From NCBI GenBank assembly GCA_050302075.1, contig JBNLAH010000001.1, positions 320,342 to 384,341 on the forward strand: a DNA stretch of 64,000 bases. The letters run 5' to 3'. This document shows positions 1-64,000 of the stretch, one piece after another. This DNA comes from Parachlamydiales bacterium (GTDB taxonomy: Bacteria > Chlamydiota > Chlamydiia > Chlamydiales > SM23-39). The position numbers were made by a program, and so were the translations under genes. The notes beneath the pieces are model-generated. The model had not been told where the DNA came from. It made no database searches and saw only the letters and a program-made list of their open reading frames with translations. The stretch's first letter is position 1; each line of letters begins with the position of its first letter.

Positions 1-347
1 CTCAGATTTGTAACTTCTTATTACTTGGAAAACCAGTTTATGCAATCAAAGGATTGCGTGGAGATAAAACTCGTTTTGCATATGATGAGGGAGTAAAAAA
101 AACTTATTTTTCAGCTACAGAGTTTATTGAATTTCTTAAACAAGAATGTGAAAAAGTCCTGAACCTAGAGCCTGAGTTGCTAGATCAGTTGAAAGATAAG
201 TATTTAGATCCAAATGTAAGACTGCTTACTAATCCAAAAAGAGGAGACGCTGGGACTAAACAGGCCTTGATAGACAAAGGGTGGAAGCTCTTTAAAGATA
301 TGAAGCTGTATGAAAAACTCAACCTTGTTTTCATAGAGTCTTGTTAG
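1..347 (+). CDS. 3' part of a hypothetical protein, open to the left window edge
   Basis: The frame of ORF 54..347 has no stop back to position 3; no recognisable motif. Confidence 0.55.
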   Translation, partial: QICNFLLLGKPVYAIKGLRGDKTRFAYDEGVKKTYFSATEFIEFLKQECEKVLNLEPELLDQLKDKYLDPNVRLLTNPKRGDAGTKQALIDKGWKLFKDMKLYEKLNLVFIESC

Positions 348-369
348 GTTCTTATAATTTCAGGCGATA

Positions 370-969
370 TCAAACTATTATTCCAGTAAGGCTTAAAGTA
401 ATTAAAACCATTCCCATTACTTTTGTAAAAATAGCTCGTTGTCTTTGAAAAAATGGCATAAATTGCGGATGAGTAAAAAAGTATGATATTAGACTGTACC
501 ATATTATTGCAGATACCGGTGCTGCAAGGGCAAAGGCTACCTTCATAGGCAAAGTATTATATGAGTTGGCAAATTGAGTGAACAAACTGATGCAAAAGAA
601 AGTTACCTTTGGATTTAACAAGTTAGTAGAAAGTCCAGCCATAAAAGGGTGTCTTAAAATAGTGTTTTTTTTTGCAGTAGACTCATCTAAAATTTTTCTA
701 AAAACCATTTTTGTTCCTAAATATCCCAAATAAAGTGACCCTAAAATTTTTAACATCAATAAAACTGTTGGTTTTTTTTGTAAAATAAGGGCAACCCCGC
801 TCATACAATAAAAAACATGAAAAAAAAGGGCTAAAGTAATTCCTAGAGCTGCCTGCATAGCGGCTTTTCTAGACCCGGTGAGTCCAAACTTGATAACTAC
901 TGCAAAGTCTGGGCCTGGGCTTACAGCAGCTAAGAGATTTAAGAAGGCAAATGCAAAAAAATCAGTCAC
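370..969 (-). CDS. LysE/RhtB family amino acid exporter
   Basis: SPGPDF and NLLNPK motifs; hydrophobic 199 aa. Confidence 0.9.
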   Translation of the reverse strand: MTDFFAFAFLNLLAAVSPGPDFAVVIKFGLTGSRKAAMQAALGITLALFFHVFYCMSGVALILQKKPTVLLMLKILGSLYLGYLGTKMVFRKILDESTAKKNTILRHPFMAGLSTNLLNPKVTFFCISLFTQFANSYNTLPMKVAFALAAPVSAIIWYSLISYFFTHPQFMPFFQRQRAIFTKVMGMVLITLSLTGIIV

Positions 970-1223
970 TTTTACGCTAGTTTTTAAAACAATTAAAAAA
1001 CATTAGATATAGTAATTTATGAAATGTTTAACCATAAAGGCAACCTTTTTTAAAGAAGGTAAGTTATTTTGTGTTTAAAAAAAAATATAGTCATCTCTCT
1101 GTTGAGAGAAGCGCTAAATTCAAATATTAATAATTCTTGAAAGTTATGTAGCTCAGAAGTACCTTTTCAAAGGATTTTCGCTGTTATAGTTTATTAAAAT
1201 AAAAATTATTTGTTTTAGGCCTT

Positions 1224-1910
1224 ATGGAAATAAATAAAGTGACCTTAGATCAGTGCGAAAGACTAAAGGGAATGGTTATTGTCATCGATGTAATCAGAGC
1301 TTTTACTACTACAGCTTTTGCTTTTTCCTCCGGCGCAGAAAAAATCTATTTAGTAAGCACAATAAAAGAGGCATTTGACCTGCATCATAAAATACCAGAT
1401 TCTCTATTAGTTGGAGAAGCTGAAGGACACCCTGTCAGAGGATTTCATTTCAATAACTCTCCATCTCAAATAAAGAATGCTAATTTAATGGGAAAAGAAC
1501 TAATTATGCGAACCTCATGTGGCTCTCAAGGAATCATAAAAAGCAAAGCAGCTGGCCATTTATTAGCATGCAGCTTTACGAATGCTTATGCAACTTTAGA
1601 GCATATTCGACAAATAAACCCAAATAACCTCACTTTTGTTATAACAAACCAAAATAATGGAGATGAAGACCTTGCTTTGGCTGATTACTTAGAAAAAAAA
1701 CTAACTCAAAAAAATGATGTATCAATTTCACCCTTTCTTGAAAGAGTGAAAAAATCAAATCTAGGGCGTCTTCTACAGAGAAATACTAGCTCTTTTTACC
1801 CATCAACTGACTTAGATACTGTTATTATGGCAAACAAGTTTAATTTCATCATGAAAGTCTCTCATGTTGGGGAAAATTTTATTATGACTAACAAATTTAA
1901 TAAGGCTTAA
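1224..1910 (+). CDS. 2-phosphosulfolactate phosphatase (ComB) family protein
   Basis: VIDVIRAFTT, GE..G...GFHFNNSP and ED motifs typical of the ComB family. Confidence 0.85.
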   Translation: MEINKVTLDQCERLKGMVIVIDVIRAFTTTAFAFSSGAEKIYLVSTIKEAFDLHHKIPDSLLVGEAEGHPVRGFHFNNSPSQIKNANLMGKELIMRTSCGSQGIIKSKAAGHLLACSFTNAYATLEHIRQINPNNLTFVITNQNNGDEDLALADYLEKKLTQKNDVSISPFLERVKKSNLGRLLQRNTSSFYPSTDLDTVIMANKFNFIMKVSHVGENFIMTNKFNKA

Positions 1911-1911
1911 A

Positions 1912-2316
1912 GTGAAGAGAATAAGCAGAGTTGGTTCTTATGGGCTTCTTGTTAAAGAAAGGAAAGTGGCCCTTGTAACTAAGGTGAAAGGTCCATATAC
2001 CGGATTGTTAGATTTACCTGGGGGTAAAATTGAATTTGGTGAATCTTCTTTAGATGCCCTAAAGCGTGAAATACGAGAAGAACTTGCACTAGAAGCTTTC
2101 AACTTAAGTATTTATAGTAGCTACTCTTATTTAGGGGCTTTCAATACAGATAGCCCTTTTCAGTTTCATCATTTAGGAGTTATATACCAAGTAAAGCAAT
2201 TTAAACCTGTTGAAGGTGCTATTCCTGAAGATAAATGGGATTGGTACTCGCTGGACGAATTATCTGAAGATGAATTAACCCCATTTGCTCAACAAGCTAT
2301 AACATCATTTAGATAG
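1912..2316 (+). CDS. NUDIX hydrolase
   Basis: Nudix box PGGKIEFGESSLDALKREIREE; 1 nt downstream of the ComB-like gene. Confidence 0.9.
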   Translation: MKRISRVGSYGLLVKERKVALVTKVKGPYTGLLDLPGGKIEFGESSLDALKREIREELALEAFNLSIYSSYSYLGAFNTDSPFQFHHLGVIYQVKQFKPVEGAIPEDKWDWYSLDELSEDELTPFAQQAITSFR

Positions 2317-2648
2317 CATTAGCGATTTAAAGATTATTGCTAGCAAATATTAAAACTATTATTTGTGCTAGTGCTATTAAAATATTAGAACTAGTTTGCT
2401 GATAAAAGACACTTTTTCTATTATTTTTGTAATTATTAGTTCTATGTATTTTCTCACCCTTCAACATTATTAATTAAATTTTAGTTTACTATTCAAAGTT
2501 TTTTATTAAAAGTATTTAGTAATATTTTTAATTGAGATGTCTTTAATTTTTTATTTCAAAAAACCCAAAAAATATATATAGTTTCCAACTAAAATTTTTT
2601 TTAGATTATTATAAACTTAAAATTAAAATTAAAAACAAAAAGAAAGAT

Positions 2649-3446
2649 ATGAATAATTTGACAGAATTAGGACATGCCGTAAACGGATCATTTAGTTTGT
2701 CAGCTTCTTTGCTTGCAACTCAACCATTTTTCACATTAAAAACTTTTCATATGACACAGTCTCAACGCCCTCCTTTTAGGCGACTTTGGGCTGGGTATAT
2801 GCCAAACGCTGTTGCTGGAGGACTTGCTGAAGGAGTAACATTTGTAACATATAAAATTGGTTCTGACTTGTTAAAAAAACAAGGAGAAGAACTAAGTAAC
2901 TATCAGAACATAGCTTTAAGCTTGGCTGCAGGAACTATTGGGGCTCCTATTAATGCTTCTTTCGAACAGGGTATGATCAGACAACAATTATATGGTAATA
3001 GTCTTAGCTATCACATGAAAGATATCTATAAGGCTTCTTCTTGGAAAGGGATATTTAAAGCAACAGGATTTACTGCTGCAAGGGATGGTTTATTTACTTG
3101 TGGAATATTTGCTTTTAATGATTATACGCAATCATTGATAAAACCTATTGTAGCAACACCTTTTTGGAATAACCTTACATCTGGAATGATTTCAGGAATG
3201 GTGGCTGGTTTTTTCAGCACACCATTTGACCTTGTAAAAACAATAGTTCAAGCAGATCCAAAGATAGATCGTACTTGTACAGACATAACTAAAGAAATGA
3301 TAAAAAGAAAAGGTATAGCATCAATTTTTAAAGGGGCAGTTCATCGCTCGCTTACAATTGGGCCTTTGATTTGTTTAACATCTTTGCTTAAAGACCAAAC
3401 ACTAGATTATTTTCCTGAATACTTGAAAACTCAACATTTTGAATAA
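2649..3446 (+). CDS. mitochondrial carrier family (SLC25-like) protein
   Basis: Tripartite repeats with QPFFTLKT, ASFEQGMIR and canonical TPFDLVKT (Px[DE]xx[KR]), each followed by LWAG / GIFKA / SIFKG segments; 265 aa. Confidence 0.8.
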   Translation: MNNLTELGHAVNGSFSLSASLLATQPFFTLKTFHMTQSQRPPFRRLWAGYMPNAVAGGLAEGVTFVTYKIGSDLLKKQGEELSNYQNIALSLAAGTIGAPINASFEQGMIRQQLYGNSLSYHMKDIYKASSWKGIFKATGFTAARDGLFTCGIFAFNDYTQSLIKPIVATPFWNNLTSGMISGMVAGFFSTPFDLVKTIVQADPKIDRTCTDITKEMIKRKGIASIFKGAVHRSLTIGPLICLTSLLKDQTLDYFPEYLKTQHFE

Positions 3447-3464
3447 TTAATATTCTCTATTCTA

Positions 3465-3501
3465 AGAAAAACTGATGAAATTATTTTTCATCAGTTTTTC
3501 T
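3465..3501. terminator. bidirectional intrinsic terminator
   Basis: Perfect 16-bp inverted repeat AGAAAAACTGATGAAA/TTTCATCAGTTTTTCT between convergent genes. Confidence 0.8.
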
Positions 3502-3512
3502 ATTAATAAATG

Positions 3513-4700
3513 CTACACAAGTTTTTCTATAGCTTGATCCAAATCATCAATAATATCTTTGGTTTTTTCGACGCCAATAGATAACCGAATTAAGTCATCG
3601 GAAGTATGATCTATTTGTGAAGTCTTTTTATGATCTTGAGTGACCATAGAATGAGACATTGATTCTGCATGCTCTATGCAACTGTGAAGGCCACCTAAGC
3701 TAACAAACAGACCTACTAAATTGGTATTTTGAATCAATTGGATTGCTGATCCTTGACCTTTTTTTAAAGAAAAAGAGATGACGCCTCCACCATTTTTAAA
3801 TAATTTCTCGGCCAATTGAAATTGGGGGTTAGACTTTAAAAGGGGGTATTGAACTGATTTTATTTTAGGATTAAGTTCAAGATGTTTAGCTATGGCTAGA
3901 GCTGATTTATTTTGTTGTTCTAACCTTAAATGCAGAGTTTTAACTCCTTGAGAAATAAGCCATGAAGCATGAGGGTCTACACAGTTTCCATATAATGTTT
4001 GTGTATGCCAAATTTTTTTAGCAATTTTATGAGAACTTAAAATAGCTCCCCCGAATGATGAGAAGTGCCCACTAATATATTTAGTAAGGCTATGGATTAC
4101 AACATCTACAAAATCTGGAAGATGAACTGATAGATTTCCAGGTGGTGTAAAAGTAGCATCACTTATTGTCACAGCATTTATTTTTGTAGAAATTTCTTTT
4201 ATTTTAATTATATCCGCAATCACAAGATCTGGGTTACTCAAAGTCTCGAAGTAGATAAAAGTTTTATTTTCTTTAGAGGGGAGGGGATTTTTTAAAATTT
4301 CTTCAATATTGTTAATGTCAAAAAAGACAACTTTTATCCCAAATCTAGGTAGCTCTTCAATGAAAAACTTTAAAGTATCTCCATAAAGACGATTTGAAGC
4401 AAATATAACATCATTAGCTTTTACTAATGATAGAAGTGTCGTCGTAATTGCTGACATTCCCGAAGGAAAAATAAGACATTTTTCATAACCACTTATGTTT
4501 GTTAATTGCTTTTCTAAAAAGCTAATTGTTGGGTTGCCCCATCGAGTGTAGTAATCTGTAGGATGGTTTGCATTTTCACAGCGAACAGCCTCTTCATAAG
4601 ACGGCATCTTAAAAACGCTGGTTTGGTAAATTGGTTGGCAAAGAGGATCATTCTTAGCATATACATTGGCTGTTTTCAGCATTTTAGAGGAATTATCCAT
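3513..4700 (-). CDS. PLP-dependent trans-sulfuration family enzyme (cystathionine gamma-synthase/lyase-like)
   Basis: PIYQTSVF, YTRWGNPT, SGMSAI, ETLSNP, HSLTKYISGH (PLP lysine), SLGG, LIRLSIGVE. Confidence 0.92.
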   Translation of the reverse strand: MDNSSKMLKTANVYAKNDPLCQPIYQTSVFKMPSYEEAVRCENANHPTDYYTRWGNPTISFLEKQLTNISGYEKCLIFPSGMSAITTTLLSLVKANDVIFASNRLYGDTLKFFIEELPRFGIKVVFFDINNIEEILKNPLPSKENKTFIYFETLSNPDLVIADIIKIKEISTKINAVTISDATFTPPGNLSVHLPDFVDVVIHSLTKYISGHFSSFGGAILSSHKIAKKIWHTQTLYGNCVDPHASWLISQGVKTLHLRLEQQNKSALAIAKHLELNPKIKSVQYPLLKSNPQFQLAEKLFKNGGGVISFSLKKGQGSAIQLIQNTNLVGLFVSLGGLHSCIEHAESMSHSMVTQDHKKTSQIDHTSDDLIRLSIGVEKTKDIIDDLDQAIEKLV

Positions 4701-4710
4701 AATTAATCCT

Positions 4711-5670
4711 TTAAGGTAATGGTTTAGGTAAAGGAATTTTTCCTGCGAGCAAACCAGGAATTAAAGCTACTTTTTCCCGATCAGCAGAGAGAAAAATCCC
4801 CCCGAAGCATCGATTTATTTTATTATACAAAGGGTCACCCATCATTATTTTATGAGCTTGTTTTAAGTTCCAAAAGGGAATCCCAGGCCTTAGATGGTGA
4901 GTTAGGTGATAGTTTTCATTATGGATACTCAAGAAAAATCCTTCTATCCAATGACTGAATCGATTCCGTGACATTTCTACAGGTTTATCTGAATTTCCTA
5001 GCAGAGGAAAGTGCTCTGCAATTTCAATGAAATGGCCAATTATGATAAATGTTGTAAAATAAGGAACAACCCAAAACGATAAGAACAATGAAAAAAGATC
5101 ATACCTAAAAATTAATGTCAAAATTATTGACCAAAATAAGATAAATTGGATTAGCTCTTTTCGAAATTCATAAAACGAAGTCAGTCGGTGTTTTACTAAA
5201 TAACTAAAATAGGGGAAAGTTTTTAAAAGAAGCAAGGGGTATAAAACATAAGATTTAAGAAATTGTTTTTTGCTAATTCCCTTATACAATCCCTGCGAAA
5301 TGTAAAATTGAAAATCAGGATCATTATTTTTATCTCCTAATGATCCATGATGGAGCATAACATGAGATTTTTTATAAGCATTAAAGCATTGGAGGATCCA
5401 AAATCCTGAAAAAACAGTGCCTATAATATAATTTAAAGTTTTATTCTTAGCTGCCCGATAATGGACAGCTTCATGTAGTATTGTTGCAAGAGCTCTTTGT
5501 CTTGAACCTATCACCAAAATACTCAAAGGGTAAAAATATAAACTGTAGTGTGCTACCATAATAGATAAGATAATCAAACTCCAGTCTACAAAAACAGCCG
5601 CGAGTGTATGGTAATTATCGCATTTTGATAATCGGTTTAATTGAATATTTAGTTCTTTTGAAAATTTCAT
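4711..5670 (-). CDS. membrane His-box desaturase/hydroxylase, RtxC/GntB-like
   Basis: His boxes LHEAVH, SHVMLHH, HNENYHLTHH; IGSRQRALATILHE segment typical of the RtxC/GntB subgroup (from memory). Confidence 0.8.
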   Translation of the reverse strand: MKFSKELNIQLNRLSKCDNYHTLAAVFVDWSLIILSIMVAHYSLYFYPLSILVIGSRQRALATILHEAVHYRAAKNKTLNYIIGTVFSGFWILQCFNAYKKSHVMLHHGSLGDKNNDPDFQFYISQGLYKGISKKQFLKSYVLYPLLLLKTFPYFSYLVKHRLTSFYEFRKELIQFILFWSIILTLIFRYDLFSLFLSFWVVPYFTTFIIIGHFIEIAEHFPLLGNSDKPVEMSRNRFSHWIEGFFLSIHNENYHLTHHLRPGIPFWNLKQAHKIMMGDPLYNKINRCFGGIFLSADREKVALIPGLLAGKIPLPKPLP

Positions 5671-6602
5671 ACCAGCTCCTTTGGAAATGGAATTGGAGGT
5701 CTTTCTCTATAATAACTCCTAGTCAGAGCTTGAAATTTGTCTTTAAATGGTGTAGGTAGTTGATCTATAGTTTTTTGATAGGCAAGTTTTCGTCCGTTTA
5801 ACTCGTCTTGCAAAAGTTTGCGGGCATCGCCTTTATGTAACTTAATGAACATTCTGTAAATATTGAAATCGTTATTTTTAACATCATTTTCATATTGCAT
5901 TAAATCTGCCTCAATATCTCGGATAATCTCAATTCCCTGGATGGCTTGCCATACTTGATCATTTAGAGAGATACCTTTTATTTTTTGGCAAATATGATGG
6001 AGCATCATTACGTCACTAGGTCTTAAACGAATTGCATCTAAAAGCCTTTCATGAGTTATATCAATACCTTTTATCAATTGGTTCTCTAGATTCCAATATT
6101 CAGTTAAGTTATCAGCCTCTTTTTCAATTTTATCAGAGTATAAGCCTAATTCTTTAAGCAACTTCATCAAAGCATTTTTTTGATCAATCCAAGGCTGAAC
6201 ACCTCTAAACGTACTGGGATCTTTTTGACCTTGCTCAATTTCACTATCTGCTTCGTAAACTAGCGATTGAGCAGAAAGAATAATGGGAAAAAAGTCTTTC
6301 ATGAATTGAGCTTCTGTAAAATCGTATAAAGGAGCTACATACTGTGAAAAAAAAGATAGAAATTTCATACTATGCTGGACATTTCTATAAGATAGTAAAG
6401 CCGTATCCGTTATCGAGCAGTTTTTTTTCGAACTGTGAGCATTAGGGTTAGGTGTAAGTGGTACTGCAAATCTTCGCTGATTTAGGTGAGTTCTACTGCT
6501 GGGAAATCTTGAACGAGCAAACAAAGATGGCGTTAAACGCCTATCAAATTGCTTAGACATTGGCCAGAGTGGTTTAAATGAGAGCGATACTTTACAAAGC
6601 AT
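5667..6602 (-). CDS. hypothetical protein with probable class I isoprenoid-synthase-like fold and basic N-terminal extension
   Basis: GGAGG RBS before the ATG; 4-nt overlap with the desaturase; acidic helix RDIEADLMQYENDVKNNDFNIYRMF. Confidence 0.6.
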   Translation of the reverse strand: MLCKVSLSFKPLWPMSKQFDRRLTPSLFARSRFPSSRTHLNQRRFAVPLTPNPNAHSSKKNCSITDTALLSYRNVQHSMKFLSFFSQYVAPLYDFTEAQFMKDFFPIILSAQSLVYEADSEIEQGQKDPSTFRGVQPWIDQKNALMKLLKELGLYSDKIEKEADNLTEYWNLENQLIKGIDITHERLLDAIRLRPSDVMMLHHICQKIKGISLNDQVWQAIQGIEIIRDIEADLMQYENDVKNNDFNIYRMFIKLHKGDARKLLQDELNGRKLAYQKTIDQLPTPFKDKFQALTRSYYRERPPIPFPKELV

Positions 6603-6873
6603 AAATCCTCCAAAAAAATATTTTTCGAAGAACTTACATCAGCACAATTTTTTTTGTACATAATTTTATTAAAAGCTTCTCTATAAAAAAAACATCATTA
6701 ATTCAATTTTAATTTTTAGATTGATTTTTTTTTGAAGATAGTATTTCTTGTTTGAGTATTTTATTTGCTATGCAAGGTTTAAAAAACCTTTATTTTATGG
6801 CAAAAATAAATATAATCCTTGCTAATAGATATTATTTTTTAGATATCTTTTAATAATAATATTCAAAATATAA

Positions 6874-8190
6874 GTGCGTATGACTAAAAAATTGTCTTTT
6901 CCTTCTATTGTTTCTTTAGTAATTGGTAGTCAAATTGGATCCGGAGTTTTTTTACTTCCTTCAAGCTTAGCAACCGTTGGGCCAATTAGCCTTTTTGGAT
7001 GCTTTTTTTCGGGAATGGGTGCCATACTTCTAGCTCTTGTCTTTGCCAAATTAAGTATGACTGTTTCTAATAAAGGTGGCGGTCCTCATATTTATGTTGA
7101 AAGGGCATTTGGAAGGAAAGCAGCTTTTTTTACAGCTTGGACATACTGGCTTGTTTCTTGGGTAAGTAGCCTTGCAGTTATCATTGCAGCAGTAGGATAT
7201 CTTTCATCTTTAATAAATATCCCATCTTCTTTGTTTTTATTAGGAGCTGAGTTAATAATTATTATTGCTGTAACAATGCTCAATATGAGGGGGATTACAG
7301 CAGCTGGAAAATTTGAAATTTTGCTTACGGGAGTCAAGTGCTTGCCTCTTATTGTTGTTCCAATAGCAGGACTTATTGCGCTTAACTTTGATAACCTAAC
7401 TCCCTTGAACCCAAACAATTTAAACGTTTTTAGTGCACTTAATAAAGCTTCTCTTATGACATTTTGGGGTTTTATTGGAATTGAAATGGCGACAACAACT
7501 GCTGGTGTAGCTGAAAATCCATCGAAAACAATACCAAAAGCAATTTTGTTAGGTACTTCTTTTGTAATTCTAGTTTATTTGCTAAGTAGTGTTGCTATCA
7601 TGGGAGTTATCCCACAGTCAATTTTAGAAAAGACTAACGCACCTTATGCAATTGCGACTCAAATAATTTTTGGTCAAGGCTGGGATTTTATTATTGCTGC
7701 ATTGGCCTTTGTTGCATGTATTGGAACTCTGAATGCTTGGATCTTAACAAGTGGTCAAATTGCTTTTGAAGCTTCAAAAGATGGTCTGTTTCCTCCAATT
7801 TTTTCAAAAACAAATAAACTTGGTGCACCTTCTGCAAGCTTAATGATAACTTTAATTATTTCAATATTTTTACTTGTCTTGACTTTGACTCCAAATATCT
7901 TAGAACAAATGAATATGATTATTGATCTTTCAGTTATGACTTTTCTTCTGGTATATTTAATATCTGCAGCAGCGCTTATAAAAATTATAGTACAAGAAAA
8001 ACTGAAAAAGTCCCGTATTTATTTAGCGATAAGCATATTAGGTGGATTGTTTTGTGTTTGGGTACTGGTCTTTGATTCTCTTTTTCATCTTTCGCTTTGC
8101 TCTTTATTTGTAATAAGTGGAATTCCTGTTTATTTATTACAGCAAAAAAGATGGTCTGCAGCTCAAAAAGAAGCATTAGAAAGGCTGTGA
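6874..8190 (+). CDS. APC family amino acid permease
   Basis: IGSGVFLLP, GGPHIYV, FWGFIGIE, ENPSKTIPKA; about 12 hydrophobic segments. Confidence 0.92.
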   Translation: MRMTKKLSFPSIVSLVIGSQIGSGVFLLPSSLATVGPISLFGCFFSGMGAILLALVFAKLSMTVSNKGGGPHIYVERAFGRKAAFFTAWTYWLVSWVSSLAVIIAAVGYLSSLINIPSSLFLLGAELIIIIAVTMLNMRGITAAGKFEILLTGVKCLPLIVVPIAGLIALNFDNLTPLNPNNLNVFSALNKASLMTFWGFIGIEMATTTAGVAENPSKTIPKAILLGTSFVILVYLLSSVAIMGVIPQSILEKTNAPYAIATQIIFGQGWDFIIAALAFVACIGTLNAWILTSGQIAFEASKDGLFPPIFSKTNKLGAPSASLMITLIISIFLLVLTLTPNILEQMNMIIDLSVMTFLLVYLISAAALIKIIVQEKLKKSRIYLAISILGGLFCVWVLVFDSLFHLSLCSLFVISGIPVYLLQQKRWSAAQKEALERL

Positions 8191-8250
8191 TTTTTCAATC
8201 ACATATGGCTGATTGTCAAGTTTTTCCAAAATGAGTGCAAACCTTACTAG

Positions 8251-8760
8251 TCAGATCCAGTTTGGATCTGATTCATCCTCTTCCTGAATAGGAGGTAGCC
8301 CAATACTAAAAATAGAGATTATCTCACTAGCTCTTTCTTCAATTTTTATTAAATTTGTAATCCATTTATCCATTTCTTTATAAATTTCAGGATCCTTATT
8401 ATTAAAAATGGTTACCCAATTCATAATTAAATCAATAACAGGCTCTCTATCTATTGGATCTTGTAATATCCATAGAAATTTATTGAGAGGTTCTATACGC
8501 ATATTTCTAACTAAAAATGGAATAGATAGTTTTATTTCACTTAACTCTATTTTTAAAAAAGATAGGTTTTTGTTGGTTACTTCTTTAATGGTATTAATTA
8601 AGTCATGTTGGCAGATAGCGGAAAAATTATTATTTAAAAAAGGTAAATTCATTTCTGGTGCAAGCTTTGATAATTCTAAATCATCTTTTTGCTTTATAAG
8701 TTTTTTTGCTATTTCATAGTCTGAATACGTTGAACTTGGTGCGCTAGATATTGTAGCCAT
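8251..8760 (-). CDS. hypothetical protein
   Basis: 169-aa ORF with AGGGA RBS and Ser/Thr-rich N-terminus. Confidence 0.6.
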   Translation of the reverse strand: MATISSAPSSTYSDYEIAKKLIKQKDDLELSKLAPEMNLPFLNNNFSAICQHDLINTIKEVTNKNLSFLKIELSEIKLSIPFLVRNMRIEPLNKFLWILQDPIDREPVIDLIMNWVTIFNNKDPEIYKEMDKWITNLIKIEERASEIISIFSIGLPPIQEEDESDPNWI

Positions 8761-8934
8761 TTTAATTCCCTATTGTTAATAATTCTTAGTTTTTTAAGAT
8801 TAAATATTTTTTATGTCAAGATAAGTTAAAGTAATATTTTTAAATTTGGGTGTGTTCTGCTTTGTTGCTGCTTTTTTATGGGGCTAAATTTAAAATGAAA
8901 TCAAGCCTAAGGTCATTAAAATGATAGAAAAATA

Positions 8935-9228
8935 ATGAAACCGCTTAAAAATAAAAGCCTTCAAGATTTAAAAAATGTGGGGAAAGCAACTCTCCAAGAT
9001 TTGAATATTCTTGGTATCTATTCTATAGAAGATCTAACTAACTATGATGCTACTGAGTTATTCCATAAACTAGAAAAGAGAACAAATAAACGACAGGATC
9101 CTTGTGTTTGGGATGTATTTGCAGCCATTATCCATGAAGCTAAAACAGGGGAGCCAACTGTATGGTGGAAATGGACAGTTCAAAGAAAAGAACTGCAAAA
9201 GGCAGGGAAGTTCCATCATGTGGTTTAA
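8935..9228 (+). CDS. helix-hairpin-helix protein, Cdd1/mitomycin-resistance-like
   Basis: LKNVGKA..QDL..LGI, RQDPCVWDVFAA, WWKWT. Confidence 0.8.
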   Translation: MKPLKNKSLQDLKNVGKATLQDLNILGIYSIEDLTNYDATELFHKLEKRTNKRQDPCVWDVFAAIIHEAKTGEPTVWWKWTVQRKELQKAGKFHHVV

Positions 9229-9300
9229 TCTGTTTTTCTACAATGAAACCTTCAATTAATTTTGGATTGATTTTTCTTTTATTAATGATATAAGAAAATC

Positions 9301-11814
9301 ATGGGCGATATATCTTTTATATATTCTAAAGAAGCAGAGAAAAGTAGCGTAGAAACTATTTTAAAGTCACTTGAAACAACCAAAGATGGCCTAAAAAGCT
9401 CTGATGCTGACATAAGATTGAAAAAATTTGGATTTAATAGCATTGAAGAGAAGAAAAAGTCTCTTTTTCTTAAAATATTGGGTTATTTTTGGGGTCCAAT
9501 TCCATGGATGATAGAAGCTGCCGCAGTTTTATCTCTAATCATTGGAAATTATGTCGATTTTTATATTATTTTTTCTTTACTTTTAGTTAATGGCGCGGTT
9601 GATTTTTGGGAAGAGTTTCAAGCTGGCAATGCAATAAAAGCCTTAAAAAAAGAATTAGCCTTAACATGCATTGCGAAACGGGATGGTAAATGGTTAAAGC
9701 TAGAAACTAAAAAACTAGTACCTGGAGATATTATCAAATTGAGACTTGGTAATGTTATTCCATCTGATGCTAAATTATTTGAAGGTGATTATCTTTTAGT
9801 AGATCAATCAACGCTTACTGGAGAATCCCTACCCGTTACAAAAAATTCAGGAGAGATTGTTTATTCTGGATCTATTGCAAAACAAGGGGAAATGCTTGCT
9901 GTTGTAACAGCAACTGGTAAAAATACTTTTTTTGGAAAAACAACTAAACTGGTAGAAAATGCCCAACCAGTTTCTCATTTTCAAAAAGCAGTTTTAAAAA
10001 TCGGCGATTATCTCATTTATATGAGCATAATTTTGTCTTCAATACTAATAATCATACAGCTTTTTAAGCATACTCCATACTTAACCCTTTTTCAGTATGT
10101 TTTAATTCTTATAGTTGCTTCAATTCCCGTCGCCCTTCCAGCTGTACTTTCTGTTACTATGGCTTTAGGAGCTTTAAAATTATCTAAAATGAAAACTGTT
10201 GTAACTAAATTAGAATCAATTGAAGAAATCGCAGGCATAGATGTCCTTTGCTGTGATAAAACCGGTACTTTAACACAAAACAAATTAACACTTGGTAAAC
10301 CTTTAATTTTTTCAGATGTTGATGAGAAGACTTTAATTTTATATGGGTCTTTAGCATCGAAAGAAGAAAACCAAGATCCAATAGACCTAGCTATCATACA
10401 ATCATTAAGCAACAAAGATGAGCTAAAAAGATATCAACAAGAAGAATTTTTACCCTTTGATCCTGTGAAAAAAAGATCAGAAGCAAAAGTGAAAGATTCA
10501 GAAGGTAAATTTTTTTATGTCACTAAAGGTGCCCCTCAAATAATTTTAAACCTTTGCAATTTAGAACCCTCTTTGGAAGAAAAAATAAATAAAAGTATCG
10601 ATGATTTTGCTAAAAAAGGGCATCGCACACTGGGAGTTGCTTTATCGCAAGATAAAAAAACTTGGAAATTTTTAGGCATTTTGCCCCTGTTTGATCCTTT
10701 AAGAGAAGATTCAATACAAACAATTAATTTGGCTAAAGAACATGGTATCAAAATTAAAATGCTAACAGGGGATAATATTGCTATAGCTAAGGAAATTGCT
10801 CGTAAACTTAACTTAGGCGATAATTTATGTGTCGCAAATGAATTAATCTCAAAAGATGTCAATGCTGATTCAGAAGCATTTGTAAAAAAAATTGAAAGTA
10901 TGGATGGCTTTGCAGAAGTTTTTCCTGAACATAAATATGATATTGTTAAAGCTCTTCAAAAAGATAAGCATATTGTTGGTATGACAGGTGATGGTGTAAA
11001 TGACTCTCCTGCATTAAAACAGGCCGACGTAGGTATTGCAGTAAGTGGTGCAACTGATGCAGCCAGAGCTGCAGCTTCTATGGTTTCTTTAATCCCTGGT
11101 TTATCAGTTATTATCAAAGCCATTGAGGAGTCAAGAAGAATATTTGAAAGGATGAATAGTTATTCAATTTATCGCATTGCAGAAACTATTAGAATCATGT
11201 TTTTTATCACTCTTTCAATTATTGTTTTCAATTTCTATCCCATATCAGCCATTATGATTATCTTACTTGCTATATTAAATGATATTCCTATTCTTACAAT
11301 AGCGTATGATAACACTGCTGTTGATCCGCAGCCAGTTCGCTGGCAGATGAGACGTGTACTTACTATTTCAACTGTTTTAGGGGCAGTTGGCATACTTTTT
11401 ACTTTTGTTTTGTTGTATATTGCAAAAGAAATACTGAACCTAGATATAAATCAGCTTCAATCTTTTATTTTTCTTAAATTATCTGTAGCAGGACATCAAA
11501 CTCTTTTTATAGCAAGGACAAAAAAACCATTTTTCTTCAGACCATTTCCATCTTTAATTTTATTGATGGCAATTTTAACTACGCAGTTAATTGCGGCATT
11601 GTTAGTTGGAATTGGAATATTCATGACAGCAATTCCGTGGGTTTATATTGGGCTTATCTGGGGATATACAATTATCGAGATGTTTGTTACTGATTTTGTG
11701 AAAATACTATTCTATAAACATTTGAATTTTGAAAGTACACATCATCAAAAATTTCTCAAATTCATAAAAAAAACCCATAAAAATCATTCAGAAGAATTTT
11801 TTACTAATAAATAG
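9301..11814 (+). CDS. plasma-membrane-type proton-efflux P-type ATPase (type IIIA)
   Basis: TGES, IPVALP, DKTGTLT, KGAP, GDGVNDSPALK and the IIIA hallmark LNDIPILTIAYD. Confidence 0.92.
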   Translation: MGDISFIYSKEAEKSSVETILKSLETTKDGLKSSDADIRLKKFGFNSIEEKKKSLFLKILGYFWGPIPWMIEAAAVLSLIIGNYVDFYIIFSLLLVNGAVDFWEEFQAGNAIKALKKELALTCIAKRDGKWLKLETKKLVPGDIIKLRLGNVIPSDAKLFEGDYLLVDQSTLTGESLPVTKNSGEIVYSGSIAKQGEMLAVVTATGKNTFFGKTTKLVENAQPVSHFQKAVLKIGDYLIYMSIILSSILIIIQLFKHTPYLTLFQYVLILIVASIPVALPAVLSVTMALGALKLSKMKTVVTKLESIEEIAGIDVLCCDKTGTLTQNKLTLGKPLIFSDVDEKTLILYGSLASKEENQDPIDLAIIQSLSNKDELKRYQQEEFLPFDPVKKRSEAKVKDSEGKFFYVTKGAPQIILNLCNLEPSLEEKINKSIDDFAKKGHRTLGVALSQDKKTWKFLGILPLFDPLREDSIQTINLAKEHGIKIKMLTGDNIAIAKEIARKLNLGDNLCVANELISKDVNADSEAFVKKIESMDGFAEVFPEHKYDIVKALQKDKHIVGMTGDGVNDSPALKQADVGIAVSGATDAARAAASMVSLIPGLSVIIKAIEESRRIFERMNSYSIYRIAETIRIMFFITLSIIVFNFYPISAIMIILLAILNDIPILTIAYDNTAVDPQPVRWQMRRVLTISTVLGAVGILFTFVLLYIAKEILNLDINQLQSFIFLKLSVAGHQTLFIARTKKPFFFRPFPSLILLMAILTTQLIAALLVGIGIFMTAIPWVYIGLIWGYTIIEMFVTDFVKILFYKHLNFESTHHQKFLKFIKKTHKNHSEEFFTNK

Positions 11815-11889
11815 ATTGTGTGGGACGAAATAGATCTGTTTAAGATTTTTCAGAATTATATCTTTACTGAACCTTCTCAATAGTTTTCT

Positions 11890-12087
11890 TCATTTCTCAT
11901 CGCTAACAACTCCCATATGCCTTTCAATTGCTACTAATTTACCACCACAATCCCAACAAGTATAAGTTGGCATGTAAATCTCATCTTTGAATGTTCTAAG
12001 ACAATCCTTGCATACGTATCTTATGGGTAATTTTTCATATTGCTGTCTATATGAATCTGTAATTGTAAAACTTTTTCTTTTAGTCAT
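11890..12087 (-). CDS. small zinc-ribbon protein
   Basis: CKDC...CWDC; GAGGT RBS upstream. Confidence 0.6.
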   Translation of the reverse strand: MTKRKSFTITDSYRQQYEKLPIRYVCKDCLRTFKDEIYMPTYTCWDCGGKLVAIERHMGVVSDEK

Positions 12088-12150
12088 AGTTAACCTCTAA
12101 TTAAAAGGTGGTTAGTCTAATATTTTTTTAATTTTAATCCCAAAATATTT

Positions 12151-12552
12151 TTAAAAATTTTTTGCTAAGCAAGGTCCCGCCACTGAATCAGGTGTGATTA
12201 ACCATATTACTTTATGAATGAAAAGACTATGCCAACTATTATATTCAGTATAAAAATAAGCTCCCATATATCCTCTTCTCTTAATTTTTGCATTAGCTGC
12301 ACTCCATCCTAAATCATAAATATTCTTAATGGACTTAAATGAGGACATGGGCCAAGTTACAAAATAACTTCCAAAATTATTATCATTCATAAAATCAACA
12401 TGCTTGTAGTTATTTATGGACAATACAAGCAAAGAAAAAGCTACTGCTGAAATTGCTACAGTTTTTAATGTAGTTCTTAGCTTTTCTTTTGTTGGTTCTG
12501 AAGCTCTTGAATCCCATAAATTATTAGCTCTATTTCTAATAACTTTTAACAT
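12151..12552 (-). CDS. hypothetical membrane protein
   Basis: 133 aa, one hydrophobic segment, AGGAG RBS. Confidence 0.6.
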   Translation of the reverse strand: MLKVIRNRANNLWDSRASEPTKEKLRTTLKTVAISAVAFSLLVLSINNYKHVDFMNDNNFGSYFVTWPMSSFKSIKNIYDLGWSAANAKIKRRGYMGAYFYTEYNSWHSLFIHKVIWLITPDSVAGPCLAKNF

Positions 12553-12877
12553 TATTTAGCTCCTAGTTATTACTTTTTAAGACATGTCTGGTTAATAACT
12601 GTCATTTACCTAGAAATTAGTGAATTTTTTTATAATTACTCATCATTAGAAATTTATTTCCCAAGCACTGTTTATAATTTATCTATTAAATGCAATAAGT
12701 ATTTTTTAGATGAATACTATTTAGTTAACTACTGCCTACTAAAGTAATGAGCTTCAAAGTCAAACCATGAAAGCACGCCTAATTTTACACTTTTTTTTAC
12801 TAAATTTCTTTATTTTGACTTGATTAATAAAAATTTGTTCATGATTATGTTTTTTTTTATTTTTACGGAGGCATATT

Positions 12878-13567
12878 ATGGCTGCAGCTTTAAGTTATTC
12901 TAATGTTCATACCTATCAAGGATTATCAGAAATTAATTTTTCTAAAGATGACAATAATAGACTTTCAGTTACTATTGATACTCTTCGTTTGCACATCAGA
13001 ACTGTAGAGGCAACGGAATCAGAATATGAGAACTATGCAGCTCTTTTCGGAGATGAAGTTGTCATGTCAAAATTTGGTAGTGGAAATACAAGAACTAAAG
13101 AAAACTTGATAGGACGTATACAAGGTTGGGTTGCCCGTTGGCAAACTCTAGACCCTTATGCAGGTCTATCTGTTTTTGATAAAGATACTAAAGAATTTTT
13201 AGGTCACATAGTTTTAGGACATAGTGTAGCTCCAGGAGAGTCTGAGTTAGCTTATATTTTTCATCAGGAATATTGGGGAAAAGGATATGGAAAGGAAGCT
13301 GTCAGAGCAATTGTTGAAGAATATGCTCCAGCAACTGTACAGGAAGGTTATACTTTAGACGGAAAGCCTCTTCAAAAAATAGTGGCAACTACTAGAACTG
13401 ATAATATTGCTTCAGTTTCAATTTTAGAAAGATTGGGAATGCATTTAGATAAGGAAGAAGAAAAATTCGGTGCAAAAAGGCATCATTATTCAATAGAATT
13501 GAATGAAATTCAGAAAAAAAGTAGTGAAAAAACTAAGTCCCTTGTTTCAAATATTTTAGAAGGGTAA
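12878..13567 (+). CDS. GNAT N-acetyltransferase (RimJ/RimL-like)
   Basis: ELAY...YWGKGYGKEA and NIASVSILERLGM; GGAGG RBS. Confidence 0.88.
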   Translation: MAAALSYSNVHTYQGLSEINFSKDDNNRLSVTIDTLRLHIRTVEATESEYENYAALFGDEVVMSKFGSGNTRTKENLIGRIQGWVARWQTLDPYAGLSVFDKDTKEFLGHIVLGHSVAPGESELAYIFHQEYWGKGYGKEAVRAIVEEYAPATVQEGYTLDGKPLQKIVATTRTDNIASVSILERLGMHLDKEEEKFGAKRHHYSIELNEIQKKSSEKTKSLVSNILEG

Positions 13568-13735
13568 TTATAATTTATATTTTACTATAAGTATTTTTTT
13601 GTGAGCATGATAAGACAACACAAAATAAGAGGTAACTTTCACTTATTTTTAGCAGATCAGATGTCTTTAGGGTAGTTCAAAATCGATGTTTGTTTTGCAA
13701 AAGTAAAAAACAACTTTCTTACAAAGGAGATAAAA

Positions 13736-14035
13736 ATGACTTCAGCTCTAAGTAATAGATGTTATCCAAACGAGCACACTTTAATTAATGGTATTAAGAA
13801 CTCTGATTCCTATATAACTGTGAGTAAGCACTACGAAGGGTTAGCAAAACAGGCTCTTAATGTGCTGGCTTGTTATTTTTCAGAAAAAATGATTGATACT
13901 GATAGCATAAGGCAAGAAGTAGACTCTAATCTAGAAAGTAATTTAAAAGCTGATAACTATCTGGAGAAGACAATTGTTGCAGAAGTCATGATCCGTATTT
14001 TGAATCAGATTGCTTCAGATATTTTAAATAAATAA
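13736..14035 (+). CDS. hypothetical protein
   Basis: 99 aa, AGGAG RBS, followed by an imperfect hairpin near 14053-14098. Confidence 0.55.
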   Translation: MTSALSNRCYPNEHTLINGIKNSDSYITVSKHYEGLAKQALNVLACYFSEKMIDTDSIRQEVDSNLESNLKADNYLEKTIVAEVMIRILNQIASDILNK

Positions 14036-14322
14036 AGAGATCTTCAATATATTAAAATATGCGTTCTTTTGTATTTTTAAAAAAACGCGTATTTTTTATT
14101 ACATTCGAAGCTTTTTCATAAATAGTGATTTTTAATTTAGCAATGAAGTGAAGTTAGAAATCTAGACTAACTCTAGAAATTCCATAGATCTACAAATTCA
14201 CTCAAATATTAAGGATGCAATAAGTCTCTTGATGTAGCATATTTGCACCTTAGAAAGGCATTGAAAAATAACTTAGTGATCTAACATAGTACCCCCTTCT
14301 TTTAATTCAATGAGGTATTTTC

Positions 14323-15063
14323 ATGAAATGGGTTCTATGTCTGCTATTTGTATCAAAAGGATTTAGTTTCTCTTCCCATTTAGAAACTTCTAGTCAGTTA
14401 ATAGTGGTGATTACAGAGGACTGGACCAATATTCAAGGTATTATGAGATGCTTTGAAAAAACTGAGGAAGGAAAATGGCAACAAATCGGAAATGATATTC
14501 CCACCGTTGTTGGAAAAAATGGAATGGGCTGGGGACTGGGATTACATGAACCAATAGATGAAGAGCCCTTGAAAAGAGAAGGTGATGGTAAATCACCGGC
14601 CGGTATTTTTACTTTAGGAACTGCTTTTGGACATACTGCCATTGAACACATGATGCAGATTAAGATGCCTTACCTGGAGATCAATCCTTGGACTGAAGCA
14701 ATAGGCGATCCAAAATCTCAATTTTATAATCAGATTCTCGATACTAGGAATATTATTGAACCAGATTGGAATCCACAAAAAAATGAGCAAATGGGATCTA
14801 TTGCGCTTTACTTAAGGGGCATTGTTATCAATCATAATGAAAGTCCTGCCTTCAAAGGTCGAGGCTCCCATATTTTTTTACATATTTGGAGATTATCTAA
14901 TTATGGAACTGCAGGATGTACAGCAGTATCACCAGAAAATATGGATAAGCTATTTTATTGGTTAGATCCTCAAAAAAAACCTTTGATAATACAATTTCCA
15001 AAAGTTGTCCAATCTCTGGTTATGAAGCAATGGAAAATAGAAGACATTAACTTTAATTATTAA
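14323..15063 (+). CDS. L,D-transpeptidase (YkuD-like) family protein
   Basis: KREGDGKSPAG and IFLHIW...GTAGC (catalytic His/Cys); short signal-like N-terminus. Confidence 0.85.
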   Translation: MKWVLCLLFVSKGFSFSSHLETSSQLIVVITEDWTNIQGIMRCFEKTEEGKWQQIGNDIPTVVGKNGMGWGLGLHEPIDEEPLKREGDGKSPAGIFTLGTAFGHTAIEHMMQIKMPYLEINPWTEAIGDPKSQFYNQILDTRNIIEPDWNPQKNEQMGSIALYLRGIVINHNESPAFKGRGSHIFLHIWRLSNYGTAGCTAVSPENMDKLFYWLDPQKKPLIIQFPKVVQSLVMKQWKIEDINFNY

Positions 15064-15295
15064 AATAATATTTTTTTAAATAATTATTACGTCAATATCT
15101 GATTATTTAACAATAAATAATAATTAAAATTAAAAGATAAGGAAAAAATAAGTATAAATCCCTGTACCAATATGGAATTACATATAACTAATCTTTAAGA
15201 ATTGCATATTAAAAGTACTATAATTTACAGTTCCAGCTATAGCTTGAGTTTTATGCCAAGGTTTTTAACGTGACGTTATGCAGCAGCAGTATTGA

Positions 15296-16435
15296 CTATA
15301 CGGTATTAAAAAAAATAGTTGTGGTAGCGACAGCTGCCCAACAAGATTTCACTGCTATTACCTTGGCTTTTTTCTTCCAATGTTGCTGCCGTAAGTTTTC
15401 TTTATTGGATATTGAGACATCTTTTTTAATAGGTTCTGCCTTAATATAATCGTATGTTGCACGAGCTACCAGAAAAGCAGTTCCTAATAATGCAGCACCA
15501 AATAGAACTTTCTCCCGATTGTTTGACATTCGGCTAAACATTCTGGAATCTATTCCCTGTGTTAAGCTGCCGGTAATCCCTAAATGCTTAGGTGATATAG
15601 CTTGTTTAGTGCGGTAAGCAAAACCGTAATAAAATGGGTCGTTGTCAAAACGACATAAATAGCTACAGTTAAGAACCTCTTCCGGTTTAAATCGAAATTT
15701 TAGTGTGGGGGTTAAAAAACCAAAAATGCTACCCACTATAGCTCTTACTTTTCTACTTCGTCCATCTGCTTTTGAATAGCCAAAATTACCCATTCCTGAT
15801 AATACAGCGTGATATTTCGCTAATAAGGTAAGTTTGGGACTATAGATGAGATGTTTTTTAAAACCTGAGCCAGGAATTTCCGAATCCTTAAAGACGTGAA
15901 AATAGTTTTTTGCTTTACTTGCCATATCTTTAAATCTAGCTGCAAGAGTTGAGCCTGTATCTCCGCCTCCAAAGCTGGGGTCAGCTCCATTGAAAGCAAT
16001 TCCTATATAACCCAAAGGTCCTGTTCCATGTATTAAGGTTTCAAGTCCCAAAAAGCGTGCTAGTCCTAAATCAATTAGGTTGTAGGTAGTCCACACTCCT
16101 AACGTAATCCAAAAAACTCTTTTTAATTTTTCCAAAGGCCTTTTAGAGGTATCATTTGGCGCAGAAAATTGAGTTATCGATCTACATGTCTGATTAAAGT
16201 TTTCTAGTGATTGATAAGCTGTTTGACTCCAGTTGCTATATCTACTAGAGCTAACAAAATAACCTATAGTATATAAGGCTACAAATCGTATAAATGTCTC
16301 TAGTGCCTCTGCAGTTGCAAGCGCTATTTTTAACGCTATATTACTGGGAGCTTTGATTGCCACAAATGCATAATTATCTGTCTGTTTTATCTCTGTATAC
16401 TTAATGCTCGATTGAAGTAATGATACTGGTCTCAT
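15296..16435 (-). CDS. hypothetical membrane-associated protein
   Basis: 379-aa ORF with several hydrophobic segments and AGGT RBS. Confidence 0.7.
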   Translation of the reverse strand: MRPVSLLQSSIKYTEIKQTDNYAFVAIKAPSNIALKIALATAEALETFIRFVALYTIGYFVSSSRYSNWSQTAYQSLENFNQTCRSITQFSAPNDTSKRPLEKLKRVFWITLGVWTTYNLIDLGLARFLGLETLIHGTGPLGYIGIAFNGADPSFGGGDTGSTLAARFKDMASKAKNYFHVFKDSEIPGSGFKKHLIYSPKLTLLAKYHAVLSGMGNFGYSKADGRSRKVRAIVGSIFGFLTPTLKFRFKPEEVLNCSYLCRFDNDPFYYGFAYRTKQAISPKHLGITGSLTQGIDSRMFSRMSNNREKVLFGAALLGTAFLVARATYDYIKAEPIKKDVSISNKENLRQQHWKKKAKVIAVKSCWAAVATTTIFFNTV

Positions 16436-16911
16436 AAAATATTACCTATTTAAACTCTTCTATCAATTGCAGTATTAACATAAAATTCATGAATACTAAG
16501 AAGATTATTAACAAAAACTATGTAATAGTATTTCTTTAATTATAATATTTTGTTAAAATTAATAATAATTATTATAAACAACTTTAGGTTTTTTTGAAGT
16601 AAATTAAAAAACCATAAAATAGCTTTTCTTGGGTTTATTAGGCTACAAAGTCCTGAAATGCCTCTATTATTGTAGCACAAGGTATAAAAAATATAATTCA
16701 ATAATTTACTAAATGAAGTAAGATAGATTTAAAAGTAATTTAGTTTTAATCACTTACTTAACTTGTTTATTTTAAATAAATTAAACAACAACTTAATATA
16801 AATAGTTTAAGAAGTTGTAAATTAATTACTTACTAAAGTAAATTTTTTTTATGTTTATATATTAATTATTTTATGCTATAATTATTTTTAATTAAATAAA
16901 AAGAGATAATT

Positions 16912-18060
16912 ATGTCAATAATGGGAATTAGAGGTAATAATGATACTAATTATTATCTGGATGCATTTGAAGAAAGGTTCAAAAGTGCTCATAAAGCAAA
17001 AGAACTAGCTAAAAAAGAATTTAAAAAATTTTCTATACACGAATTTGAAAAATTTCTTCGAATGCAAGAAAAGCATTTACATATAAAATTAGGACAGGAG
17101 TTTGGTTATCCTAATAAAAGCATGAGAGCGCGTTTAGAAGATCTTTCTAAGAGAATAGATAAGATAATAAAAATATCTTCAAATTCGCAGAGAGAAGATG
17201 TTTCTAAACAAATAAAGGAACTGAACACAAGAGCTTTAGATGTGGAAAGGGCGGAAAAAACATTTATAGAAAAAGAAAGCGAATGTGAGGCTCTTGAAGC
17301 TGCAATTAATGAAGAGAATTTTAAAGATGTAAGTGTAGATATTTATGAAATAATCGAAGAAGAACTTGATCCTAATGAAGTAAATTATCGTGAAATAAAT
17401 AGTATTCATTGTTCATTTCTAGAAAAATTTAATTCACTAGAGTTAAAAATTAAAAAATTAGAATTTATAAACGCCCCTCGAAATTTAATTGATGAATTAG
17501 TTAAAGAACAAGAAGAGTTAGAAAAGAAATTAGTATACGATATAGTAAATATCGAATCTAATAAAATCGCTAAACAACATAATGAATCAGTATTAATGGG
17601 AGAAAATCTCCAATCTAAGATTCGGACTGATTTTCATAAAGAAAAATGTAATATAATTAAACAAGTCAAAGCTGAGTTTCAAAATGCAGAAGAAAATGAG
17701 ATAAAAAGAGAAGTAGTTAAAAGACTGCGCGAGCAGTGGATAGAACCTAAATTTAAAGAAGCTAAAGAAAATTATGAATTTTGGATTGCGAAACGAGGAA
17801 AACTATTTAAAAAACTGTTAGATCTTAAGCTCACTAATGATTTTGACCCTAAGGATGAAAAATATTTAGAATTAGAGTTAAATATGCAACGGCTTAATGA
17901 AATATTGAGACCACTAAGAGAAGTTTATGTAACAATGGAGGATCTACAAGAAACATTAGCCGAAGATTTTGAATTAAGCGAGTTTGATACCGGTCTATCT
18001 AAACAAATTATGAACTTCCTAATGAGAATAGTAGAGCTTATAAAAAGTTTGTTTAATTAA
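16912..18060 (+). CDS. hypothetical coiled-coil protein
   Basis: 382 aa, very E/K-rich, followed by a terminator. Confidence 0.7.
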   Translation: MSIMGIRGNNDTNYYLDAFEERFKSAHKAKELAKKEFKKFSIHEFEKFLRMQEKHLHIKLGQEFGYPNKSMRARLEDLSKRIDKIIKISSNSQREDVSKQIKELNTRALDVERAEKTFIEKESECEALEAAINEENFKDVSVDIYEIIEEELDPNEVNYREINSIHCSFLEKFNSLELKIKKLEFINAPRNLIDELVKEQEELEKKLVYDIVNIESNKIAKQHNESVLMGENLQSKIRTDFHKEKCNIIKQVKAEFQNAEENEIKREVVKRLREQWIEPKFKEAKENYEFWIAKRGKLFKKLLDLKLTNDFDPKDEKYLELELNMQRLNEILRPLREVYVTMEDLQETLAEDFELSEFDTGLSKQIMNFLMRIVELIKSLFN

Positions 18061-18083
18061 GACTATTACTTTTTAAAATTTCC

Positions 18084-18123
18084 AAAAAATCGAGATCTAG
18101 CGAATAGATCTCGATTTTTTTTT
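18084..18123 (+). terminator. intrinsic terminator
   Basis: AAAAAATCGAGATCTA-GCGAA-TAGATCTCGATTTTTTTTT. Confidence 0.85.
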
Positions 18124-18169
18124 GTATTTTGCTAAAGGGAGTGAAGAGAATGTTTTAAATGATTCAATT

Positions 18170-18452
18170 AGATATGGCCTTGGCTTTTTTACCGTGTGAT
18201 ATGAACTAACTTGGTGCATCTGTGATAAAAAAAGTCCAATGAGCTGTAGGTATAAAAGTAGAGTCAACCATCCAACGCCAATCAGATTCTCTGCAAAGCC
18301 GTAGTTGATTAGGAAAACCCCTAGAATTACAATCTGCTATAAGCACTCGCTAGAAGGTAAGTTCCGATAATAAATAAAAATAAAGTTATAAAAAGAGTTG
18401 CCTTGTGCCCGAAGTTGTCGGCTATAGCCTCTCCAAATAGCGCTCCAAGCAA
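18170..18452 (-). pseudogene. sugar-porter (MFS) gene fragments
   Basis: Shifted frames read LLGALFGEAIADNFGHK, INYGFAE, ESDWRWM, QLIGLFFITDAPS*FISHGKKAKA. Confidence 0.65.
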
Positions 18453-18670
18453 CGCGACTATTTGTTCATCTGGAAAAAATTCAGCAAATTGAATCATACA
18501 ACGTAAACTTTTTTCTAAAAAGCCCTTCCTGTATTCCTTGGTCAATTGTCGCGACACTGTGGCGACAATCTTTTGTCCATACTCAGCTCGTTCATCTTGA
18601 AGGATTTCAGTCCTAATTCGAGTTCCTACATTCCAATAGAGAAGTGTTTAAGTAGAATTTACAGTAGTAT
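18453..18670 (-). pseudogene. YhcG/DUF1016 N-terminal fragment
   Basis: Reads TVNST*TLLYWNVGTRIRTEILQDERAEYGQKIVATVSRQLTKEY...MIQFAEFFPDEQIVA with an in-frame stop; fused to the MFS fragment. Confidence 0.75.
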
Positions 18671-18737
18671 TAAATTAAAACTTAAATTTGATGCTGAATC
18701 AAGTTTAATGTTACTTATCTTTCACGGTAAATGAGGT

Positions 18738-18790
18738 TTAAAGATATGGGGCAACCAGGACTTGAACCCGGGACCAACGGATTATGAGTC
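18738..18790. repeat. att direct repeat copy 3 (tRNA 3' half duplication)
   Basis: Matches 31750-31802 with 1 mismatch over 53 bp. Confidence 0.95.
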
Positions 18791-18981
18791 TCATTCATTA
18801 GAAAACTCTGAATAAAAGAGAGTTAACCAGAATAAGCTTTTCCTCTCAAGATTTTTAGAAACCAGTTCAGGATGATTCTCAAATAGCCTCTTTTTTTCAG
18901 GTCATTTGCGGAAAATTTGCGTAAATTTAATTTGACATACAAGGCTTAAGGTGAAAAAATCTCTTGGTTTTAGCGGGGCCA

Positions 18982-20049
18982 ATGATGACAAAAGCAATCT
19001 TAAGTTCAGAATCCTTAATCAACTCTCCTAAGGGGTATAAGGAATTCCTCGAAGACATCAAGAAAAGGATTCGAGAAGCGCAAGGGAAAGCGAGTCTATC
19101 CGTTAACAAAGAGCTTGTTCTGCTCTATTGGTCTATTGGTAAATCTATTCTTGAAAAACAGACAAATGAGGGCTGGGGAGCAAAGATTATTGATCGGATG
19201 GCAAACGATTTAGCCTCAGGGTTCCCCGGGATATCCGGCTTTTCAGTTCGTAACCTAAAGTACATGAGGAAATTTGCTGAAGTTCATACCGATCCTGAAT
19301 TTGTGCAGACACTGCTTGCACAATTGCCTTGGTGGCATAACATACTCTTATTAGAGAAGTTAAAAGACCCTGAGATAAGGAAATGGTATGTTTATGAAAT
19401 TCTGCATAATGGTTGGAGTGGAAGAGCTTTAGAAGAAGCGATTCGCTCCAATCTTCATGAGAGGAAGGGAAGGGCTATTACAAACTTTGAAGAAAGGCTA
19501 CCCGCTCCTCATTCGCGATTAGCAAACGAAATCTTGAAAAGTCCCTACAACTTTGGGTTTCTGACTTTAGAAGATGATTATATAGAGCAAGAGCTTGAAA
19601 GGGGCTTAGTCGATAACTTGGAAAAGCTTATTTTAGAGCTTGGGCAGGGGTTTGCCTTCATTGGTAGACAATACCATCTGGAAATTGCGGGTGATGACTA
19701 TTATTTGGACATGCTCTTTTATCATATCAAACTGCGCTGCTTTTGTGTTGTAGAGCTAAAGACAACCGATTTCAAGCCAGAATATGCAGGTAAACTCAAC
19801 TTTTATCTCGCAGCCGTTGATAGGCAGCTAAAACATCCAACGGATAATCCATCAATTGGTATGATCATTTGCCGTACAAAAAATGATCTAAAAGTAGAGT
19901 ACTCCCTGGAGCGTAGCACTATGCCTATGGGAGTATCGGAATATGCTGTGAGCATCATGGATGCTTTGCCTAAAGAACTAAAAGGAACCTTACCTACTGC
20001 AGCTGAGATTGAAGAGAAATTAACGCGACATAGGAAGGAAGATAAATAA
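18982..20049 (+). CDS. YhcG/DUF1016 family PDDEXK nuclease-domain protein
   Basis: LYWSIG, GWGAKII, GFSVRNLKYMRKFA, LELGQGFAFIGRQ, DMLFYH..LRCFCVVELK, PSIG; ATG at 18982 preferred over TTG at 18964. Confidence 0.92.
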   Translation: MMTKAILSSESLINSPKGYKEFLEDIKKRIREAQGKASLSVNKELVLLYWSIGKSILEKQTNEGWGAKIIDRMANDLASGFPGISGFSVRNLKYMRKFAEVHTDPEFVQTLLAQLPWWHNILLLEKLKDPEIRKWYVYEILHNGWSGRALEEAIRSNLHERKGRAITNFEERLPAPHSRLANEILKSPYNFGFLTLEDDYIEQELERGLVDNLEKLILELGQGFAFIGRQYHLEIAGDDYYLDMLFYHIKLRCFCVVELKTTDFKPEYAGKLNFYLAAVDRQLKHPTDNPSIGMIICRTKNDLKVEYSLERSTMPMGVSEYAVSIMDALPKELKGTLPTAAEIEEKLTRHRKEDK

Positions 20050-20076
20050 ATGAAAAATAGATAAAAGGAGATAATT

Positions 20077-20919
20077 ATGGGATGTTTTTTCAAAGGGTTT
20101 GTAACTTCGCTTGCGGTTATATCTTCTCTTTTGGCGTCAGAAGTAAAAGATTCCTGGAAAGGAGATGAATATGCTAAAAATTCAGAATCTCAAAAGTCTT
20201 CAGCTGAAGACTTCATCGGAGCACTGCATTTAGATGATTTTTCTATTGTCCTTGACGTAGGATGCGGGGATGGCAAAATTACTGCTGCAATTGCAAACTT
20301 GGTCCCCCATGGCGAAGTAGTTGGAGTAGATATTTCTCCGTCTATGATTCGCTTTGCAAATCAGGCATTTTCAAATGTAGCTAATCTTTCATTCGATATA
20401 CAAGATGCAGCTCAGATAAACTATACGGAAAAGTTTAATCTGATCACTTCATTTACTGTTATGCAATGGGTCTTGCCACAAGCTCAAGCTTTGAATGCAA
20501 TGCATAAGGCCTTGAAACCAGGAGGAACTCTCTGCATTCAAATGCCCACAGGGCTTCCAGAAGCAATGCAAGGGGCTTTAAGTAAGTTGATTTTTTCGGA
20601 TCAATGGGCTAAGTATTTTGTAGGTTTTTCTGCTCCTTGGAAGTTTTATCAACCTGAAGAATACAAAGAGCTACTTTTGAATGCTAATTTTGTGCCAAGT
20701 AGAATTGAAACTTCTACAAAACATGAAAAATTTCCTTCTAGAGAAGTTTTTCAAGGATTTTTGAGACAGTGGTTTCCTTATCTAAGGCCTCTACCAGAAG
20801 ACTTAAAAGATATTTTTCTTACTAAGCTAGTTGACGAGTACCTTAAGGCTTTGCCAGTAGATCAAGCTGGCAGGGTAAGTTTCATTGTTACTCGCCTTGA
20901 AGTTGAGGCAAAAAAATAG
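20077..20919 (+). CDS. class I SAM-dependent methyltransferase (trans-aconitate methyltransferase-like)
   Basis: VLDVGCGDG, GVDISPSMI, LKPGG; signal-like N-terminus. Confidence 0.88.
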   Translation: MGCFFKGFVTSLAVISSLLASEVKDSWKGDEYAKNSESQKSSAEDFIGALHLDDFSIVLDVGCGDGKITAAIANLVPHGEVVGVDISPSMIRFANQAFSNVANLSFDIQDAAQINYTEKFNLITSFTVMQWVLPQAQALNAMHKALKPGGTLCIQMPTGLPEAMQGALSKLIFSDQWAKYFVGFSAPWKFYQPEEYKELLLNANFVPSRIETSTKHEKFPSREVFQGFLRQWFPYLRPLPEDLKDIFLTKLVDEYLKALPVDQAGRVSFIVTRLEVEAKK

Positions 20920-20929
20920 ACGAGTCTTT

Positions 20930-20957
20930 AATCCGCTTAAGAAATCTTAGGCGGATT
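20930..20957. terminator. probable terminator hairpin
   Basis: AATCCGCTTAAGA-AA-TCTTAGGCGGATT after the methyltransferase. Confidence 0.65.
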
Positions 20958-21031
20958 GATTGTTTAACATTTTCATAAAGAAGATTTGGCAAAAACCGCT
21001 CTGGTTATAAACTTTTTCAGAAGAGAAGTCA

Positions 21032-21250
21032 CTATTTCAGGTTGTTAATATGACCTGCCTTCTCAATGATGTGAATCTCAGAGCTGGCAATACAAGAAGA
21101 CATTTCTTCTGATTCTCTGGGTGGACGAGGGATATCATCTTCCCTTACAAGAATTAGTGTAGGTTGTTCGACCTTAGAAAGCTTGTCTAGTTTGCAGTCT
21201 CTAGAAAAAATTGCCCTTCCCAAGGAAACAATTCCTGGAATATTTTCCTC
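21032..21250 (-). pseudogene. alpha/beta hydrolase C-terminal fragment
   Basis: QPTLILVREDDIPRPP...IIEKAGHINNL (acid and His region) fused in frame to an integrase fragment. Confidence 0.65.
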
Positions 21251-22038
21251 TTTGATTTCAGCTAATGCTAGAGCTTTCTGCCAAGCTTTTTTAATATCAA
21301 TTTTTCCAAATGCTGTCCTGCTTGCAAAAACCAGTTCTTTATGCTTTTGTCTAACTTCATAGAGCTTTTTAAGTTCTTCAATAATATCAGGGACCAAATA
21401 GATGCTTCTTGGAGAGTTATTTTTAGTGTTTGGTAAAAAGGCTTAGGATACAGATAAGTATTCTAGCTTTTCTTACAAGCTGCTATGAGTTTAACAGCTT
21501 CTTCGTGTGATAGCACTCTGTCTCTTCCAGAACTTTCTTTAAGCTTTTTGAAATTAAGGCAGGGATTATCTGTTATCCAAGCAAGCTGACGACAAGCAAA
21601 AGTTAATATTGATGAAAGGCTAGCAAAGTACCTATTAACTGTTGCATTAGTCCTTTTTTTGTTCTGGTTAGTAGGAGTATCTAGTAGGAATTTTCTTTCT
21701 TTGCTTAAAAGATCAGTATTGAGGTGCGATAGAGAGTATTTCCCAAGTCGGAATTTCCAATAGGTTAGATGTCTAAGAGTATCCTTTGATGATTTATGGT
21801 GCTCTAACATGCCGTCATCAAGAAAACGATCGACAAGTTCAATAAAGGTTTTTTGATTTTTATATTGATCGAACTTGAACTGACCTAACTTGATTTTACG
21901 TTCTGTATCATTTGACCAGTCTTCAGCTTCTTGTTTTCTATCAAATGTTTTAGTTATTGCAGGAAAGCCTTTAATTCGAATGGCAGCTCGCCATTTAGAG
22001 CTTTTCCCATTTCTTCTTCTTTTATAAATTGATGCCAT
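21251..22038 (-). pseudogene. tyrosine integrase pseudogene (element B)
   Basis: N-terminal part 21463..22038 resembles the intact integrase at 30401; after a stop and deletion it resumes as TKNNSPRSIYLVPD...LVFAS...IDIKKAW; catalytic Arg box, HxxR and Tyr are missing. Confidence 0.85.
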
Positions 22039-22182
22039 ACAAACCTCTTAAAAAAATGGTTGGTTGGCATTAGTTAAAGTTGTTTTTCATTGCACCATAT
22101 TTACATCAAAAGTAATAAAAATTACTTGAATGATGAATATCAATCAAACATTTTAAAGCCTAATCAGTGCAATTGGAATGAT

Positions 22183-22235
22183 TTAAAGATGTGGGGCAAC
22201 CAGGACTTGAACCCGGGACCAACGGATTATGAGTC
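22183..22235. repeat. att direct repeat copy 2 (tRNA 3' half duplication)
   Basis: Identical to 31750-31802: TTAAAGATGTGGGGCAACCAGGACTTGAACCCGGGACCAACGGATTATGAGTC. Confidence 0.97.
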
Positions 22236-22352
22236 TTACCTATTTTGGCTACTAATGCCTATGATCCATAGTTAACAATCATATAATTAGCTTTTTAGGT
22301 TAAAAAAAATACTAATACTAATTGTTTGTTGCTGATCATTTTTACTAATTTC

Positions 22353-22372
22353 TGTGCCACTAGTGTGCCACT
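22353..22372. repeat. paired TGTGCCACT repeat, putative integrase arm-type site (left end)
   Basis: TGTGCC at 22353 and 22364, 11-bp period. Confidence 0.65.
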
Positions 22373-22552
22373 TTTTTTTTCTAAGTAACCGTAAATTTAG
22401 TGAAAGTTTCAGAATAAATTTAGATATTTTCCACTAAGTCATTTTTCCTAAAAAAATATTTTGACAGTTTCCAAGAAATGAGAATAATATTTTTATGTAA
22501 CAGACAGTCAGCAACTGTTTTAAGTGTAAAAAATATTATTTAGAGAATCGAG

Positions 22553-22747
22553 ATGAAGTTTTGTAGTTTAAACTATTTTTTAAAGAAAAGAGAAGATACA
22601 TGGCCAACCGAAAGAGCAATGCGTTGGATTATTTTTAATCGAGAATTTAATGGAGCAAAACGCTTTTTGAGAAAAGTTTCAGGAAGATGGTTTATTGATG
22701 AGGTGGAATTCGAAAATTGGATAAATGAGGACGGAAATGATAAGTAA
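22553..22747 (+). CDS. small putative DNA-binding/excisionase-like protein
   Basis: 64 aa; RKVSGRWFIDEVEFENWI resembles the wing of Xis/MerR-like HTH proteins; first gene of the replication operon. Confidence 0.55.
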   Translation: MKFCSLNYFLKKREDTWPTERAMRWIIFNREFNGAKRFLRKVSGRWFIDEVEFENWINEDGNDK

Positions 22748-22958
22748 TGAAAACAATAAAATTGAAAAGCTTTTGAATATTGCTAGCAGATTCTCAAATA
22801 GTTCAAATTCTGATTTACAAAGTTTAGGACGTTACATTGAAGATGAAATTCGAACTTTAGATGAATATGAAGAGTCTGATGAAAAAATACGTTTCTTGGA
22901 TGAAATTAGATATCGTGTAACTAAAAAATATAAAGAAATTACTGGAGATGGATTATGA
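22725..22958 (+). CDS. hypothetical protein
   Basis: 77 aa, overlapping both neighbours (translational coupling). Confidence 0.55.
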   Translation: MRTEMISNENNKIEKLLNIASRFSNSSNSDLQSLGRYIEDEIRTLDEYEESDEKIRFLDEIRYRVTKKYKEITGDGL

Positions 22959-24814
22959 TTGGAATAAGAGAAGGGGAGAAGGGCCTCCCCACAACTCATT
23001 TTAATAAGTCACAAGAATCATATTCTAACAAAATAAATTCAGACAAGTTAATAAACGACAAAATTAATAGGTATAGTTCTGAAAGTAAGGTAGTTGGAAA
23101 TCGAAATAATGCTTTGAATACAATTGCATTTGAAGTCGGAAAGCTTTTAAGTAAATCTTCCTATAGTGAAGGTGTAGTTAAAGCTAAAATATCTGAATTA
23201 GCACAAATAGGAGGGTTGTCTCAAAATGAAATTAATTCAACTCTAGAATCTGGATTTAAAGCAGGCATTGAAGCTTCTTTAAACGCAGCTTTTAACACTT
23301 CAAAAGAAATTGCTTATGAATATAAAGATCGATTTGGAAACTATCTTTATGAGCTGGTTTGTATAAAAACCGAGCAAAATAAAAAACAGTTTTTTAGAAG
23401 AAAACTTCCAAATGGAGAATATGTTTTTTCCTTACAAAAAGGATGGTATGAAAGGAAAACCTTAGATCAAAAGTGCCAATGGAATCTTTCAGAAAATCAA
23501 GTCTGGGATGTTTTAGATACTACACGCATATGGTTGGATACGGTTAACCGAGTTCCTTATAGATTACCAGACATATTAAGTTCTAAAGTAATACTCATAT
23601 TGGAAGGAGAAAAAGATGTTGAAACAGCTTTTAGTTTAGGGTTTTATGCAACCACAGCTAAATCTGTTCCTAAAAATCAATTAAAACAGGCTTTTTCCTA
23701 TATAAAAGATAAAAAGTTCATTTATATACCAGATTGCGATTCCGCAGGTGCTAAAGAGTTAGAAAGAGTTCAAAATGAAATTGAAGATTTTGTTGATGAA
23801 TTTAGCTCTCTTAATTTGCCTCGCTTAGAACATTCAGAAGACCTCACTGACTGGATAGAAAAAAGAAACGGATCAAAAGAAGAGCTAGAAAATCTAATAA
23901 GTAAGCAGACAAATAAAGGCAAAAAGCAATTGCATCCAATTGGTCTTGGACAGCTCTTAAAAATGTCATTACCAAAGCATAGTATTATATTATCACCTTG
24001 GTTAAGGGAAAAATCACTATGTATGATCTATGCCTGGAGGGGAATAGGGAAAACACTTTTTTCCTTGAATTTAGGTTATGCTATTGCATCTGGTAATTCA
24101 TTCTTAGAGTGGGAAGCTACAATTAAAAAAAGAGTGCTTTATATTGATGGAGAGATGCCTACAGTTTCTATGCAGGAAAGACTTGCAAGTATTGTAAAAA
24201 GATATAAAAAAACTCTTTTATCAGATGAGTATTTTAAAATCATTTCAGCAGATTTAGAAGAAGACGGCATACCTTATTTGGATAGTAAAATAGGTCAAGA
24301 ATGCTTGGAGCAATATATAGAGAATTTTGACGTAATTATCATAGATAATATTAGCTGTCTTACAACTCAGCCAGAAAATGAATCTAATTCATGGGTTATT
24401 ATGCAAGAGTGGGTTTTAAAATTAAGACGAATGGGAAAAACAGTAATTTTAATACATCATTCTAACAAAAAAGGTGGAGCAAGAGGAACATCTAAGAGAG
24501 AAGATGTATTAGATGTTGTTATAAATTTAAAAAGACCTAAAGACTATGACGATTCTCAGGGTTCTATTTTTGAAATACATTTTGAAAAAGCTAGATTTTT
24601 TGACCCGAGAGAAGTTTCTCCAATTGAAGTGACTCTTTCAGAGGATAATAACATCTTAGACTGGAAATTCAAAAAAGTTGAAGATTCGCTACTTTTAAAA
24701 ATTGAAGAGTTTATAAAGATGGGCATGTTAGACAAAGAAATTTGGGAAGAACTTGGAATTAGCAAGGCTACTTTTTATAGATATAAGAAAAAGCTCAAAA
24801 ATCCTTTAGATTAA
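22955..24814 (+). CDS. primase-helicase (PriCT-like + TOPRIM + AAA_25/RepA-type helicase + C-terminal HTH)
   Basis: RNNALN..AF...GLSQNEI..T; ILEGEKD and PDCD; Walker A AWRGIGKT, Walker B IIIDN, LIHHSNK, ARGTS; ELGISKATFYRY. Confidence 0.88.
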   Translation: MIGIREGEKGLPTTHFNKSQESYSNKINSDKLINDKINRYSSESKVVGNRNNALNTIAFEVGKLLSKSSYSEGVVKAKISELAQIGGLSQNEINSTLESGFKAGIEASLNAAFNTSKEIAYEYKDRFGNYLYELVCIKTEQNKKQFFRRKLPNGEYVFSLQKGWYERKTLDQKCQWNLSENQVWDVLDTTRIWLDTVNRVPYRLPDILSSKVILILEGEKDVETAFSLGFYATTAKSVPKNQLKQAFSYIKDKKFIYIPDCDSAGAKELERVQNEIEDFVDEFSSLNLPRLEHSEDLTDWIEKRNGSKEELENLISKQTNKGKKQLHPIGLGQLLKMSLPKHSIILSPWLREKSLCMIYAWRGIGKTLFSLNLGYAIASGNSFLEWEATIKKRVLYIDGEMPTVSMQERLASIVKRYKKTLLSDEYFKIISADLEEDGIPYLDSKIGQECLEQYIENFDVIIIDNISCLTTQPENESNSWVIMQEWVLKLRRMGKTVILIHHSNKKGGARGTSKREDVLDVVINLKRPKDYDDSQGSIFEIHFEKARFFDPREVSPIEVTLSEDNNILDWKFKKVEDSLLLKIEEFIKMGMLDKEIWEELGISKATFYRYKKKLKNPLD

Positions 24815-24815
24815 A

Positions 24816-25010
24816 TGAGTCTCAAAAATCATTTCCTTAGGAGGTGAGACTATGAGACTTTTAGATTTATTGAGACCTTAAAATGATACCCTTTTTAATA
24901 CTAAAGTTATTTTGTATAGAGGGGTTTTTAAAAATAATGAAACTATCTATTGAGACAAATATGAGACTAACTTCATTACTACCTGAGACATTATGCAAAA
25001 ATAGTGAGAC
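24816..25010. repeat. TGAGAC iteron-like cluster, putative replication origin
   Basis: TGAGAC at 24845, 24853, 24871, 24951, 24962, 24984, 25005, plus inverted GTCTCA at 24819. Confidence 0.75.
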
Positions 25011-25020
25011 CCTTAATTGC

Positions 25021-26892
25021 ATGAACGATGACTATTCAAAGTTCATAAAAAAATCAGCTGATAACGTGCTTTCTAAGTCTGAAATACATATCTCTAATAA
25101 ATCAGAGCTTGGGTTAAACCAAATTGAATTTATTGAAAATGTCGATGAAGCGAGATTAATTTTAAAAAAGATACAAAACCTTAACTCACATGCTATTGGT
25201 TTTGATATTGAGACTAACAAGAAAATTGAATTCCAAGAGCATCCAAAGGCTGGTTTATGTCCCTATTTATCAAATATTAGGCTCATGCAGTTTTATTGCG
25301 GAGATGGCACAGCTTATGTATTTGATATTACAAAAATTAAAAATATAGATATTTTCACTCCCGTATTTGATTTATGCCTTGTAGCTCATAATGCAATTTT
25401 TGAACTAAAGCATTTGATTCATAATGGAATTCGCCCTAAAAGAATGGGCTGCACGTTACTTCAAAGGCATGCCTTAACTGGAGAAGTTTTTAGTCTCAAA
25501 GATCTGACCAAATTGCTACTGCAAGTAGATTTATCCAAAGAAGAACAAACCTCTAATTGGGGAAGTTCAATATTAACTGACTCACAAATTGAATATGCTG
25601 CAAAAGATGCTTATTTTGTCTTTAAAATTAATCAAATTCAGCAAAATCAGCTAAAAAAACAACCTGAGGTATTTCAATGTTATAAACGTATGAGAGAAGC
25701 CCAATATGCTGTAGCTGAATTAGAATTAGCTGGGATGCCATTTAATTTAAAAAAGCACACTGAGCTTATTCATAAACTTGAAAAAGAAAAACTAGAGCTT
25801 CTACAAAAGTTAAGCACTATTATGCCTGGAGTAGATCCTCAAAGCTCCAAGCAAATATCTGGGTGGATACAGTCCAGATTTGATCAAGAAATAGTAAAAA
25901 AATGGCCTTTAAATAGTAGTAGTCGCTGGCTAAGAATTGATGAAGGTACTCTTAAGTTGTTCTTAGACTTAGAATTTGTTCCAATCTTGCTAAAGTTTAA
26001 AACTGTATCAAAAGCTTTGAACTCATTTGGTGAAACATTATCCAATTTAGTTCATCCAATAACAAAAAGAATTCATGCTAGATACTTTATGGCTGGGACT
26101 AAAACAGGAAGGTTTTCTTGCAGAGAACCTAATTTACAGCAAATTCCAAGGTCATCAGAATTTAGATCTATATTTCAAGCATCAGATGGTAATTGTTTTA
26201 TTATTTGTGATTATAGTCAGATTGAGTTAAGGGTATGTGCTTTGCTATCTCAAGACAAGCTAATGATAGAAGCTTATTCTAATGGCGAAGACCTTCATCA
26301 AAAGACAGCCTCACTTATTCTTAAGAAACCCATAGACCAGATAACTAAAAATGATCGGCAGTTAGCAAAAGCTATCAATTTTGGGTTAATTTACGGAATG
26401 GGCGCTAAAGGGTTGTCTAGCTATGCTAAAAACAATTATGGAGTACCAATGTCACTGGAACAAGCCGACAATTACAGGAGAGTATTTTTTTCTCAATACT
26501 CCGGATTAGCTGATTGGCATAAGATGATGTTATCTCTATCAAAAGGGTTGGGGATTGTTAAGACCAGAGGCGGCAGAGTTAGAAATTTCAATTTAGAAGG
26601 TAAGCAAAATGTTTATACAGAGGCATTAAATTCTCCAGTTCAAGGGACTGCGGCAGAAATAACATTAGAAGCTTTGATTCTCATTGAAAAACGAATTAAG
26701 GGACTACCGATAAAAATTGTTCATTTAGTTCATGATGAAATTATCTTGGAGTCACCGAATGAAATAGCGTCAAAAGTATTAGATATATTAGAAAAATCTA
26801 TGGAAGAAGCTTTTTTTAAAATGTTTCCTGAAGCTATATCACATAAAGAGGTTGTTATAGGACAAATAGCAAATTTATGGAGTAAGGATTAA
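25021..26892 (+). CDS. family A DNA polymerase with 3'-5' exonuclease and no 5'-3' exonuclease
   Basis: Exo FDIET, HNAIFE, YAAKD; pol TGRFS..PNLQQIPR, DYSQIELR, RQLAKAINFGLIYG, VHDEI. The frame opens at 24883; ATG 25021, just after the repeats, is the likelier start. Confidence 0.93.
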   Translation: MNDDYSKFIKKSADNVLSKSEIHISNKSELGLNQIEFIENVDEARLILKKIQNLNSHAIGFDIETNKKIEFQEHPKAGLCPYLSNIRLMQFYCGDGTAYVFDITKIKNIDIFTPVFDLCLVAHNAIFELKHLIHNGIRPKRMGCTLLQRHALTGEVFSLKDLTKLLLQVDLSKEEQTSNWGSSILTDSQIEYAAKDAYFVFKINQIQQNQLKKQPEVFQCYKRMREAQYAVAELELAGMPFNLKKHTELIHKLEKEKLELLQKLSTIMPGVDPQSSKQISGWIQSRFDQEIVKKWPLNSSSRWLRIDEGTLKLFLDLEFVPILLKFKTVSKALNSFGETLSNLVHPITKRIHARYFMAGTKTGRFSCREPNLQQIPRSSEFRSIFQASDGNCFIICDYSQIELRVCALLSQDKLMIEAYSNGEDLHQKTASLILKKPIDQITKNDRQLAKAINFGLIYGMGAKGLSSYAKNNYGVPMSLEQADNYRRVFFSQYSGLADWHKMMLSLSKGLGIVKTRGGRVRNFNLEGKQNVYTEALNSPVQGTAAEITLEALILIEKRIKGLPIKIVHLVHDEIILESPNEIASKVLDILEKSMEEAFFKMFPEAISHKEVVIGQIANLWSKD

Positions 26893-26946
26893 GAAAATCA
26901 TTTAAAATGATTAATTATCATTTATTATAAAGTTAAAAACTTTTAG

Positions 26947-28680
26947 TTATTCTTTAGCTCCAACAGATATTAAAAGTTGCTTAATTTTCTCAATATCTCC
27001 GCCAAGGTAATCTCTAATCTTTCTTAAAGGTGTATATCCATCATTATTTTTGATATTTATATCACAATTGTTTTCTATTAAAATTTTTACACATTCATAA
27101 TATGTAATTACTTCATGTAAAAGAGATTCTCCATTTATATATTTATAATTGGGGTTAGCTCCATATTCCAATAGAAGTTTAAGCTTTTCTGAACTTCCTT
27201 TAAGAGGAAAGCTTTTAGCACATACCCATAAAGGGTAAGCTCCCTTGTAATCACTTTCAATTTTTACGCCTAGTTCAAGTAATGCTTTAATTCCATTTAC
27301 AGAACCTGGAATATCGCTATATACTGCATAATTTAATGGAGAGCTTACCCACCATAATGATCCTATATAAGCATCTTTAGCATTGTAGTTTAAATCAATA
27401 TTCCAATTTTTAAATAATCTTAAAACTTCAACAGAACCATATCTCGCAGCTATATGAATTGCTGTGCCTTCATATATATAATAGTATGGATTTGCCCTGT
27501 GTTTAAGTAGAGCTTCCGCCCCTTTCACATTATTAAATCTGGCAGCATATTGTAATGGTGAATTTGGGATCCATGCATCATTTTGATCTTTGCCCCAAAT
27601 TATTGGTTTAGGATTTACCTGCGCGCCCCTTTTAATTAAGAGGTTAATTAGGCTCTCATTTCCGAATGCTGCAGCAAAATCGAGGGCACTATCAGGATAA
27701 TCAAATGATGTATATGAAGATAAATCAGGAATTTTTCTAGATCTTGAATTAGGAGAAGCTCCATTATCTAAAAATAGCTCTACTGCTTTAAGATCATTTG
27801 CTCTTATAGCTGCATGCAAGGCAGGAATACCATACTCATTATTCCCATACTTAACTAACGCTTGAGACAACTCAGAATTTATTGATCCGTCTTTTTTAGC
27901 ACTGATTAAATTTGGCTTATTTGTAGATACCAATGTTGAAACAACAGGTAAAGTGCTTACACCAACAGTGCATAAAGCCGGAACATTTTTATTAAAAGCA
28001 ACACTCTCTTGTCGTTGAATTTTTTTTATTATTGCATCTATTTCCCATTTCTTTTGTAAGGCTTGTATTTGAGGAATAGTTTGGTTTACACGTATTGCCG
28101 TCATTAAAGCATGTCCTGCAAATTCAAGATAGTTACCTTCTTTAAGTTCTTTAATCGAAGAGTGACTTCCTAAGATAACCTGACAAGCTAGAGAAAGAAT
28201 TTGATACTCCAATCCACCATGAGTCATAGTTAGTAAATAGAAAATATTATTGGCAAGTTGAATTATCTCTTGAATAGCTTTGTCATTTTTGCCACTTACA
28301 ATTGCTTGAATAAGTCGATGTCCATTTAAAGTTAAATCATGTCCAGTTGTAATAAGCATTCCAATTGGATGTAAAAGAATAGTTCCAGCTATAGAAGATA
28401 TTGCCAAGGCGGTGTTTGCTATAGATTTACTGAGCTTATAAGCATCCGCTTCTTTAATGGCAGATATTAATTCAACAGAGCAAGAAAGAACTCTAGCCGC
28501 ACTTGTTCCAATTGCTAAAGTTTTTCCAAAGGGTTTGTATAAGCTAATAAAAGGAAGAGCAACTAAACCAACTCGCTGCATTTGATTTAGAACAGAGTTT
28601 TTATCTTCACACTCTGCTAAGTCGTTTTTATAATCTCTATGAAAATAATTAGGAGATTTTATATCTAAAACTTTACTCAT
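26947..28680 (-). CDS. ankyrin-repeat protein with hydrophobic N-terminal domain (putative effector)
   Basis: Repeats PALHAAIRAND, SALDFAAAFG, SPLQYAARFN, TAIHIAARYG, SPLNYAV, GANPN, GYTPL. Confidence 0.9.
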   Translation of the reverse strand: MSKVLDIKSPNYFHRDYKNDLAECEDKNSVLNQMQRVGLVALPFISLYKPFGKTLAIGTSAARVLSCSVELISAIKEADAYKLSKSIANTALAISSIAGTILLHPIGMLITTGHDLTLNGHRLIQAIVSGKNDKAIQEIIQLANNIFYLLTMTHGGLEYQILSLACQVILGSHSSIKELKEGNYLEFAGHALMTAIRVNQTIPQIQALQKKWEIDAIIKKIQRQESVAFNKNVPALCTVGVSTLPVVSTLVSTNKPNLISAKKDGSINSELSQALVKYGNNEYGIPALHAAIRANDLKAVELFLDNGASPNSRSRKIPDLSSYTSFDYPDSALDFAAAFGNESLINLLIKRGAQVNPKPIIWGKDQNDAWIPNSPLQYAARFNNVKGAEALLKHRANPYYYIYEGTAIHIAARYGSVEVLRLFKNWNIDLNYNAKDAYIGSLWWVSSPLNYAVYSDIPGSVNGIKALLELGVKIESDYKGAYPLWVCAKSFPLKGSSEKLKLLLEYGANPNYKYINGESLLHEVITYYECVKILIENNCDINIKNNDGYTPLRKIRDYLGGDIEKIKQLLISVGAKE

Positions 28681-28791
28681 AATATCAACTTATTAATAAA
28701 TTTAACGATATTAATTATATTTAATTATTATATCCACTTCAATTTAATTGATTTTTTTAAACAGCAATTGTAAACTAAAACTTTTAGTAGG

Positions 28792-29364
28792 GTGTGTTTT
28801 ATGGGTAAAGGTTATAAAAAAAATATTCAAAGCTACTGTAAGGGGCCAAAAATTAGTTTTGAGATTAAAGATAATAAATTTATTGATGCTAAGCTTGATG
28901 GCAAAAAGATCGATCTTTACAAAGATCACAAATCTGGAGAAATTTTTCTTAAAAGACTTTGCGAATTAACACAACAGAACGAGCGAGATTTAGCTTTCTT
29001 TTCATTAGAACATGCTCGCATGGCATTATGTAAAGATGAATCAGAAAAGCCTCGAACATTCATTTTAAATTCTCTTCAGCAGCTACAGCCAAAAGACTCT
29101 GTAGAGTTTTCATTAATTGAGCAGTTTTTAGTATTGCATGATCAAGGAATAAATAGGTTAGCTAGAGCTAATCACTCTGATAATATTAGCAACTCAAGCC
29201 TTCAAATAAACATGGCTATTAAACTTTTAAGACTATCTCAAGAAACACTTTCTACCTTGATGAAATATCGAAATAAGGGGCAACAGCAAGTGTTTGTAAC
29301 ACATGTAAATAAAGGCGGCAAAGCAATTGTAGGTAACGTAAGCGGGAATGGGGGGAAGGAATGA
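28792..29364 (+). CDS. hypothetical protein paired with HGGxSTG protein
   Basis: C-terminal KYRNKGQQQVFVTHVNKGGKAIVGNV; 4-nt overlap with the next gene. Confidence 0.7.
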   Translation: MCFMGKGYKKNIQSYCKGPKISFEIKDNKFIDAKLDGKKIDLYKDHKSGEIFLKRLCELTQQNERDLAFFSLEHARMALCKDESEKPRTFILNSLQQLQPKDSVEFSLIEQFLVLHDQGINRLARANHSDNISNSSLQINMAIKLLRLSQETLSTLMKYRNKGQQQVFVTHVNKGGKAIVGNVSGNGGKE

Positions 29365-29624
29365 AAAATGAAGTAGAACCTCTTGTCCTCTGTGGGGCGA
29401 AGAGCAAAAGGACTGGTTTATCTTGTAGACAACCATCTATGAAAAATGGGCGATGTAGATTGCATGGGGGAAAATCTACAGGGCCTAAAACTCTAGAAGG
29501 TCTACTTAGAATTAAGAAATCAAAAACTAAGCATTCCTATTACTCAAAAGAAGCTATTCAAGAAAGAAAAAATATTCGCAATCTTATAAATAAGTCTAAA
29601 TTACACGTTGAGAAATGTTTATAA
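29361..29624 (+). CDS. HGGxSTG domain protein
   Basis: CGAKSKRTGLSC...NGRCRLHGGKSTGPKT. Confidence 0.88.
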   Translation: MKNEVEPLVLCGAKSKRTGLSCRQPSMKNGRCRLHGGKSTGPKTLEGLLRIKKSKTKHSYYSKEAIQERKNIRNLINKSKLHVEKCL

Positions 29625-30420
29625 AAACAGGCATGGTTTCTAAAAGAACTTTAGGAGTAATTTTTGTGTAGGTCTTAAGTTTTCTGCAAGCTCTATCAAA
29701 GTAAGAAATTAAGTGATTTCTTTTAATATAATCTCCATGACTTGTTTGAAAGACTAGTTCATTATCTTTATAACCTTTTCTAGTCTTAAGATTTATTAAA
29801 TTATCAATTATATGCCTTGGATACTTTATCAAATGCTTTTGAAAATTAATGCAGCTCATATTATTGCTAACTTGGTGCCATTTAAGATTTAGAACCTCAT
29901 CTAGTGTTGGAGCTCCAAAGTATAAAACTTTTGCTAATAGAGACTCTCTTTCTGGCAATAATAAACTAAATTCAACAAAAAGTTCATAATTTAACTTTCT
30001 AAAAGCGCACTGCTGCTTATCTGGATCGTAAGGTAGTTGAAATATTCCTAGTGTTTTTTCATGCAAAAAAGAAAAAAAACTGATGATATTAGCAACAATT
30101 TTTTCTTGAATAGAACGGTCTAATTTTGAATTAGTTCTTATTTCTTCTATGATGAGATGAAAACCACCTGATCTCAGTTCTCCTATAGTTTTTAGATATC
30201 CGAATTTATTAATAAAATTGATAAGAGTTTCGCTCATTAGATCAAAATCATTTGTTTTTGTTTTTGTTTCATTACTCCATAAAGTTAAAATTGGAAGTAT
30301 ATCTAGTTCATATAGTTTGTTTTCAAACTTGCCTCTAGATTCATAAAGATCTTGGGAAAGTTTATTAAAAAGTTTCATTTGCGATGGAGTATCTTTCATA
30401 TCATCCGAAAATTTTTTCAT
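29596..30420 (-). CDS. degenerate tyrosine-recombinase-like protein (chlamydial plasmid pGP7/pGP8-like)
   Basis: SFFSFLHEKTLG, RESLLAKVLYFGA..LDEVLNLKW, LVFQTSHG, KITPKVL; catalytic R, HxxR and Y absent. Confidence 0.65.
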   Translation of the reverse strand: MKKFSDDMKDTPSQMKLFNKLSQDLYESRGKFENKLYELDILPILTLWSNETKTKTNDFDLMSETLINFINKFGYLKTIGELRSGGFHLIIEEIRTNSKLDRSIQEKIVANIISFFSFLHEKTLGIFQLPYDPDKQQCAFRKLNYELFVEFSLLLPERESLLAKVLYFGAPTLDEVLNLKWHQVSNNMSCINFQKHLIKYPRHIIDNLINLKTRKGYKDNELVFQTSHGDYIKRNHLISYFDRACRKLKTYTKITPKVLLETMPVFINISQRVI

Positions 30421-31459
30421 TCATACTTCTTAAAACTGTTGAAGTGTGTGACTCACTTAAGTGAGCATATTTTTTAGACATTTGTATGCTCTTATGGCCT
30501 AAAATTTCTGCAATTTCAGTCAGTGAGGCTCCATTCATAGCTAAGTAACTAGCGCAGGAATGCCTTAAATCATGCCAACGGAAATCTTCAATATTTGCAT
30601 TTTTAATGGCGGTTTCCCATGCGGACCTAAGATCTAAAGGTTTTTTATTATTTTTACTAGGAAATACTAATGTTGAAGTTAAAGGTCTGTTTCTTTCATG
30701 TTTTTTTAACATTGTAAGAGCTAAGTGTGTTAATGGAACTGATCTAGTTTCTCCATTTTTTGTTTTATAAAGAACAATTCTACAATTTTTTAAATCTACA
30801 TTAGACCATGTTAAGTTCATTAGCTCGCTTTTTCTTATTCCTGTACTCAAAGCAATGACGACTGCTAGATAAAGATAAGAATTTTTGCTTTTTTTACACT
30901 CTATTAATAAAGCTTCTCTCTCTATATCGCTTAAATATCTTGATCTGCCTTTTGGTTCTTTAGGTTTTGTAATCTTTTGAACAGGGTTATCCTCAATCCA
31001 TTGATATTCTTTGACCGCTATACTTAATACATGAGATAGAGCAGCTAAGTATCTAACTACGGTTGATGGTGACTTTTTAGTACCTTTAGGTGTAATCTCT
31101 TGGCTCAGCTTATCTTTATATTCTGAAATTAAGGCAGGAGTTATATCAGCTAAAAGATATTTTCCTATTTTTTGTTTCCACCAGGCCAATTGATATCTTT
31201 TATCTTTAGCATTATTGGGATAATTAGGTAAAAAATCAGCAGAATATCTTTCAATTAGATCATTTAAAGTGTGTTTTTTTGCCTCTGAAGTTTTAAAATG
31301 ACGCCCTTCCCTTATGGCTGCTTCGGTCTGCTGCGCCCATCTTTTCGCGTCATGTCTTTTTTCAAAAGTAGCTGTTTGAGCTGGATATCCTTTTATTCTT
31401 ACCTGAACTCTGTAAGTTTTTTTTCCGTTTTTAGTAAGTCTCTTTTGTATATTGGCCAT
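30401..31459 (-). CDS. tyrosine integrase (element A), intact
   Basis: TGIRKSEL (R), TKNG (K), HDLRH, LGH, KKYAH (Y). Confidence 0.95.
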   Translation of the reverse strand: MANIQKRLTKNGKKTYRVQVRIKGYPAQTATFEKRHDAKRWAQQTEAAIREGRHFKTSEAKKHTLNDLIERYSADFLPNYPNNAKDKRYQLAWWKQKIGKYLLADITPALISEYKDKLSQEITPKGTKKSPSTVVRYLAALSHVLSIAVKEYQWIEDNPVQKITKPKEPKGRSRYLSDIEREALLIECKKSKNSYLYLAVVIALSTGIRKSELMNLTWSNVDLKNCRIVLYKTKNGETRSVPLTHLALTMLKKHERNRPLTSTLVFPSKNNKKPLDLRSAWETAIKNANIEDFRWHDLRHSCASYLAMNGASLTEIAEILGHKSIQMSKKYAHLSESHTSTVLRSMNEKIFG

Positions 31460-31588
31460 AAGTATTCACAAATAAATATAATATACAAAAATATGCGAAA
31501 ATTTGCAAACTCCGGATTTTAAATCAGATGGTTTTTTTATTTTTTGTCACTAGTAGTTAAGAGGTTATTACATGTAAAAAATGTTAAT

Positions 31589-31684
31589 GGCACATTTAAG
31601 GCACACAAAAGTTGCTTTTTTTGCAAATTTTATAGAATTTTTGCGTTAATGAAAGTTTCTGACTAAGTGTGCCGTTTGTGTGCC
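31589..31684. repeat. paired TGTGCC repeats, putative arm-type sites (right end)
   Basis: GGCACA at 31589 and 31600; TGTGCC at 31668 and 31679; both pairs have an 11-bp period. Confidence 0.65.
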
Positions 31685-31758
31685 AAATCACAAAAAGAAT
31701 GTAGGTGGAAGTTAGGAGTTCTGATTATAAATAACTGAAATTTAAAAGATTAAAGATG

Positions 31759-31832
<74 letters not shown>

Positions 31833-31944
31833 ATAAGGAGTAACTAAAGATACATTATTGTGTAGAAAGAAATCAAGAAAATTTGAATTCTTGTGTGTAT
31901 AAAGCTGTTAAGGTTATTATATTTGGGCTTACAATGGCTTTTTT

Positions 31945-33168
31945 ATGGAAACAGTAGATCATTATCAAAAAAAAACTAAATGGGGAGTCTTACTTACAAA
32001 TATTCTAAGTGAGCCCTTATTTGCATTGTATAATTTAATATCTTATATCTTGAAAGGGGAGCTTGGAGCTACTCCTATTCAAATCGCAATTCTAATGATG
32101 TTAAGGCCAACTGTTTCTATTTTATCACTCTACTGGAGTGCAAATCTTCACGAAAGATCAGATAAACTCAAGTCTAATTTATTAGGTGCAGGGTTTTTGG
32201 GGAGAATGCTTTTTTTATTTTTTCCAATCTACCAAAACATCTGGTTTGTCATTATAGCTTCTGCAGTTTATCTATTATTTTACAGAGCTGGAATCCCAGC
32301 TTGGTTAGAGATATTAAAGCTTAACTTACCAAACAAAAGTAGAGAAAAGATTTTTGCTCTGGGCTCAGCTATTGGATTTTTAGAATGCGCAGTTTTAGGA
32401 ATTATTTTTGGGAGAATAATGGATGGTAACCCAGGTAGTTGGCAGATATTGTTTTTCTTGAGCTCATTGCTCGGAATGTTGAATCTAGTATTCTTATCAA
32501 GCATACCAATTAACCAAACTTTTGAAGATTCAGACAAGAAAAAAAACAAAGAATCTTTTCTAAGTCAGATTACAAAGCCTTGGAAAGAAAGCTTTGGCCT
32601 TGTAAGGTCAAACTTTGAATTTGCCAGATTTCAATGGGGCTTTATGCTATCAGGAATAGGTATTATGTTAGTTCAGCCAACATTACCTGTATTTTTTCAA
32701 GATAGGCTTCATTTATCTTATACTGATATTTTTATTGGTCTTACTTTCTTCAAGAGCCTAGGCTTTGCTACTTCCTCTCCAATATGGGGGAGAATGCTCA
32801 ATCGCTATTGGATTAATGAGCTTTCAAGCTGGGTATTTTTTATGGTTGGGTTTTTCCCTTTTCTTTTGTTACTAGCTCCTCTTGGAAGAAGCTGGGTATA
32901 TTTGGCTTTTTTCTTTTATGGGATTGCCCAAGGAGGGAGTCATTTAATTTGGAATATGTCCGGACCAATTTTTTCTGGTAATGAAAATAGTGCAAAGTTT
33001 AGTAATGTCAACATCGTGATGGTAGGTTTAAGAGGAATGGTTGCACCTATTCTTGGTGGGATCATATCAACTTATTTTGGTTCTATGACAGTTTTAATTC
33101 TAGGTGGTGGTTTTTGTTTTTATGGAAGCTACTGGATGATAATGTCTAAAAAACCAGCAAAGGCTTAA
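31945..33168 (+). CDS. MFS transporter
   Basis: 407 aa with two bundles of hydrophobic segments and a central charged loop. Confidence 0.85.
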   Translation: METVDHYQKKTKWGVLLTNILSEPLFALYNLISYILKGELGATPIQIAILMMLRPTVSILSLYWSANLHERSDKLKSNLLGAGFLGRMLFLFFPIYQNIWFVIIASAVYLLFYRAGIPAWLEILKLNLPNKSREKIFALGSAIGFLECAVLGIIFGRIMDGNPGSWQILFFLSSLLGMLNLVFLSSIPINQTFEDSDKKKNKESFLSQITKPWKESFGLVRSNFEFARFQWGFMLSGIGIMLVQPTLPVFFQDRLHLSYTDIFIGLTFFKSLGFATSSPIWGRMLNRYWINELSSWVFFMVGFFPFLLLLAPLGRSWVYLAFFFYGIAQGGSHLIWNMSGPIFSGNENSAKFSNVNIVMVGLRGMVAPILGGIISTYFGSMTVLILGGGFCFYGSYWMIMSKKPAKA

Positions 33169-33237
33169 TTCATAAAAAACTTTGAGTATAAAAAATTAAT
33201 GTGTATATAGAAGTTTATAAATATATACTCAATTGCT

Positions 33238-34425
33238 ATGCCTAGAGTCTTACTTTTTTTCTTATTGCTCGCTACCAATTATTTATTTTGCTCGGTAAAT
33301 GTTACAGAGGAGAATAAAGATGAAGTAGCTGTCATTTTGACTAGAAGTGACTCAATACCAATTGAATCAATAGAGGATTGCTCTGATCCATATTTTGAAG
33401 GTTATATTCAAGCATTAGTTGATTTTAACTATGCAGAATATCAAGTTGTTGTAATGGTCAAGGATAAAGAAGTATGGCTTGCAAACCTACCTAATAATGC
33501 ACTTATAGCCGACAGTATAGTTGCATACATTTGTGAAGTTCCTGGAGTTAAAGCTGTCCATAAACTAAATGGGGTTCCCCCAAAAGATGAAGAACTAAGA
33601 GAAAAATATGTAGACAGACCTAGGCTAAAAGGAATTTGGTTTCCCCAAATGACAGAGCTTTTTCAACCTTTGGTGGCAGACCCTAGAGAAATTGTCTATT
33701 CAATTGGTTATAGATGGGGCGACCAAGTTATAGGGGATAAAGTAGTCCCTGTCTCACTAGGAGATGACTTTTCAATTTATAGATGGCTAGATGTTTGGGG
33801 AGGAGACCTTTCTATTGGGATTGCAGCATGTATATGGTCTGTATTCGATATGGATCCGCCAAAGCCAAAAATTAATGCCGGGACAGAGCTAAAAAATACT
33901 GACTATTTTGTTGGTATTCCTATTCAATATGCAAGAAACAAGTGGTCATTTCGTTTCAGGGTTTACCATATATCATCTCACTTAGGTGATGAGTTTTTAG
34001 TTAATAACCCAGGTTTTGTAAGAGTAAATCCAAGTAGAGAGGCGGTTGAACTTTTCGCGTCATATCAAGTTTATGGCTTTTGGAGAATCTATGGGGGCCC
34101 AGGCGTGAATTTTCACAGTGACCGGACATTTAAAATAAAACCTCTTTATTTTGAATATGGAACAGAGTTTCGATTTCTTGGTACAAAGTATATTTGCCAA
34201 AGGCTATATGGAAATTTTTATGCTGCAGCGCACTTTAGAAGCTGGGCGCAGTTAAACTGGGATTTTGATGGAACCTTTGTTGCAGGCTATGAATTCAGTA
34301 AATTACAAGGAATTGGGCGAAAGATAAGATTTTTCTTTGAGTATCACAACGGATTTTCTCTAGAAGGACAATTTTTTAACATGCGTACATCTTATTGGAG
34401 CTTCAGGCTCTCATATGGGTTTTAA
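33238..34425 (+). CDS. DUF1207-like exported/outer membrane protein
   Basis: Signal peptide, FQPLVADPRE, YHISSHLGDEF, terminal aromatic SYGF. Confidence 0.75.
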   Translation: MPRVLLFFLLLATNYLFCSVNVTEENKDEVAVILTRSDSIPIESIEDCSDPYFEGYIQALVDFNYAEYQVVVMVKDKEVWLANLPNNALIADSIVAYICEVPGVKAVHKLNGVPPKDEELREKYVDRPRLKGIWFPQMTELFQPLVADPREIVYSIGYRWGDQVIGDKVVPVSLGDDFSIYRWLDVWGGDLSIGIAACIWSVFDMDPPKPKINAGTELKNTDYFVGIPIQYARNKWSFRFRVYHISSHLGDEFLVNNPGFVRVNPSREAVELFASYQVYGFWRIYGGPGVNFHSDRTFKIKPLYFEYGTEFRFLGTKYICQRLYGNFYAAAHFRSWAQLNWDFDGTFVAGYEFSKLQGIGRKIRFFFEYHNGFSLEGQFFNMRTSYWSFRLSYGF

Positions 34426-36548
34426 ATGTCTTTGGGTACAACGTAAAATCCTCTCTTATGGAATTCTTTGTCTTTTCCAATATCTAGAGTTCCTTCAAAA
34501 AATTTCTTGTAGACCCAAAGTGCTTGCTTTGCATTTTGAACACAGTAAACACAGTTGCTTACCCATTCAGATCCCTTGATAGTACCTGTTTTTAAATTAC
34601 ATTGGAACCTAGTTGTAATTTTAGCTTCCCAGTAACTTGGTTGTCCGAATAAAATTACTGGAGTGATAGAACAGGATCCAGTTTTTCTCCTAACTTCTTC
34701 TAAGCTATATTCAAAATCTGTTCCAATGCCTCCCGGCAAGATGATAGGAAAGTCTAAATGAAATTCTGCTTGTCTTTCTACAAGATGATCCAAACGATAT
34801 GTCATCTTAGCATCAATGTAGCGGTTAATTTTCTGCTCATTTACAACAGATTTGTCTTTTCCTCTAAAATCAACGATATTTGCACAGGATAATATGCCTA
34901 TCTCTTTGGCGACACGGTTCCCGAGTTCCATAACTCCTGGTCCTCCACCTGTCACTAAAGCAATTGGGGAGTTCGGATAAAGTAGAGGATGCTCTATGGT
35001 GTTTCTGAGATCCAAAATACCTTCAAATAAATTTTTCAACTCCGACTCAAGAGGGCTCTCTTTTAAGTTTGATCCATATACTCCAAACACAGTAGCTTTT
35101 CTAAAATCTTCAATTAAATTTATTGGAACGAACATGCCAGTATCTTTTTCAGGCTTAATAGTGAATTGCAAGACATTATTGGAAATTGAATCAACCCAAA
35201 AAACTGGAATTCCAAACTTAGCAAGATCTACTAAGAAAGCCCTATCCTCATAAGAGAAATAGTAGTCGTAAGCGTAAGATGGTAATTTAAAATAAATCCC
35301 TTTTAAACACCTTTGAATATAGCTTTCTAAAAGTAGTCTTTTCATCAAAGGGGTGGGAAAATAATTAGTGAATAAAACTCCTTGAGATGTAATAAGCTCT
35401 TCTTCAATCGCCTTTAAAAAAGGGTAAGATGGCTGTTTTTCTATATACTTTTCGACAATCGCAGCTTGTCTGGAAGGGTGAGATATTCCCGGAAACTCAT
35501 GCTTGTGTGGGTCTCTTTGAACCCAGTCTTCTGACTTTAAGTTTTTTAACTGTTCACCTTTGACTATGAAAACAGCTGAAGGCAATTTCTTAGGTTCAGG
35601 GATTGTTTCAAATACTTTAAATAAAGAAGACTTATCTTCTAATGCTGCTTGAAGTTGATCTCTATCTTCAAAAAAAACGTGTTCTCTGTGCGGTTCAAGG
35701 GTATAAAATTCTAAAGGGATATTATCTAATTCCTGCTCTGATGTGCCATACAGTTCATAAATATCTCCAGATGCAAAGGTGTCAGGTTGTAGAACATTTG
35801 CAGCTGTATGAGAAAATCCTCTAGGAAGGTGTTGATCTACAACTTTGGCATATACTGTTCTAATATGTAGCGGAGTAGTCTTAACAAGCAGCAGCTCATT
35901 TTTTTCAACAATTCTTGGAAGAGACTCCTGAAATATTTGGTGTAGCTGTGTCAGTTTCCTTGTGGAAAACCCTCCATGTACTAATGCTTTTATCAATGTT
36001 GGCAAAAATCCATCAATAGAAGGTTCGTACTTTATAACTCCCGGTTTAAGTGCAACAAAAGCAATTGTCCTACCTTCAATTTTCTCCAGGACAAAATCAT
36101 CACTTCCATATCCAGATCCAAGAGATAATAGCGGCCTGTTATACCTATCTGTCCTGCCAAACATTCTTAAAAGGTATTCCGGATCTCTAACTTTTCTGCG
36201 ATCATCTGCAGCAAATAATTTACCAATGCTTGTACCTATGGCGAGTTGATTTAATAACTCGATCCCAAGCTTTCCTATTCCATAAATCTTTAAATGAACT
36301 TTTGCAGATTTTTTTTCTTTATTTAATTCTATGTGTCCATCTTCAGTATTTAATCCAATTTGTGCGCATGTACTCTTAAGGTTAAACTGGACTAAAGCCT
36401 TATCTATCTCAAATCCTTTAAAGCTTGGAGAAATATTAGATATATTAACTATTGCCTCAAGGCTATTATGAGTTTTTTTTGTGATTTCTTCGATTGAGCC
36501 ATCAGGAGAAACAAGGTCATAGTGATAGTGGGCCAAATAACTTTCCAT
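34422..36548 (-). CDS. conserved chlamydial protein with C-terminal LOG/lysine-decarboxylase-like domain
   Basis: LVTGGGPGVME, ERQ, LPGGIGTDFE. Confidence 0.8.
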   Translation of the reverse strand: MESYLAHYHYDLVSPDGSIEEITKKTHNSLEAIVNISNISPSFKGFEIDKALVQFNLKSTCAQIGLNTEDGHIELNKEKKSAKVHLKIYGIGKLGIELLNQLAIGTSIGKLFAADDRRKVRDPEYLLRMFGRTDRYNRPLLSLGSGYGSDDFVLEKIEGRTIAFVALKPGVIKYEPSIDGFLPTLIKALVHGGFSTRKLTQLHQIFQESLPRIVEKNELLLVKTTPLHIRTVYAKVVDQHLPRGFSHTAANVLQPDTFASGDIYELYGTSEQELDNIPLEFYTLEPHREHVFFEDRDQLQAALEDKSSLFKVFETIPEPKKLPSAVFIVKGEQLKNLKSEDWVQRDPHKHEFPGISHPSRQAAIVEKYIEKQPSYPFLKAIEEELITSQGVLFTNYFPTPLMKRLLLESYIQRCLKGIYFKLPSYAYDYYFSYEDRAFLVDLAKFGIPVFWVDSISNNVLQFTIKPEKDTGMFVPINLIEDFRKATVFGVYGSNLKESPLESELKNLFEGILDLRNTIEHPLLYPNSPIALVTGGGPGVMELGNRVAKEIGILSCANIVDFRGKDKSVVNEQKINRYIDAKMTYRLDHLVERQAEFHLDFPIILPGGIGTDFEYSLEEVRRKTGSCSITPVILFGQPSYWEAKITTRFQCNLKTGTIKGSEWVSNCVYCVQNAKQALWVYKKFFEGTLDIGKDKEFHKRGFYVVPKDI

Positions 36549-36764
36549 ATTTTTTATTGACCGTTTCTTAATTTAGATGTTCTGATTACAATTTTCATGA
36601 TTGCAATGTAAAGAGAAAGGATATATTACTACAAGAAAAATTAGTGGCTGATATTCTCTCTGATTTAGGCAGAGGTTTACTTTCAATAGCGATAAATTTC
36701 GAAAGAATAAAAGATTGATTATGCTATAGTCTTTAGTTTTTTCATATCTAGATTGAGGATTTCT

Positions 36765-37643
36765 ATGCAACCTAGAAGTTTTGGAACACATGATGGCTCT
36801 TTTCATGCAGATGAAGTTACCGCTTGTGCCTTGCTTTTACTTGAAGATCTTATTGATAAAGATAAAATATCTCGTACTCGCGATCCTAAAATACTAAAAA
36901 AATGTGAATATGTCTGTGATGTTTTTGGCATATATGACCCGAGTATAAAGAGGTTTGACCATCATCAAAATGATTATAAAGGAAACTTAAGCAGCGCCGG
37001 TATGATTTTACTTTATTTAAAAGATAAGCAGTTTATCACGACCGACTTTTATAATTTTTTGAACAACTCTTTAGTAAAGGGGGTGGATGATCATGACAAC
37101 GGAAGAGCTATAATGCAAGAAGGAGTTTGCACTTTTTCTAATTTAGTAAGCAATTTCTTACCGATTGATTATAATTCAAATGCTAAAGATAGGTACTATG
37201 CTTTTTTAGAAGCAGTTGACTTTGCATACAATCATTTAAAACGACTTAGAAATCGTTATTTATACACTCTCGATTGCAGAGATAAGATTAATATAGCAAT
37301 GCAAAAAAATGCTAATTACTTGGAGTTTGAAGAACCTCTTCCTTGGATGGATAACTTTTTTGAACTGGGAGGAGAAAAACACCCAGCATTTTTTGTGCTT
37401 ATGCCGACAGGGGATAATTGGAAATTAAGAGGAATTCCACCTAACAGTAGAGATCGCATGAATGTAAGATTACCTTTGCCTGAGAGCTGGGCTGGTCTTA
37501 GAACTGAAGACTTAAAGAAGGTAACCGGCATTCCAGGTGCAATTTTTTGCCATAAGGGACGTTTTATCTCTATTTGGGAAAATAAAAAAGATGCATTCGC
37601 CGCGATGTTAAAAATTTTTAAGGAAAACAACATAGCTATATGA
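36765..37643 (+). CDS. MYG1 family protein (metal-dependent hydrolase)
   Basis: GTHDGSFHADE, RTRD, FDHHQ, LSSAG, IFCHKGRF. Confidence 0.92.
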   Translation: MQPRSFGTHDGSFHADEVTACALLLLEDLIDKDKISRTRDPKILKKCEYVCDVFGIYDPSIKRFDHHQNDYKGNLSSAGMILLYLKDKQFITTDFYNFLNNSLVKGVDDHDNGRAIMQEGVCTFSNLVSNFLPIDYNSNAKDRYYAFLEAVDFAYNHLKRLRNRYLYTLDCRDKINIAMQKNANYLEFEEPLPWMDNFFELGGEKHPAFFVLMPTGDNWKLRGIPPNSRDRMNVRLPLPESWAGLRTEDLKKVTGIPGAIFCHKGRFISIWENKKDAFAAMLKIFKENNIAI

Positions 37644-37972
37644 GTATTTTTGAAGAAATCATTAAAGGCAAAATAACTGCAGATAAGGTGTATGAGGATG
37701 ATAATATTCTGGCTATTAAAGATATTGCACCAAAAGCACCTGTTCATATTTTAATCATTACCAAAAAACCCTACCGTTCATTGCAAGACATTCCAGATGA
37801 GGAGCTGAGAATAATGCAAGATATTGTAAAGGTTGCTAAAACACTCGCAGAAAAATTTTCTATTCAGGAGGGATATCGATTTATTGCTAATGTTGGCCCT
37901 GATTCTGGTCAAGAGGTAGAGCATCTTCACTTTCATTTAATTGGGGGTAAAAAGCTAGTGGATATGGCATAG
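37640..37972 (+). CDS. HIT family nucleotide-binding protein
   Basis: GQEVEHLHFHLIGG. Confidence 0.93.
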   Translation: MSIFEEIIKGKITADKVYEDDNILAIKDIAPKAPVHILIITKKPYRSLQDIPDEELRIMQDIVKVAKTLAEKFSIQEGYRFIANVGPDSGQEVEHLHFHLIGGKKLVDMA

Positions 37973-38650
37973 GTGTTTAAAAATGTCTGCAATTAGTTTT
38001 TGTCTTTTAACTTGCTGATGTTTTTTTTCGTTGATTGATGGGCATTCTATGTGTACACCACTTAAAAGAACTTTTCCCTTTCCATAATTTTTTAGGATGA
38101 TTGCAGGCATTTTTTTTTCTAAATCGTAAAAAGCTAGAGGTCTATAATCATTGGAACCTTTGAAAGTACATCCGCCATTATAGTAAGCATTCAAAGTTAG
38201 ATTCATCGTTTGAGACTGATAAAAAATTTCAACATTTCTTGCCGTCTTATTATTGTCATAAGAAAAATCAAACCCAAGAACTGGTCCGGTAGCTATAGCA
38301 TCTGTAAATTTTAAATGCCTTTCATCAACTATCTCTAGAGGGGTTCCTTTAGCAAATTCAATATAAGATGAGGCATAATAAGCACCGGCGCAAATACCAA
38401 TATAATTACCACCATTTTTAACAAATTTTTGAATTTGGGCGTTTCTAACTCCCTTCAGTTCTTGGTGATAATAGACGTCTCTTCCACCTGGAATTAAAAT
38501 TGAGTTTGCTGCTTTTATCCATTTCTCATCTAGAATATTGTCAGCGTCAATAAAGCCAATATTAAAAAATGAGCCAAATTCATTTTTAAGATGCGGTAAG
38601 AAAAATTCACTTACTCCTGGACCATTGTAAATGAGAAGTTCTTTTCTCAT
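37955..38650 (-). CDS. stand-alone BPL-N (biotin-protein ligase N-terminal, GATase-like) domain protein
   Basis: IYNGPGVS, IPGGRD, GGNYIGICAGAYYA, YYNGG, LSGVHIE. Confidence 0.85.
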   Translation of the reverse strand: MRKELLIYNGPGVSEFFLPHLKNEFGSFFNIGFIDADNILDEKWIKAANSILIPGGRDVYYHQELKGVRNAQIQKFVKNGGNYIGICAGAYYASSYIEFAKGTPLEIVDERHLKFTDAIATGPVLGFDFSYDNNKTARNVEIFYQSQTMNLTLNAYYNGGCTFKGSNDYRPLAFYDLEKKMPAIILKNYGKGKVLLSGVHIECPSINEKKHQQVKRQKLIADIFKHLCHIH

Positions 38651-38677
38651 TATCCCCTATCAATTATATATAGTTAT

Positions 38678-40411
38678 ATGAAATGTATTATATTTTTTAG
38701 TTTAATTTGTCTAACTTCATGTTATAGCCTTGAATCTCAGGAACAAAATATTTTTGAGAGAGTTCAATCACATTTAGTTATAGGTGATTATTTTGCAGCA
38801 AAAGAAGATGCTGAAAAATTTCTAACAGACCATCCAAATTCTAATAGGGTATTAAAAGAATATATCAGAGCTATCGCTGCCCTTAAAGATGATCAAAAAG
38901 CTCTCAAAGTACTTGATCACTTCAGAAATGCTTACCCAGATGACAGTATTCGAGATCTTATTGAAGACATTGGTTGGTGCATATTGAAAAAAGGAGTACT
39001 GTCAAATCAGTATTCATTAAGGTTGGCTGCTCTAATTGGAGCATATTTGACAAAGGATGCAAAAGCCCTCCCTTTAATTATTGCTGGCCTAGAAGATTCG
39101 CATTGCTTGATACGTTCAATAGCTGTGCAACTATCTTGTGACTTTTCCGATCAGCCCTTAAAAAGAAAAATTTTAAGTCTTTTTGAAAAAGAAAAAATCT
39201 GGCTTGTTCGTTTAGAACTTATAAAAGCAATTGGAAAAATGCGACTAAAGGAAAAAAAAGAAGATCTTTCAAATATACTTGAGGATGAAAGATCTACATA
39301 TGATGAAAAACAAGCTGCAATTCAGTCTCTGATCTCTTTGCATGATGACTTTTCAATTCAAGATATAAAAAAATTAACTCTAAGTCCAAAAGCATACATA
39401 CGTTGTCTAGCTTGTGATATCGCTATTCATTTCCAAAAAAAAGATGCAAAGGATGCTATATTGCAGCTTTTAAGAGACTCTAGATCTGATGTGAAAATTT
39501 CAGCTATTAAAGCTTTGGGCTTTTTATTTATATCAGACTTTTCTAAGAAGCAAGTTTTAGAGATTCTAGGAAATGCCCTCGAAGATCCTGATCCTTTAGT
39601 AAGTATTTCAGCTTCTTGGGTTTTATTATTAAAAAATCATGAAATGGGTATTAAAAGCATAGAAAAATGGATTTTTAGTGATAACAAACGCCACCAAATA
39701 TATGCATCAGCGGCCCTCGCTTCAAGTGGCAGCCAATCAATTGTATATATGAAAAAGTTTATGGATAAAACTAACAACTCCTTTGTAAAAGCAAATTTTG
39801 CTATTAGCCTTTTAGGATTTAATCAAAGTGTAAAAAAAAGTTGCAATGTTTTGTTTGATTTCTTGAAAAACACAAAGGAATATTTGATGTTAGGGCAAAA
39901 TAATAGCCTGCCTTTTCAAGTTTTAGAGCCAAGCAGAATTAGGCATATAGATCAAATCCCAAACTATCCTCAAGCTGTTGACCAGATGACAAAGTTATCC
40001 TTGTTCTCTTTATTGGCTATTAAGGAAGATAGTCGAGCCAAATTTGCTATTCAATCTTATCTTTCTGAGAAAAAATGGGGAATAACAGGAGTTGCTGCTG
40101 CAACTTTACTAAAGGAAGGTGATGAGGATTGCTTAAAAATTATCAGGGATCTTTTGAACGATGACAACCCTAAAATAAGACTTCAAGCATCACTGGTATT
40201 AGCTCTTTACGGCAAAGATGAAGGAGCTGTCCCTCACTTGGAAAAGTCTTACGATGAAGTAGATCATAGCACAAAATTATATATCTTAGAGGCATTAGGT
40301 CACATCGGAAATGAAAAAACATTTCCTTTTTTATTGAATGTGCTGAAAGAGCCGTTCATGATGCGAAGGGTAGTTGCAGCTTCTGCAATCTTGCAATCTT
40401 TATATCATTAA
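38678..40411 (+). CDS. HEAT-repeat lipoprotein
   Basis: Lipobox-like LTSC; repeated L.D....VR..A..AL units. Confidence 0.82.
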   Translation: MKCIIFFSLICLTSCYSLESQEQNIFERVQSHLVIGDYFAAKEDAEKFLTDHPNSNRVLKEYIRAIAALKDDQKALKVLDHFRNAYPDDSIRDLIEDIGWCILKKGVLSNQYSLRLAALIGAYLTKDAKALPLIIAGLEDSHCLIRSIAVQLSCDFSDQPLKRKILSLFEKEKIWLVRLELIKAIGKMRLKEKKEDLSNILEDERSTYDEKQAAIQSLISLHDDFSIQDIKKLTLSPKAYIRCLACDIAIHFQKKDAKDAILQLLRDSRSDVKISAIKALGFLFISDFSKKQVLEILGNALEDPDPLVSISASWVLLLKNHEMGIKSIEKWIFSDNKRHQIYASAALASSGSQSIVYMKKFMDKTNNSFVKANFAISLLGFNQSVKKSCNVLFDFLKNTKEYLMLGQNNSLPFQVLEPSRIRHIDQIPNYPQAVDQMTKLSLFSLLAIKEDSRAKFAIQSYLSEKKWGITGVAAATLLKEGDEDCLKIIRDLLNDDNPKIRLQASLVLALYGKDEGAVPHLEKSYDEVDHSTKLYILEALGHIGNEKTFPFLLNVLKEPFMMRRVVAASAILQSLYH

Positions 40412-40455
40412 ATTATGAAAGTTCTTAAACTTTTCTGAAAAAATAACTCAAAGAA

Positions 40456-41661
40456 ATGACTGAAAAAAATAATAATCTTATCGGTGCTATTTTTCTAGTA
40501 TCAGGAGTTTGCATAGGTGGTGGAATGTTAGCACTGCCAGTCGATACAGCTATAGCCGGTTTTTTCCCATCCTCAATTGCAATGGTTGTTTGCTGGATTT
40601 TTATGACTTTAACAGCTCTTCTATATATTGAAGCAAACTTATGGATGGAGGAGGGGACCCATGTCATGACAATGGCTTCTCGTTTGCTTGGTAAGTTTGG
40701 AAAATATGTTAGTTTGTTTTTGTATCTCTTTATGGCATATGCATCGCTGGTAGCCTATGTTACAGGTGGTGGTAAGTTAATTGAGTTTGTTTTCTTAGAA
40801 TTTTTTAAAACTAACATAAACCATGTTGAGTCATGCATTATTTTTACACTTTTTTTTGGGTCAATTTTATTTTTAGGAACGAAATTACTTGGAAAAATAA
40901 ATGCAATTTTAGTCACTGGAATGATCTTTGCATACTTTGGTTTGTTAGTTTCCGGTATGTCGGGGCTTGATGCAAAACTATTGGTTCGCCAAAATTTTTC
41001 CTCAGTCCTGAGCGCTCTACCTATCTTACTTACTATATTTAGCTTTCAGATGATTGTACCTTCACTGGTTCCATATTTGAATAGAGATCCAAAGCTTTGT
41101 TTTAAAGCAGTAGTTTTCGGAACTTCAATTCCTTTTGTAGCTTATTTACTTTGGCAATTTGTTGTTCTAGGATCAATTCCTTTAGACTCTGAGTTTGGTC
41201 TTATGTTTGCGAAAAAAATGGGAAATCCCGCAACAGAATCCATTCGATATGCAGTTAACAATAACTGGTTATCAACATTCACTGATTTCTTTGCTTTTTT
41301 TGCAATAGCTACATCTTACATCGGTATTTCCCTCGGGCTCTTTGATTTTCTTGCCGATTCATTGAAAATTTCTAAAATTGGTATCAGAAAGGTTGGACTT
41401 ATAATGCTAGTTACAATTCCTTCAGTCTTTTTAGGAATTTTATTCCCAAGGGCATTTATTTTATTCCTTGAGATCACAGGTGGTTTTGGCGATACCATTT
41501 TAAATGGAATCTTGCCAATTATGATGGTTTGGTCAGGTAGGTATTACTTAAAAAAACAAGGAGTATATTCAGTAAAAGGTGGCAAGAAGCTGTTGATAGC
41601 TCTTTTTGCCTTTTCAATTTTGGTGATTTTAGCACAGGTAAAAAATACTTTTCACTGGTGA
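40456..41661 (+). CDS. tyrP: aromatic amino acid permease (TyrP/Mtr family)
   Basis: GAIFLVSGVCIGGGMLALP, IVPSL, ATSYIG. Confidence 0.85.
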   Translation: MTEKNNNLIGAIFLVSGVCIGGGMLALPVDTAIAGFFPSSIAMVVCWIFMTLTALLYIEANLWMEEGTHVMTMASRLLGKFGKYVSLFLYLFMAYASLVAYVTGGGKLIEFVFLEFFKTNINHVESCIIFTLFFGSILFLGTKLLGKINAILVTGMIFAYFGLLVSGMSGLDAKLLVRQNFSSVLSALPILLTIFSFQMIVPSLVPYLNRDPKLCFKAVVFGTSIPFVAYLLWQFVVLGSIPLDSEFGLMFAKKMGNPATESIRYAVNNNWLSTFTDFFAFFAIATSYIGISLGLFDFLADSLKISKIGIRKVGLIMLVTIPSVFLGILFPRAFILFLEITGGFGDTILNGILPIMMVWSGRYYLKKQGVYSVKGGKKLLIALFAFSILVILAQVKNTFHW

Positions 41662-42077
41662 GCTTTCAAGTAGAGATTTAAAGTATCTTTTTTTATTTTA
41701 TTTAGTATTTGTATGAGTCCATTTGATCTATTTGGACTTAAGCTTTTTTGGATATTAAGCTCTCTGATAAAAGTAGGTTCATGTTTTAAAATTTCTGTCG
41801 GCTCAGTTTTATTGTAAACAAAATATAAAATACCACAAATTCCTTTAGATATTAATGCGTCTGAGTCAGCCTCAATTAAAATTTTACCTTCCTTTAAAGA
41901 GGTAAAAATATAAGTTTTACTTTGACATCCATTGACTAAATTTTTTTCTATTTTATTTTCATCATTCATTTTTGGTAAAAGTGATCCAAGTGAAATGATT
42001 TTTTCATACAAACTATTTGGTGATTTACAATCGAAAAAAAGTGTTGATATTTTTTTAATATTTTCTTGCAATGACAT
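41652..42077 (-). CDS. sufE: SufE family Fe-S sulfur acceptor
   Basis: VNGCQS, ADSDALISKG, LSPNRSNG. Confidence 0.92.
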   Translation of the reverse strand: MSLQENIKKISTLFFDCKSPNSLYEKIISLGSLLPKMNDENKIEKNLVNGCQSKTYIFTSLKEGKILIEADSDALISKGICGILYFVYNKTEPTEILKHEPTFIRELNIQKSLSPNRSNGLIQILNKIKKDTLNLYLKAHQ

Positions 42078-42172
42078 ATGAAACTTTTTTATTTTCTATG
42101 ATTTAGATTGACATTTAGCGTGAAATTTTGTTTCATAATAACATTTTCTACCACAATTACAAACAAAAAGAC

Positions 42173-42391
42173 ATGCCGAAAGAAGAAACATTAAAAATTG
42201 ACGGAAAAGTTGAAGAGTTATTGCCTAATATGAGCTTTCGAGTATCCCTAGAGAATGGAATGATGGTGATAGCTCATTTATGCGGAAAGATGAGAATGCG
42301 AAATATCAGGGTTTACGCTGGTGATAAGGTGACAGTCGAGATGTCTCCTTATGACTTGACTAAAGCTAGGATTGTATATCGCCAGAAATAA
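42173..42391 (+). CDS. infA: translation initiation factor IF-1
   Basis: MPKEE...[28 protein letters not shown]; ATG at 42173. Confidence 0.97.
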
Positions 42392-42465
42392 TATATTTTT
42401 TTTCTAAGAGCTATTGATTTATTTATAATCAGGCTGTTAAGCTATTAAGCTTTTAAAGGGAAAAT

Positions 42466-42537
42466 GCCCGGATAGCTCAGAGGTAGAGCACTTGCATGGT
42501 AAGCAAGGGGTCGTAGGTTCAAGTCCTATTCTGGGCA
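42466..42537 (+). tRNA. tRNA-Thr(GGT)
   Basis: GCCCGGA/TCTGGGC acceptor stem, CTTGC-ATGGTAA-GCAAG anticodon arm, GTTCAAG T-loop. Confidence 0.95.
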
Positions 42538-42585
42538 AAAGAAAAAATTATTAAAATAAAGAGTTGCCTAACGGAGGATTTAACG

Positions 42586-43770
42586 ATGGCAAAAGAAGCA
42601 TTTCAAAGAAAAAAACCCCATATTAATATTGGAACCATTGGACACGTTGACCATGGGAAGACTACATTAACAGCTGCAATTACAAAGGTACTAGCTGAAC
42701 AAGGTGGAGCAGAGTATAGAGATTATAGCTCAATTGATAAGTCACCTGAAGAGAGAAAAAGAGGTATTACGATCAATGCGTCTCACGTTGAGTATGAAAC
42801 ACCAAATAGACACTATGCTCACGTAGACTGTCCAGGGCACGCTGACTATGTAAAAAACATGATCACTGGTGCGGCTCAAATGGACGGAGCTATCTTAGTT
42901 GTAGCTGCAACAGATGGACCGATGCCTCAGACAAAAGAGCACATCTTACTTGCAAAACAAGTTGGTGTACCAAATATCGTTGTATTCCTAAACAAGATGG
43001 ATCAGATCGGAGAAGAAGATAAAGAGTTAGTTGATCTAGTTGAGATGGAACTTTTCGAACTTCTAGAAGAAAAAGGATATAAGGATACAGCAATCGTAAG
43101 AGGATCTGCTTTAAAGGCCTTAGAAGGTGATGCTGAAAATGTTGAGGCTATCAAAAAATTAATGGAAGTAGTTGATGAAAAAATCCCTACTCCAGCACGT
43201 GAAGTTGACAAGCCTTTCTTAATGCCAATTGAAGACGTATTCTCTATTTCAGGTAGAGGAACTGTTGTAACTGGTCGTATTGAAAGAGGTGTCCTAAAAG
43301 TCAACGATAAAGTTCAAATTGTAGGTCTTAAAGATACAAGAGAGACTGTTTGTACTGGAATCGAAATGTTCAATAAGCTTTTAGATGAAGGTCAAGCAGG
43401 TGAGAACGTTGGTGTTCTATTAAGAGGAATTGAAAAGAATGACGTAGAAAGGGGTATGGTTATTGCAGCTCCAGGCACATGTAAACCTCATAAAAAATTC
43501 GTTGGTACAATTTATGTATTAACAAAAGAAGAAGGTGGTAGACATAAGCCTTTCTTTTCTGGATATAGACCTCAATTCTATTTTAGAACTACGGACGTTA
43601 CAGGAACTGTTACTCTTCCAGAAGGAACTGAAATGGTTATGCCAGGTGACAATGTAGAAATTACTGGTGAACTAATTCAACCAGTTGCGATGGAAGAAGG
43701 TATGAGATTTGCTATCAGAGAAGGTGGTAGAACAATCGGAGCTGGTACAATCTCTAAGATCATCGAATAA
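42586..43770 (+). CDS. tuf: elongation factor Tu
   Basis: [28 protein letters not shown]. Confidence 0.99.
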
Positions 43771-43804
43771 CATTGTTTTTTGGCCTTTTTGAAAAAGGCC
43801 AAAG

Positions 43805-43878
43805 GGGTGTGTAGCTCAGTTTGGTAGAGCAGCGGTCTCCAAAGCCGCCGGTCGGGGGTTCGAGTCCCTCCGCACTCG
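43805..43878 (+). tRNA. tRNA-Trp(CCA)
   Basis: GGGTGTG/CGCACTC acceptor stem, GCGGT-CTCCAAA-GCCGC anticodon arm, GTTCGAG T-loop; canonical position before secE. Confidence 0.95.
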
Positions 43879-43896
43879 ATGAAAAAAGGTAAAAAA

Positions 43897-44145
43897 ATGC
43901 AAAGCAAGGTTGAATTGAAAGGTAATTCATTTCAAAAAAGTAAAAAGAAAAAGAGTTTTTTCTTGCGTGAAGTTCAAGAAGAATTAAAGAAAATTAACTG
44001 GACTACAAAAGAAGAACTGAAAACCTGCACCAAGATAGTCATTGGGGCAACGTTCTTACTTGGAATAGGGATTTATTTTTCAGATCTATTTATTCAGCGC
44101 ACGCTTCAACTTATATCTTCTATATCAAAGTTTATAGGAGGTTAG
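43897..44145 (+). CDS. secE: preprotein translocase subunit SecE
   Basis: ELKKINWTT motif plus one TM segment; synteny. Confidence 0.93.
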   Translation: MQSKVELKGNSFQKSKKKKSFFLREVQEELKKINWTTKEELKTCTKIVIGATFLLGIGIYFSDLFIQRTLQLISSISKFIGG

Positions 44146-44146
44146 G

Positions 44147-44692
44147 ATGAACAAGTGGTATGTTTTACAAGTTTTATCTGGCCAAGAAGGAAAAGTTAAA
44201 AAGTCTTTAGAGGAATTTTTAGAAGCAAAGGGTATGAATGATTTTATTGAAGAGATTATTGTACCTTCAGAAAAAGTTTCAGAAGTTAAGCGTGGGGAGC
44301 AAAAAGTTACAGATAAAAAATTATGGCCTGGATACATCTTGATAAAGATGAATTTAACTGATGAATCTTGGGCTTATGTTAAAAATACCCCAGGGATTAT
44401 TGACTTTTTAGGTGGTTCTGTTCCAACACCACTATCTGATAAAGAAGTTCAAGAAATTCAACAAGACCTAGAAGAGAAGAAAAAGGGAGTTGTTCACAAA
44501 CATAAATTTGAAGTTGGTGACAAGGTCAAAATTACTGATGGAGTATTTGTCAATTTTACAGGGACTGTCACAGAAGTGTTCCATGAAAAAGGGAGAATGA
44601 GTGTGTTGGTTTCAATTTTCGGAAGAGATACGAGAGTAGACGATTTAGAATTTTGGCAAGTTGAACAAGTAACAAATGAAATGGATGTATAA
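44147..44692 (+). CDS. nusG: transcription factor NusG
   Basis: KWYVLQV, PGYILI, KOW domain, SIFGRDT. Confidence 0.97.
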
Positions 44693-44703
44693 GAGGGAAA
44701 TCA

Positions 44704-45138
44704 ATGGCGAAGAAAAAAGTCGTTAAAATTATCAAGTTACAAATTCCTGCGGGAAAAGCTAACCCAGCACCGCCAATTGGGCCGGCATTGGGTGCTGCAG
44801 GTGTTAATATTATGGCATTTTGCAAAGAATTCAATGCAAAAACACAAGAGTTTGCAGGTGATGTATTCCCTGTTGAGATAACAGTTTATCAAGACAAGAG
44901 TTTTACTTTTATAACAAAACAGCCTCCAATGGCAAAGTTAATTTTAAAAGAGTTAAAAATAGAGTCAGGTTCCGGAGTTCCAAATAGAGACAAAGTTGGT
45001 AAACTGACTGAAGCTCAAGTTGAAAAGATAGTTGAGAAAAAAATGCCTGATTTAAGAGTTGCTTCAAAAGAAGCTGCAAAAAAAATAGTTGCAGGAACCG
45101 CACGTTCTATGGGTGTCGACATTGTGGAGGGATCATAA
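44704..45138 (+). CDS. rplK: 50S ribosomal protein L11
   Basis: [22 protein letters not shown]. Confidence 0.99.
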
Positions 45139-45830
45139 TGGCTAAAAAGTCAAAACGTATCAAAACTTACGAAAAAGAAATTGATACAGGAAAGAGTTAT
45201 AAATTAGATGAGGCAATTGACATTTTAAAAAAATGTGTGCCAGTTAAGTTTGACCAGTCTGTGGAAATATCAATGAAAATGGGAGTAGACCCAAGAAAAT
45301 CTGACCAGCAAGTTAGAGGTACAGTATCACTTCCGCATGGAACAGGTAAGAAAATTAAAGTTTTAGTTTTTGCAAAAGGCGAAAAAGCTTCAGATGCAAT
45401 CGAAGCTGGAGCAGATTTTGCTGGAGATGATGAATTAGTTGAAAAAGTCAAAGGTGGATGGACAGACTTTGATGCAGTTGTAGCAACTCCTGATATGATG
45501 AGAGAAGTTGGTAAATTGGGTAAAGTTTTAGGTCCACGCGGATTAATGCCATCACCAAAAGCTGGGACTGTAACTACAGATGTAAAAAAAGCTGTGTCAG
45601 AATTAAAAGCTGGTAAAATAGAATTTAAAGTAGACAAAAATTCAGTGATTAACAATTTAGTGGGAAAAATTTCTTTTTCTGCAGATAAAATTGTCGAAAA
45701 CATTCATACTGTTTTACAAGCAATTAATAGAGCAAAGCCATCAAGCGCAAAAGGTTCATATATTCGTTCTTTTAGCTTGTCATCAACTATGGGTCCTGGC
45801 CTAAAAATTGATGTTAATTCAGTTATTTAA
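45138..45830 (+). CDS. rplA: 50S ribosomal protein L1
   Basis: [21 protein letters not shown]. Confidence 0.99.
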
Positions 45831-45844
45831 AATGGGAAAGTTCA

Positions 45845-46360
45845 ATGCGTGCTGAAAAACAATTTTTGTTAGATGAAATCAAAGAAAAAATTAAATCATC
45901 CAATGCGATGATCGTAACAAACTATAAATCAGTTACACCGAATAAAGCTTGGGATTTTCGTCATAAGCTTCGCGAAATGGAAAGTTCGTTTGAAGTTGTT
46001 AAGAAAAGAATTTTTTTGAAAGCCACACAAGAATGTGGTTTAGAAGTAAATTTAGACCAGTTAGATGGACACATCGGTGTAATTTTTACAAAAGATGATA
46101 CTGTAGGTCCGGCAAAGCAAATTTTTACTTTTAATAAGGAAAATGGTGCTGAAATTAGCGTACTATATGGTGTTTTAGAAGGTAAAAAATATTCTGCAGA
46201 AGATATTGAAGCCTTGTCTAAACTTCCAAATATGCCTGAAATGCGAGCTCAATTCCTAGGATTATTGGAAGCCCCAATGTCTCAAACTTTATCAGTAATG
46301 CAAAGCCTACTTACAAGTGTGATTTACTGTTTAGATAATAAAGCTAAACAAGCAAGTTAA
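45845..46360 (+). CDS. rplJ: 50S ribosomal protein L10
   Basis: Synteny, VVKKRI, LSKLP. Confidence 0.95.
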   Translation: MRAEKQFLLDEIKEKIKSSNAMIVTNYKSVTPNKAWDFRHKLREMESSFEVVKKRIFLKATQECGLEVNLDQLDGHIGVIFTKDDTVGPAKQIFTFNKENGAEISVLYGVLEGKKYSAEDIEALSKLPNMPEMRAQFLGLLEAPMSQTLSVMQSLLTSVIYCLDNKAKQAS

Positions 46361-46386
46361 TTTAAAATAATCGTGAGGGTATAACC

Positions 46387-46776
46387 GTGAGTAAAAATCT
46401 TGATGATCTTGTTGAAGATTTAAGTGCACTAACTGTTTTAGAAATGTCAGATCTTAAGAAAAAGTTAGAAGAAAAATGGGGAGTTCAAGCAGCGGCAGCA
46501 GCAGCTGTAGTAGCAGCTCCTGCAGCAGGTGGGGAAGCTCAAGCTGCTGAAGAATCTACTGACTTTATGGTTACTTTAGAATCAGCTCCAGCTGACAAGA
46601 AAATTGCTATTATTAAAGTAGTTAGAGAAATTACAGGACTTGGCTTAAAAGAAGCTAAAGAGCTTGTCGAGTCTGCTCCAAAAGCACTAAAAGAAAGTTC
46701 ACCAAAAGCAGAAGCTGAAGAGATTAAAAAGAAAATCGAAACAGCAGGTGGTAAAGTTTCTTTGAAAGGACTGTAA
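46387..46776 (+). CDS. rplL: 50S ribosomal protein L7/L12
   Basis: Ala-rich hinge, [15 protein letters not shown]. Confidence 0.98.
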
Positions 46777-46898
46777 TATTTACAGTATTTCTAAATAGCA
46801 GGGGGGAATAATTTCCCCCAAATATTATAAGTATTTGATGTTAAACGCATATTGCGCTATTTTTATAATTTTGTTGAATCTCATAGGAGCAAAAAACA

Positions 46899-49800
46899 AT
46901 GCAAAAAAAGCCGCCTAAAAGGGTGAGTTTCCGTGAAAAGGAAGAAATTATAGACCTTCCAAATCTGATAGAAATTCAAATTAAATCATTTAACCAATTC
47001 TTACAAGCTGATAGATTGCCACATGAAAGAGAGAATCAGGGTCTGCAAGAAGTATTTAATGAAGTATTTCCTATTAAATCCTATGACGAAAAAACAATCT
47101 TAGAGTACATTTCATACAATTTAGGTGTTCCAAAATATACACCTGAAGAATGCATTCGTCGAGGGATTTCATACAACGTAACTTTAAAATTAAAATTCCG
47201 TTTAACCGATGAGACAGGTATCAAAGAAGAAGAAGTCTATATGGGTACTTTACCTATAATGACCGAAAACGGTACTTTTATCATTAATGGAGCTGAGCGA
47301 GTGATTGTCTCTCAATTGCACCGTTCGCCTGGAATCGCATTCGAACAAGAAAGACACTCAAAAGGGGCTACACTTTATTCATTTAGAATAATTCCGTACC
47401 GTGGAAGCTGGCTAGAAGCCGCTTTTGATATTAACGATTTAATCTATATCTACGTTGATCGTAAGAAAAGAAGAAGAAAAGTTTTAGCAACTTCGTTTGT
47501 AAGGACATTAGGTTATTCTACTGACGCAGACATCATTGAAGAGTTTTTTGAGACATATAAGGTAAAAATTAAATCTGAGAAAGACTTTGTTGATCTTGTC
47601 GGTAAGATATTAGCTGAAGAAGTAATTGATGAGAACACAGGTCTTATTTTTGGAAAAGCAGGAGAAAAATTAACCACTGCTATGCTGAAAAGAATGCTTG
47701 ATGAGAATGTACAAGCAATTCGAATCGCAGAAGAAGCCGACGAAACTCATCCTATCATAAAAATGCTTTCCAAAGATCCTACTGACTCATATGAGTCGGC
47801 ACTGAAAGATTTTTATAGAAAAATCCGTCCAGGTGAACCAGCAACACTTTCTAATGCAAGATCGACAATCATGAGGTTGTTTTTCGATCCTAAGAGATAC
47901 AATCTTGGGAGAGTTGGTCGCTATAAGATGAATACAAAGCTTGGCTTTGAAACAACAGATGAGGAACTCGCAACAGTCACCCTAAAAAAGGAAGATATTG
48001 TATCTGCTTTAAAATATCTTATCAGCCTAAAGATGGGCGATAATGACAAGAGCGTTGATGATATTGATCATTTAGGTAATAGAAGAGTTAGATCTGTGGG
48101 CGAGTTAATCCAAAATCAATGTAGGATTGGACTTGCAAGAATGGAGAAAATCATAAAAGAGCGAATGAATCTTTTTGATTTCTCAGCAGACACAATGACC
48201 CCGGGAAAAATTGTTTCAGCAAAAGGATTGGCTGGAGTATTAAAGGACTTTTTCGGAAGATCTCAGTTGTCTCAGTTTATGGATCAGACTAATCCGATAG
48301 CTGAACTTACTCATAAAAGGAGATTATCTTGCCTAGGGCCAGGTGGACTAAACCGAGAAAGAGCAGGTTTTGAGGTAAGGGACGTTCACTCTTCACATTA
48401 TGGTAGAATTTGTCCAATTGAGACTCCTGAAGGACCAAACATTGGTCTGATAACTTCGATGTCTTCGTTTGCAAAAATTAACGAATTTGGATTTATTGAA
48501 ACACCATACCGCAAAGTAGATAAACAAACTGTCAGCGAAGAGATTGAGTATATGACAGCTGATCAGGAAGAAGAAAATGTAATTGCTCAGGCATCAGCGC
48601 AGCTAGATGAATTTAGCATGTTTAAAAATGACATATGCTGGGCGAGACATAAAGGCGAGCCAATGGAGATTGAGACAGACATTGTAACTCACATGGACGT
48701 TTCTTCTAAACAATCTGTATCAGTAGTCGCTGGACTAATCCCATTCTTAGAGCACGATGATGCTAACCGAGCTTTGATGGGTTCTAACATGCAACGCCAA
48801 GCTGTACCATTATTGAAACCAGAAGCTCCAATTGTAGGAACAGGTTTAGAGCTAAAGACAGCTAAAGATTCTGGTGCTGTATTAGTTGCAAAATCCGATG
48901 GTGTTATTGAGTATGTCGATGGCTGGAAAATTACGATTGCACCAAAAGATAATCCACTCAATAAACAGGAGTATAAACTTAAGAAGTTTATGCGTTCCAA
49001 CAATGGCACATGTATAAATCAAACACCTCTTGTGAAAGTCAATGAGAAAGTCTTAGCTGGAGATGTAATAGCAGATGGAGCCGCTACTGAAAATGGTGAG
49101 ATGGCACTAGGTAAGAACGTTCTAGTAGCTTTCATGCCATGGCTTGGTTACAACTATGAAGATGCTATTATTATTTCAAATAAGCTTTTGAAAAAAGATA
49201 CATTTACATCTGTTCATGTAGACATGTTAGAACAAATTGCTAGAGATACTAAGCTAGGCAAGGAAGAAATAACATGTGACATTCCAAATGTTTCTGAAGA
49301 AGCTATAGCAAATCTTAATTCAGATGGTATTGTTAGAACTGGTGCAGAGGTTAAAGAAGGAGATATCTTAGTTGGTAAAATTACACCTAAGTCTGAAACA
49401 GAACTATCTCCTGAAGAAAGACTGCTCAGAGCTATTTTTGGAGAAAAAGCAGCGGATGTTAAAGATGCATCTTTAACAGCGCCTCCAGGAACTGAAGGTG
49501 TTGTAAAAGAAGTTGCTGTGTACTCAAGAAGAGACAGACTCTCAAAAACAGATGACGAAATTGTTGAGGAAGCATCAAGAATTAAAGATATTCAAAGCGA
49601 ATATAAAATGCGATTATCTGAGCTTCAGCTTGAGTTTCATGAGAAAATGGGAGCACTTTTATTAAATGAAAAAGCGCCCGCTCCAATTATGCATAGAATT
49701 TCTGCAGATGTCATAATTCCGCAAGATGAAGTGATCTCTCAAGATATGATTGAAATACTTGAGTCAGAAGATATTGAAAATCTAATTTTACCGGAAAATG

Positions 49801-50660
49801 AACTTTACCATGAGTTGAGAAAAGTCTTTGTTGACTACAATAAAAATCTTCAAGTTCTTCAAACTTCACACAAATCAGAAATTGAAGAAATGAAGAAAGG
49901 TGACACTGACTTAGATCCAGGTGTTATCAGACAAGTTAAGGTTTACATAGCCACAAAGAGAAAACTGCAAGTTGGTGATAAAATGGCAGGACGCCATGGT
50001 AACAAAGGTGTTGTTGCAAAAATCGTTCCTGAAGAAGACATGCCATATTTATCAAACGGTGAAACAGTAGAAATGATCTTGAACCCATTAGGTGTACCAT
50101 CTCGTATGAACATGGGGCAGCTTTTGGAAACACACTTAGGTATTGCTGCTAAAAAAGCTGGTATATATGTAAAGAGCCCAGTTTTCGAAGGATTTCCAGA
50201 ATCTAAGATTTGGGAAATGATGAAAGAGCAAGGCATGCCTGAAGATGGTAAGATGCATTTATTTGATGGAAGAACTGGAGAGCGATTTGATAACCGAGTT
50301 GTAGTTGGCTACATTTATATGCTAAAGCTTGGTCACTTGGTCGCTGACAAGATTCATGCAAGATCAATAGGTCCATATTCACTTGTAACACAGCAGCCAC
50401 TTGGCGGTAAAGCTCAGATGGGTGGTCAAAGATTTGGTGAGATGGAAGTTTGGGCATTAGAGGCATATGGAGCCGGCCACCTTCTTCAAGAGATGTTAAC
50501 AGTGAAATCTGATGATGTTGAAGGTAGAACAAGGATTTATGAGTCCATTGTTAAAGGTGACAATACTCTCAGTGCAGGAACTCCTGAATCATTTAATGTT
50601 CTTGTTAAAGAAATGCAAGGTTTGTGTTTAGACATTGAACCTGAGACCGTAAAAGATTAA
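46899..50660 (+). CDS. rpoB: RNA polymerase beta subunit
   Basis: [32 protein letters not shown]. Confidence 0.99.
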
Positions 50661-50691
50661 AAAAAAATAAATTTCTCATAGGGAGCTATTC

Positions 50692-53600
50692 ATGGGTAAT
50701 GAGGATTTCAAGGATTCTCAGTTTGATAAATTAACGATCAAAATCGCCTCGGACAATGTTATTCGTAACGAGTGGTCAAGAGGTGAGATCAAAAAACCTG
50801 AGACGATCAATTATCGCACTTTTAAGCCTGAAAAAGGAGGCTTATTCTGTGAAAAAATCTTTGGTCCTACCAGGGATTGGGAATGTGCATGTGGAAAATA
50901 TAAAAAAATAAAGCACAAAGGAATTGTTTGTGATCGTTGTGGTGTAGAAGTTACTCTTTCTAAAGTTAGAAGAGAGAGAATGGCTCATATTGATTTGGCT
51001 GTTCCAGTCGTTCACATTTGGTTTTTTAAAAGTATGCCGACAAGAATCGGTAATATTTTAGGAATGTCTACAGCAGACCTAGAAAGAGTGATTTATTATG
51101 AGGAATTTGTAGTAATTGATCCAGGGCAGACTGAATTAGAAAGAAAGCAGCTTCTAAATGATAATGAATTAAAAGAAGCTATTGACAAATGGGGTCCTGA
51201 TTCATTTAAAGCAAAAATGGGTGCTGAAGCTATTCATGATCTTTTACAAAGCGAAGATTTGTCTTCTTTAATAGTTGAGCTAAAAGAGAAACTTCGTAAG
51301 ACAAAGTCAATGCAAGCTAGAATGAAACTAGCGAAGCGCTTAAAGATCATAGAAGGTTTAGTTCTTTCTAAAAATAAGCCCGAAAACATGGTACTCTCTT
51401 GTGTACCTGTTATTCCACCTGACTTAAGACCTTTAGTTCCTTTAGACGGCGGTCGTTTTGCTACATCAGATTTAAATGATCTTTATCGTCGAGTTATTAA
51501 TCGTAATAATCGTCTGAAATCTATTTTAAAACTGAAAACACCTGATGTTATTATCAGAAATGAAAAGCGAATGTTGCAAGAAGCTGTCGATGCTTTATTT
51601 GACAATGGTAGACATGGCCATCCTGTAATGGGAGCCGGAAATAGACCATTGAAGTCGCTTTCTGAAATGCTTAAAGGAAAACATGGTAGATTCAGACAGA
51701 ACCTTTTAGGAAAAAGGGTTGATTACTCAGGAAGATCTGTGATCGTTGTTGGTCCTGAGCTTAAGTTTAATCAGTGCGGTCTGCCAAAACAAATGGCCTT
51801 GGAGTTATTTGAGCCATTTATTGTAAAAAGACTTAAAGATCTAGGTTATGTGTATACAATACGATCTGCTAAGAAAATGATTCAAAAGCAGTCGCCTGAA
51901 GTATGGGATGTTTTAGAAGAAATTATTAAAGGGCATCCAGTATTGCTAAACCGAGCTCCAACGCTGCATAGACTTGGTATCCAAGCTTTTGAGCCAGTAC
52001 TAATTGAAGGTAAAGCTATCAGGATTCATCCTCTAGTAACACCTGCTTTCAATGCTGACTTTGATGGAGACCAAATGGCTGTTCACGTTCCACTTTCTGT
52101 TGAAGCTCAGATTGAAACTAAGTTACTAATGATGGCGCCAGATAATATTTTCTTACCGTCTTCTGGTAAGCCTGTTGCAGTACCATCTCAGGACATGATC
52201 TTAGGACTTTATTATTTAATGCATGATCCTACTTATATCCCTGAAGATCATGGTAAAAAGACTAGAATTTTCTCAAGTCAGAATGAAGTTTTATTAGCTT
52301 TGTTTGCCGGAGGGAGCTATAACTGGGAAAGTAATCCAGAAAGACGCGACCATTTAGGAAAATCTATTAGACTACATGAGAAGATCAAGATTAATATTGA
52401 AGGGGGCATCATAGAAACAACTCCAGGAAGAGTATTGTTTAATACAATAGTTCCAAAAGAGTTGGGTTTCCAAAACTATGCACTTAGAAAAAAGAAGCTG
52501 TCAGAACTTGTTCTAGAGTGTTATAAAAAAGTAGGTTTGGAAAAGACTGTTCGCTTTTTAGATGACATGAAAAACTTAGGGTTTTCAGAGGCAACAAAAG
52601 CTGCATTGTCAATGGGTATTTGCGATGTTCGCATACCTAAAGAAAAACAGCTTATTCTTGATGAAGCTGAAGAAAAAGTAGCTCAAGTTAAAAAACAATA
52701 TGAAGATGGTGTTATCACTGAAGGGGAGAGAAAGTCCAAAATTATTAGTATTTGGACTGAAGTTTCCGATAAGTTATCTGACATGTTGTTTGAGCTCATC
52801 AAGGAAGTTAAAGATGGCGAATTGAATCCGCTCTACTTGATGATGGACTCAGGTGCTAGAGGAAATAGATCACAGGCTAAACAGCTGGGTGGTATGAGGG
52901 GCTTGATGGCTAAGCCTTCAGGTGAAATTTTAGAGTCTCCGATTACAGCAAACTTTAGAGAAGGTCTAACTGTATTGGAGTACTTCATTTCTACTCATGG
53001 TGCCAGAAAAGGTCTTGCGGATACAGCGTTGAAAACTGCTGACTCTGGTTATTTGACAAGAAGACTTGTAGACGTTTCTCAAGATGTTATTGTGACTGAG
53101 TACGATTGCGGAACTTTAAATGGTATAGAGGTTTCAGCTATAAAACAAGGTCAAGAGGAACTATTGCCATTACAAGATAGAGTCTTTGGTAGAACAGCAT
53201 GTGATGATATCTACCTGCCGGGAGATAGCACAAAATTGCTAGCTAAAGCTGGAGATGTCTTGAATAGGTTTCAGTCAGAAAATATCGATGACGCTGGTAT
53301 TGAGTCTGTAAAAATTAGATCCGCGTTAACTTGTGAAACCAGAAGAGGCGTCTGTGCTAAGTGTTATGGTCTAAACTTGGCATCGGGAGTTCTTGTAGGT
53401 GAAGGTGAAGCTATAGGGATTATTGCAGCTCAGTCAATTGGTGAGCCGGGAACTCAGTTAACGATGAGAACTTTCCACTTAGGTGGTATCGCATCAGCTG
53501 GTGTTTCTCCAGAATTGGTATCAGATAATGAAGGTGTTTTAGTTTATAGAGACCTTAGGGTTGTTCAAAATGAAGACGGCCACTGGGTAGCCTTAAACAA

Positions 53601-54855
53601 AAATGGATCTCTTTGTATTGTAAGAGACGAAGGCAGGTCTTTAGAGGATTACAAAAAGCTACTTTCAACTAAGTCAATAGAGCCAATGCAAACTTTCCCA
53701 TTAGAGCTTGGTACTGTTATTTACTTCGAAGATGGATCTAACATCAAGAAGGAAACTAAAATAGCAGAGTGGGAGCAACATAGTAGCCCAATTATCTGTG
53801 AGAGACCTGGATTTGTTAAGTATGATGATTTAGTAGAAGGAATTTCTACTATGAAAGAAACAAACAAGCAGACAGGTCAGGTTGAACTAATTGTTAAACA
53901 GCATAGAGGAGAACTCCATCCTCAGATTGCGATTTATAGTGATAAGGACTATTCAGAACTAGTTGGAACTTATGCAATACCTTCTGGTGCTATTATTTCT
54001 GTTAAAGAAGGGCAAAAGGCAAACGCAGGTATGATTCTTGCTAAACTTCCAAGAGGAGCCATTAAGACAAAAGATATTACTGGTGGTCTACCTAGGGTTG
54101 CAGAGCTGTTCGAAGCGAGAAGGCCAAAAGATGCAGCAGAAATAGCTAAGATTGACGGGATTGTTGATTTTAGAGGGGTTCAAAAAAGCAAAAGAATTGT
54201 TATTGTCCGTGACGAGACAACTGGTATGGAAGAAGAACACTTTATTCCATTAACAAAACACTTAATTGTTCAGAAAGGTGACTCAGTTGTAAAAGGACAA
54301 CAATTAACTGAAGGTTTAGTAGTCCCTCAAGAGATTTTAGATATTTGTGGAGTTAGAGAACTGCAAAAGTATCTAGTAAATCAAGTTCAAGAAGTATATC
54401 GTTTGCAAGGTGTAGACATTAATGACAAGCATATCGAAATTATTGTTCGTCAGATGTTACAAAAAGTAAGGATCACAGATCCAGGTGACACAACTTTCTT
54501 ATATGGTGAAGATGTTGATAAGAAGAAGTTTCATGAGATCAATAGAAAAGCCATTGAGGAAGGAGGGAAACCAGCTCAAGCTACACCTGTCCTATTAGGT
54601 ATAACTAAAGCATCGCTTGGAACTGAATCATTTGTATCAGCTGCATCCTTCCAAGAGACTACTAGAGTCTTAACTGAAGCTGCTAGCGAAGGTAAAAATG
54701 ATTACTTGTTAGACTTCAAATCTAACCTAATTATGGGGCATATGATACCGGGAGGTACCGGATATGAATACCATAAAAAGGTCAAAAAGTTTGTTGATCA
54801 TGAACACGAAGAGAAAATCGAATTCTCTTTTGATGAAGAAATAGCAATTTCATAA
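50692..54855 (+). CDS. rpoC: RNA polymerase beta' subunit
   Basis: [16 protein letters not shown], Zn-binding cysteines. Confidence 0.99.
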
Positions 54856-54861
54856 AAATTA

Positions 54862-54887
54862 AAAAGGCGGTTTTTTAACCGCCTTTT
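54862..54887. terminator. bidirectional terminator between rpoC and tal
   Basis: AAAAGGCGGTT-TTTT-AACCGCCTTTT, overlapping the tal stop codon. Confidence 0.8.
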
Positions 54888-55840
54888 ATTTTTTCTCTGA
54901 TTACGTTTTCCAACTTTATAACGTCTGCAGCAAATTTCCGTATTCCTTCTGATAGTTTTTCAGTAGCCATAGCATTTTCATTTAGTAGATACCTAAATTC
55001 ACTTTCATTTAGTTTCTTTTTTTCTATTGAGGATTTTTTTGCGCTATCTGAATCAAGTTTTTTAACGACAGGATCGCTAGATTCTTTCAGCTCTTCCAAA
55101 AGCTCGGGTGAAATTGTTAAAAGATCGCAACCTGCAAGAGCTATAATTTGATCTTTGTTTCTAAAAGATGCCCCCATAATAACTGTCTTATAGTCGAACT
55201 TTTTGTAATATGTATAGATTTCTCTAACAGATTTTACCCCAGGATCTTCATCTGGTGGATAGCTTTCCTTACCTTCATTTTTTTTGTACCAGTCTAGAAT
55301 TCTTCCAACAAAAGGGGAAATTAAAGTGACTTTTGCTTCTGCACAAGCGATTGCTTGGGGCATTGAAAACATTAGTGTCATGTTACAGTGAATGCCTTCT
55401 GATTCTAGTACTTTTGCAGCTAACACACCTTCCCAAGTAGATGCAAGTTTGATAAGTATTCTTTCACGCTTTATTCCAGCAGCTTCGTAAATCCCTATTA
55501 TTCTTCTAGCCTTTTCGATACTTTTTTCTACATCAAATGAAAGTCTTGCATCAACTTCTGTTGAAACTCGACCTGGAATGCGCTTGAGTGTCTCTAGGCC
55601 AAATAGTACAAATGTCTTATCTAAAGCCAATTCAACCTGTTTGTATGGATCAGATTCATTTTCCTTTGCAAATGCAACTGCTTTATCAACTAATTCAGAA
55701 TACTGTGGCATCTCTGATGCTTTCAATATTAATGAAGGGTTTGTAGTGGCATCAGTTGGCTTATATTCTTCAATAGCTTTGAAATCGCCAGTATCTGCTA
55801 CTACAGTTGTTAATTTTTTTAACTGCTCTAATTGATTCAT
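54875..55840 (-). CDS. tal: transaldolase
   Basis: [38 protein letters not shown]. Confidence 0.98.
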
Positions 55841-55847
55841 AAATACC

Positions 55848-56351
55848 TTATTTGATGGTGTTAAAAAACGATGAAAATAAAGATCTATTTACAATGCTAT
55901 TTTTATAAGCCTCAGTAAAATTTTTTCCATCAATAGTTATAGTGCTTCTATTGTGAATGATACTTATTTTTTTCCCATCTTTCAAGTGGTCAATAAGTAA
56001 TCTGGTTAATTTCTCAGTCAGTAATATCCTTTGATTTCCTTTTAAGCAAAAACATGTTTCTTCAAAGCTTGTGTCATCAGTTGATATTTTTACTTGCCTG
56101 TCCTGACTATTTTCAATGGCATTACGATAAAAATTAAGAAAGCACTTTGTATTATCAGATAAAAAAAGAATTTCAAGTTCCACCTCTTTATAGCTTGAAT
56201 CAGGAAATCTCATTCTAAAAGATCTGTATCTTTCTTCCTTAGAGCTTACGTTTTCAACTTCATATGATTTGTTTTTTACACAGCCTGAAAATAAAATAAA
56301 AATAACAAAAAATGCCCTATTTAGAGTCTGAAATATAGCTTTCATATGCAT
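55848..56351 (-). CDS. conserved hypothetical lipoprotein
   Basis: Lipobox-like FSGC; LKGNQRILL; syntenic upstream of tal. Confidence 0.7.
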
Positions 56352-57015
56352 TTTTCATAACTTGTAACTGCCAAAATTCACCAAGTTCTTTAAAATCTTT
56401 TAGAACTATCTTTTCGAATTTTTTCCAGTCTTTGTCTTTTGTTGACTTAGAATTAGCTAAACCTTCAATTGCTTTTTCAAGTTTTTGCTTTTTTACCTGA
56501 TCATTGACACAGTTGATTAAGCTATCAACTATTTGAAATGATTGAAATGTTTTCAGAATCGTTTTTGACATAGTTTTGAACTCATCAGTGTGCATAGATC
56601 CAGTTAAAACATATGCCTTAGCATCTTTTATAATTACTGCTTGCAGCATTTTTACAGGCCCAAAGTTTGTTTTTGTGGTGAGTTCAAATAAATCCGCTAT
56701 ATTGGATTTTGTTTTTATTTTTCCAAGTTCTCTAAATTCAATATTTGGGTCATCTCTGTGCATTTTTACTACAATTGAAACATACTCGCTACCTGGTATA
56801 TCAATCTCTTCGGTTGCAATGTTAATCGAAGGGTGAAATGCAGTTTTACCTTTTCCAAAAAAACACACCTCTACCATTGGTGACAGTTGTTTTGGGTCTA
56901 CCAGCTTCCATTTGTTTGGAGGAACAAAGAAATGATAGTCCTTGGCAGAGCAAATACCACAAGCTAAAAATGTTAAAAAGTATAATAGTCTAAGAGTGTG
57001 AATTACTACCTCCAC
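56317..57015 (-). CDS. conserved hypothetical exported protein
   Basis: Signal peptide, PPNKW, FHPSINIATE. Confidence 0.7.
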   Translation of the reverse strand: MEVVIHTLRLLYFLTFLACGICSAKDYHFFVPPNKWKLVDPKQLSPMVEVCFFGKGKTAFHPSINIATEEIDIPGSEYVSIVVKMHRDDPNIEFRELGKIKTKSNIADLFELTTKTNFGPVKMLQAVIIKDAKAYVLTGSMHTDEFKTMSKTILKTFQSFQIVDSLINCVNDQVKKQKLEKAIEGLANSKSTKDKDWKKFEKIVLKDFKELGEFWQLQVMKNAYESYISDSK

Positions 57016-57238
57016 TTGAACTTGAAGATATTAATATAGCCGCAGTTGCTATGACAACAGCTAGTCCAGTTCCCCAAAGAAGCATAGATAAAGCAGTAGA
57101 ATCAAAAGTGCTATAGGCTGCAGCACTAGCTTTTCTTTTGGCTGTACCCTCTCTTGGTGTTGTACGAGCGCTTAAGTTAAAAGATAAGGTTGTTGAAAAT
57201 AATAGTAGCAATAATGCCCGCTTCATATAACCTGCCAA
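56990..57238 (-). CDS. small exported/membrane protein
   Basis: Signal peptide plus C-terminal hydrophobic helix, ends SNSHS. Confidence 0.65.
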   Translation of the reverse strand: MAGYMKRALLLLLFSTTLSFNLSARTTPREGTAKRKASAAAYSTFDSTALSMLLWGTGLAVVIATAAILISSSSSGGSNSHS

Positions 57239-57287
57239 AAAAGGATTTTTATCTCATATAAATGAATTTCTAACAATTCCTTATAAT

Positions 57288-57488
57288 TTATTTTTCATTT
57301 TGAATTACAATAGCTGTAATAATGCCTATTGTAATTAAAAGTGATATCCCTGCTATAGACCATGCTACAGCAGAAGCGCTATTTTTTCCCTCTTTTGCAG
57401 CTATGCCAGCATTCGAGTTATTCGGAACTTCCGAAAATGCCTGGCATATTAAAATTTGCATCAAAATCAGCACAACTTTTTTTTTCAT
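57288..57488 (-). CDS. small exported/membrane protein
   Basis: MKKK signal peptide, NAGIAA, SAVAW plus hydrophobic helix. Confidence 0.6.
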   Translation of the reverse strand: MKKKVVLILMQILICQAFSEVPNNSNAGIAAKEGKNSASAVAWSIAGISLLITIGIITAIVIQNEK

Positions 57489-57530
57489 GCTTAAATAATA
57501 AGGGCTCCAATTAAAAGAGCCCGTAATTTG

Positions 57531-57755
57531 TTAGTTGTGTGAAAATGTAGTAGGATTTTTAGTTGCACTTGATGCAATTAGTCCAGCCATTGTTCCAAGT
57601 GCTGCTAGAGCAGCTATTGCAACTCCCCATGACACTGTAGATGATGCTAAGCGTGTACTTTGTCTGGCTCCTGCTCCTGCATCTTCTTGTGCATTCAACT
57701 GTAAATTAGCAAAGCTCAGTGCTAATAAAGTTAATACTGTTGTAATTTTTTTCAT
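57531..57755 (-). CDS. small exported/membrane protein
   Basis: AGGAG RBS, signal peptide, DAGAGA, STVSW plus hydrophobic helix, ends FSHN; hairpin at about 57501-57522. Confidence 0.7.
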   Translation of the reverse strand: MKKITTVLTLLALSFANLQLNAQEDAGAGARQSTRLASSTVSWGVAIAALAALGTMAGLIASSATKNPTTFSHN

Positions 57756-58091
57756 GTTTTATCTCCTTAGATGCTCGATTATGATTTTTTTCTATTCATC
57801 TATTATAGAAGCACATAAGTAAAATAATTTCTATAGATTTTAATTATGAGATAAAAATTGCAATTTCTAAGTGATTAGATGCAAGTCGATTAAGTAAGAT
57901 TTAACAAAATTATCAAAAGGCATTGTGTCAAGCTCTCGTTGATAAGTTAGAACTATGGCATTTTTATAGCCGAGTCACATAGCTAAAACTTGGAAAAGTG
58001 GCTTTTGTAGTAAATTAAAATCCAGTGGTTGATGGAAAATAATGTTGCTTTTGTTATAGTCTTTTAAGTTGAATACCTAAAAGGAGCTAAA

Positions 58092-58733
58092 ATGAACGAA
58101 AAGTCAATCGATACAGCCAGAGGTAAAATTCAGAAAATATGTGACGTTTTAAAAAACGAAACAATTGAACCTGCAAAACAAGAAGCAAAAGAAATAATCG
58201 AAAATGCTCAAATACAAGCAAAAGAGATTATTGAAAAAGCAAACAATAAAGCTAAAGAGATTATCGAAAAATCTAAAGAAGAAAAAGAAAAGCAACAAAA
58301 GGTATTCGAATCAGCTCTTTCTTTAGCAAAAAAACAAGCCATCGATTCTCTAAAAGTCGAAATAGAACAAAAACTTTTTGATAAATCTTTATCAGAGTTG
58401 ATCGTCAAGGCAAGTGCGGATATTAAAGTGCTGAGTAATATGATTACATCTATTGTAAAAGTAATCGAAGAAAATGGCATTGATACTGACATTATGGCAT
58501 TTATTCCAAAGACTGCTTCTAAAAAAGAAATCAACGAACTGATCGGAAAGACTATTTTAGAAAATCTAAAAGGTAAATCTGTTGAAATCGGAGATTTTGG
58601 TGGCGGTGTTAAGATATCTCTGAAAGATAACAATATTACAATTGATATGTCAGACGATGCGTTGTTTCATATCATTGCAAAATATGTAAGAAGCGACTTT
58701 AGAGATATTATGTTTGAAGGATCTAATGAGTAG
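58092..58733 (+). CDS. atpE: V-type ATP synthase subunit E
   Basis: KIQKICD..ETIEPA coiled coil, FGGG; first gene of the V-ATPase operon. Confidence 0.9.
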   Translation: MNEKSIDTARGKIQKICDVLKNETIEPAKQEAKEIIENAQIQAKEIIEKANNKAKEIIEKSKEEKEKQQKVFESALSLAKKQAIDSLKVEIEQKLFDKSLSELIVKASADIKVLSNMITSIVKVIEENGIDTDIMAFIPKTASKKEINELIGKTILENLKGKSVEIGDFGGGVKISLKDNNITIDMSDDALFHIIAKYVRSDFRDIMFEGSNE

Positions 58734-59499
58734 ATATTATTTTTTAGGGTGTGTTCTTCCTGAGCTTTCTCTAGATAAAGCTCCCGAGATTACAGTTGAT
58801 GAGTTAGATAAAATGCTAGAGATGAACCTTTCTAGCAGAGATGCCCAAAAATTAAGTTCTTTGAAACTACTGAATGATTTGAAAAATCTAAAAGCTTTTT
58901 TGTCCAATGAACCGATTGATTCGAATGGCAATTTTGACACAACTCAAATTGAAGATATTCTACTTGCTAAAGTAGATTTGCCGGAATTTGCGATAGACTT
59001 CTTAGATAAGTATGAAACAAATCAAAGTCGTCTTAAGCATTTTTCTGAGCTTATGGCACTTTTTTTTCAATGGGCAATGGAAGAGTATAATGGGTTTTTG
59101 GAAAAATATTTTGACTTGGAGCGAAAAATAAGGCTTTCTTTGACCGCTCTTAGAGCAAAAAAGTTCGGCCGAAATTTTGAAAAAGAATTTCAGTTTGAGG
59201 ACTTAAATGATCCATTCGTTGCATATCTTTTATCTCAAAAAGATATGGAATCAATTGACCTGGAAGAAGATTTCCAAAAATTGTCTCATATTTTTAATGA
59301 GCACATAAATAACCCAATGAAAATGCAAAAAGCTTTAATTGAGTGGGAATTAGACCAGATATATGAAATTAAAAAGCAATATCCTTTTGAAATCGACGAG
59401 ATTTTAGGTTATTATATTAGCCTTATGCTTATTGAAAATTGGAATAAGCTAAAGGAATTAGATAATAAAGATGTTATCGATCAACTAGCCAGAGAATAA
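58726..59499 (+). CDS. DUF2764 family protein (V-type ATPase subunit C-like)
   Basis: MSRYYFL..LP.L; position between the E and A subunits. Confidence 0.8.
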   Translation: MSRYYFLGCVLPELSLDKAPEITVDELDKMLEMNLSSRDAQKLSSLKLLNDLKNLKAFLSNEPIDSNGNFDTTQIEDILLAKVDLPEFAIDFLDKYETNQSRLKHFSELMALFFQWAMEEYNGFLEKYFDLERKIRLSLTALRAKKFGRNFEKEFQFEDLNDPFVAYLLSQKDMESIDLEEDFQKLSHIFNEHINNPMKMQKALIEWELDQIYEIKKQYPFEIDEILGYYISLMLIENWNKLKELDNKDVIDQLARE

Positions 59500-59501
59500 T
59501 T

Positions 59502-61265
59502 ATGCAAGATCAAGATTTAGGAAAAGGTACAGTTATCAAAGCACTTGGTAACTTGCTCCAAGTAAGATTTGAAGGAAATGTAAGACAAGGTGAGATGTCT
59601 GTCATAAAACTGAAAGGCAGTAATCTAGCTGCAGAAGTTATTGAAGTTTCAGGTGATGAGGTTAAACTACAAGTATTTGAAGATACATCAGGAGTAAAAT
59701 TAGGAACCCAAGTAGAGTTTTTAGGACACTTACTAGAAGCAGAATTGGGACCTGGATTACTTTCTGTGGTTTTTGATGGCCTTCAGAATCCTCTTGAAAA
59801 AGTAGCTGAAGAAACAGGCATTTATCTTGAAAGAGGGGTTTATATAAAACCGCTGGACAGAGAGAAAAAATGGGATTTTCTTCCCTCAGCTAAGGTTGGA
59901 GATACTCTTGAAAGGGGAGATGTACTTGGAGTTGTTAAAGAAAGCCATTTTGACCACATAGTTACTGTTCCATATCAACGGTTTGGTAAATATAAGATAA
60001 CCTGGGTTGCAGATAAAGGTTTTTATAGAGTAACTGATGCCATAGTTAAGGCAAAAGATGAATCTGGAAATGAAATTGAATTCCAAATGCTGCAAAAGTG
60101 GCCAGTAAAAACTCCTTTAATGGTTGGACAGAAGATAAAACCTTATGAAATGATGGATACCGGACTTAGGATTTTAGATACTCAGTTTCCGGTAATTAAA
60201 GGGGGAACATTCTGCTCACCTGGGCCATTTGGAGCCGGAAAGACCGTTATGCAACACCATCTTTCAAAATATTCCTCAGTTGATATTGTTATTGTAGTTG
60301 CCTGCGGTGAAAGAGCTGGTGAAGTTGTTGAAATGTTAAAAACCTTCCCAACGCTTATGGACGAGAGGACAAATGAGCCTTTGATGAATCGTACAGTAGT
60401 TATATGTAATACGTCCTCAATGCCAGTTGCTGCAAGAGAGGCCTCTGTATATATGGGTACTACTATAGCTGAGTACTATAGGCAAATGGGATTGAATGTG
60501 CTTCTACTTGCGGACTCAACATCTAGATGGGCTCAGGCTATGAGAGAGATGTCTGGAAGATTGGAAGAAATACCAGGAGAAGAAGCTTTTCCAGCTTACT
60601 TAGCTTCTAGAATAGCTTCATTTTATGAAAGATCAGGAGTTGTATCCCTAAAAAATGGAAAACAGGGATCACTTACTATTGGGGGAAGCGTATCTCCAGC
60701 TGGAGGTAATTTTGAAGAGCCGGTAACTCAGTCTTCTTTGGCTGTAGTAGGTGCTTTTCACGGTCTTTCACGAGCAAGGTCTGACGCAAGAAGGTATCCA
60801 GCTGTAGATCCTTTAATTTCTTGGTCAAAATATATTGACCGTGTAGGAGTTGATCTATCAAAAAAATCAAGTAATTGGGCGTTCAAAGTAAAAAATGCAG
60901 CTGATATTCTGGCCGAAGGTGATGAAATTTCAAAACGTATGGAAGTAGTGGGTGAAGAGGGTATATCAATAGAAGATATGGTGACCTTCTTGAAGGCAGA
61001 GCTATATGATATCGTATATCTTCAACAAAATGCTTTTGACAAAGAAGATGCATTTTGTCCATTGGATCGTCAAATTGAATTGTTTGAGATCATCAACAAA
61101 ATTTTCGAGCTAAAGTTCATCTTTGATACACATGATGAAGCTAGATCCTACTTTTTATCCTTGCAGAATATGATTAAAGATATCAATTACCTTTCTTATC
61201 AATCAGAAGATTATAAAAAGGGAATAAAGGCGATCGATGAAAAAATTAATCAAGCGAGGCACTAA
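59502..61265 (+). CDS. atpA: V-type ATP synthase subunit A
   Basis: [28 protein letters not shown]. Confidence 0.98.
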
Positions 61266-61267
61266 AC

Positions 61268-62572
61268 ATGAGACAAATATATGACCGTATTTTAGATATT
61301 CGAGGCAACTTAATCACGGTGTCTGCTGAGAAAAAAAGCTTGGGAGAACTTGCGATTATTCATAAGTCTGATGGTCGCCAAATACTTGCCTCAGTTTTAA
61401 GATTTGATAACGAACTAGTCACTTTGCAAGTATTTGAAAATGCAAGGGGAATTTCTACTGGTGATAAAGTTACTTTTTTAAGTCACCCCATGAAAAGTCC
61501 TTTTGGAACATCCTTGTTGGGTCGGAGATTAAATGGGCAAGGGGAACCAATTGATGGTGGACCTAAGGTTTTGCAAGAAGAGATAGAAATAAACACACCT
61601 TCTTTCAATCCAACAAGAAGAGTAGTACCAAAGGATATGGTTAAGACTAACATACCGATGATCGATGTTTTTAACTGCTTGGTCAAATCTCAGAAAATTC
61701 CAATCTTCTCTGTTGCCGGGGAACCGTATAATGCTCTTTTAATGAGGATAGCCAACCAAACTGATGCCGATGTGGTAATTATTGGTGGGATGGGCCTTAG
61801 ATTTGATGACTACCAAGCCTTTATTGACAATGCTGAGACTGCAGGTTCAATGGAAAAGACAACGATGTTTATTCATAGAGCCACAGACTCTCCAGTTGAA
61901 TGTTTACTTGTTCCAGACATGTCACTTGCTTGTGCTGAGAAATTCGCAATTGAAGGAAAATCTGTTTTAGTCTTGTTAACTGACATGACAGCTTTTGCTG
62001 ATGCAATTAAAGAGATATCGATAACAATGGACCTTATTCCATCTAACCGTGGTTATCCAGGATCACTGTACTCTGACTTAGCATCAAGATATGAAAAAGC
62101 AGTTGATATTGAAGGCAGTGGAGCTATAACAATTATATCTGTGACGACTATGCCTGGTGGAGATGTGACCCATCCAATTCCTGATAACACAGGTTATATT
62201 ACAGAAGGACAATTTTATCTTCATGATGGAGTTATTGATCCATTTGGTTCTTTGTCTAGACTAAAGCAACAAGTTATTGGAAAAGTAACTAGAGAAGACC
62301 ATGGCGATTTAGCAAACAATATGATTAGACTTTATGCCGATTCAAAAAAAGCTAAAGAGAGGCAAGCAATGGGCTTCAAGCTTTCCAAATGGGATGAGAA
62401 GCTGCTTCATTATTCACAGTTATTTGAAGATAAAATGATGAATCTAGAAGTTAATATTTCTCTAGAAGAAGCTCTTGATTTAGGTTGGCAAATTCTATCA
62501 GAGTGCTTTTCAAAAGATGAAGTAACGATAAAAAAACAGCTTTCCGATAAATATTGGCCTCAAGAAAGGTAA
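61268..62572 (+). CDS. atpB: V-type ATP synthase subunit B
   Basis: [33 protein letters not shown]. Confidence 0.98.
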
Positions 62573-62576
62573 AAAA

Positions 62577-63191
62577 TTGGCTCAGGTAAAATTTACAAAA
62601 AGTGAACTTAGATCTCAGCAGTTAAAGCTAGCTCAGCTTGAAAAATATCTGCCTACTTTGCAACTTAAAAAGGCTATGCTTCAACTAGAGGTTAACCAGT
62701 GCGCTGCAGAGCTTGATGATGCTGAGAATAAATTTTCTTCAGTTAGAGCAAGTGTTGAATCTTTTGCGCCACTTTTGGGTGAAAAAATTGATTTTAACGT
62801 TTTAGAGCAATCTGAGGTTGAAAGCATAAAAAAAGATTATGAGAACATCGCAGGAGTTGAAATTCCAACTTTTCAGGATATGGAATTCAAAGCTGCTGAT
62901 TATTTTTTATTTGACACTCCAATATGGGCTGATGCTGTTTTAAACAAAATAAAAGAGCTGTTAAGAGCTAAAGAGATAGTGAAAATAATTCGCGAGAAGA
63001 AAAGGGCTTTATATGCAGAGCTTCGCGAGGTTTCTATCAGAGTTAACCTATTTGAAAAAATTTTAATCCCCCGAACTAAAGAGAATATTAAAAAGATTAA
63101 AATTTTTCTCGGAGATCAACAACTTGCTGAAATTGCGCAGGCAAAAGTGGCTAAGTCAAAACTAGAAGCTAGAAAGGTTGAGTCAATATGA
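62577..63191 (+). CDS. atpD: V-type ATP synthase subunit D
   Basis: LPTLQLKK, RVNLFEKILIP. Confidence 0.95.
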   Translation: MAQVKFTKSELRSQQLKLAQLEKYLPTLQLKKAMLQLEVNQCAAELDDAENKFSSVRASVESFAPLLGEKIDFNVLEQSEVESIKKDYENIAGVEIPTFQDMEFKAADYFLFDTPIWADAVLNKIKELLRAKEIVKIIREKKRALYAELREVSIRVNLFEKILIPRTKENIKKIKIFLGDQQLAEIAQAKVAKSKLEARKVESI

Positions 63192-64000
63192 TTATTAATG
63201 TGAAAAAATATCTTATTTTTGGCTTAAGTGATGAAATGAAAGGCTTTTTTAAAAAGGTACAAAAAGCAGGGTTTGTTGAGTTCATTTCATATAAGTCAAA
63301 ACTTAAAGAGTTTTCCTCAGATGTCAGTGATATTGTAAATTCAATTAAGATATTGAAAAAACAACCTGTACTTTCACAAGAAAGCTCTCCAATTGAAGGC
63401 ATTACTTTAGCAAAAACTATTCTTCAGTCTCAGCAAAACATTCAACAACTAGAAGATAAGAAAAAACACCTTCTAGCAGAAATTGCAAGAGTCTCTCCTT
63501 TTGGTGACTTCTCTTTGGAAGACCTAGAAGAAGTTATGAACGAAGGAAATAGAGTAATACAATTTTTAGCAGCTAAAAAAGAAAAGATTAATAAAGAAAA
63601 GCTTCCACCCGAAGTCTTATATGTCAGTACAGCCTATGATTTGGATTATTTTATAGCGATTAACAAGGATAAAAAAAGCTATCCAAAAATGATCGAAATG
63701 CAAATAGATGAACCAGTTGGAATGTTGAGGTCAAAGCTTCAATTTACTGAAAAACAAATCAAGTCTGAATCAGATAATTTAAAAAGTTATGCAAAATATA
63801 CTGACTATCTAAAAGAAGAGCTGAAGCTGCATTTAAACAAGCAAAGTTTAAATCAAGCAAAAGACTCAGCTAGCTTTCAAATGAATGAGAAGGTTTTTGC
63901 AGTAGAGGCGTGGATACCTAATAATAAATTAAATCATTTCAAAAACATTGTAAAAGATAGCAGCATAGAATTTGAAGAGGTACAAGTTGAGCCAAAAGAC
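63188..64000 (+). CDS. atpI: V-type ATP synthase subunit I, 5' part running off the window
   Basis: ATG at 63188 overlapping the atpD stop; MIINVKKYLIFG...QKAGFVEFI...PFGDF...FAVEAWIP. Confidence 0.88.
   Translation, partial: MIINVKKYLIFGLSDEMKGFFKKVQKAGFVEFISYKSKLKEFSSDVSDIVNSIKILKKQPVLSQESSPIEGITLAKTILQSQQNIQQLEDKKKHLLAEIARVSPFGDFSLEDLEEVMNEGNRVIQFLAAKKEKINKEKLPPEVLYVSTAYDLDYFIAINKDKKSYPKMIEMQIDEPVGMLRSKLQFTEKQIKSESDNLKSYAKYTDYLKEELKLHLNKQSLNQAKDSASFQMNEKVFAVEAWIPNNKLNHFKNIVKDSSIEFEEVQVEPKD

Follow-up and report, generated by a model that had tools for sequence, protein, structure and literature searches.

A chlamydial three-gene operon joining a GntB-like protein to a Cys/Met-family PLP enzyme: a putative route to an enduracididine-type amino acid

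The operon and its neighbours

The window analysed here is a stretch of 64,000 nucleotides from the genome of a Parachlamydiales bacterium. Three genes on its minus strand, A (5667..6602), B (4711..5670) and C (3513..4700), form a translationally coupled operon. Gene A encodes a protein of 311 aa with a predicted class I terpenoid-synthase/prenyltransferase fold, belonging to a family that has no Pfam model. Gene B encodes a member of the membrane diiron fatty acid desaturase family (319 aa) that is a near-equivalog of GntB, while the product of gene C (395 aa) is a PLP enzyme of the Cys/Met-metabolism (gamma) family and belongs to a distinct clade. A GGAGG motif is found 4 nt 5' of the gene A ATG at 6602. 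Genes A and B overlap by ATGA, AAGGAG precedes the gene B start codon by 6 nt, and the junction of B and C reads TAA-AGGATTAATT-ATG, where the 10-nt spacer contains AGGA. Directly past the gene C stop codon there is a hairpin with a perfect 16-bp stem (3447..3512, minus strand; -22.4 kcal/mol, z -7.2, none of 200 shuffles equally good), a terminator common to the operon and to the convergent gene on its other side. A simple terminator scan gave three sites against 1.9 expected, and this hairpin was not among them, since its T run lies partly inside the stem. The original prediction of three coupled minus-strand genes with a 4-nt overlap, a 10-nt gap and a strong terminator is thus correct in coordinates, junctions and hairpin.

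The divergent intergenic region upstream of gene A (6603..6873) is AT-rich and presumed to carry promoters; the GC content is 0.274 in the segment 6501-7000 that covers it. A promoter scan of the operon region gave 10 sites against 15.6 expected, none of them above chance. Divergent from the operon lies a gene for an APC-family basic amino acid/polyamine antiporter (6874..8190, plus strand), which scores 262 bits on TIGR00905, 257 on the AdiC model and 237 on the PotE model, all below cut-off. The same antiporter-operon synteny is found in a metagenome locus (L089) at 94% identity, while a close orthologue of the antiporter exists in only one of 40 relatives. It is probably the supplier of arginine, the exporter of the product, or both. 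The convergent gene (2649..3446, plus strand; PF00153, 90 bits) encodes a mitochondrial-carrier-family protein. In another chlamydial genome (G374, locus L095) two such genes flank a GntB-like gene, so this gene may be linked to the operon; the link is weak, as the family also occurs in eight of 41 relatives. A LysE-type amino acid exporter gene (370..969, minus strand; PF01810, 108 bits), which lies past gene C at a distance of 2.5 kb, may also be linked to the operon, and LysE genes stand beside GntB-like genes at two other loci (L076 and L095).

Properties of the three proteins

The gene B product scores 115.5 bits against PF00487 (FA_desaturase) and 372.5 bits against NF041365, the GntB equivalog model, the latter match spanning model positions 4-301 of 308 and lying 7.5 bits below the curated cut-off of 380 bits. 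On the same model its orthologue in a Chlamydiae MAG (L004) scores 400.4, and a Nostocales protein partnered by GntC 384.1. Since it reaches only 51 bits on the carotene hydroxylase (CrtR) model and 32.5 on that of DesA, gene B is, on HMM scores, not a lipid desaturase; these scores place it as a near-equivalog of GntB, the L-arginine gamma-hydroxylase of the guanitoxin pathway. The original prediction had named GntB as a relative, and this stands; action on membrane lipids, which it had named as evidence to the contrary, is not what the scores indicate. None of the histidines in the boxes H66/H70, H103/H107/H108 and H255/H258/H259 varies among the 37 homologues aligned, nor do H220, H250 and H273. 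No RtxC-type model is found among the NCBIfam matches of gene B. In the gene B tree, the protein from MAG L004 is its sister (support 100) within a clade of eight (support 99), and no match to the GntB model above 27 bits was found in 40 relatives of the source genome.

Gene C scores 339.1 bits against PF01053, its K207 aligns with the PLP lysine motif of the lyase, and Y51, R53, Y106, D181, S204, T206, K207 and R372 are conserved both in its clade and in the outgroup; by sequence it therefore belongs to the Cys/Met family. The earlier assignments of a His-box desaturase and a Cys/Met PLP enzyme both hold. When it comes to the subfamily, methionine gamma-lyases are the nearest proteins of solved structure (E 4e-69) and the best NCBIfam match is TIGR01328 (met_gam_lyase), at 289.1 bits against a cut-off of 549.7. 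Gene C lies under the curated cut-off in each of the best 25 of its 45 NCBIfam matches; among these it attains none of the equivalogs for methionine gamma-lyase, cystathionine gamma-synthase, cystathionine beta-lyase and O-acylhomoserine sulfhydrylase, and the GntC model NF041364 is absent from the same 25. An ordinary MetB or methionine gamma-lyase, which was named at the outset as the trivial identity of this gene, is not what is found. Nor does gene C belong to the GntC/VioD-type arginine cyclases (NF041364, TIGR03947). Genuine homologues of GntC reach 396 bits, and sequence comparison indicates that gene C is no homologue of this known cyclase.

The clade of gene C comprises 38 clusters at 314 bits or more, the next score being 276, and has 23 clade-specific positions. 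Its invariant residues include E42, Y50, P79, D108, F127, W231 and Q234. In the alignment E42, Y50 and D108 correspond to F49, I57 and C115 of the Citrobacter methionine gamma-lyase, positions which we take to line the substrate pocket. The protein is a single domain of 395 aa with no fused aminotransferase part.

The gene A product was originally described as an unknown protein resembling isoprenoid synthases, and both parts of this description are retained. It has no sequence match in Pfam, NCBIfam or PDB. Only 11 homologues were found among 5.8 billion clusters, a profile search with the family led to 312 cluster representatives, and the family is present in three of 400 chlamydial genomes. 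The AF2 model has a pLDDT of 79.7, with residues 1-60 below 50; the fold core covers approximately residues 62-311, preceded by a disordered N-terminal extension of 60 residues. With VIA-align each of the 50 best matches is a terpenoid synthase or a prenyltransferase (alignments of 204-239 residues at rmsd 3.6-5.1) with Z 11.4-14.7, where values below about 13 are common for helical proteins, so that the 11-14 seen for gene A is near the range of unrelated helical folds. Foldseek against PDB gave nothing at E <= 0.001 (best E 1.6e-2), and its weak list consists mostly of members of the class I terpenoid synthase/trans-prenyltransferase fold. Superposition of the model on solved members thus assigns gene A to this fold, as predicted. 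In the ESM Atlas the top clusters are without names (0.96-0.97); the nearest named cluster, DUF2600 (tetraprenyl-beta-curcumene synthase, 0.89), is a lead only.

The family conserves YxxD119xxxE123 and D233LxxY237xxD240...N247, and the canonical DDxxD and NSE/DTE (or second DDxxD) metal-binding motifs were not found in it. The model places the acidic motifs at the tips of long helices, which presumably is where the canonical class I motifs sit. Of 81 relatives scanned, two carry a fused Pyr4-like terpene cyclase and one fused CrtC-like domains. Three homologues have signal-peptide-like N-termini, a feature that is hard to reconcile with a prenyl diphosphate donor in the cytosol, and prenylation by the gene A product is a guess. 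Two other identities were rejected. A heme-oxygenase-like diiron oxidase does not fit, since H202 is the only invariant histidine. A diverged YqcI was likewise discarded, the YqcI/YcgG protein of a Pseudomonas operon giving E 0.47 in BLASTP. In that operon the YqcI/YcgG protein fills the position of gene A.

Distribution of the gene pair

A survey of 80 GntB-like loci, in which a PLP partner was sought within 5 kb, shows a GntC homologue at 28 (8FFT, E 6.7e-142), a C-clade gene at six in addition to the window, another Cys/Met enzyme at six and no PLP partner at 40. An EamA exporter is found at 29 loci. The partner type tracks the gene B tree, with 10 changes compared to 34.3 in shuffles. In the gene B clade of eight, seven members have a C-clade partner; at the eighth (L016) no C-clade gene was found within 7 kb. 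For 12 of the 38 C-clade clusters, the longest contig is equal in size to that of a gene B homologue. The pair is co-inherited across phyla, and the possibility raised beforehand, that the genes are not conserved together, is contradicted by the neighbourhood survey. The co-conservation agrees with the original view of a small module that makes a modified amino acid and stands outside housekeeping metabolism, and the scarcity in chlamydiae of both the gene A family and GntB-like proteins agrees with the view that such a module is unexpected there.

Outside the chlamydiae, homologues of B and C are paired without gene A, while in chlamydiae gene A is conserved together with the pair. At two loci (L087 in genome G343, and L090) a gene A homologue stands beside a GntC/VioD-like enzyme (GntC model, 300 bits). 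Gene A thus accompanies both kinds of arginine-cyclising PLP enzyme. No GntB was found in the G343 genome. The C-clade genes adjoin exporters (EamA, LysE, MacB/HlyD) or an NRPS locus, not catabolic genes, and a B/C operon in Pseudomonas includes an ArgG-like synthase and no degradative enzymes.

Eleftheria terrae is the producer of teixobactin, which contains allo-enduracididine. The accessions of its B and C homologues, AJF34466.1 and AJF34467.1, are consecutive, and on one genomic contig these homologues are five genes apart. At L052, C-clade and B homologues share their locus with an NRPS whose last domains are C-A-T-TE-TE, and whose neighbourhood also has an Asp/Asn hydroxylase. The product of this NRPS may be a peptide without enduracididine, and the enduracididine link therefore rests mainly on E. 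terrae. The three-gene operon is rarely found and the enzyme pairing is without earlier description. In the full-text literature covered, which leaves subscription journals and bioRxiv supplements outside, enduracididine, that of teixobactin or any other, is not linked to a GntB-like plus Cys/Met pair.

Proposed pathway and comparison with known systems

Our preferred reading, held with a little more confidence than doubt, is that the operon serves arginine uptake, gamma-hydroxylation by B, dehydration and ring closure by C giving an enduracididine-type amino acid, possible modification by A and export. The product is most likely a hydroxylated amino acid of the teixobactin kind and probably ring-closed. 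The gene identities, the coupling and joint inheritance of the genes and the fold of gene A come from the analysis itself; the chemical steps, all of which we infer, are as follows. Arginine, not made by the organism, would be imported, probably via the adjacent APC antiporter; no ArgH above cut-off and no NRPS condensation domain were found in the source genome, which is 96.2% complete, and the expected product is a free, arginine-derived non-proteinogenic amino acid. The membrane diiron enzyme B would hydroxylate L-arginine at C-gamma like GntB. Gene C, proposed from its sequence as a gamma-hydroxyarginine dehydratase/cyclase, would form an external aldimine and eliminate the gamma-hydroxyl via a vinylglycine-type ketimine, after which the guanidine of the substrate itself would add back, giving the five-membered cyclic guanidine of enduracididine or its allo isomer. 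It would thus do the job of GntC without kinship to it. This reading is suggested by the retained catalytic residues of gene C and by the description of GntC, in excerpts of PMC10367076, as akin to cystathionine gamma-synthase and other enzymes of intermolecular gamma-substitution. Against a cyclase role counts the hydroxyl itself, a poor leaving group in the chemistry of typical gamma-family enzymes. Gene A, with its two acidic motifs, would act in the same pathway, possibly by prenyl transfer from a diphosphate donor, before the product is exported; IspH is present in the source genome.

A bolder and doubtful form of this reading sees in the C clade another enduracididine synthase, evolved independently on a cystathionine-gamma-synthase scaffold, which would also be the source of allo-enduracididine in producers of the teixobactin type. 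In a few chlamydiae the new family of gene A would have joined this module, and the chlamydial operon would make a gene-A-modified, exported arginine analogue. A modified (e.g. prenylated) cyclic analogue might then be exchanged for host arginine via the antiporter and act on host arginine or nitric-oxide metabolism.

Two other uses of gamma-hydroxyarginine have to be weighed, and each of them is considered unlikely. The pair might be catabolic, B hydroxylating arginine and C acting as a gamma-lyase that eliminates water and by hydrolysis releases ammonia and an unsaturated 2-oxo-5-guanidino acid, for nitrogen, energy or the depletion of host arginine. The methionine gamma-lyases closest to gene C, the adjoining arginine-type antiporter and a Cys/Met-family canavanine gamma-lyase that acts on a guanidino amino acid (cited in PMC10367076, excerpts) would fit this, but the score gap and clade-specific positions that set gene C apart from lyases speak against it, as do the exporters and NRPS locus beside C-clade genes and the ArgG-like synthase of the Pseudomonas operon. 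Alternatively, gamma-hydroxyarginine might be final or used otherwise, while C catalyses an intermolecular gamma-replacement giving a linear gamma-substituted arginine instead of a cyclic guanidine, with a second nucleophile that might be supplied or activated by the gene A product. External nucleophiles are typical for gamma-family enzymes (PMC10367076, excerpts), gene A is kept with the pair in chlamydiae, and the 40 loci without a PLP partner together with the 29 with EamA indicate that hydroxyarginine alone can be an end product. On the other hand, the pair occurs without gene A outside chlamydiae, and gene A has GntC/VioD-like cyclases as partners too, enzymes known to react intramolecularly.

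The rhizobitoxine analogy of the original prediction, in which the PLP enzyme would link an alcohol or amine with an O-acylhomoserine and a vinyl bond would come from the desaturase, is very improbable: RtxA/RtxC come from the same two protein families, but the full-length GntB match and the grouping of B with arginine-hydroxylase-type proteins, the lack of an RtxC-type model among its NCBIfam matches and the single domain of C point to gamma-hydroxyarginine chemistry, with GntC replaced by a non-homologous enzyme. That a lipid desaturase stands beside a MetB or methionine gamma-lyase by chance, which the generic Pfam names alone would permit, is scarcely credible given the scores of B and C against curated models, the co-inheritance across phyla and the near absence of GntB-like proteins in the 40 relatives.

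Enduracididine is a costly bottleneck for teixobactin-type antibiotics, and the preferred cyclisation route, a two-gene route of a GntB-like protein and a Cys/Met-family cyclase, maybe giving the allo isomer, would be directly useful. If true, it would clearly exemplify non-orthologous displacement, one and the same reaction of gamma-hydroxyarginine having drawn on PLP enzymes of two unrelated folds. An intracellular bacterium that is auxotrophic for arginine and exports an analogue of it, made by horizontally acquired genes, would suggest a new kind of host interaction, and through gene A a family numbering 312 cluster representatives or more would become accessible to functional study for the first time.

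In guanitoxin biosynthesis GntB and GntC, an L-arginine gamma-hydroxylase and a PLP cyclodehydratase, lead to L-enduracididine (PMC10367076, PMC12371840, excerpts). The hydroxylase gene is followed by the PLP enzyme gene in the same order as B and C, and the gamma-elimination and intramolecular addition proposed for gene C are those described for GntC (PMC10367076, excerpts). However, GntC is aminotransferase-like (PF00155), while the gene adjacent to B is a PF01053 protein and not a GntC-type cyclodehydratase. The operon also has gene A in addition, and in the source genome GntA was not found and no GntC exceeds the cut-off (best 142.5 against 415 bits, about 285 kb away), so the operon is not a guanitoxin pathway. 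The actinobacterial MppP/MppQ/MppR system, consisting of a PLP oxidase, an acetoacetate-decarboxylase-like cyclase and a transaminase (PMC10367076, PMC5238550, excerpts), has the same presumed product class, and its enzymes are unrelated to those of the operon.

Gene C keeps the fold and all catalytic residues of cystathionine gamma-synthase and the methionine and canavanine gamma-lyases, which all use gamma-elimination via a vinylglycine ketimine, but it differs from the lyases in having an invariant Asp at the Cys115 position, Glu for F49 and Tyr for I57. The rhizobitoxine pair RtxA/RtxC belongs to the same two superfamilies as gene C and gene B; gene B groups with GntB and is unlikely to be a vinyl-ether desaturase, and gene C has no fused domain. 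The gene A model aligns over about 210-236 residues with N-prenyltransferases of the DabA/KabA type and class I terpenoid synthases, with DabA (6vkz) at Z 11.6, a value common for helical proteins, and gene A has no Pfam-detectable sequence similarity to DabA/KabA-type enzymes or class I synthases. It carries DxxxE and DLxxYxxD in place of the DDxxD and NSE/DTE of class I terpenoid synthases.

A close parallel to the B-C pair is that of E. terrae, where the records name AJF34466.1 a fatty acid desaturase and AJF34467.1 a cystathione beta lyase. Together with two Burkholderiales loci (L010 and L052) these proteins belong to the same B subclade and the same C clade at 45-47% identity. All three loci lack gene A and have transporters between or beside the two homologues, as well as NRPS, LuxR or PPTase neighbours, and these pairs would serve enduracididine supply.

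The three-gene operon and gene B

The three genes lie on the minus strand in the order A (6602..5667, 311 aa), B (5670..4711, 319 aa) and C (4700..3513, 395 aa). GGAGG precedes the ATG of gene A, A and B share an ATGA overlap with AAGGAG 6 nt upstream of the B start, and B and C are separated by the spacer AGGATTAATT. Directly after the C stop follows a hairpin with a 16-bp perfect stem (3447-3512, minus strand; -22.4 kcal/mol, z -7.2), and none of 200 shuffles was equally stable. It was not flagged by a simple terminator scan. The ORFs, the overlap and the strong hairpin bear out the originally predicted same-strand operon with a terminator. The GC content of the cluster (0.30-0.37) shows no contrast with the base composition of the flanks.

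Gene B matches the Pfam family FA_desaturase with 115.5 bits. On the NCBIfam model of GntB, the L-arginine gamma-(S)-hydroxylase of guanitoxin biosynthesis, it scores 372.5 bits, covering positions 4-301 of 308 and not reaching the cut-off of 380; the runner-up models, carotene hydroxylase and DesA, give 51 and 32.5 bits. The B orthologue of L004, a locus in a Chlamydiae MAG, is 67% identical to B and obtains 400.4 bits on the GntB model, and a Nostocales relative adjoining a true homologue of GntC, the PLP cyclase of the guanitoxin pathway, obtains 384.1 bits. The histidine boxes of B do not vary among 37 homologues. These scores and the invariant boxes mark B as an enzyme of the arginine-hydroxylase type, as opposed to a lipid desaturase, and it is likely an L-arginine hydroxylase. 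The original prediction of a modified-amino-acid cluster was thus right in naming GntB as a relative, and its guess of an isoprenoid-synthase-like fold for A also stands (see below), while its rhizobitoxine lead is not supported.

Passages of PMC10367076 describe GntB, which makes gamma-hydroxyarginine, as a "transmembrane enzyme". In a passage of the review PMC12371840 it is labelled an alpha-ketoglutarate-dependent non-heme iron enzyme; this cofactor label misfits the family, which in Pfam and NCBIfam is of the membrane fatty-acid-desaturase type.

Gene C and its inheritance with B

Gene C belongs to the Pfam family Cys_Met_Meta_PP (339 bits). The best 25 of its 45 NCBIfam matches all fall below the cut-off, the top one being methionine gamma-lyase (289 against 549.7), and among solved structures C lies closest to methionine gamma-lyases (E 4e-69). 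Rivals to the mechanism proposed below are a catabolic role, with C as a gamma-lyase, and an intermolecular gamma-replacement reaction. The 127 database hits at E <= 1e-60 include a C clade of 38 clusters (at least 43% identity and at least 314 bits), generic lyases starting at 276 bits. When 39 C-clade members were compared with 82 generic lyase-type proteins, the catalytic set Y51, R53, Y106, D181, S204, T206, K207 and R372 was found to be kept, and 23 positions were specific to the clade, including the invariant E42, Y50, P79, D108, F127, W231 and Q234. The clade has Q251 where 96% of the generic proteins have Arg. E42, Y50 and D108 align with F49, I57 and C115 of the Citrobacter methionine gamma-lyase, which line the pocket around the distal group of the substrate, and the two new invariant acids, at the E42 and D108 positions, would suit a guanidinium group. 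It is fairly probable that C acts on the product of B. C is not a homologue of GntC, an aminotransferase-class enzyme (8FFT); according to passages of PMC10367076, an aminotransferase served as the molecular-replacement model for 8FFT, whose nearest kin are VioD and OrfR.

B relatives were collected by a degenerate-pattern scan with one genome per species, and the best 80 loci of 162 were used. Within 5 kb of B, a GntC homologue is found at 28 of the 80 loci, a C-clade gene at six (seven counting the window), and a different cystathionine-gamma-synthase-like gene, with 32-33% identity to C, at six cyanobacterial loci. No PLP partner is found within this distance at 40. A likelihood tree built from the 81 B proteins requires 10 changes of partner type, where shuffles give 34.3. 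L004 is the sister of the window (support 100), and seven of the eight members of the window's clade (support 99) have a C-clade partner; the eighth, L016, has no C-clade gene within 7 kb. For 12 of the 38 C-clade clusters the longest contig has the same size as that of a B homologue. By tree and gene neighbourhood, the B-C pair is shown to be inherited as a unit; this does not imply function, since kin share labels. Cys/Met enzymes have been recruited beside GntB-like genes at least three times on the B tree. The second, cystathionine-gamma-synthase-like enzyme of Tychonema and Microcoleus (L055, L058, L061, L064, L065, L070) adjoins GntB-like genes at two separate places on the tree; that of L064 scores 373 on NF005871 (cut-off 513).

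In Pseudomonas and Paucimonas the operon order is YqcI/YcgG - B - C - ArgG-like - EamA (L009 6136-11390, L011, L005), the PLP enzyme being of the C clade, with an adjoining LysR/TOBE regulator; the argininosuccinate-synthase-like gene matches TIGR00032 with 334 bits. In two Burkholderiales loci HlyD/ABC/MacB export genes sit between B and C. One (L052) also encodes an NRPS terminus (C-A-T-TE-TE), an Asp/Asn hydroxylase, an MFS transporter and a Cupin_8 protein, and the other (L010) LuxR, Cupin_8 and a PPTase. Eleftheria terrae, the teixobactin producer, has B and C homologues under consecutive accessions (AJF34466.1, AJF34467.1), with genome copies WKB55705.1 and WKB55710.1 on a single 784,157-bp contig. 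To our knowledge, the biosynthetic genes for the allo-enduracididine of teixobactin have not been assigned. In the full-text literature outside subscription journals, no paper was found that ties enduracididine, of teixobactin or any other source, to a GntB-like and Cys/Met pair, and nothing relevant on GntB homologues.

An EamA exporter is found in 29 and an NRPS in 19 of the best 80 GntB-like loci. Of the 40 loci lacking a PLP partner (L006-L008, L012, L019, L022, L025, L026, L028, L035, L039, L049, L050, L060 and others), many have EamA; the Bacillus pumilus group, Moraxella, Neisseria, Acinetobacter and Campylobacter coli are represented among them. The missing partner and the frequent exporter suggest that hydroxyarginine itself may be the exported product there. 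GntB-like genes also recur in amoeba-associated or intracellular lineages, namely Legionellaceae, Legionella beliardensis, Paracaedibacteraceae and Paracaedimonas acanthamoebae (L024, L029, L032, L036, L041, L047; P0071, P0116); at L024 an APC transporter adjoins the gene.

Rarity of the locus and its proposed role

Among 40 relatives, of which 24 share the family and 16 the order, no match to the GntB model exceeds 27 bits, and at E <= 1e-30 the model is found in three of 400 Chlamydiota genomes: the window's own (GCA_050302075.1), G249, which carries L004, and, as a diverged copy, G374. The neighbours of the G374 gene are LysE, two Mito_carr genes, a GntC/VioD-like enzyme and an ornithine-cyclodeaminase-family gene; the SLC25-like genes flank it at 4176-5024 (minus) and 7858-8649 (plus) of locus L095. 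In the window, a gene of this mitochondrial-carrier family (2649-3446, plus strand) is convergent with the operon; members of the family were found in 8 of 41 relatives and in none of 14 control genomes. Between the LysE and Mito_carr genes lie a ComB-like 2-phosphosulfolactate phosphatase family gene and, directly behind it, a NUDIX gene (1224-2316, plus strand), which may or may not be part of the cluster. The divergent APC antiporter is similar to those for arginine/agmatine and putrescine/ornithine, yet scores below their cut-offs. It is syntenic in locus L089 with 94% identity, and only one of the 40 relatives has a close orthologue. Just past it, a 169-aa ORF (8251-8760, minus strand) has no Pfam family.

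The own genome (96.2% complete) contains no condensation domain and neither GntA nor, over cut-off, GntC; ArgH over cut-off is also absent. Considering these absences, the rarity among chlamydiae and the arginine-type antiporter, we take the locus to be a module gained by horizontal transfer, which would convert imported arginine to a free, exported amino acid, and neither a guanitoxin pathway nor a feeder of an NRPS. B would hydroxylate arginine at the gamma position, C would dehydrate and cyclise gamma-hydroxyarginine to an enduracididine-type product, and A would modify the cyclic product or a precursor. This mechanism as a whole is slightly favoured, and the chances that the product is cyclic are about even.

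Gene A

Of the 400 Chlamydiota genomes that were scored, three carry gene A, namely the own genome, G249 and G343. The window and L004 have the full A-B-C triad, which by matching contig sizes of the homologues also occurs on contigs of 7,742 and 4,756 bp, while L089 has antiporter-A-B in the window's order up to the contig end. G343 (same family, 100% complete) has no GntB match genome-wide, and a GntC/VioD-like enzyme follows directly after A (300 bits on the GntC model, 221 on VioD). Convergent with this pair, on the opposite strand, are NUDIX, a RaSEA-like radical SAM (TIGR01210, 207.8 against a cut-off of 212) and a GadC-like APC transporter. In the metagenome locus L090, A, NUDIX, radical SAM, APC and GntC-like genes form one overlapping plus-strand operon, the radical SAM and GntC-like proteins being 54% and 55% identical to those of G343. 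This second conserved A-centred cluster spans L090 575-4832 (plus) and, in G343, L087 9713-14981. By neighbourhood, A thus accompanies both unrelated kinds of putative arginine-cyclising PLP enzyme, and this is the strongest indirect argument that C would do a GntC-like job and that A would work on the same metabolite family.

No match to A was found in Pfam, NCBIfam or PDB sequences, and only 11 homologues (E <= 0.001) among 5.8 billion clusters. The AlphaFold model built from these (pLDDT 79.7, pTM 0.75) shows an all-alpha fold starting at residue 62, with residues 1-60 disordered. Foldseek gave weak matches, mostly terpene synthases (best E 1.6e-2). In VIA-align (48,161 chains) all 50 top entries have the class I terpenoid-synthase/prenyltransferase fold, with 204-239 residues aligned and Z 11.4-14.7, values below about 13 being possibly generic helical matches; the fold assignment relies on the uniformity of this list rather than on Z. 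The originally predicted isoprenoid-synthase-like nature of A is thus supported at the fold level.

The disordered extension (6602-6420, minus strand) has a high content of Arg, Ser and Pro and is conserved in the 78%-identical P0122 of L089. Three other homologues have signal-peptide-like hydrophobic N-termini instead, and several have no extension; the N-termini compared with that of the window include L004 6082-6240, P0124 and P0129.

A profile search of 1.84 billion representatives gave 312 relatives, 157 of them at E <= 1e-10. Of 150 listed, 81 were scanned for Pfam, and 75 of these have no family. Fusion partners are Pyr4-like transmembrane terpene cyclases in two proteins, CrtC-type lipocalin domains with a methyltransferase in one, and a radical-SAM C-terminal domain in one. 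The VIA-align list includes the amino-acid N-prenyltransferase DabA (Z 11.6), and IspH is present in the own genome. That A prenylates is rather unlikely. Residues Y116, D119, E123, Y169, E173, D197, D233, Y237, D240 and N247 are conserved across 112 aligned family members, and the acidic motifs lie close to the ends of two long helices of the predicted model. These motifs differ from the canonical DDxxD and NSE/DTE.

What the first reader, a model, noticed from the sequence alone, without database searches (positions are those of the whole stretch)
22955..26892. Primase-helicase-polymerase order and polymerase type echo the apicoplast PREX replisome
Seen: the polymerase lacks a 5'-3' exonuclease and has LSKEEQTSNW..LTDSQIEYAAKD, GRFSCREPNLQQIPR, AKAINFGLIYGM..L.SYAKNNYGVPMSLEQ, TEALNSPVQGT and a terminal WSKD. 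From memory these segments closely parallel the Plasmodium apicoplast polymerase and the Aquificae-like PolA group rather than canonical Pol I. PREX is a primase-helicase-polymerase polyprotein in the same order. Inference: a mobile, unfused PREX-like module in an intracellular bacterium could bear on the origin of PREX. Caveat: the PREX helicase is Twinkle/T7-gp4-like, whereas this one looks AAA_25/RepA-like.
Basis: partly seen in the sequence, partly recalled or inferred. Interest (0 to 1): 0.8.

Follow-up and report, generated by a model that had tools for sequence, protein, structure and literature searches.

The report
Mobile replication module with apicoplast-type polymerase
A chlamydial genome carries a 9.5-kb island, inserted at a tRNA gene, with its own primase-helicase and a DNA polymerase from the same broad group as the malaria-parasite plastid polymerase; this arrangement is already known in outline and does not point to the origin of that plastid enzyme.

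Summary
ORF 22955-24814 encodes a Toprim primase + AAA_25 helicase + HTH protein. ORF 24883-26892 encodes a 3'-5' exonuclease + family-A polymerase with no 5'-3' exonuclease. The polymerase matches apicoplast PREX polymerase structures (E 1e-69) far better than Klenow (1e-45). It shares group-specific indels with PREX and Aquificae enzymes, and it separates from canonical Pol I, including the host's own, with full support.

Both genes lie on a ~9.5-kb island (22237-31748). The island is bounded by direct repeats of the tRNA-Met 3' end, carries tyrosine integrase genes, and sits in a Chlamydiota genome.

The link to PREX origin is weak. In the trees the polymerase falls in a clade of mobile-element enzymes separate from the clade holding PREX. 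A PREX + chlamydial grouping is rejected (AU p 5e-11), but PREX as sister to the whole clade is not (p 0.28). The primase-helicase is only a distant cousin of the PREX/T7 gp4 type. This polymerase group pairs or fuses with many unrelated primase-helicases, so the gene order is generic.

Verdict: a new member of a known kind, namely a mobile-element replicase of the Aquificae-like PolA supergroup. Interest is low to moderate.

The parts
18737..18791 (.). Outermost direct copy of the 3' part of tRNA-Met. It is the left border of a second, decayed island (B) lying in tandem.
   Evidence: Three-copy, 55-nt direct-repeat family, 95-100% identical.
18792..22181 (.). Island B (~3.4 kb): YhcG/DUF1016 nuclease (18964-20049), SAM methyltransferase (20077-20919) and remnants of a tyrosine integrase gene (21463-22038, possibly also 21032-21397, minus strand).
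   Evidence: Pfam and PHROGs hits. The 191-aa fragment is 38% identical to the intact integrase of island A. The run's contig of 3451 bp spans 18762-22212.
22182..22236 (.). Middle direct copy of the tRNA-Met 3' part; the left attachment-site repeat of island A.
   Evidence: The run's contigs break inside this repeat.
22553..22958 (+). Two small overlapping ORFs (64 aa, 22553-22747; 77 aa, 22725-22958) upstream of the primase-helicase. Function unknown; they may be regulators.
   Evidence: ORF list. No family match in Pfam, PHROGs or NCBIfam. A promoter-like site (11 of 12 matches) lies at 22461-22488, but the scan as a whole is at chance level.
22955..24814 (+). Bifunctional primase-helicase (P0001, 619 aa). 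Layout: helical N-terminal region without a zinc finger (1-115), primase core with Toprim (about 118-310), AAA_25 RecA-type helicase (338-507), and a C-terminal HTH (about 575-615).
   Evidence: Pfam AAA_25 1.2e-22 and PHROG primase/helicase families. Family alignment: Toprim E217/D260/D262 and Walker A G363-K366 are kept, while the CHC2 zinc-finger residues conserved in at least 90% of 44 rows are missing. AF2 model, pLDDT 76. Foldseek best matches are T7 gp4, Twinkle and RSF1010 RepA.
24883..26892 (+). Family-A DNA polymerase with 3'-5' exonuclease and no 5'-3' exonuclease (P0002, 669 aa). Exo domain 83-257, polymerase domain 293-643. Member of the Aquificae-like/apPOL supergroup.
   Evidence: Pfam. 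PDB phmmer: 8jrb 9e-80, PREX 1.4e-69, Klenow 1.2e-45. NCBIfam best hit 'bifunctional 3'-5' exonuclease/DNA polymerase', 442 bits, against Pol I at 282 bits. Trees. Catalytic motifs and group-specific indels.
26947..28680 (-). Ankyrin-repeat protein (577 aa). It is cargo inserted between the polymerase gene and its conserved downstream partners, and is absent from that position in related elements.
   Evidence: Pfam Ank families, 7e-31. In L090, L091 and L093 the 190-aa homologue follows the polymerase gene directly.
28792..29364 (+). Conserved 190-aa protein of unknown function (P0500) that travels with the polymerase gene.
   Evidence: Homologues directly downstream of the polymerase gene in L090, L091 and L093, 34-38% identity. 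No family in Pfam, PHROGs or NCBIfam.
29361..29624 (+). 87-aa HGGxSTG-domain protein (P0501), conserved partner of the 190-aa gene. It has a weak resemblance to small terminase subunits.
   Evidence: NCBIfam NF041373 1.1e-14, 53.8 bits against a cut-off of 29. PHROG terminase-small-subunit families at 1e-3 to 8e-3. Homologues of 43-47% identity in L090, L091 and L093.
29596..30420 (-). Second, divergent tyrosine-recombinase-like gene (274 aa), overlapping the start of the integrase gene.
   Evidence: PHROG integrase family at 7e-4. BLAST to L003 3369-4301, which carries Pfam Phage_integrase at 4e-14.
30401..31459 (-). Intact tyrosine integrase (352 aa) next to the tRNA gene.
   Evidence: Pfam Phage_integrase 6e-34 and PHROG integrase 2e-73. 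Homologues beside tRNA-Phe (L090) and tRNA-Ser (L003) in related elements.
31758..31832 (-). tRNA-Met (CAT) gene. Its 3' part (within 31749-31803) is the right attachment-site repeat of island A.
   Evidence: ARAGORN; direct-repeat family.

Best explanation
The two genes are the replication module of a compact (~9.5 kb) integrative mobile element. The element is inserted into the 3' end of a tRNA-Met gene in the chromosome of a member of the Chlamydiota.

After excision by its tyrosine integrase (inferred), the circular element would be copied by its own proteins. The Toprim/AAA_25 protein would load at an origin, perhaps through its C-terminal HTH, unwind DNA as a RecA-type hexameric helicase, and lay down primers. 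The proofreading family-A polymerase would extend them (all inferred from homology).

The polymerase belongs to the Aquificae-like/apPOL ('Hot Spring') supergroup of PolA, in a sub-clade made up mostly of mobile-element and metagenomic enzymes. The module is mosaic. In sister elements the same polymerase and its two small downstream partner genes are combined with unrelated primase-helicases. The resemblance to PREX is therefore a shared polymerase supergroup plus a generic, repeatedly evolved primase-helicase/polymerase pairing. It is not a specific ancestry.
For: Mobility. tRNA-Met lies at 31758-31832. Three direct copies of its 3' 55 nt (95-100% identical) delimit two tandem islands. An intact integrase sits beside the tRNA. 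The run's contigs break inside the repeats, giving pieces of 3451 and 9573 bp (same data set as the likely source, so not independent).

Distribution. The polymerase was found in 7 of 300 genomes scored in the phylum, own genome included. Related elements lie beside tRNA-Phe and tRNA-Ser. The host keeps a canonical polA elsewhere.

Host. The window's RpoB is 77% identical to that of a 'Chlamydiales bacterium' MAG, against 49-51% (longest aligned pieces) for three genomes of other phyla; a fourth gave no match.

Polymerase type. PDB phmmer gives 8jrb 9e-80, six PREX sequences 1.4e-69 to 4e-68, and Klenow 1.2e-45. T7 gp5 is not matched at E 1e-3. Separation from seven or eight Pol I rows, the host's included, has support 100 in both trees. 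Group-specific indels are shared. Exo I/III and polymerase motifs A, B and C are intact; Exo II has Glu for Asp in all four rows of this clade aligned and in the consensus.

Primase-helicase. Domains, catalytic residues and fold are documented. hhalign to T7 gp4 gives probability 95%, E 1.8e-8, collinear over 357 columns.

Mosaic module. The order primase/helicase, polymerase, 190-aa gene, HGGxSTG gene is conserved in L090, L091 and L093. The upstream gene varies: NrS-1-type HBD + DUF3987 (L090, L092, L003), NrS-1 HBD + AAA_25 (L094), or zinc ribbon + Toprim fused to the polymerase (L093).
Against: No excised or circular form, and no raised copy number, was seen; depth over the island equals the flanks in the one run available, which is held only as contigs.

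No origin of replication was identified.

The primase lacks the zinc-binding domain that its relatives and T7 gp4 have, so de novo priming is uncertain.

The element has no conjugation or capsid genes, so its route of transfer is unknown.

The ankyrin gene inserted inside the module and the decayed tandem island could mean that the element is itself decaying.

No attachment repeats were found for the related elements in L090 and L003 with the settings used.
Confidence: 0.72

Rival explanations
1. The region is the decayed remnant of a tailed prophage. The replication genes survive by chance and no longer function as a unit.
For: In a genome of the same family (L092) the homologous polymerase gene lies two small genes upstream of a large terminase subunit gene (Terminase_6N 5e-14). 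The HGGxSTG protein weakly resembles small terminase subunits. Island B next door is clearly decayed, with a broken integrase. A foreign ankyrin gene interrupts the module.
Against: All ORFs of island A are intact, and the catalytic residues of both enzymes are kept. A similarly compact gene set (integrase, primase-helicase, polymerase, two small genes) without structural genes recurs next to different tRNAs in L090 and L003. That fits a compact element family better than independent decay.
Confidence: 0.15
2. The module is a close unfused relative of the ancestor of the apicoplast PREX polyprotein, so chlamydial mobile elements were the source of PREX.
For: It belongs to the same polymerase supergroup with shared indels. 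Toprim, a RecA-type helicase and exo/pol appear in the same order. The Babesia PREX helicase region scores better on Pfam AAA_25 (1.8e-25) than on DnaB_C (1.9e-6). An AU test does not reject PREX as sister to the whole 28-row clade that contains the window (p 0.277). The bacterial source of PREX is stated to be unresolved (PMC10877234, passages read).
Against: Both trees put PREX with cyanobacterial, Bacillota, Methanococcoides and Pyrinomonadaceae enzymes (support 98-99) and the window in another clade (support 100). PREX plus the six chlamydial rows as one clade is rejected (delta lnL 272, p-AU 5e-11; the group was named after the tree was seen, and the six rows are not monophyletic themselves). 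The PREX N-terminus matches T7 gp4 (phmmer 1e-21 and 2.5e-11; hhalign E 2.5e-20). It matches none of the ~120 P0001-family proteins by phmmer, apart from one hit at 1e-4, and reaches only hhalign E 2.8e-6. At least eight other kinds of primase or helicase are found fused to this polymerase group, so the architecture evolved repeatedly.
Confidence: 0.04
3. The polymerase is a domesticated second Pol I used by the host for repair or translesion synthesis, and the neighbouring genes are incidental.
For: Extra PolA copies of unknown role exist in many bacteria ('Unknown role in prokaryotes' for cluster #8 in PMC10201439). Depth equals the chromosome.
Against: The gene lies inside att-bounded DNA with an integrase. 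It is sporadic in the phylum, 7 of 300 genomes. It is always next to, or fused with, a primase or helicase in the related loci examined: L003, L090, L091, L092, L093 and L094.
Confidence: 0.05

Closest known systems
Aquificae-like / 'Hot Spring 1' family-A polymerases (cluster #8, cd08639, of Czernecki et al. 2023, PMC10201439), including the apicoplast polymerase apPOL of PREX and the viral 3173 Pol group
   Same: Two-domain exo+pol enzyme without a 5'-3' exonuclease. Much higher sequence similarity to PREX polymerase structures than to Klenow or Taq. Shared group-specific indels. Occurs as an extra copy beside a canonical polA, as described for non-thermophilic bacteria (PMC7689252, passages).
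   Different: It sits in a separate, well-supported sub-clade (28 of 63 rows) from the one holding PREX, cyanobacteria and Methanococcoides. Best identity to anything found is 45%. Exo II carries Glu instead of Asp. The host is a mesophilic intracellular-type bacterium (Chlamydiota), a phylum not mentioned in PMC10201439 (0 occurrences of 'chlamydi').
PREX (plastid replication-repair enzyme) of Apicomplexa and relatives
   Same: Order Toprim primase, RecA-type helicase, 3'-5' exonuclease, PolA. Polymerase of the same supergroup.
   Different: Two separate genes rather than one polyprotein. Bacterial and mobile rather than nuclear-encoded and plastid-targeted. The primase-helicase belongs to a different family: PREX is close to T7 gp4, and this one is remote from both. 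No zinc finger is present.
Bacteriophage T7 gp4 / mitochondrial Twinkle bifunctional primase-helicases, and RSF1010 RepA helicase
   Same: Collinear primase core (N-subdomain + Toprim) followed by a RecA-fold hexameric-type helicase. Foldseek best hits are 5ikn and 7t8c (E 1.5e-13) over about 520 columns, and RepA with TM 0.74-0.76 for the helicase domain. hhalign probability to gp4 is 95%. As in T7, the primase-helicase gene precedes the polymerase gene.
   Different: No detectable match to any PDB chain by sequence alone. The zinc-binding domain is replaced by a helical region of low model confidence. There is an extra C-terminal HTH. The polymerase partner is not T7-like.
Self-replicating integrative elements that encode their own DNA polymerase (pipolins and casposons with PolB; staphylococcal SCC elements with CCPol-MP-Cch2)
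   Same: A small integrated element carrying a recombinase plus its own polymerase and helicase/primase functions. The names and properties of pipolins and casposons are recalled. CCPol is described in PMC10201439.
   Different: The polymerase here is a full-length proofreading PolA of a different subfamily. Integration is by a tyrosine integrase at a tRNA gene. No experimental evidence of replication exists.

Membership tests
Aquificae-like/apPOL PolA supergroup | 3'-5' exonuclease + polymerase domains, no 5'-3' exonuclease domain | tested here: met
   Pfam finds DNA_pol_A_exo1 and DNA_pol_A only.
Aquificae-like/apPOL PolA supergroup | Closer in sequence to apPOL/Aquificae-type enzymes than to canonical Pol I or T7-like polymerases | tested here: met
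   PDB phmmer: 8jrb 9e-80, PREX 1.4e-69, Klenow 1.2e-45, Taq 1e-41. T7 gp5 not matched at 1e-3. Support 100 for the split from Pol I rows, the host's included.
Aquificae-like/apPOL PolA supergroup | Group-specific signature indels around the Exo III region, after the PNLQxIPR motif and after motif B | tested here: met
   Ten-row alignment: shared with Babesia, Toxoplasma, Nostoc and Aquificaceae, absent from the host Pol I and Photorhabdus Pol I. That these are the published 'signature elements' is recalled; Schoenfeld 2013 could not be read.
Cluster #8 'Hot Spring 1' in the strict sense (cd08639) | Falls in the same cluster or clade as A. aeolicus, M. vulcani and P. falciparum enzymes | tested here: inconclusive
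   The window lies in a sister clade (support 100) distinct from the clade with Apicomplexa and Methanococcoides (support 98). Aquificota rows branch outside both. The CDD model and the CLANS clustering could not be run.
PREX | A single polyprotein joining primase, helicase, exonuclease and polymerase | tested here: not met
   Two ORFs separated by 68 nt.
PREX | T7 gp4/Twinkle-type primase-helicase | tested here: not met
   PREX against T7 gp4: hhalign E 2.5e-20. P0001 family against PREX: E 2.8e-6, probability 88%. phmmer with PREX N-termini finds gp4 but not P0001. Architecture and fold class are shared.
PREX | Nuclear-encoded and plastid-targeted, in Apicomplexa, chrompodellids and squirmids | tested here: not met
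   The gene lies in a bacterial chromosome; RpoB is 77% identical to that of a Chlamydiales MAG. PREX distribution is taken from PMC10877234.
gp4-like bifunctional Toprim primase-helicase | Toprim catalytic acidic residues and Walker A/B motifs of a RecA-type helicase | tested here: met
   E217, D260, D262, G363-K366 and D464 are invariant in the 44-row alignment and present in P0001.
gp4-like bifunctional Toprim primase-helicase | N-terminal zinc-binding domain for template recognition | tested here: not met
   C55, H58, C79 and C88 are conserved in at least 90% of 44 family rows but absent from P0001. The region is modelled as helices with pLDDT 32-68.
tRNA-integrating genomic island / integrative element | Tyrosine integrase next to a tRNA gene, and a direct repeat of the tRNA 3' end at the far border | tested here: met
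tRNA-integrating genomic island / integrative element | Excision to a circular form, or an empty site in related strains | not testable with these tools
   Only one run holds the sequence. It is held as contigs and may be the source.
Phage satellite (PICI-like) | Integrase + own replication initiator + packaging-redirecting gene, no capsid genes, dependence on a helper phage | tested here: inconclusive
   An integrase and a replication module are present, and there are no structural genes. The HGGxSTG protein has only weak small-terminase hits. No helper phage is known.

The most novel reading that the evidence does not exclude
The clade of mobile-element polymerases that contains this gene may be the true sister, or the source, of the PREX polymerase. 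This applies to the clade as a whole and not to its chlamydial members specifically. On this reading PREX's gp4-like primase-helicase was joined to the polymerase independently, one of many such fusions. Compact tRNA-integrating elements like this one would then be living examples of the vehicles that moved the polymerase between lineages, including into the ancestor of the apicoplast-bearing alveolates.
Probability: 0.1. Interest if true: 0.6.

Novelty: new member of a known kind. Interest (0 to 1): 0.3.

Why it matters
The role of Aquificae-like PolA genes in ordinary bacteria is listed as unknown (PMC10201439). Here, and in five related chlamydial loci, the gene sits in a defined mobile context with a primase-helicase. 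That supports the view that these enzymes are replicases of mobile elements and phages, not host repair enzymes.

The work also shows that the primase-helicase/polymerase pairing seen in PREX is one of many independent pairings and fusions in this polymerase group. This lowers the value of gene order as evidence for the origin of PREX. That origin remains unresolved (PMC10877234), and this window does not settle it.

Tried and rejected
1. T7-like or host-type polymerase: rejected.

2. Known isolated phages. tblastn of the polymerase found 4750 records, all under 60% identity. Only 3 covered at least 80% of the query, the best of them 26-27% identical. Aquificae Joseph's Coat Spring virus gave 28% identity. 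The primase-helicase found 24 records, the best at E 3e-12. There is no close phage relative.

3. Sequence search of the primase-helicase against PDB chains: 0 hits at E 0.01.

4. Earlier findings of this scan near this place: none.

5. Promoter and terminator scan of the island: counts at chance level, 38 against 44±7 and 4 against 4.4±2.2.

6. Attachment repeats for the related elements in L090 and L003: none found with seed 12 and minimum length 16.

7. Sequencing runs. One holder, held as contigs and possibly the source; no RNA holder listed. Laying it showed contig breaks at the repeats and even depth, with nothing on excision or expression.

8. Pfam at lenient thresholds on the N-terminal 125 residues of P0001, the 190-aa protein and the small ORFs: nothing credible.

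9. First IQ-TREE attempt on 79 rows: no answer from the script machine. It was replaced by FastTree on 79 rows and IQ-TREE quick, LG+G4, on 63 of the 79 rows. Before the trees, T7 gp5 and a mis-picked Geomonas ORF were dropped because they gave no phmmer envelope.

10. Schoenfeld et al. 2013 is not held, so its content is cited only through PMC7689252 and PMC10201439. Supplements of the papers were not opened; they may list chlamydial members.

11. Literature searches. 'HGGxSTG' gave 0 papers. Chlamydiae + genomic island + DNA polymerase + primase + integrase + tRNA gave 3 papers, none describing this element. Integrative/mobile element + family A DNA polymerase + primase-helicase + tRNA gave 12 papers, of which 10 were listed and none describes it.

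Full report
**What is there.** The finding's coordinates hold two same-strand ORFs: 22955-24814 (619 aa, P0001) and 24883-26892 (669 aa, P0002), 68 nt apart. Pfam gives P0002 a 3'-5' exonuclease domain (83-257, 7e-21) and a family-A polymerase domain (293-643, 7e-77), with no 5'-3' exonuclease. P0001 has an AAA_25 domain (338-507, 1e-22) and a weak C-terminal HTH. PHROGs matches P0001 to 'DNA primase/helicase' families over residues 193-549.

**Polymerase type.**
- Against all PDB sequences, P0002 matches 8jrb (deposited as 'DNA polymerase I') best, at 9e-80. Six distinct PREX/apicoplast polymerase sequences follow at 1.4e-69 to 4e-68. Klenow reaches 1.2e-45 and Taq about 1e-41.
- NCBIfam's best model is 'bifunctional 3'-5' exonuclease/DNA polymerase' (442 bits, below its equivalog cut-off), against 282 bits for Pol I.
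- The surrounding features are shared only with PREX, Nostoc and Aquificaceae enzymes. These are an SxW block before YAAxD, a 4-residue deletion after IPR, and a 6-residue insertion after motif B.
- Exo I, Exo III and polymerase motifs A, B and C are intact. Exo II has Glu where Pol I, PREX and Aquificae have Asp, a trait of the window's clade.
- T7 gp5 gives no phmmer match at 1e-3.
- The genome has a canonical polA on another contig.

**Trees.** From 79 rows cut to the exo+pol region I built a FastTree. From 63 of these rows I built an IQ-TREE quick tree under LG+G4 with SH-aLRT support. The first IQ-TREE attempt gave no answer. T7 gp5 and one mis-picked ORF had been dropped beforehand.
- Both trees split all non-canonical enzymes from the Pol I rows, the host's own included, with support 100.
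- Inside the non-canonical group, the apicomplexan PREX rows form a clade (100). It joins cyanobacterial, Bacillota, Methanococcoides and Pyrinomonadaceae enzymes with support 98-99.
- The window's enzyme lies in another clade (support 100; 28 of 63 rows). That clade holds the five related chlamydial genes, many metagenomic proteins, and ~1500-aa AEP-DnaB_C-PolA fusions.
- Aquificota rows branch outside both clades.
- An AU test does not reject PREX as sister to the whole 28-row clade (delta lnL 16.5, p 0.277).
- It strongly rejects PREX plus the six chlamydial rows as one clade (delta lnL 272, p 5e-11). That group was named after the tree was seen, and the six rows are not monophyletic on their own.
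- The nearest protein in 5.8 billion is only 45% identical.

**Primase-helicase.**
- Relatives of P0001 (233 at E 1e-5 or better among 8000 candidates scored) are mostly ~570-aa proteins, several named from Parachlamydia, Neptunochlamydia and Parachlamydiaceae.
- In a 44-row alignment P0001 keeps the Toprim residues (E217, D260, D262), the Walker A motif (G363-K366) and D464.
- P0001 lacks the CHC2 zinc-finger residues that at least 90% of rows have, and it carries a ~40-residue insertion in the primase core.
- The AF2 model (pLDDT 76; N-terminal 115 residues poorly modelled) matches T7 gp4 and human Twinkle best over about 520 columns (E 1.5e-13). Its helicase domain matches RSF1010 RepA with TM 0.74-0.76. 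No PDB chain is matched by sequence alone.
- Profile comparisons give PREX against T7 gp4 at E 2.5e-20 (probability 99.3%), the P0001 family against gp4 at 1.8e-8 (95%), and the P0001 family against PREX at 2.8e-6 (88%).
- phmmer with three PREX N-termini finds gp4 but not P0001. Among its ~120 relatives on file it finds only one, at 1e-4.
One nuance: the Babesia PREX helicase scores higher on Pfam AAA_25 (1.8e-25) than on DnaB_C (1.9e-6), so the Pfam label alone does not separate the two.

**Context.**
- A tRNA-Met gene lies at 31758-31832 on the minus strand. Its 3' 55 nt recur at 22182-22236 and 18737-18791 at 95-100% identity.
- These repeats define island A (22237-31748). In order, it contains two small ORFs, the primase-helicase, the polymerase, an ankyrin-repeat gene on the opposite strand, a 190-aa gene, an 87-aa HGGxSTG-domain gene (NF041373, 1e-14), a divergent recombinase-like gene and an intact tyrosine integrase.
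- They also define a decayed tandem island B (18792-22181) with a YhcG nuclease, a methyltransferase and integrase remnants.
- Contigs of the only run holding this DNA break inside the repeats, and depth over the island equals the flanks. That run may be the source, so it is not independent.
- The window's RpoB is 77% identical to that of a 'Chlamydiales bacterium' MAG. Three genomes of other phyla gave 49-51% over their longest aligned pieces, and a fourth gave no match. The host is therefore a member of the Chlamydiota.

**Relatives of the element.**
- The polymerase was found in 7 of 300 scored genomes of the phylum, own genome included. A P0001-like gene was found in 22 of 300. The two are adjacent only in the own genome and in G112.
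- In L090, L091 and L093 the polymerase gene is followed directly by homologues of the 190-aa and HGGxSTG genes.
- The upstream gene differs between loci. It is NrS-1-type HBD + DUF3987 in L090, L092 and L003, and NrS-1 HBD + AAA_25 in L094 (55% identical to the C-terminal half of P0001). In L093 a zinc ribbon + Toprim is fused to the polymerase.
- Integrases of related elements lie beside tRNA-Phe (L090) and tRNA-Ser (L003). L092 has a large terminase gene nearby, and L094 has a ParA gene.
- Among longer proteins, this polymerase group is found fused to several partners: PrimPol, D5_N, DUF927, DUF3987, Toprim_3-DUF3631, AEP-DnaB_C, Toprim-DnaB_C and Toprim-AAA_25.
- P0252 (1250 aa) has an N-terminus matching P0001-family proteins at 1e-33. 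It is thus a fused counterpart of the window's gene pair.
- T7 (gene 4 then gene 5) and an Aquificae virus (DUF927 helicase then PolA) show the same gene order.

**Interpretation.** The best reading (about 0.7) is a compact integrative element whose replication module combines a zinc-finger-less Toprim/AAA_25 primase-helicase with a proofreading PolA of the Aquificae-like/apPOL supergroup.
- Shown: gene content, borders, family placement and the mosaic nature of the module.
- Inferred: excision, origin recognition through the HTH, priming without the zinc finger, and coupled synthesis.
- Rivals: a prophage remnant (0.15), a domesticated host repair polymerase (0.05), and a specific PREX ancestor (0.04).

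**Comparison with the literature.** Passages read in PMC7689252 report that 3173-polA-like genes occur in diverse non-thermophilic bacteria as transient extra polA copies, and that viral forms are fused to helicase/primase regions. PMC10201439 defines cluster #8 'Hot Spring 1', gives its role in prokaryotes as unknown, notes AEP fusions, and does not mention Chlamydiae. PMC10877234 states that PREX came from an unresolved bacterial source. Schoenfeld 2013 itself could not be read, and supplements were not opened. Searches for a description of this element type found none.

**Verdict.** This is a new member of a known kind, with a clear mobile context that is useful for annotation. The specific link to the origin of PREX is not supported, although a sister relation at the level of the whole mobile-element clade cannot be excluded.

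Noticed in passing
window 18737-22236: A second, decayed island lies in tandem at the same tRNA-Met site. It carries a YhcG/DUF1016 PD-(D/E)XK nuclease, a SAM methyltransferase and a broken integrase gene, and is bounded by its own copy of the att repeat.
   Followed up: partly
window 26947-28680 (-): A 577-aa ankyrin-repeat protein is inserted between the polymerase gene and its conserved downstream partners. It is absent from that position in related elements and looks like cargo of the kind often seen as host-interaction proteins in intracellular bacteria.
   Followed up: no
window 28792-29624 (+); L090 7518-8381, L093 4048-4994: A 190-aa protein with no family match and an 87-aa HGGxSTG-domain protein travel with this polymerase in several chlamydial loci. 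The small one weakly resembles small terminase subunits, which raises the possibility of satellite-like packaging. The term HGGxSTG appears in no paper in the searchable library.
   Followed up: partly
proteins P0283, P0284 (~1280 aa), P0252 (1250 aa), P0267 group (~1500 aa): Metagenomic single-chain proteins join a primase, a helicase and this PolA group: Toprim_2-DnaB_C-exo-PolA, Toprim-AAA_25-exo-PolA and AEP-DnaB_C-exo-PolA. P0283 and P0252 fall in the clade that is sister to PREX (support 99 for their grouping with Methanococcoides). Their source organisms are unknown.
   Followed up: partly
L092 8-1405 (genome G276, same family as the window's genome): A large terminase subunit gene lies two small genes downstream of the homologous polymerase gene. 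This hints at tailed prophages in this chlamydial family.
   Followed up: no
L090 248-16434 vs L091 1-16187: Two genomes placed in different family codes share 16.2 kb at 97.6% identity. The shared stretch includes the element and ends inside the 3' part of tRNA-Phe, after which the flanks differ. This suggests either a larger shared island or a rearrangement at the att site.
   Followed up: partly
window 22955-23300 (P0001 residues 1-115): The CHC2 zinc finger typical of this primase-helicase family is replaced by a helical region with no family match and low model confidence. Whether the protein can still prime is open.
   Followed up: partly
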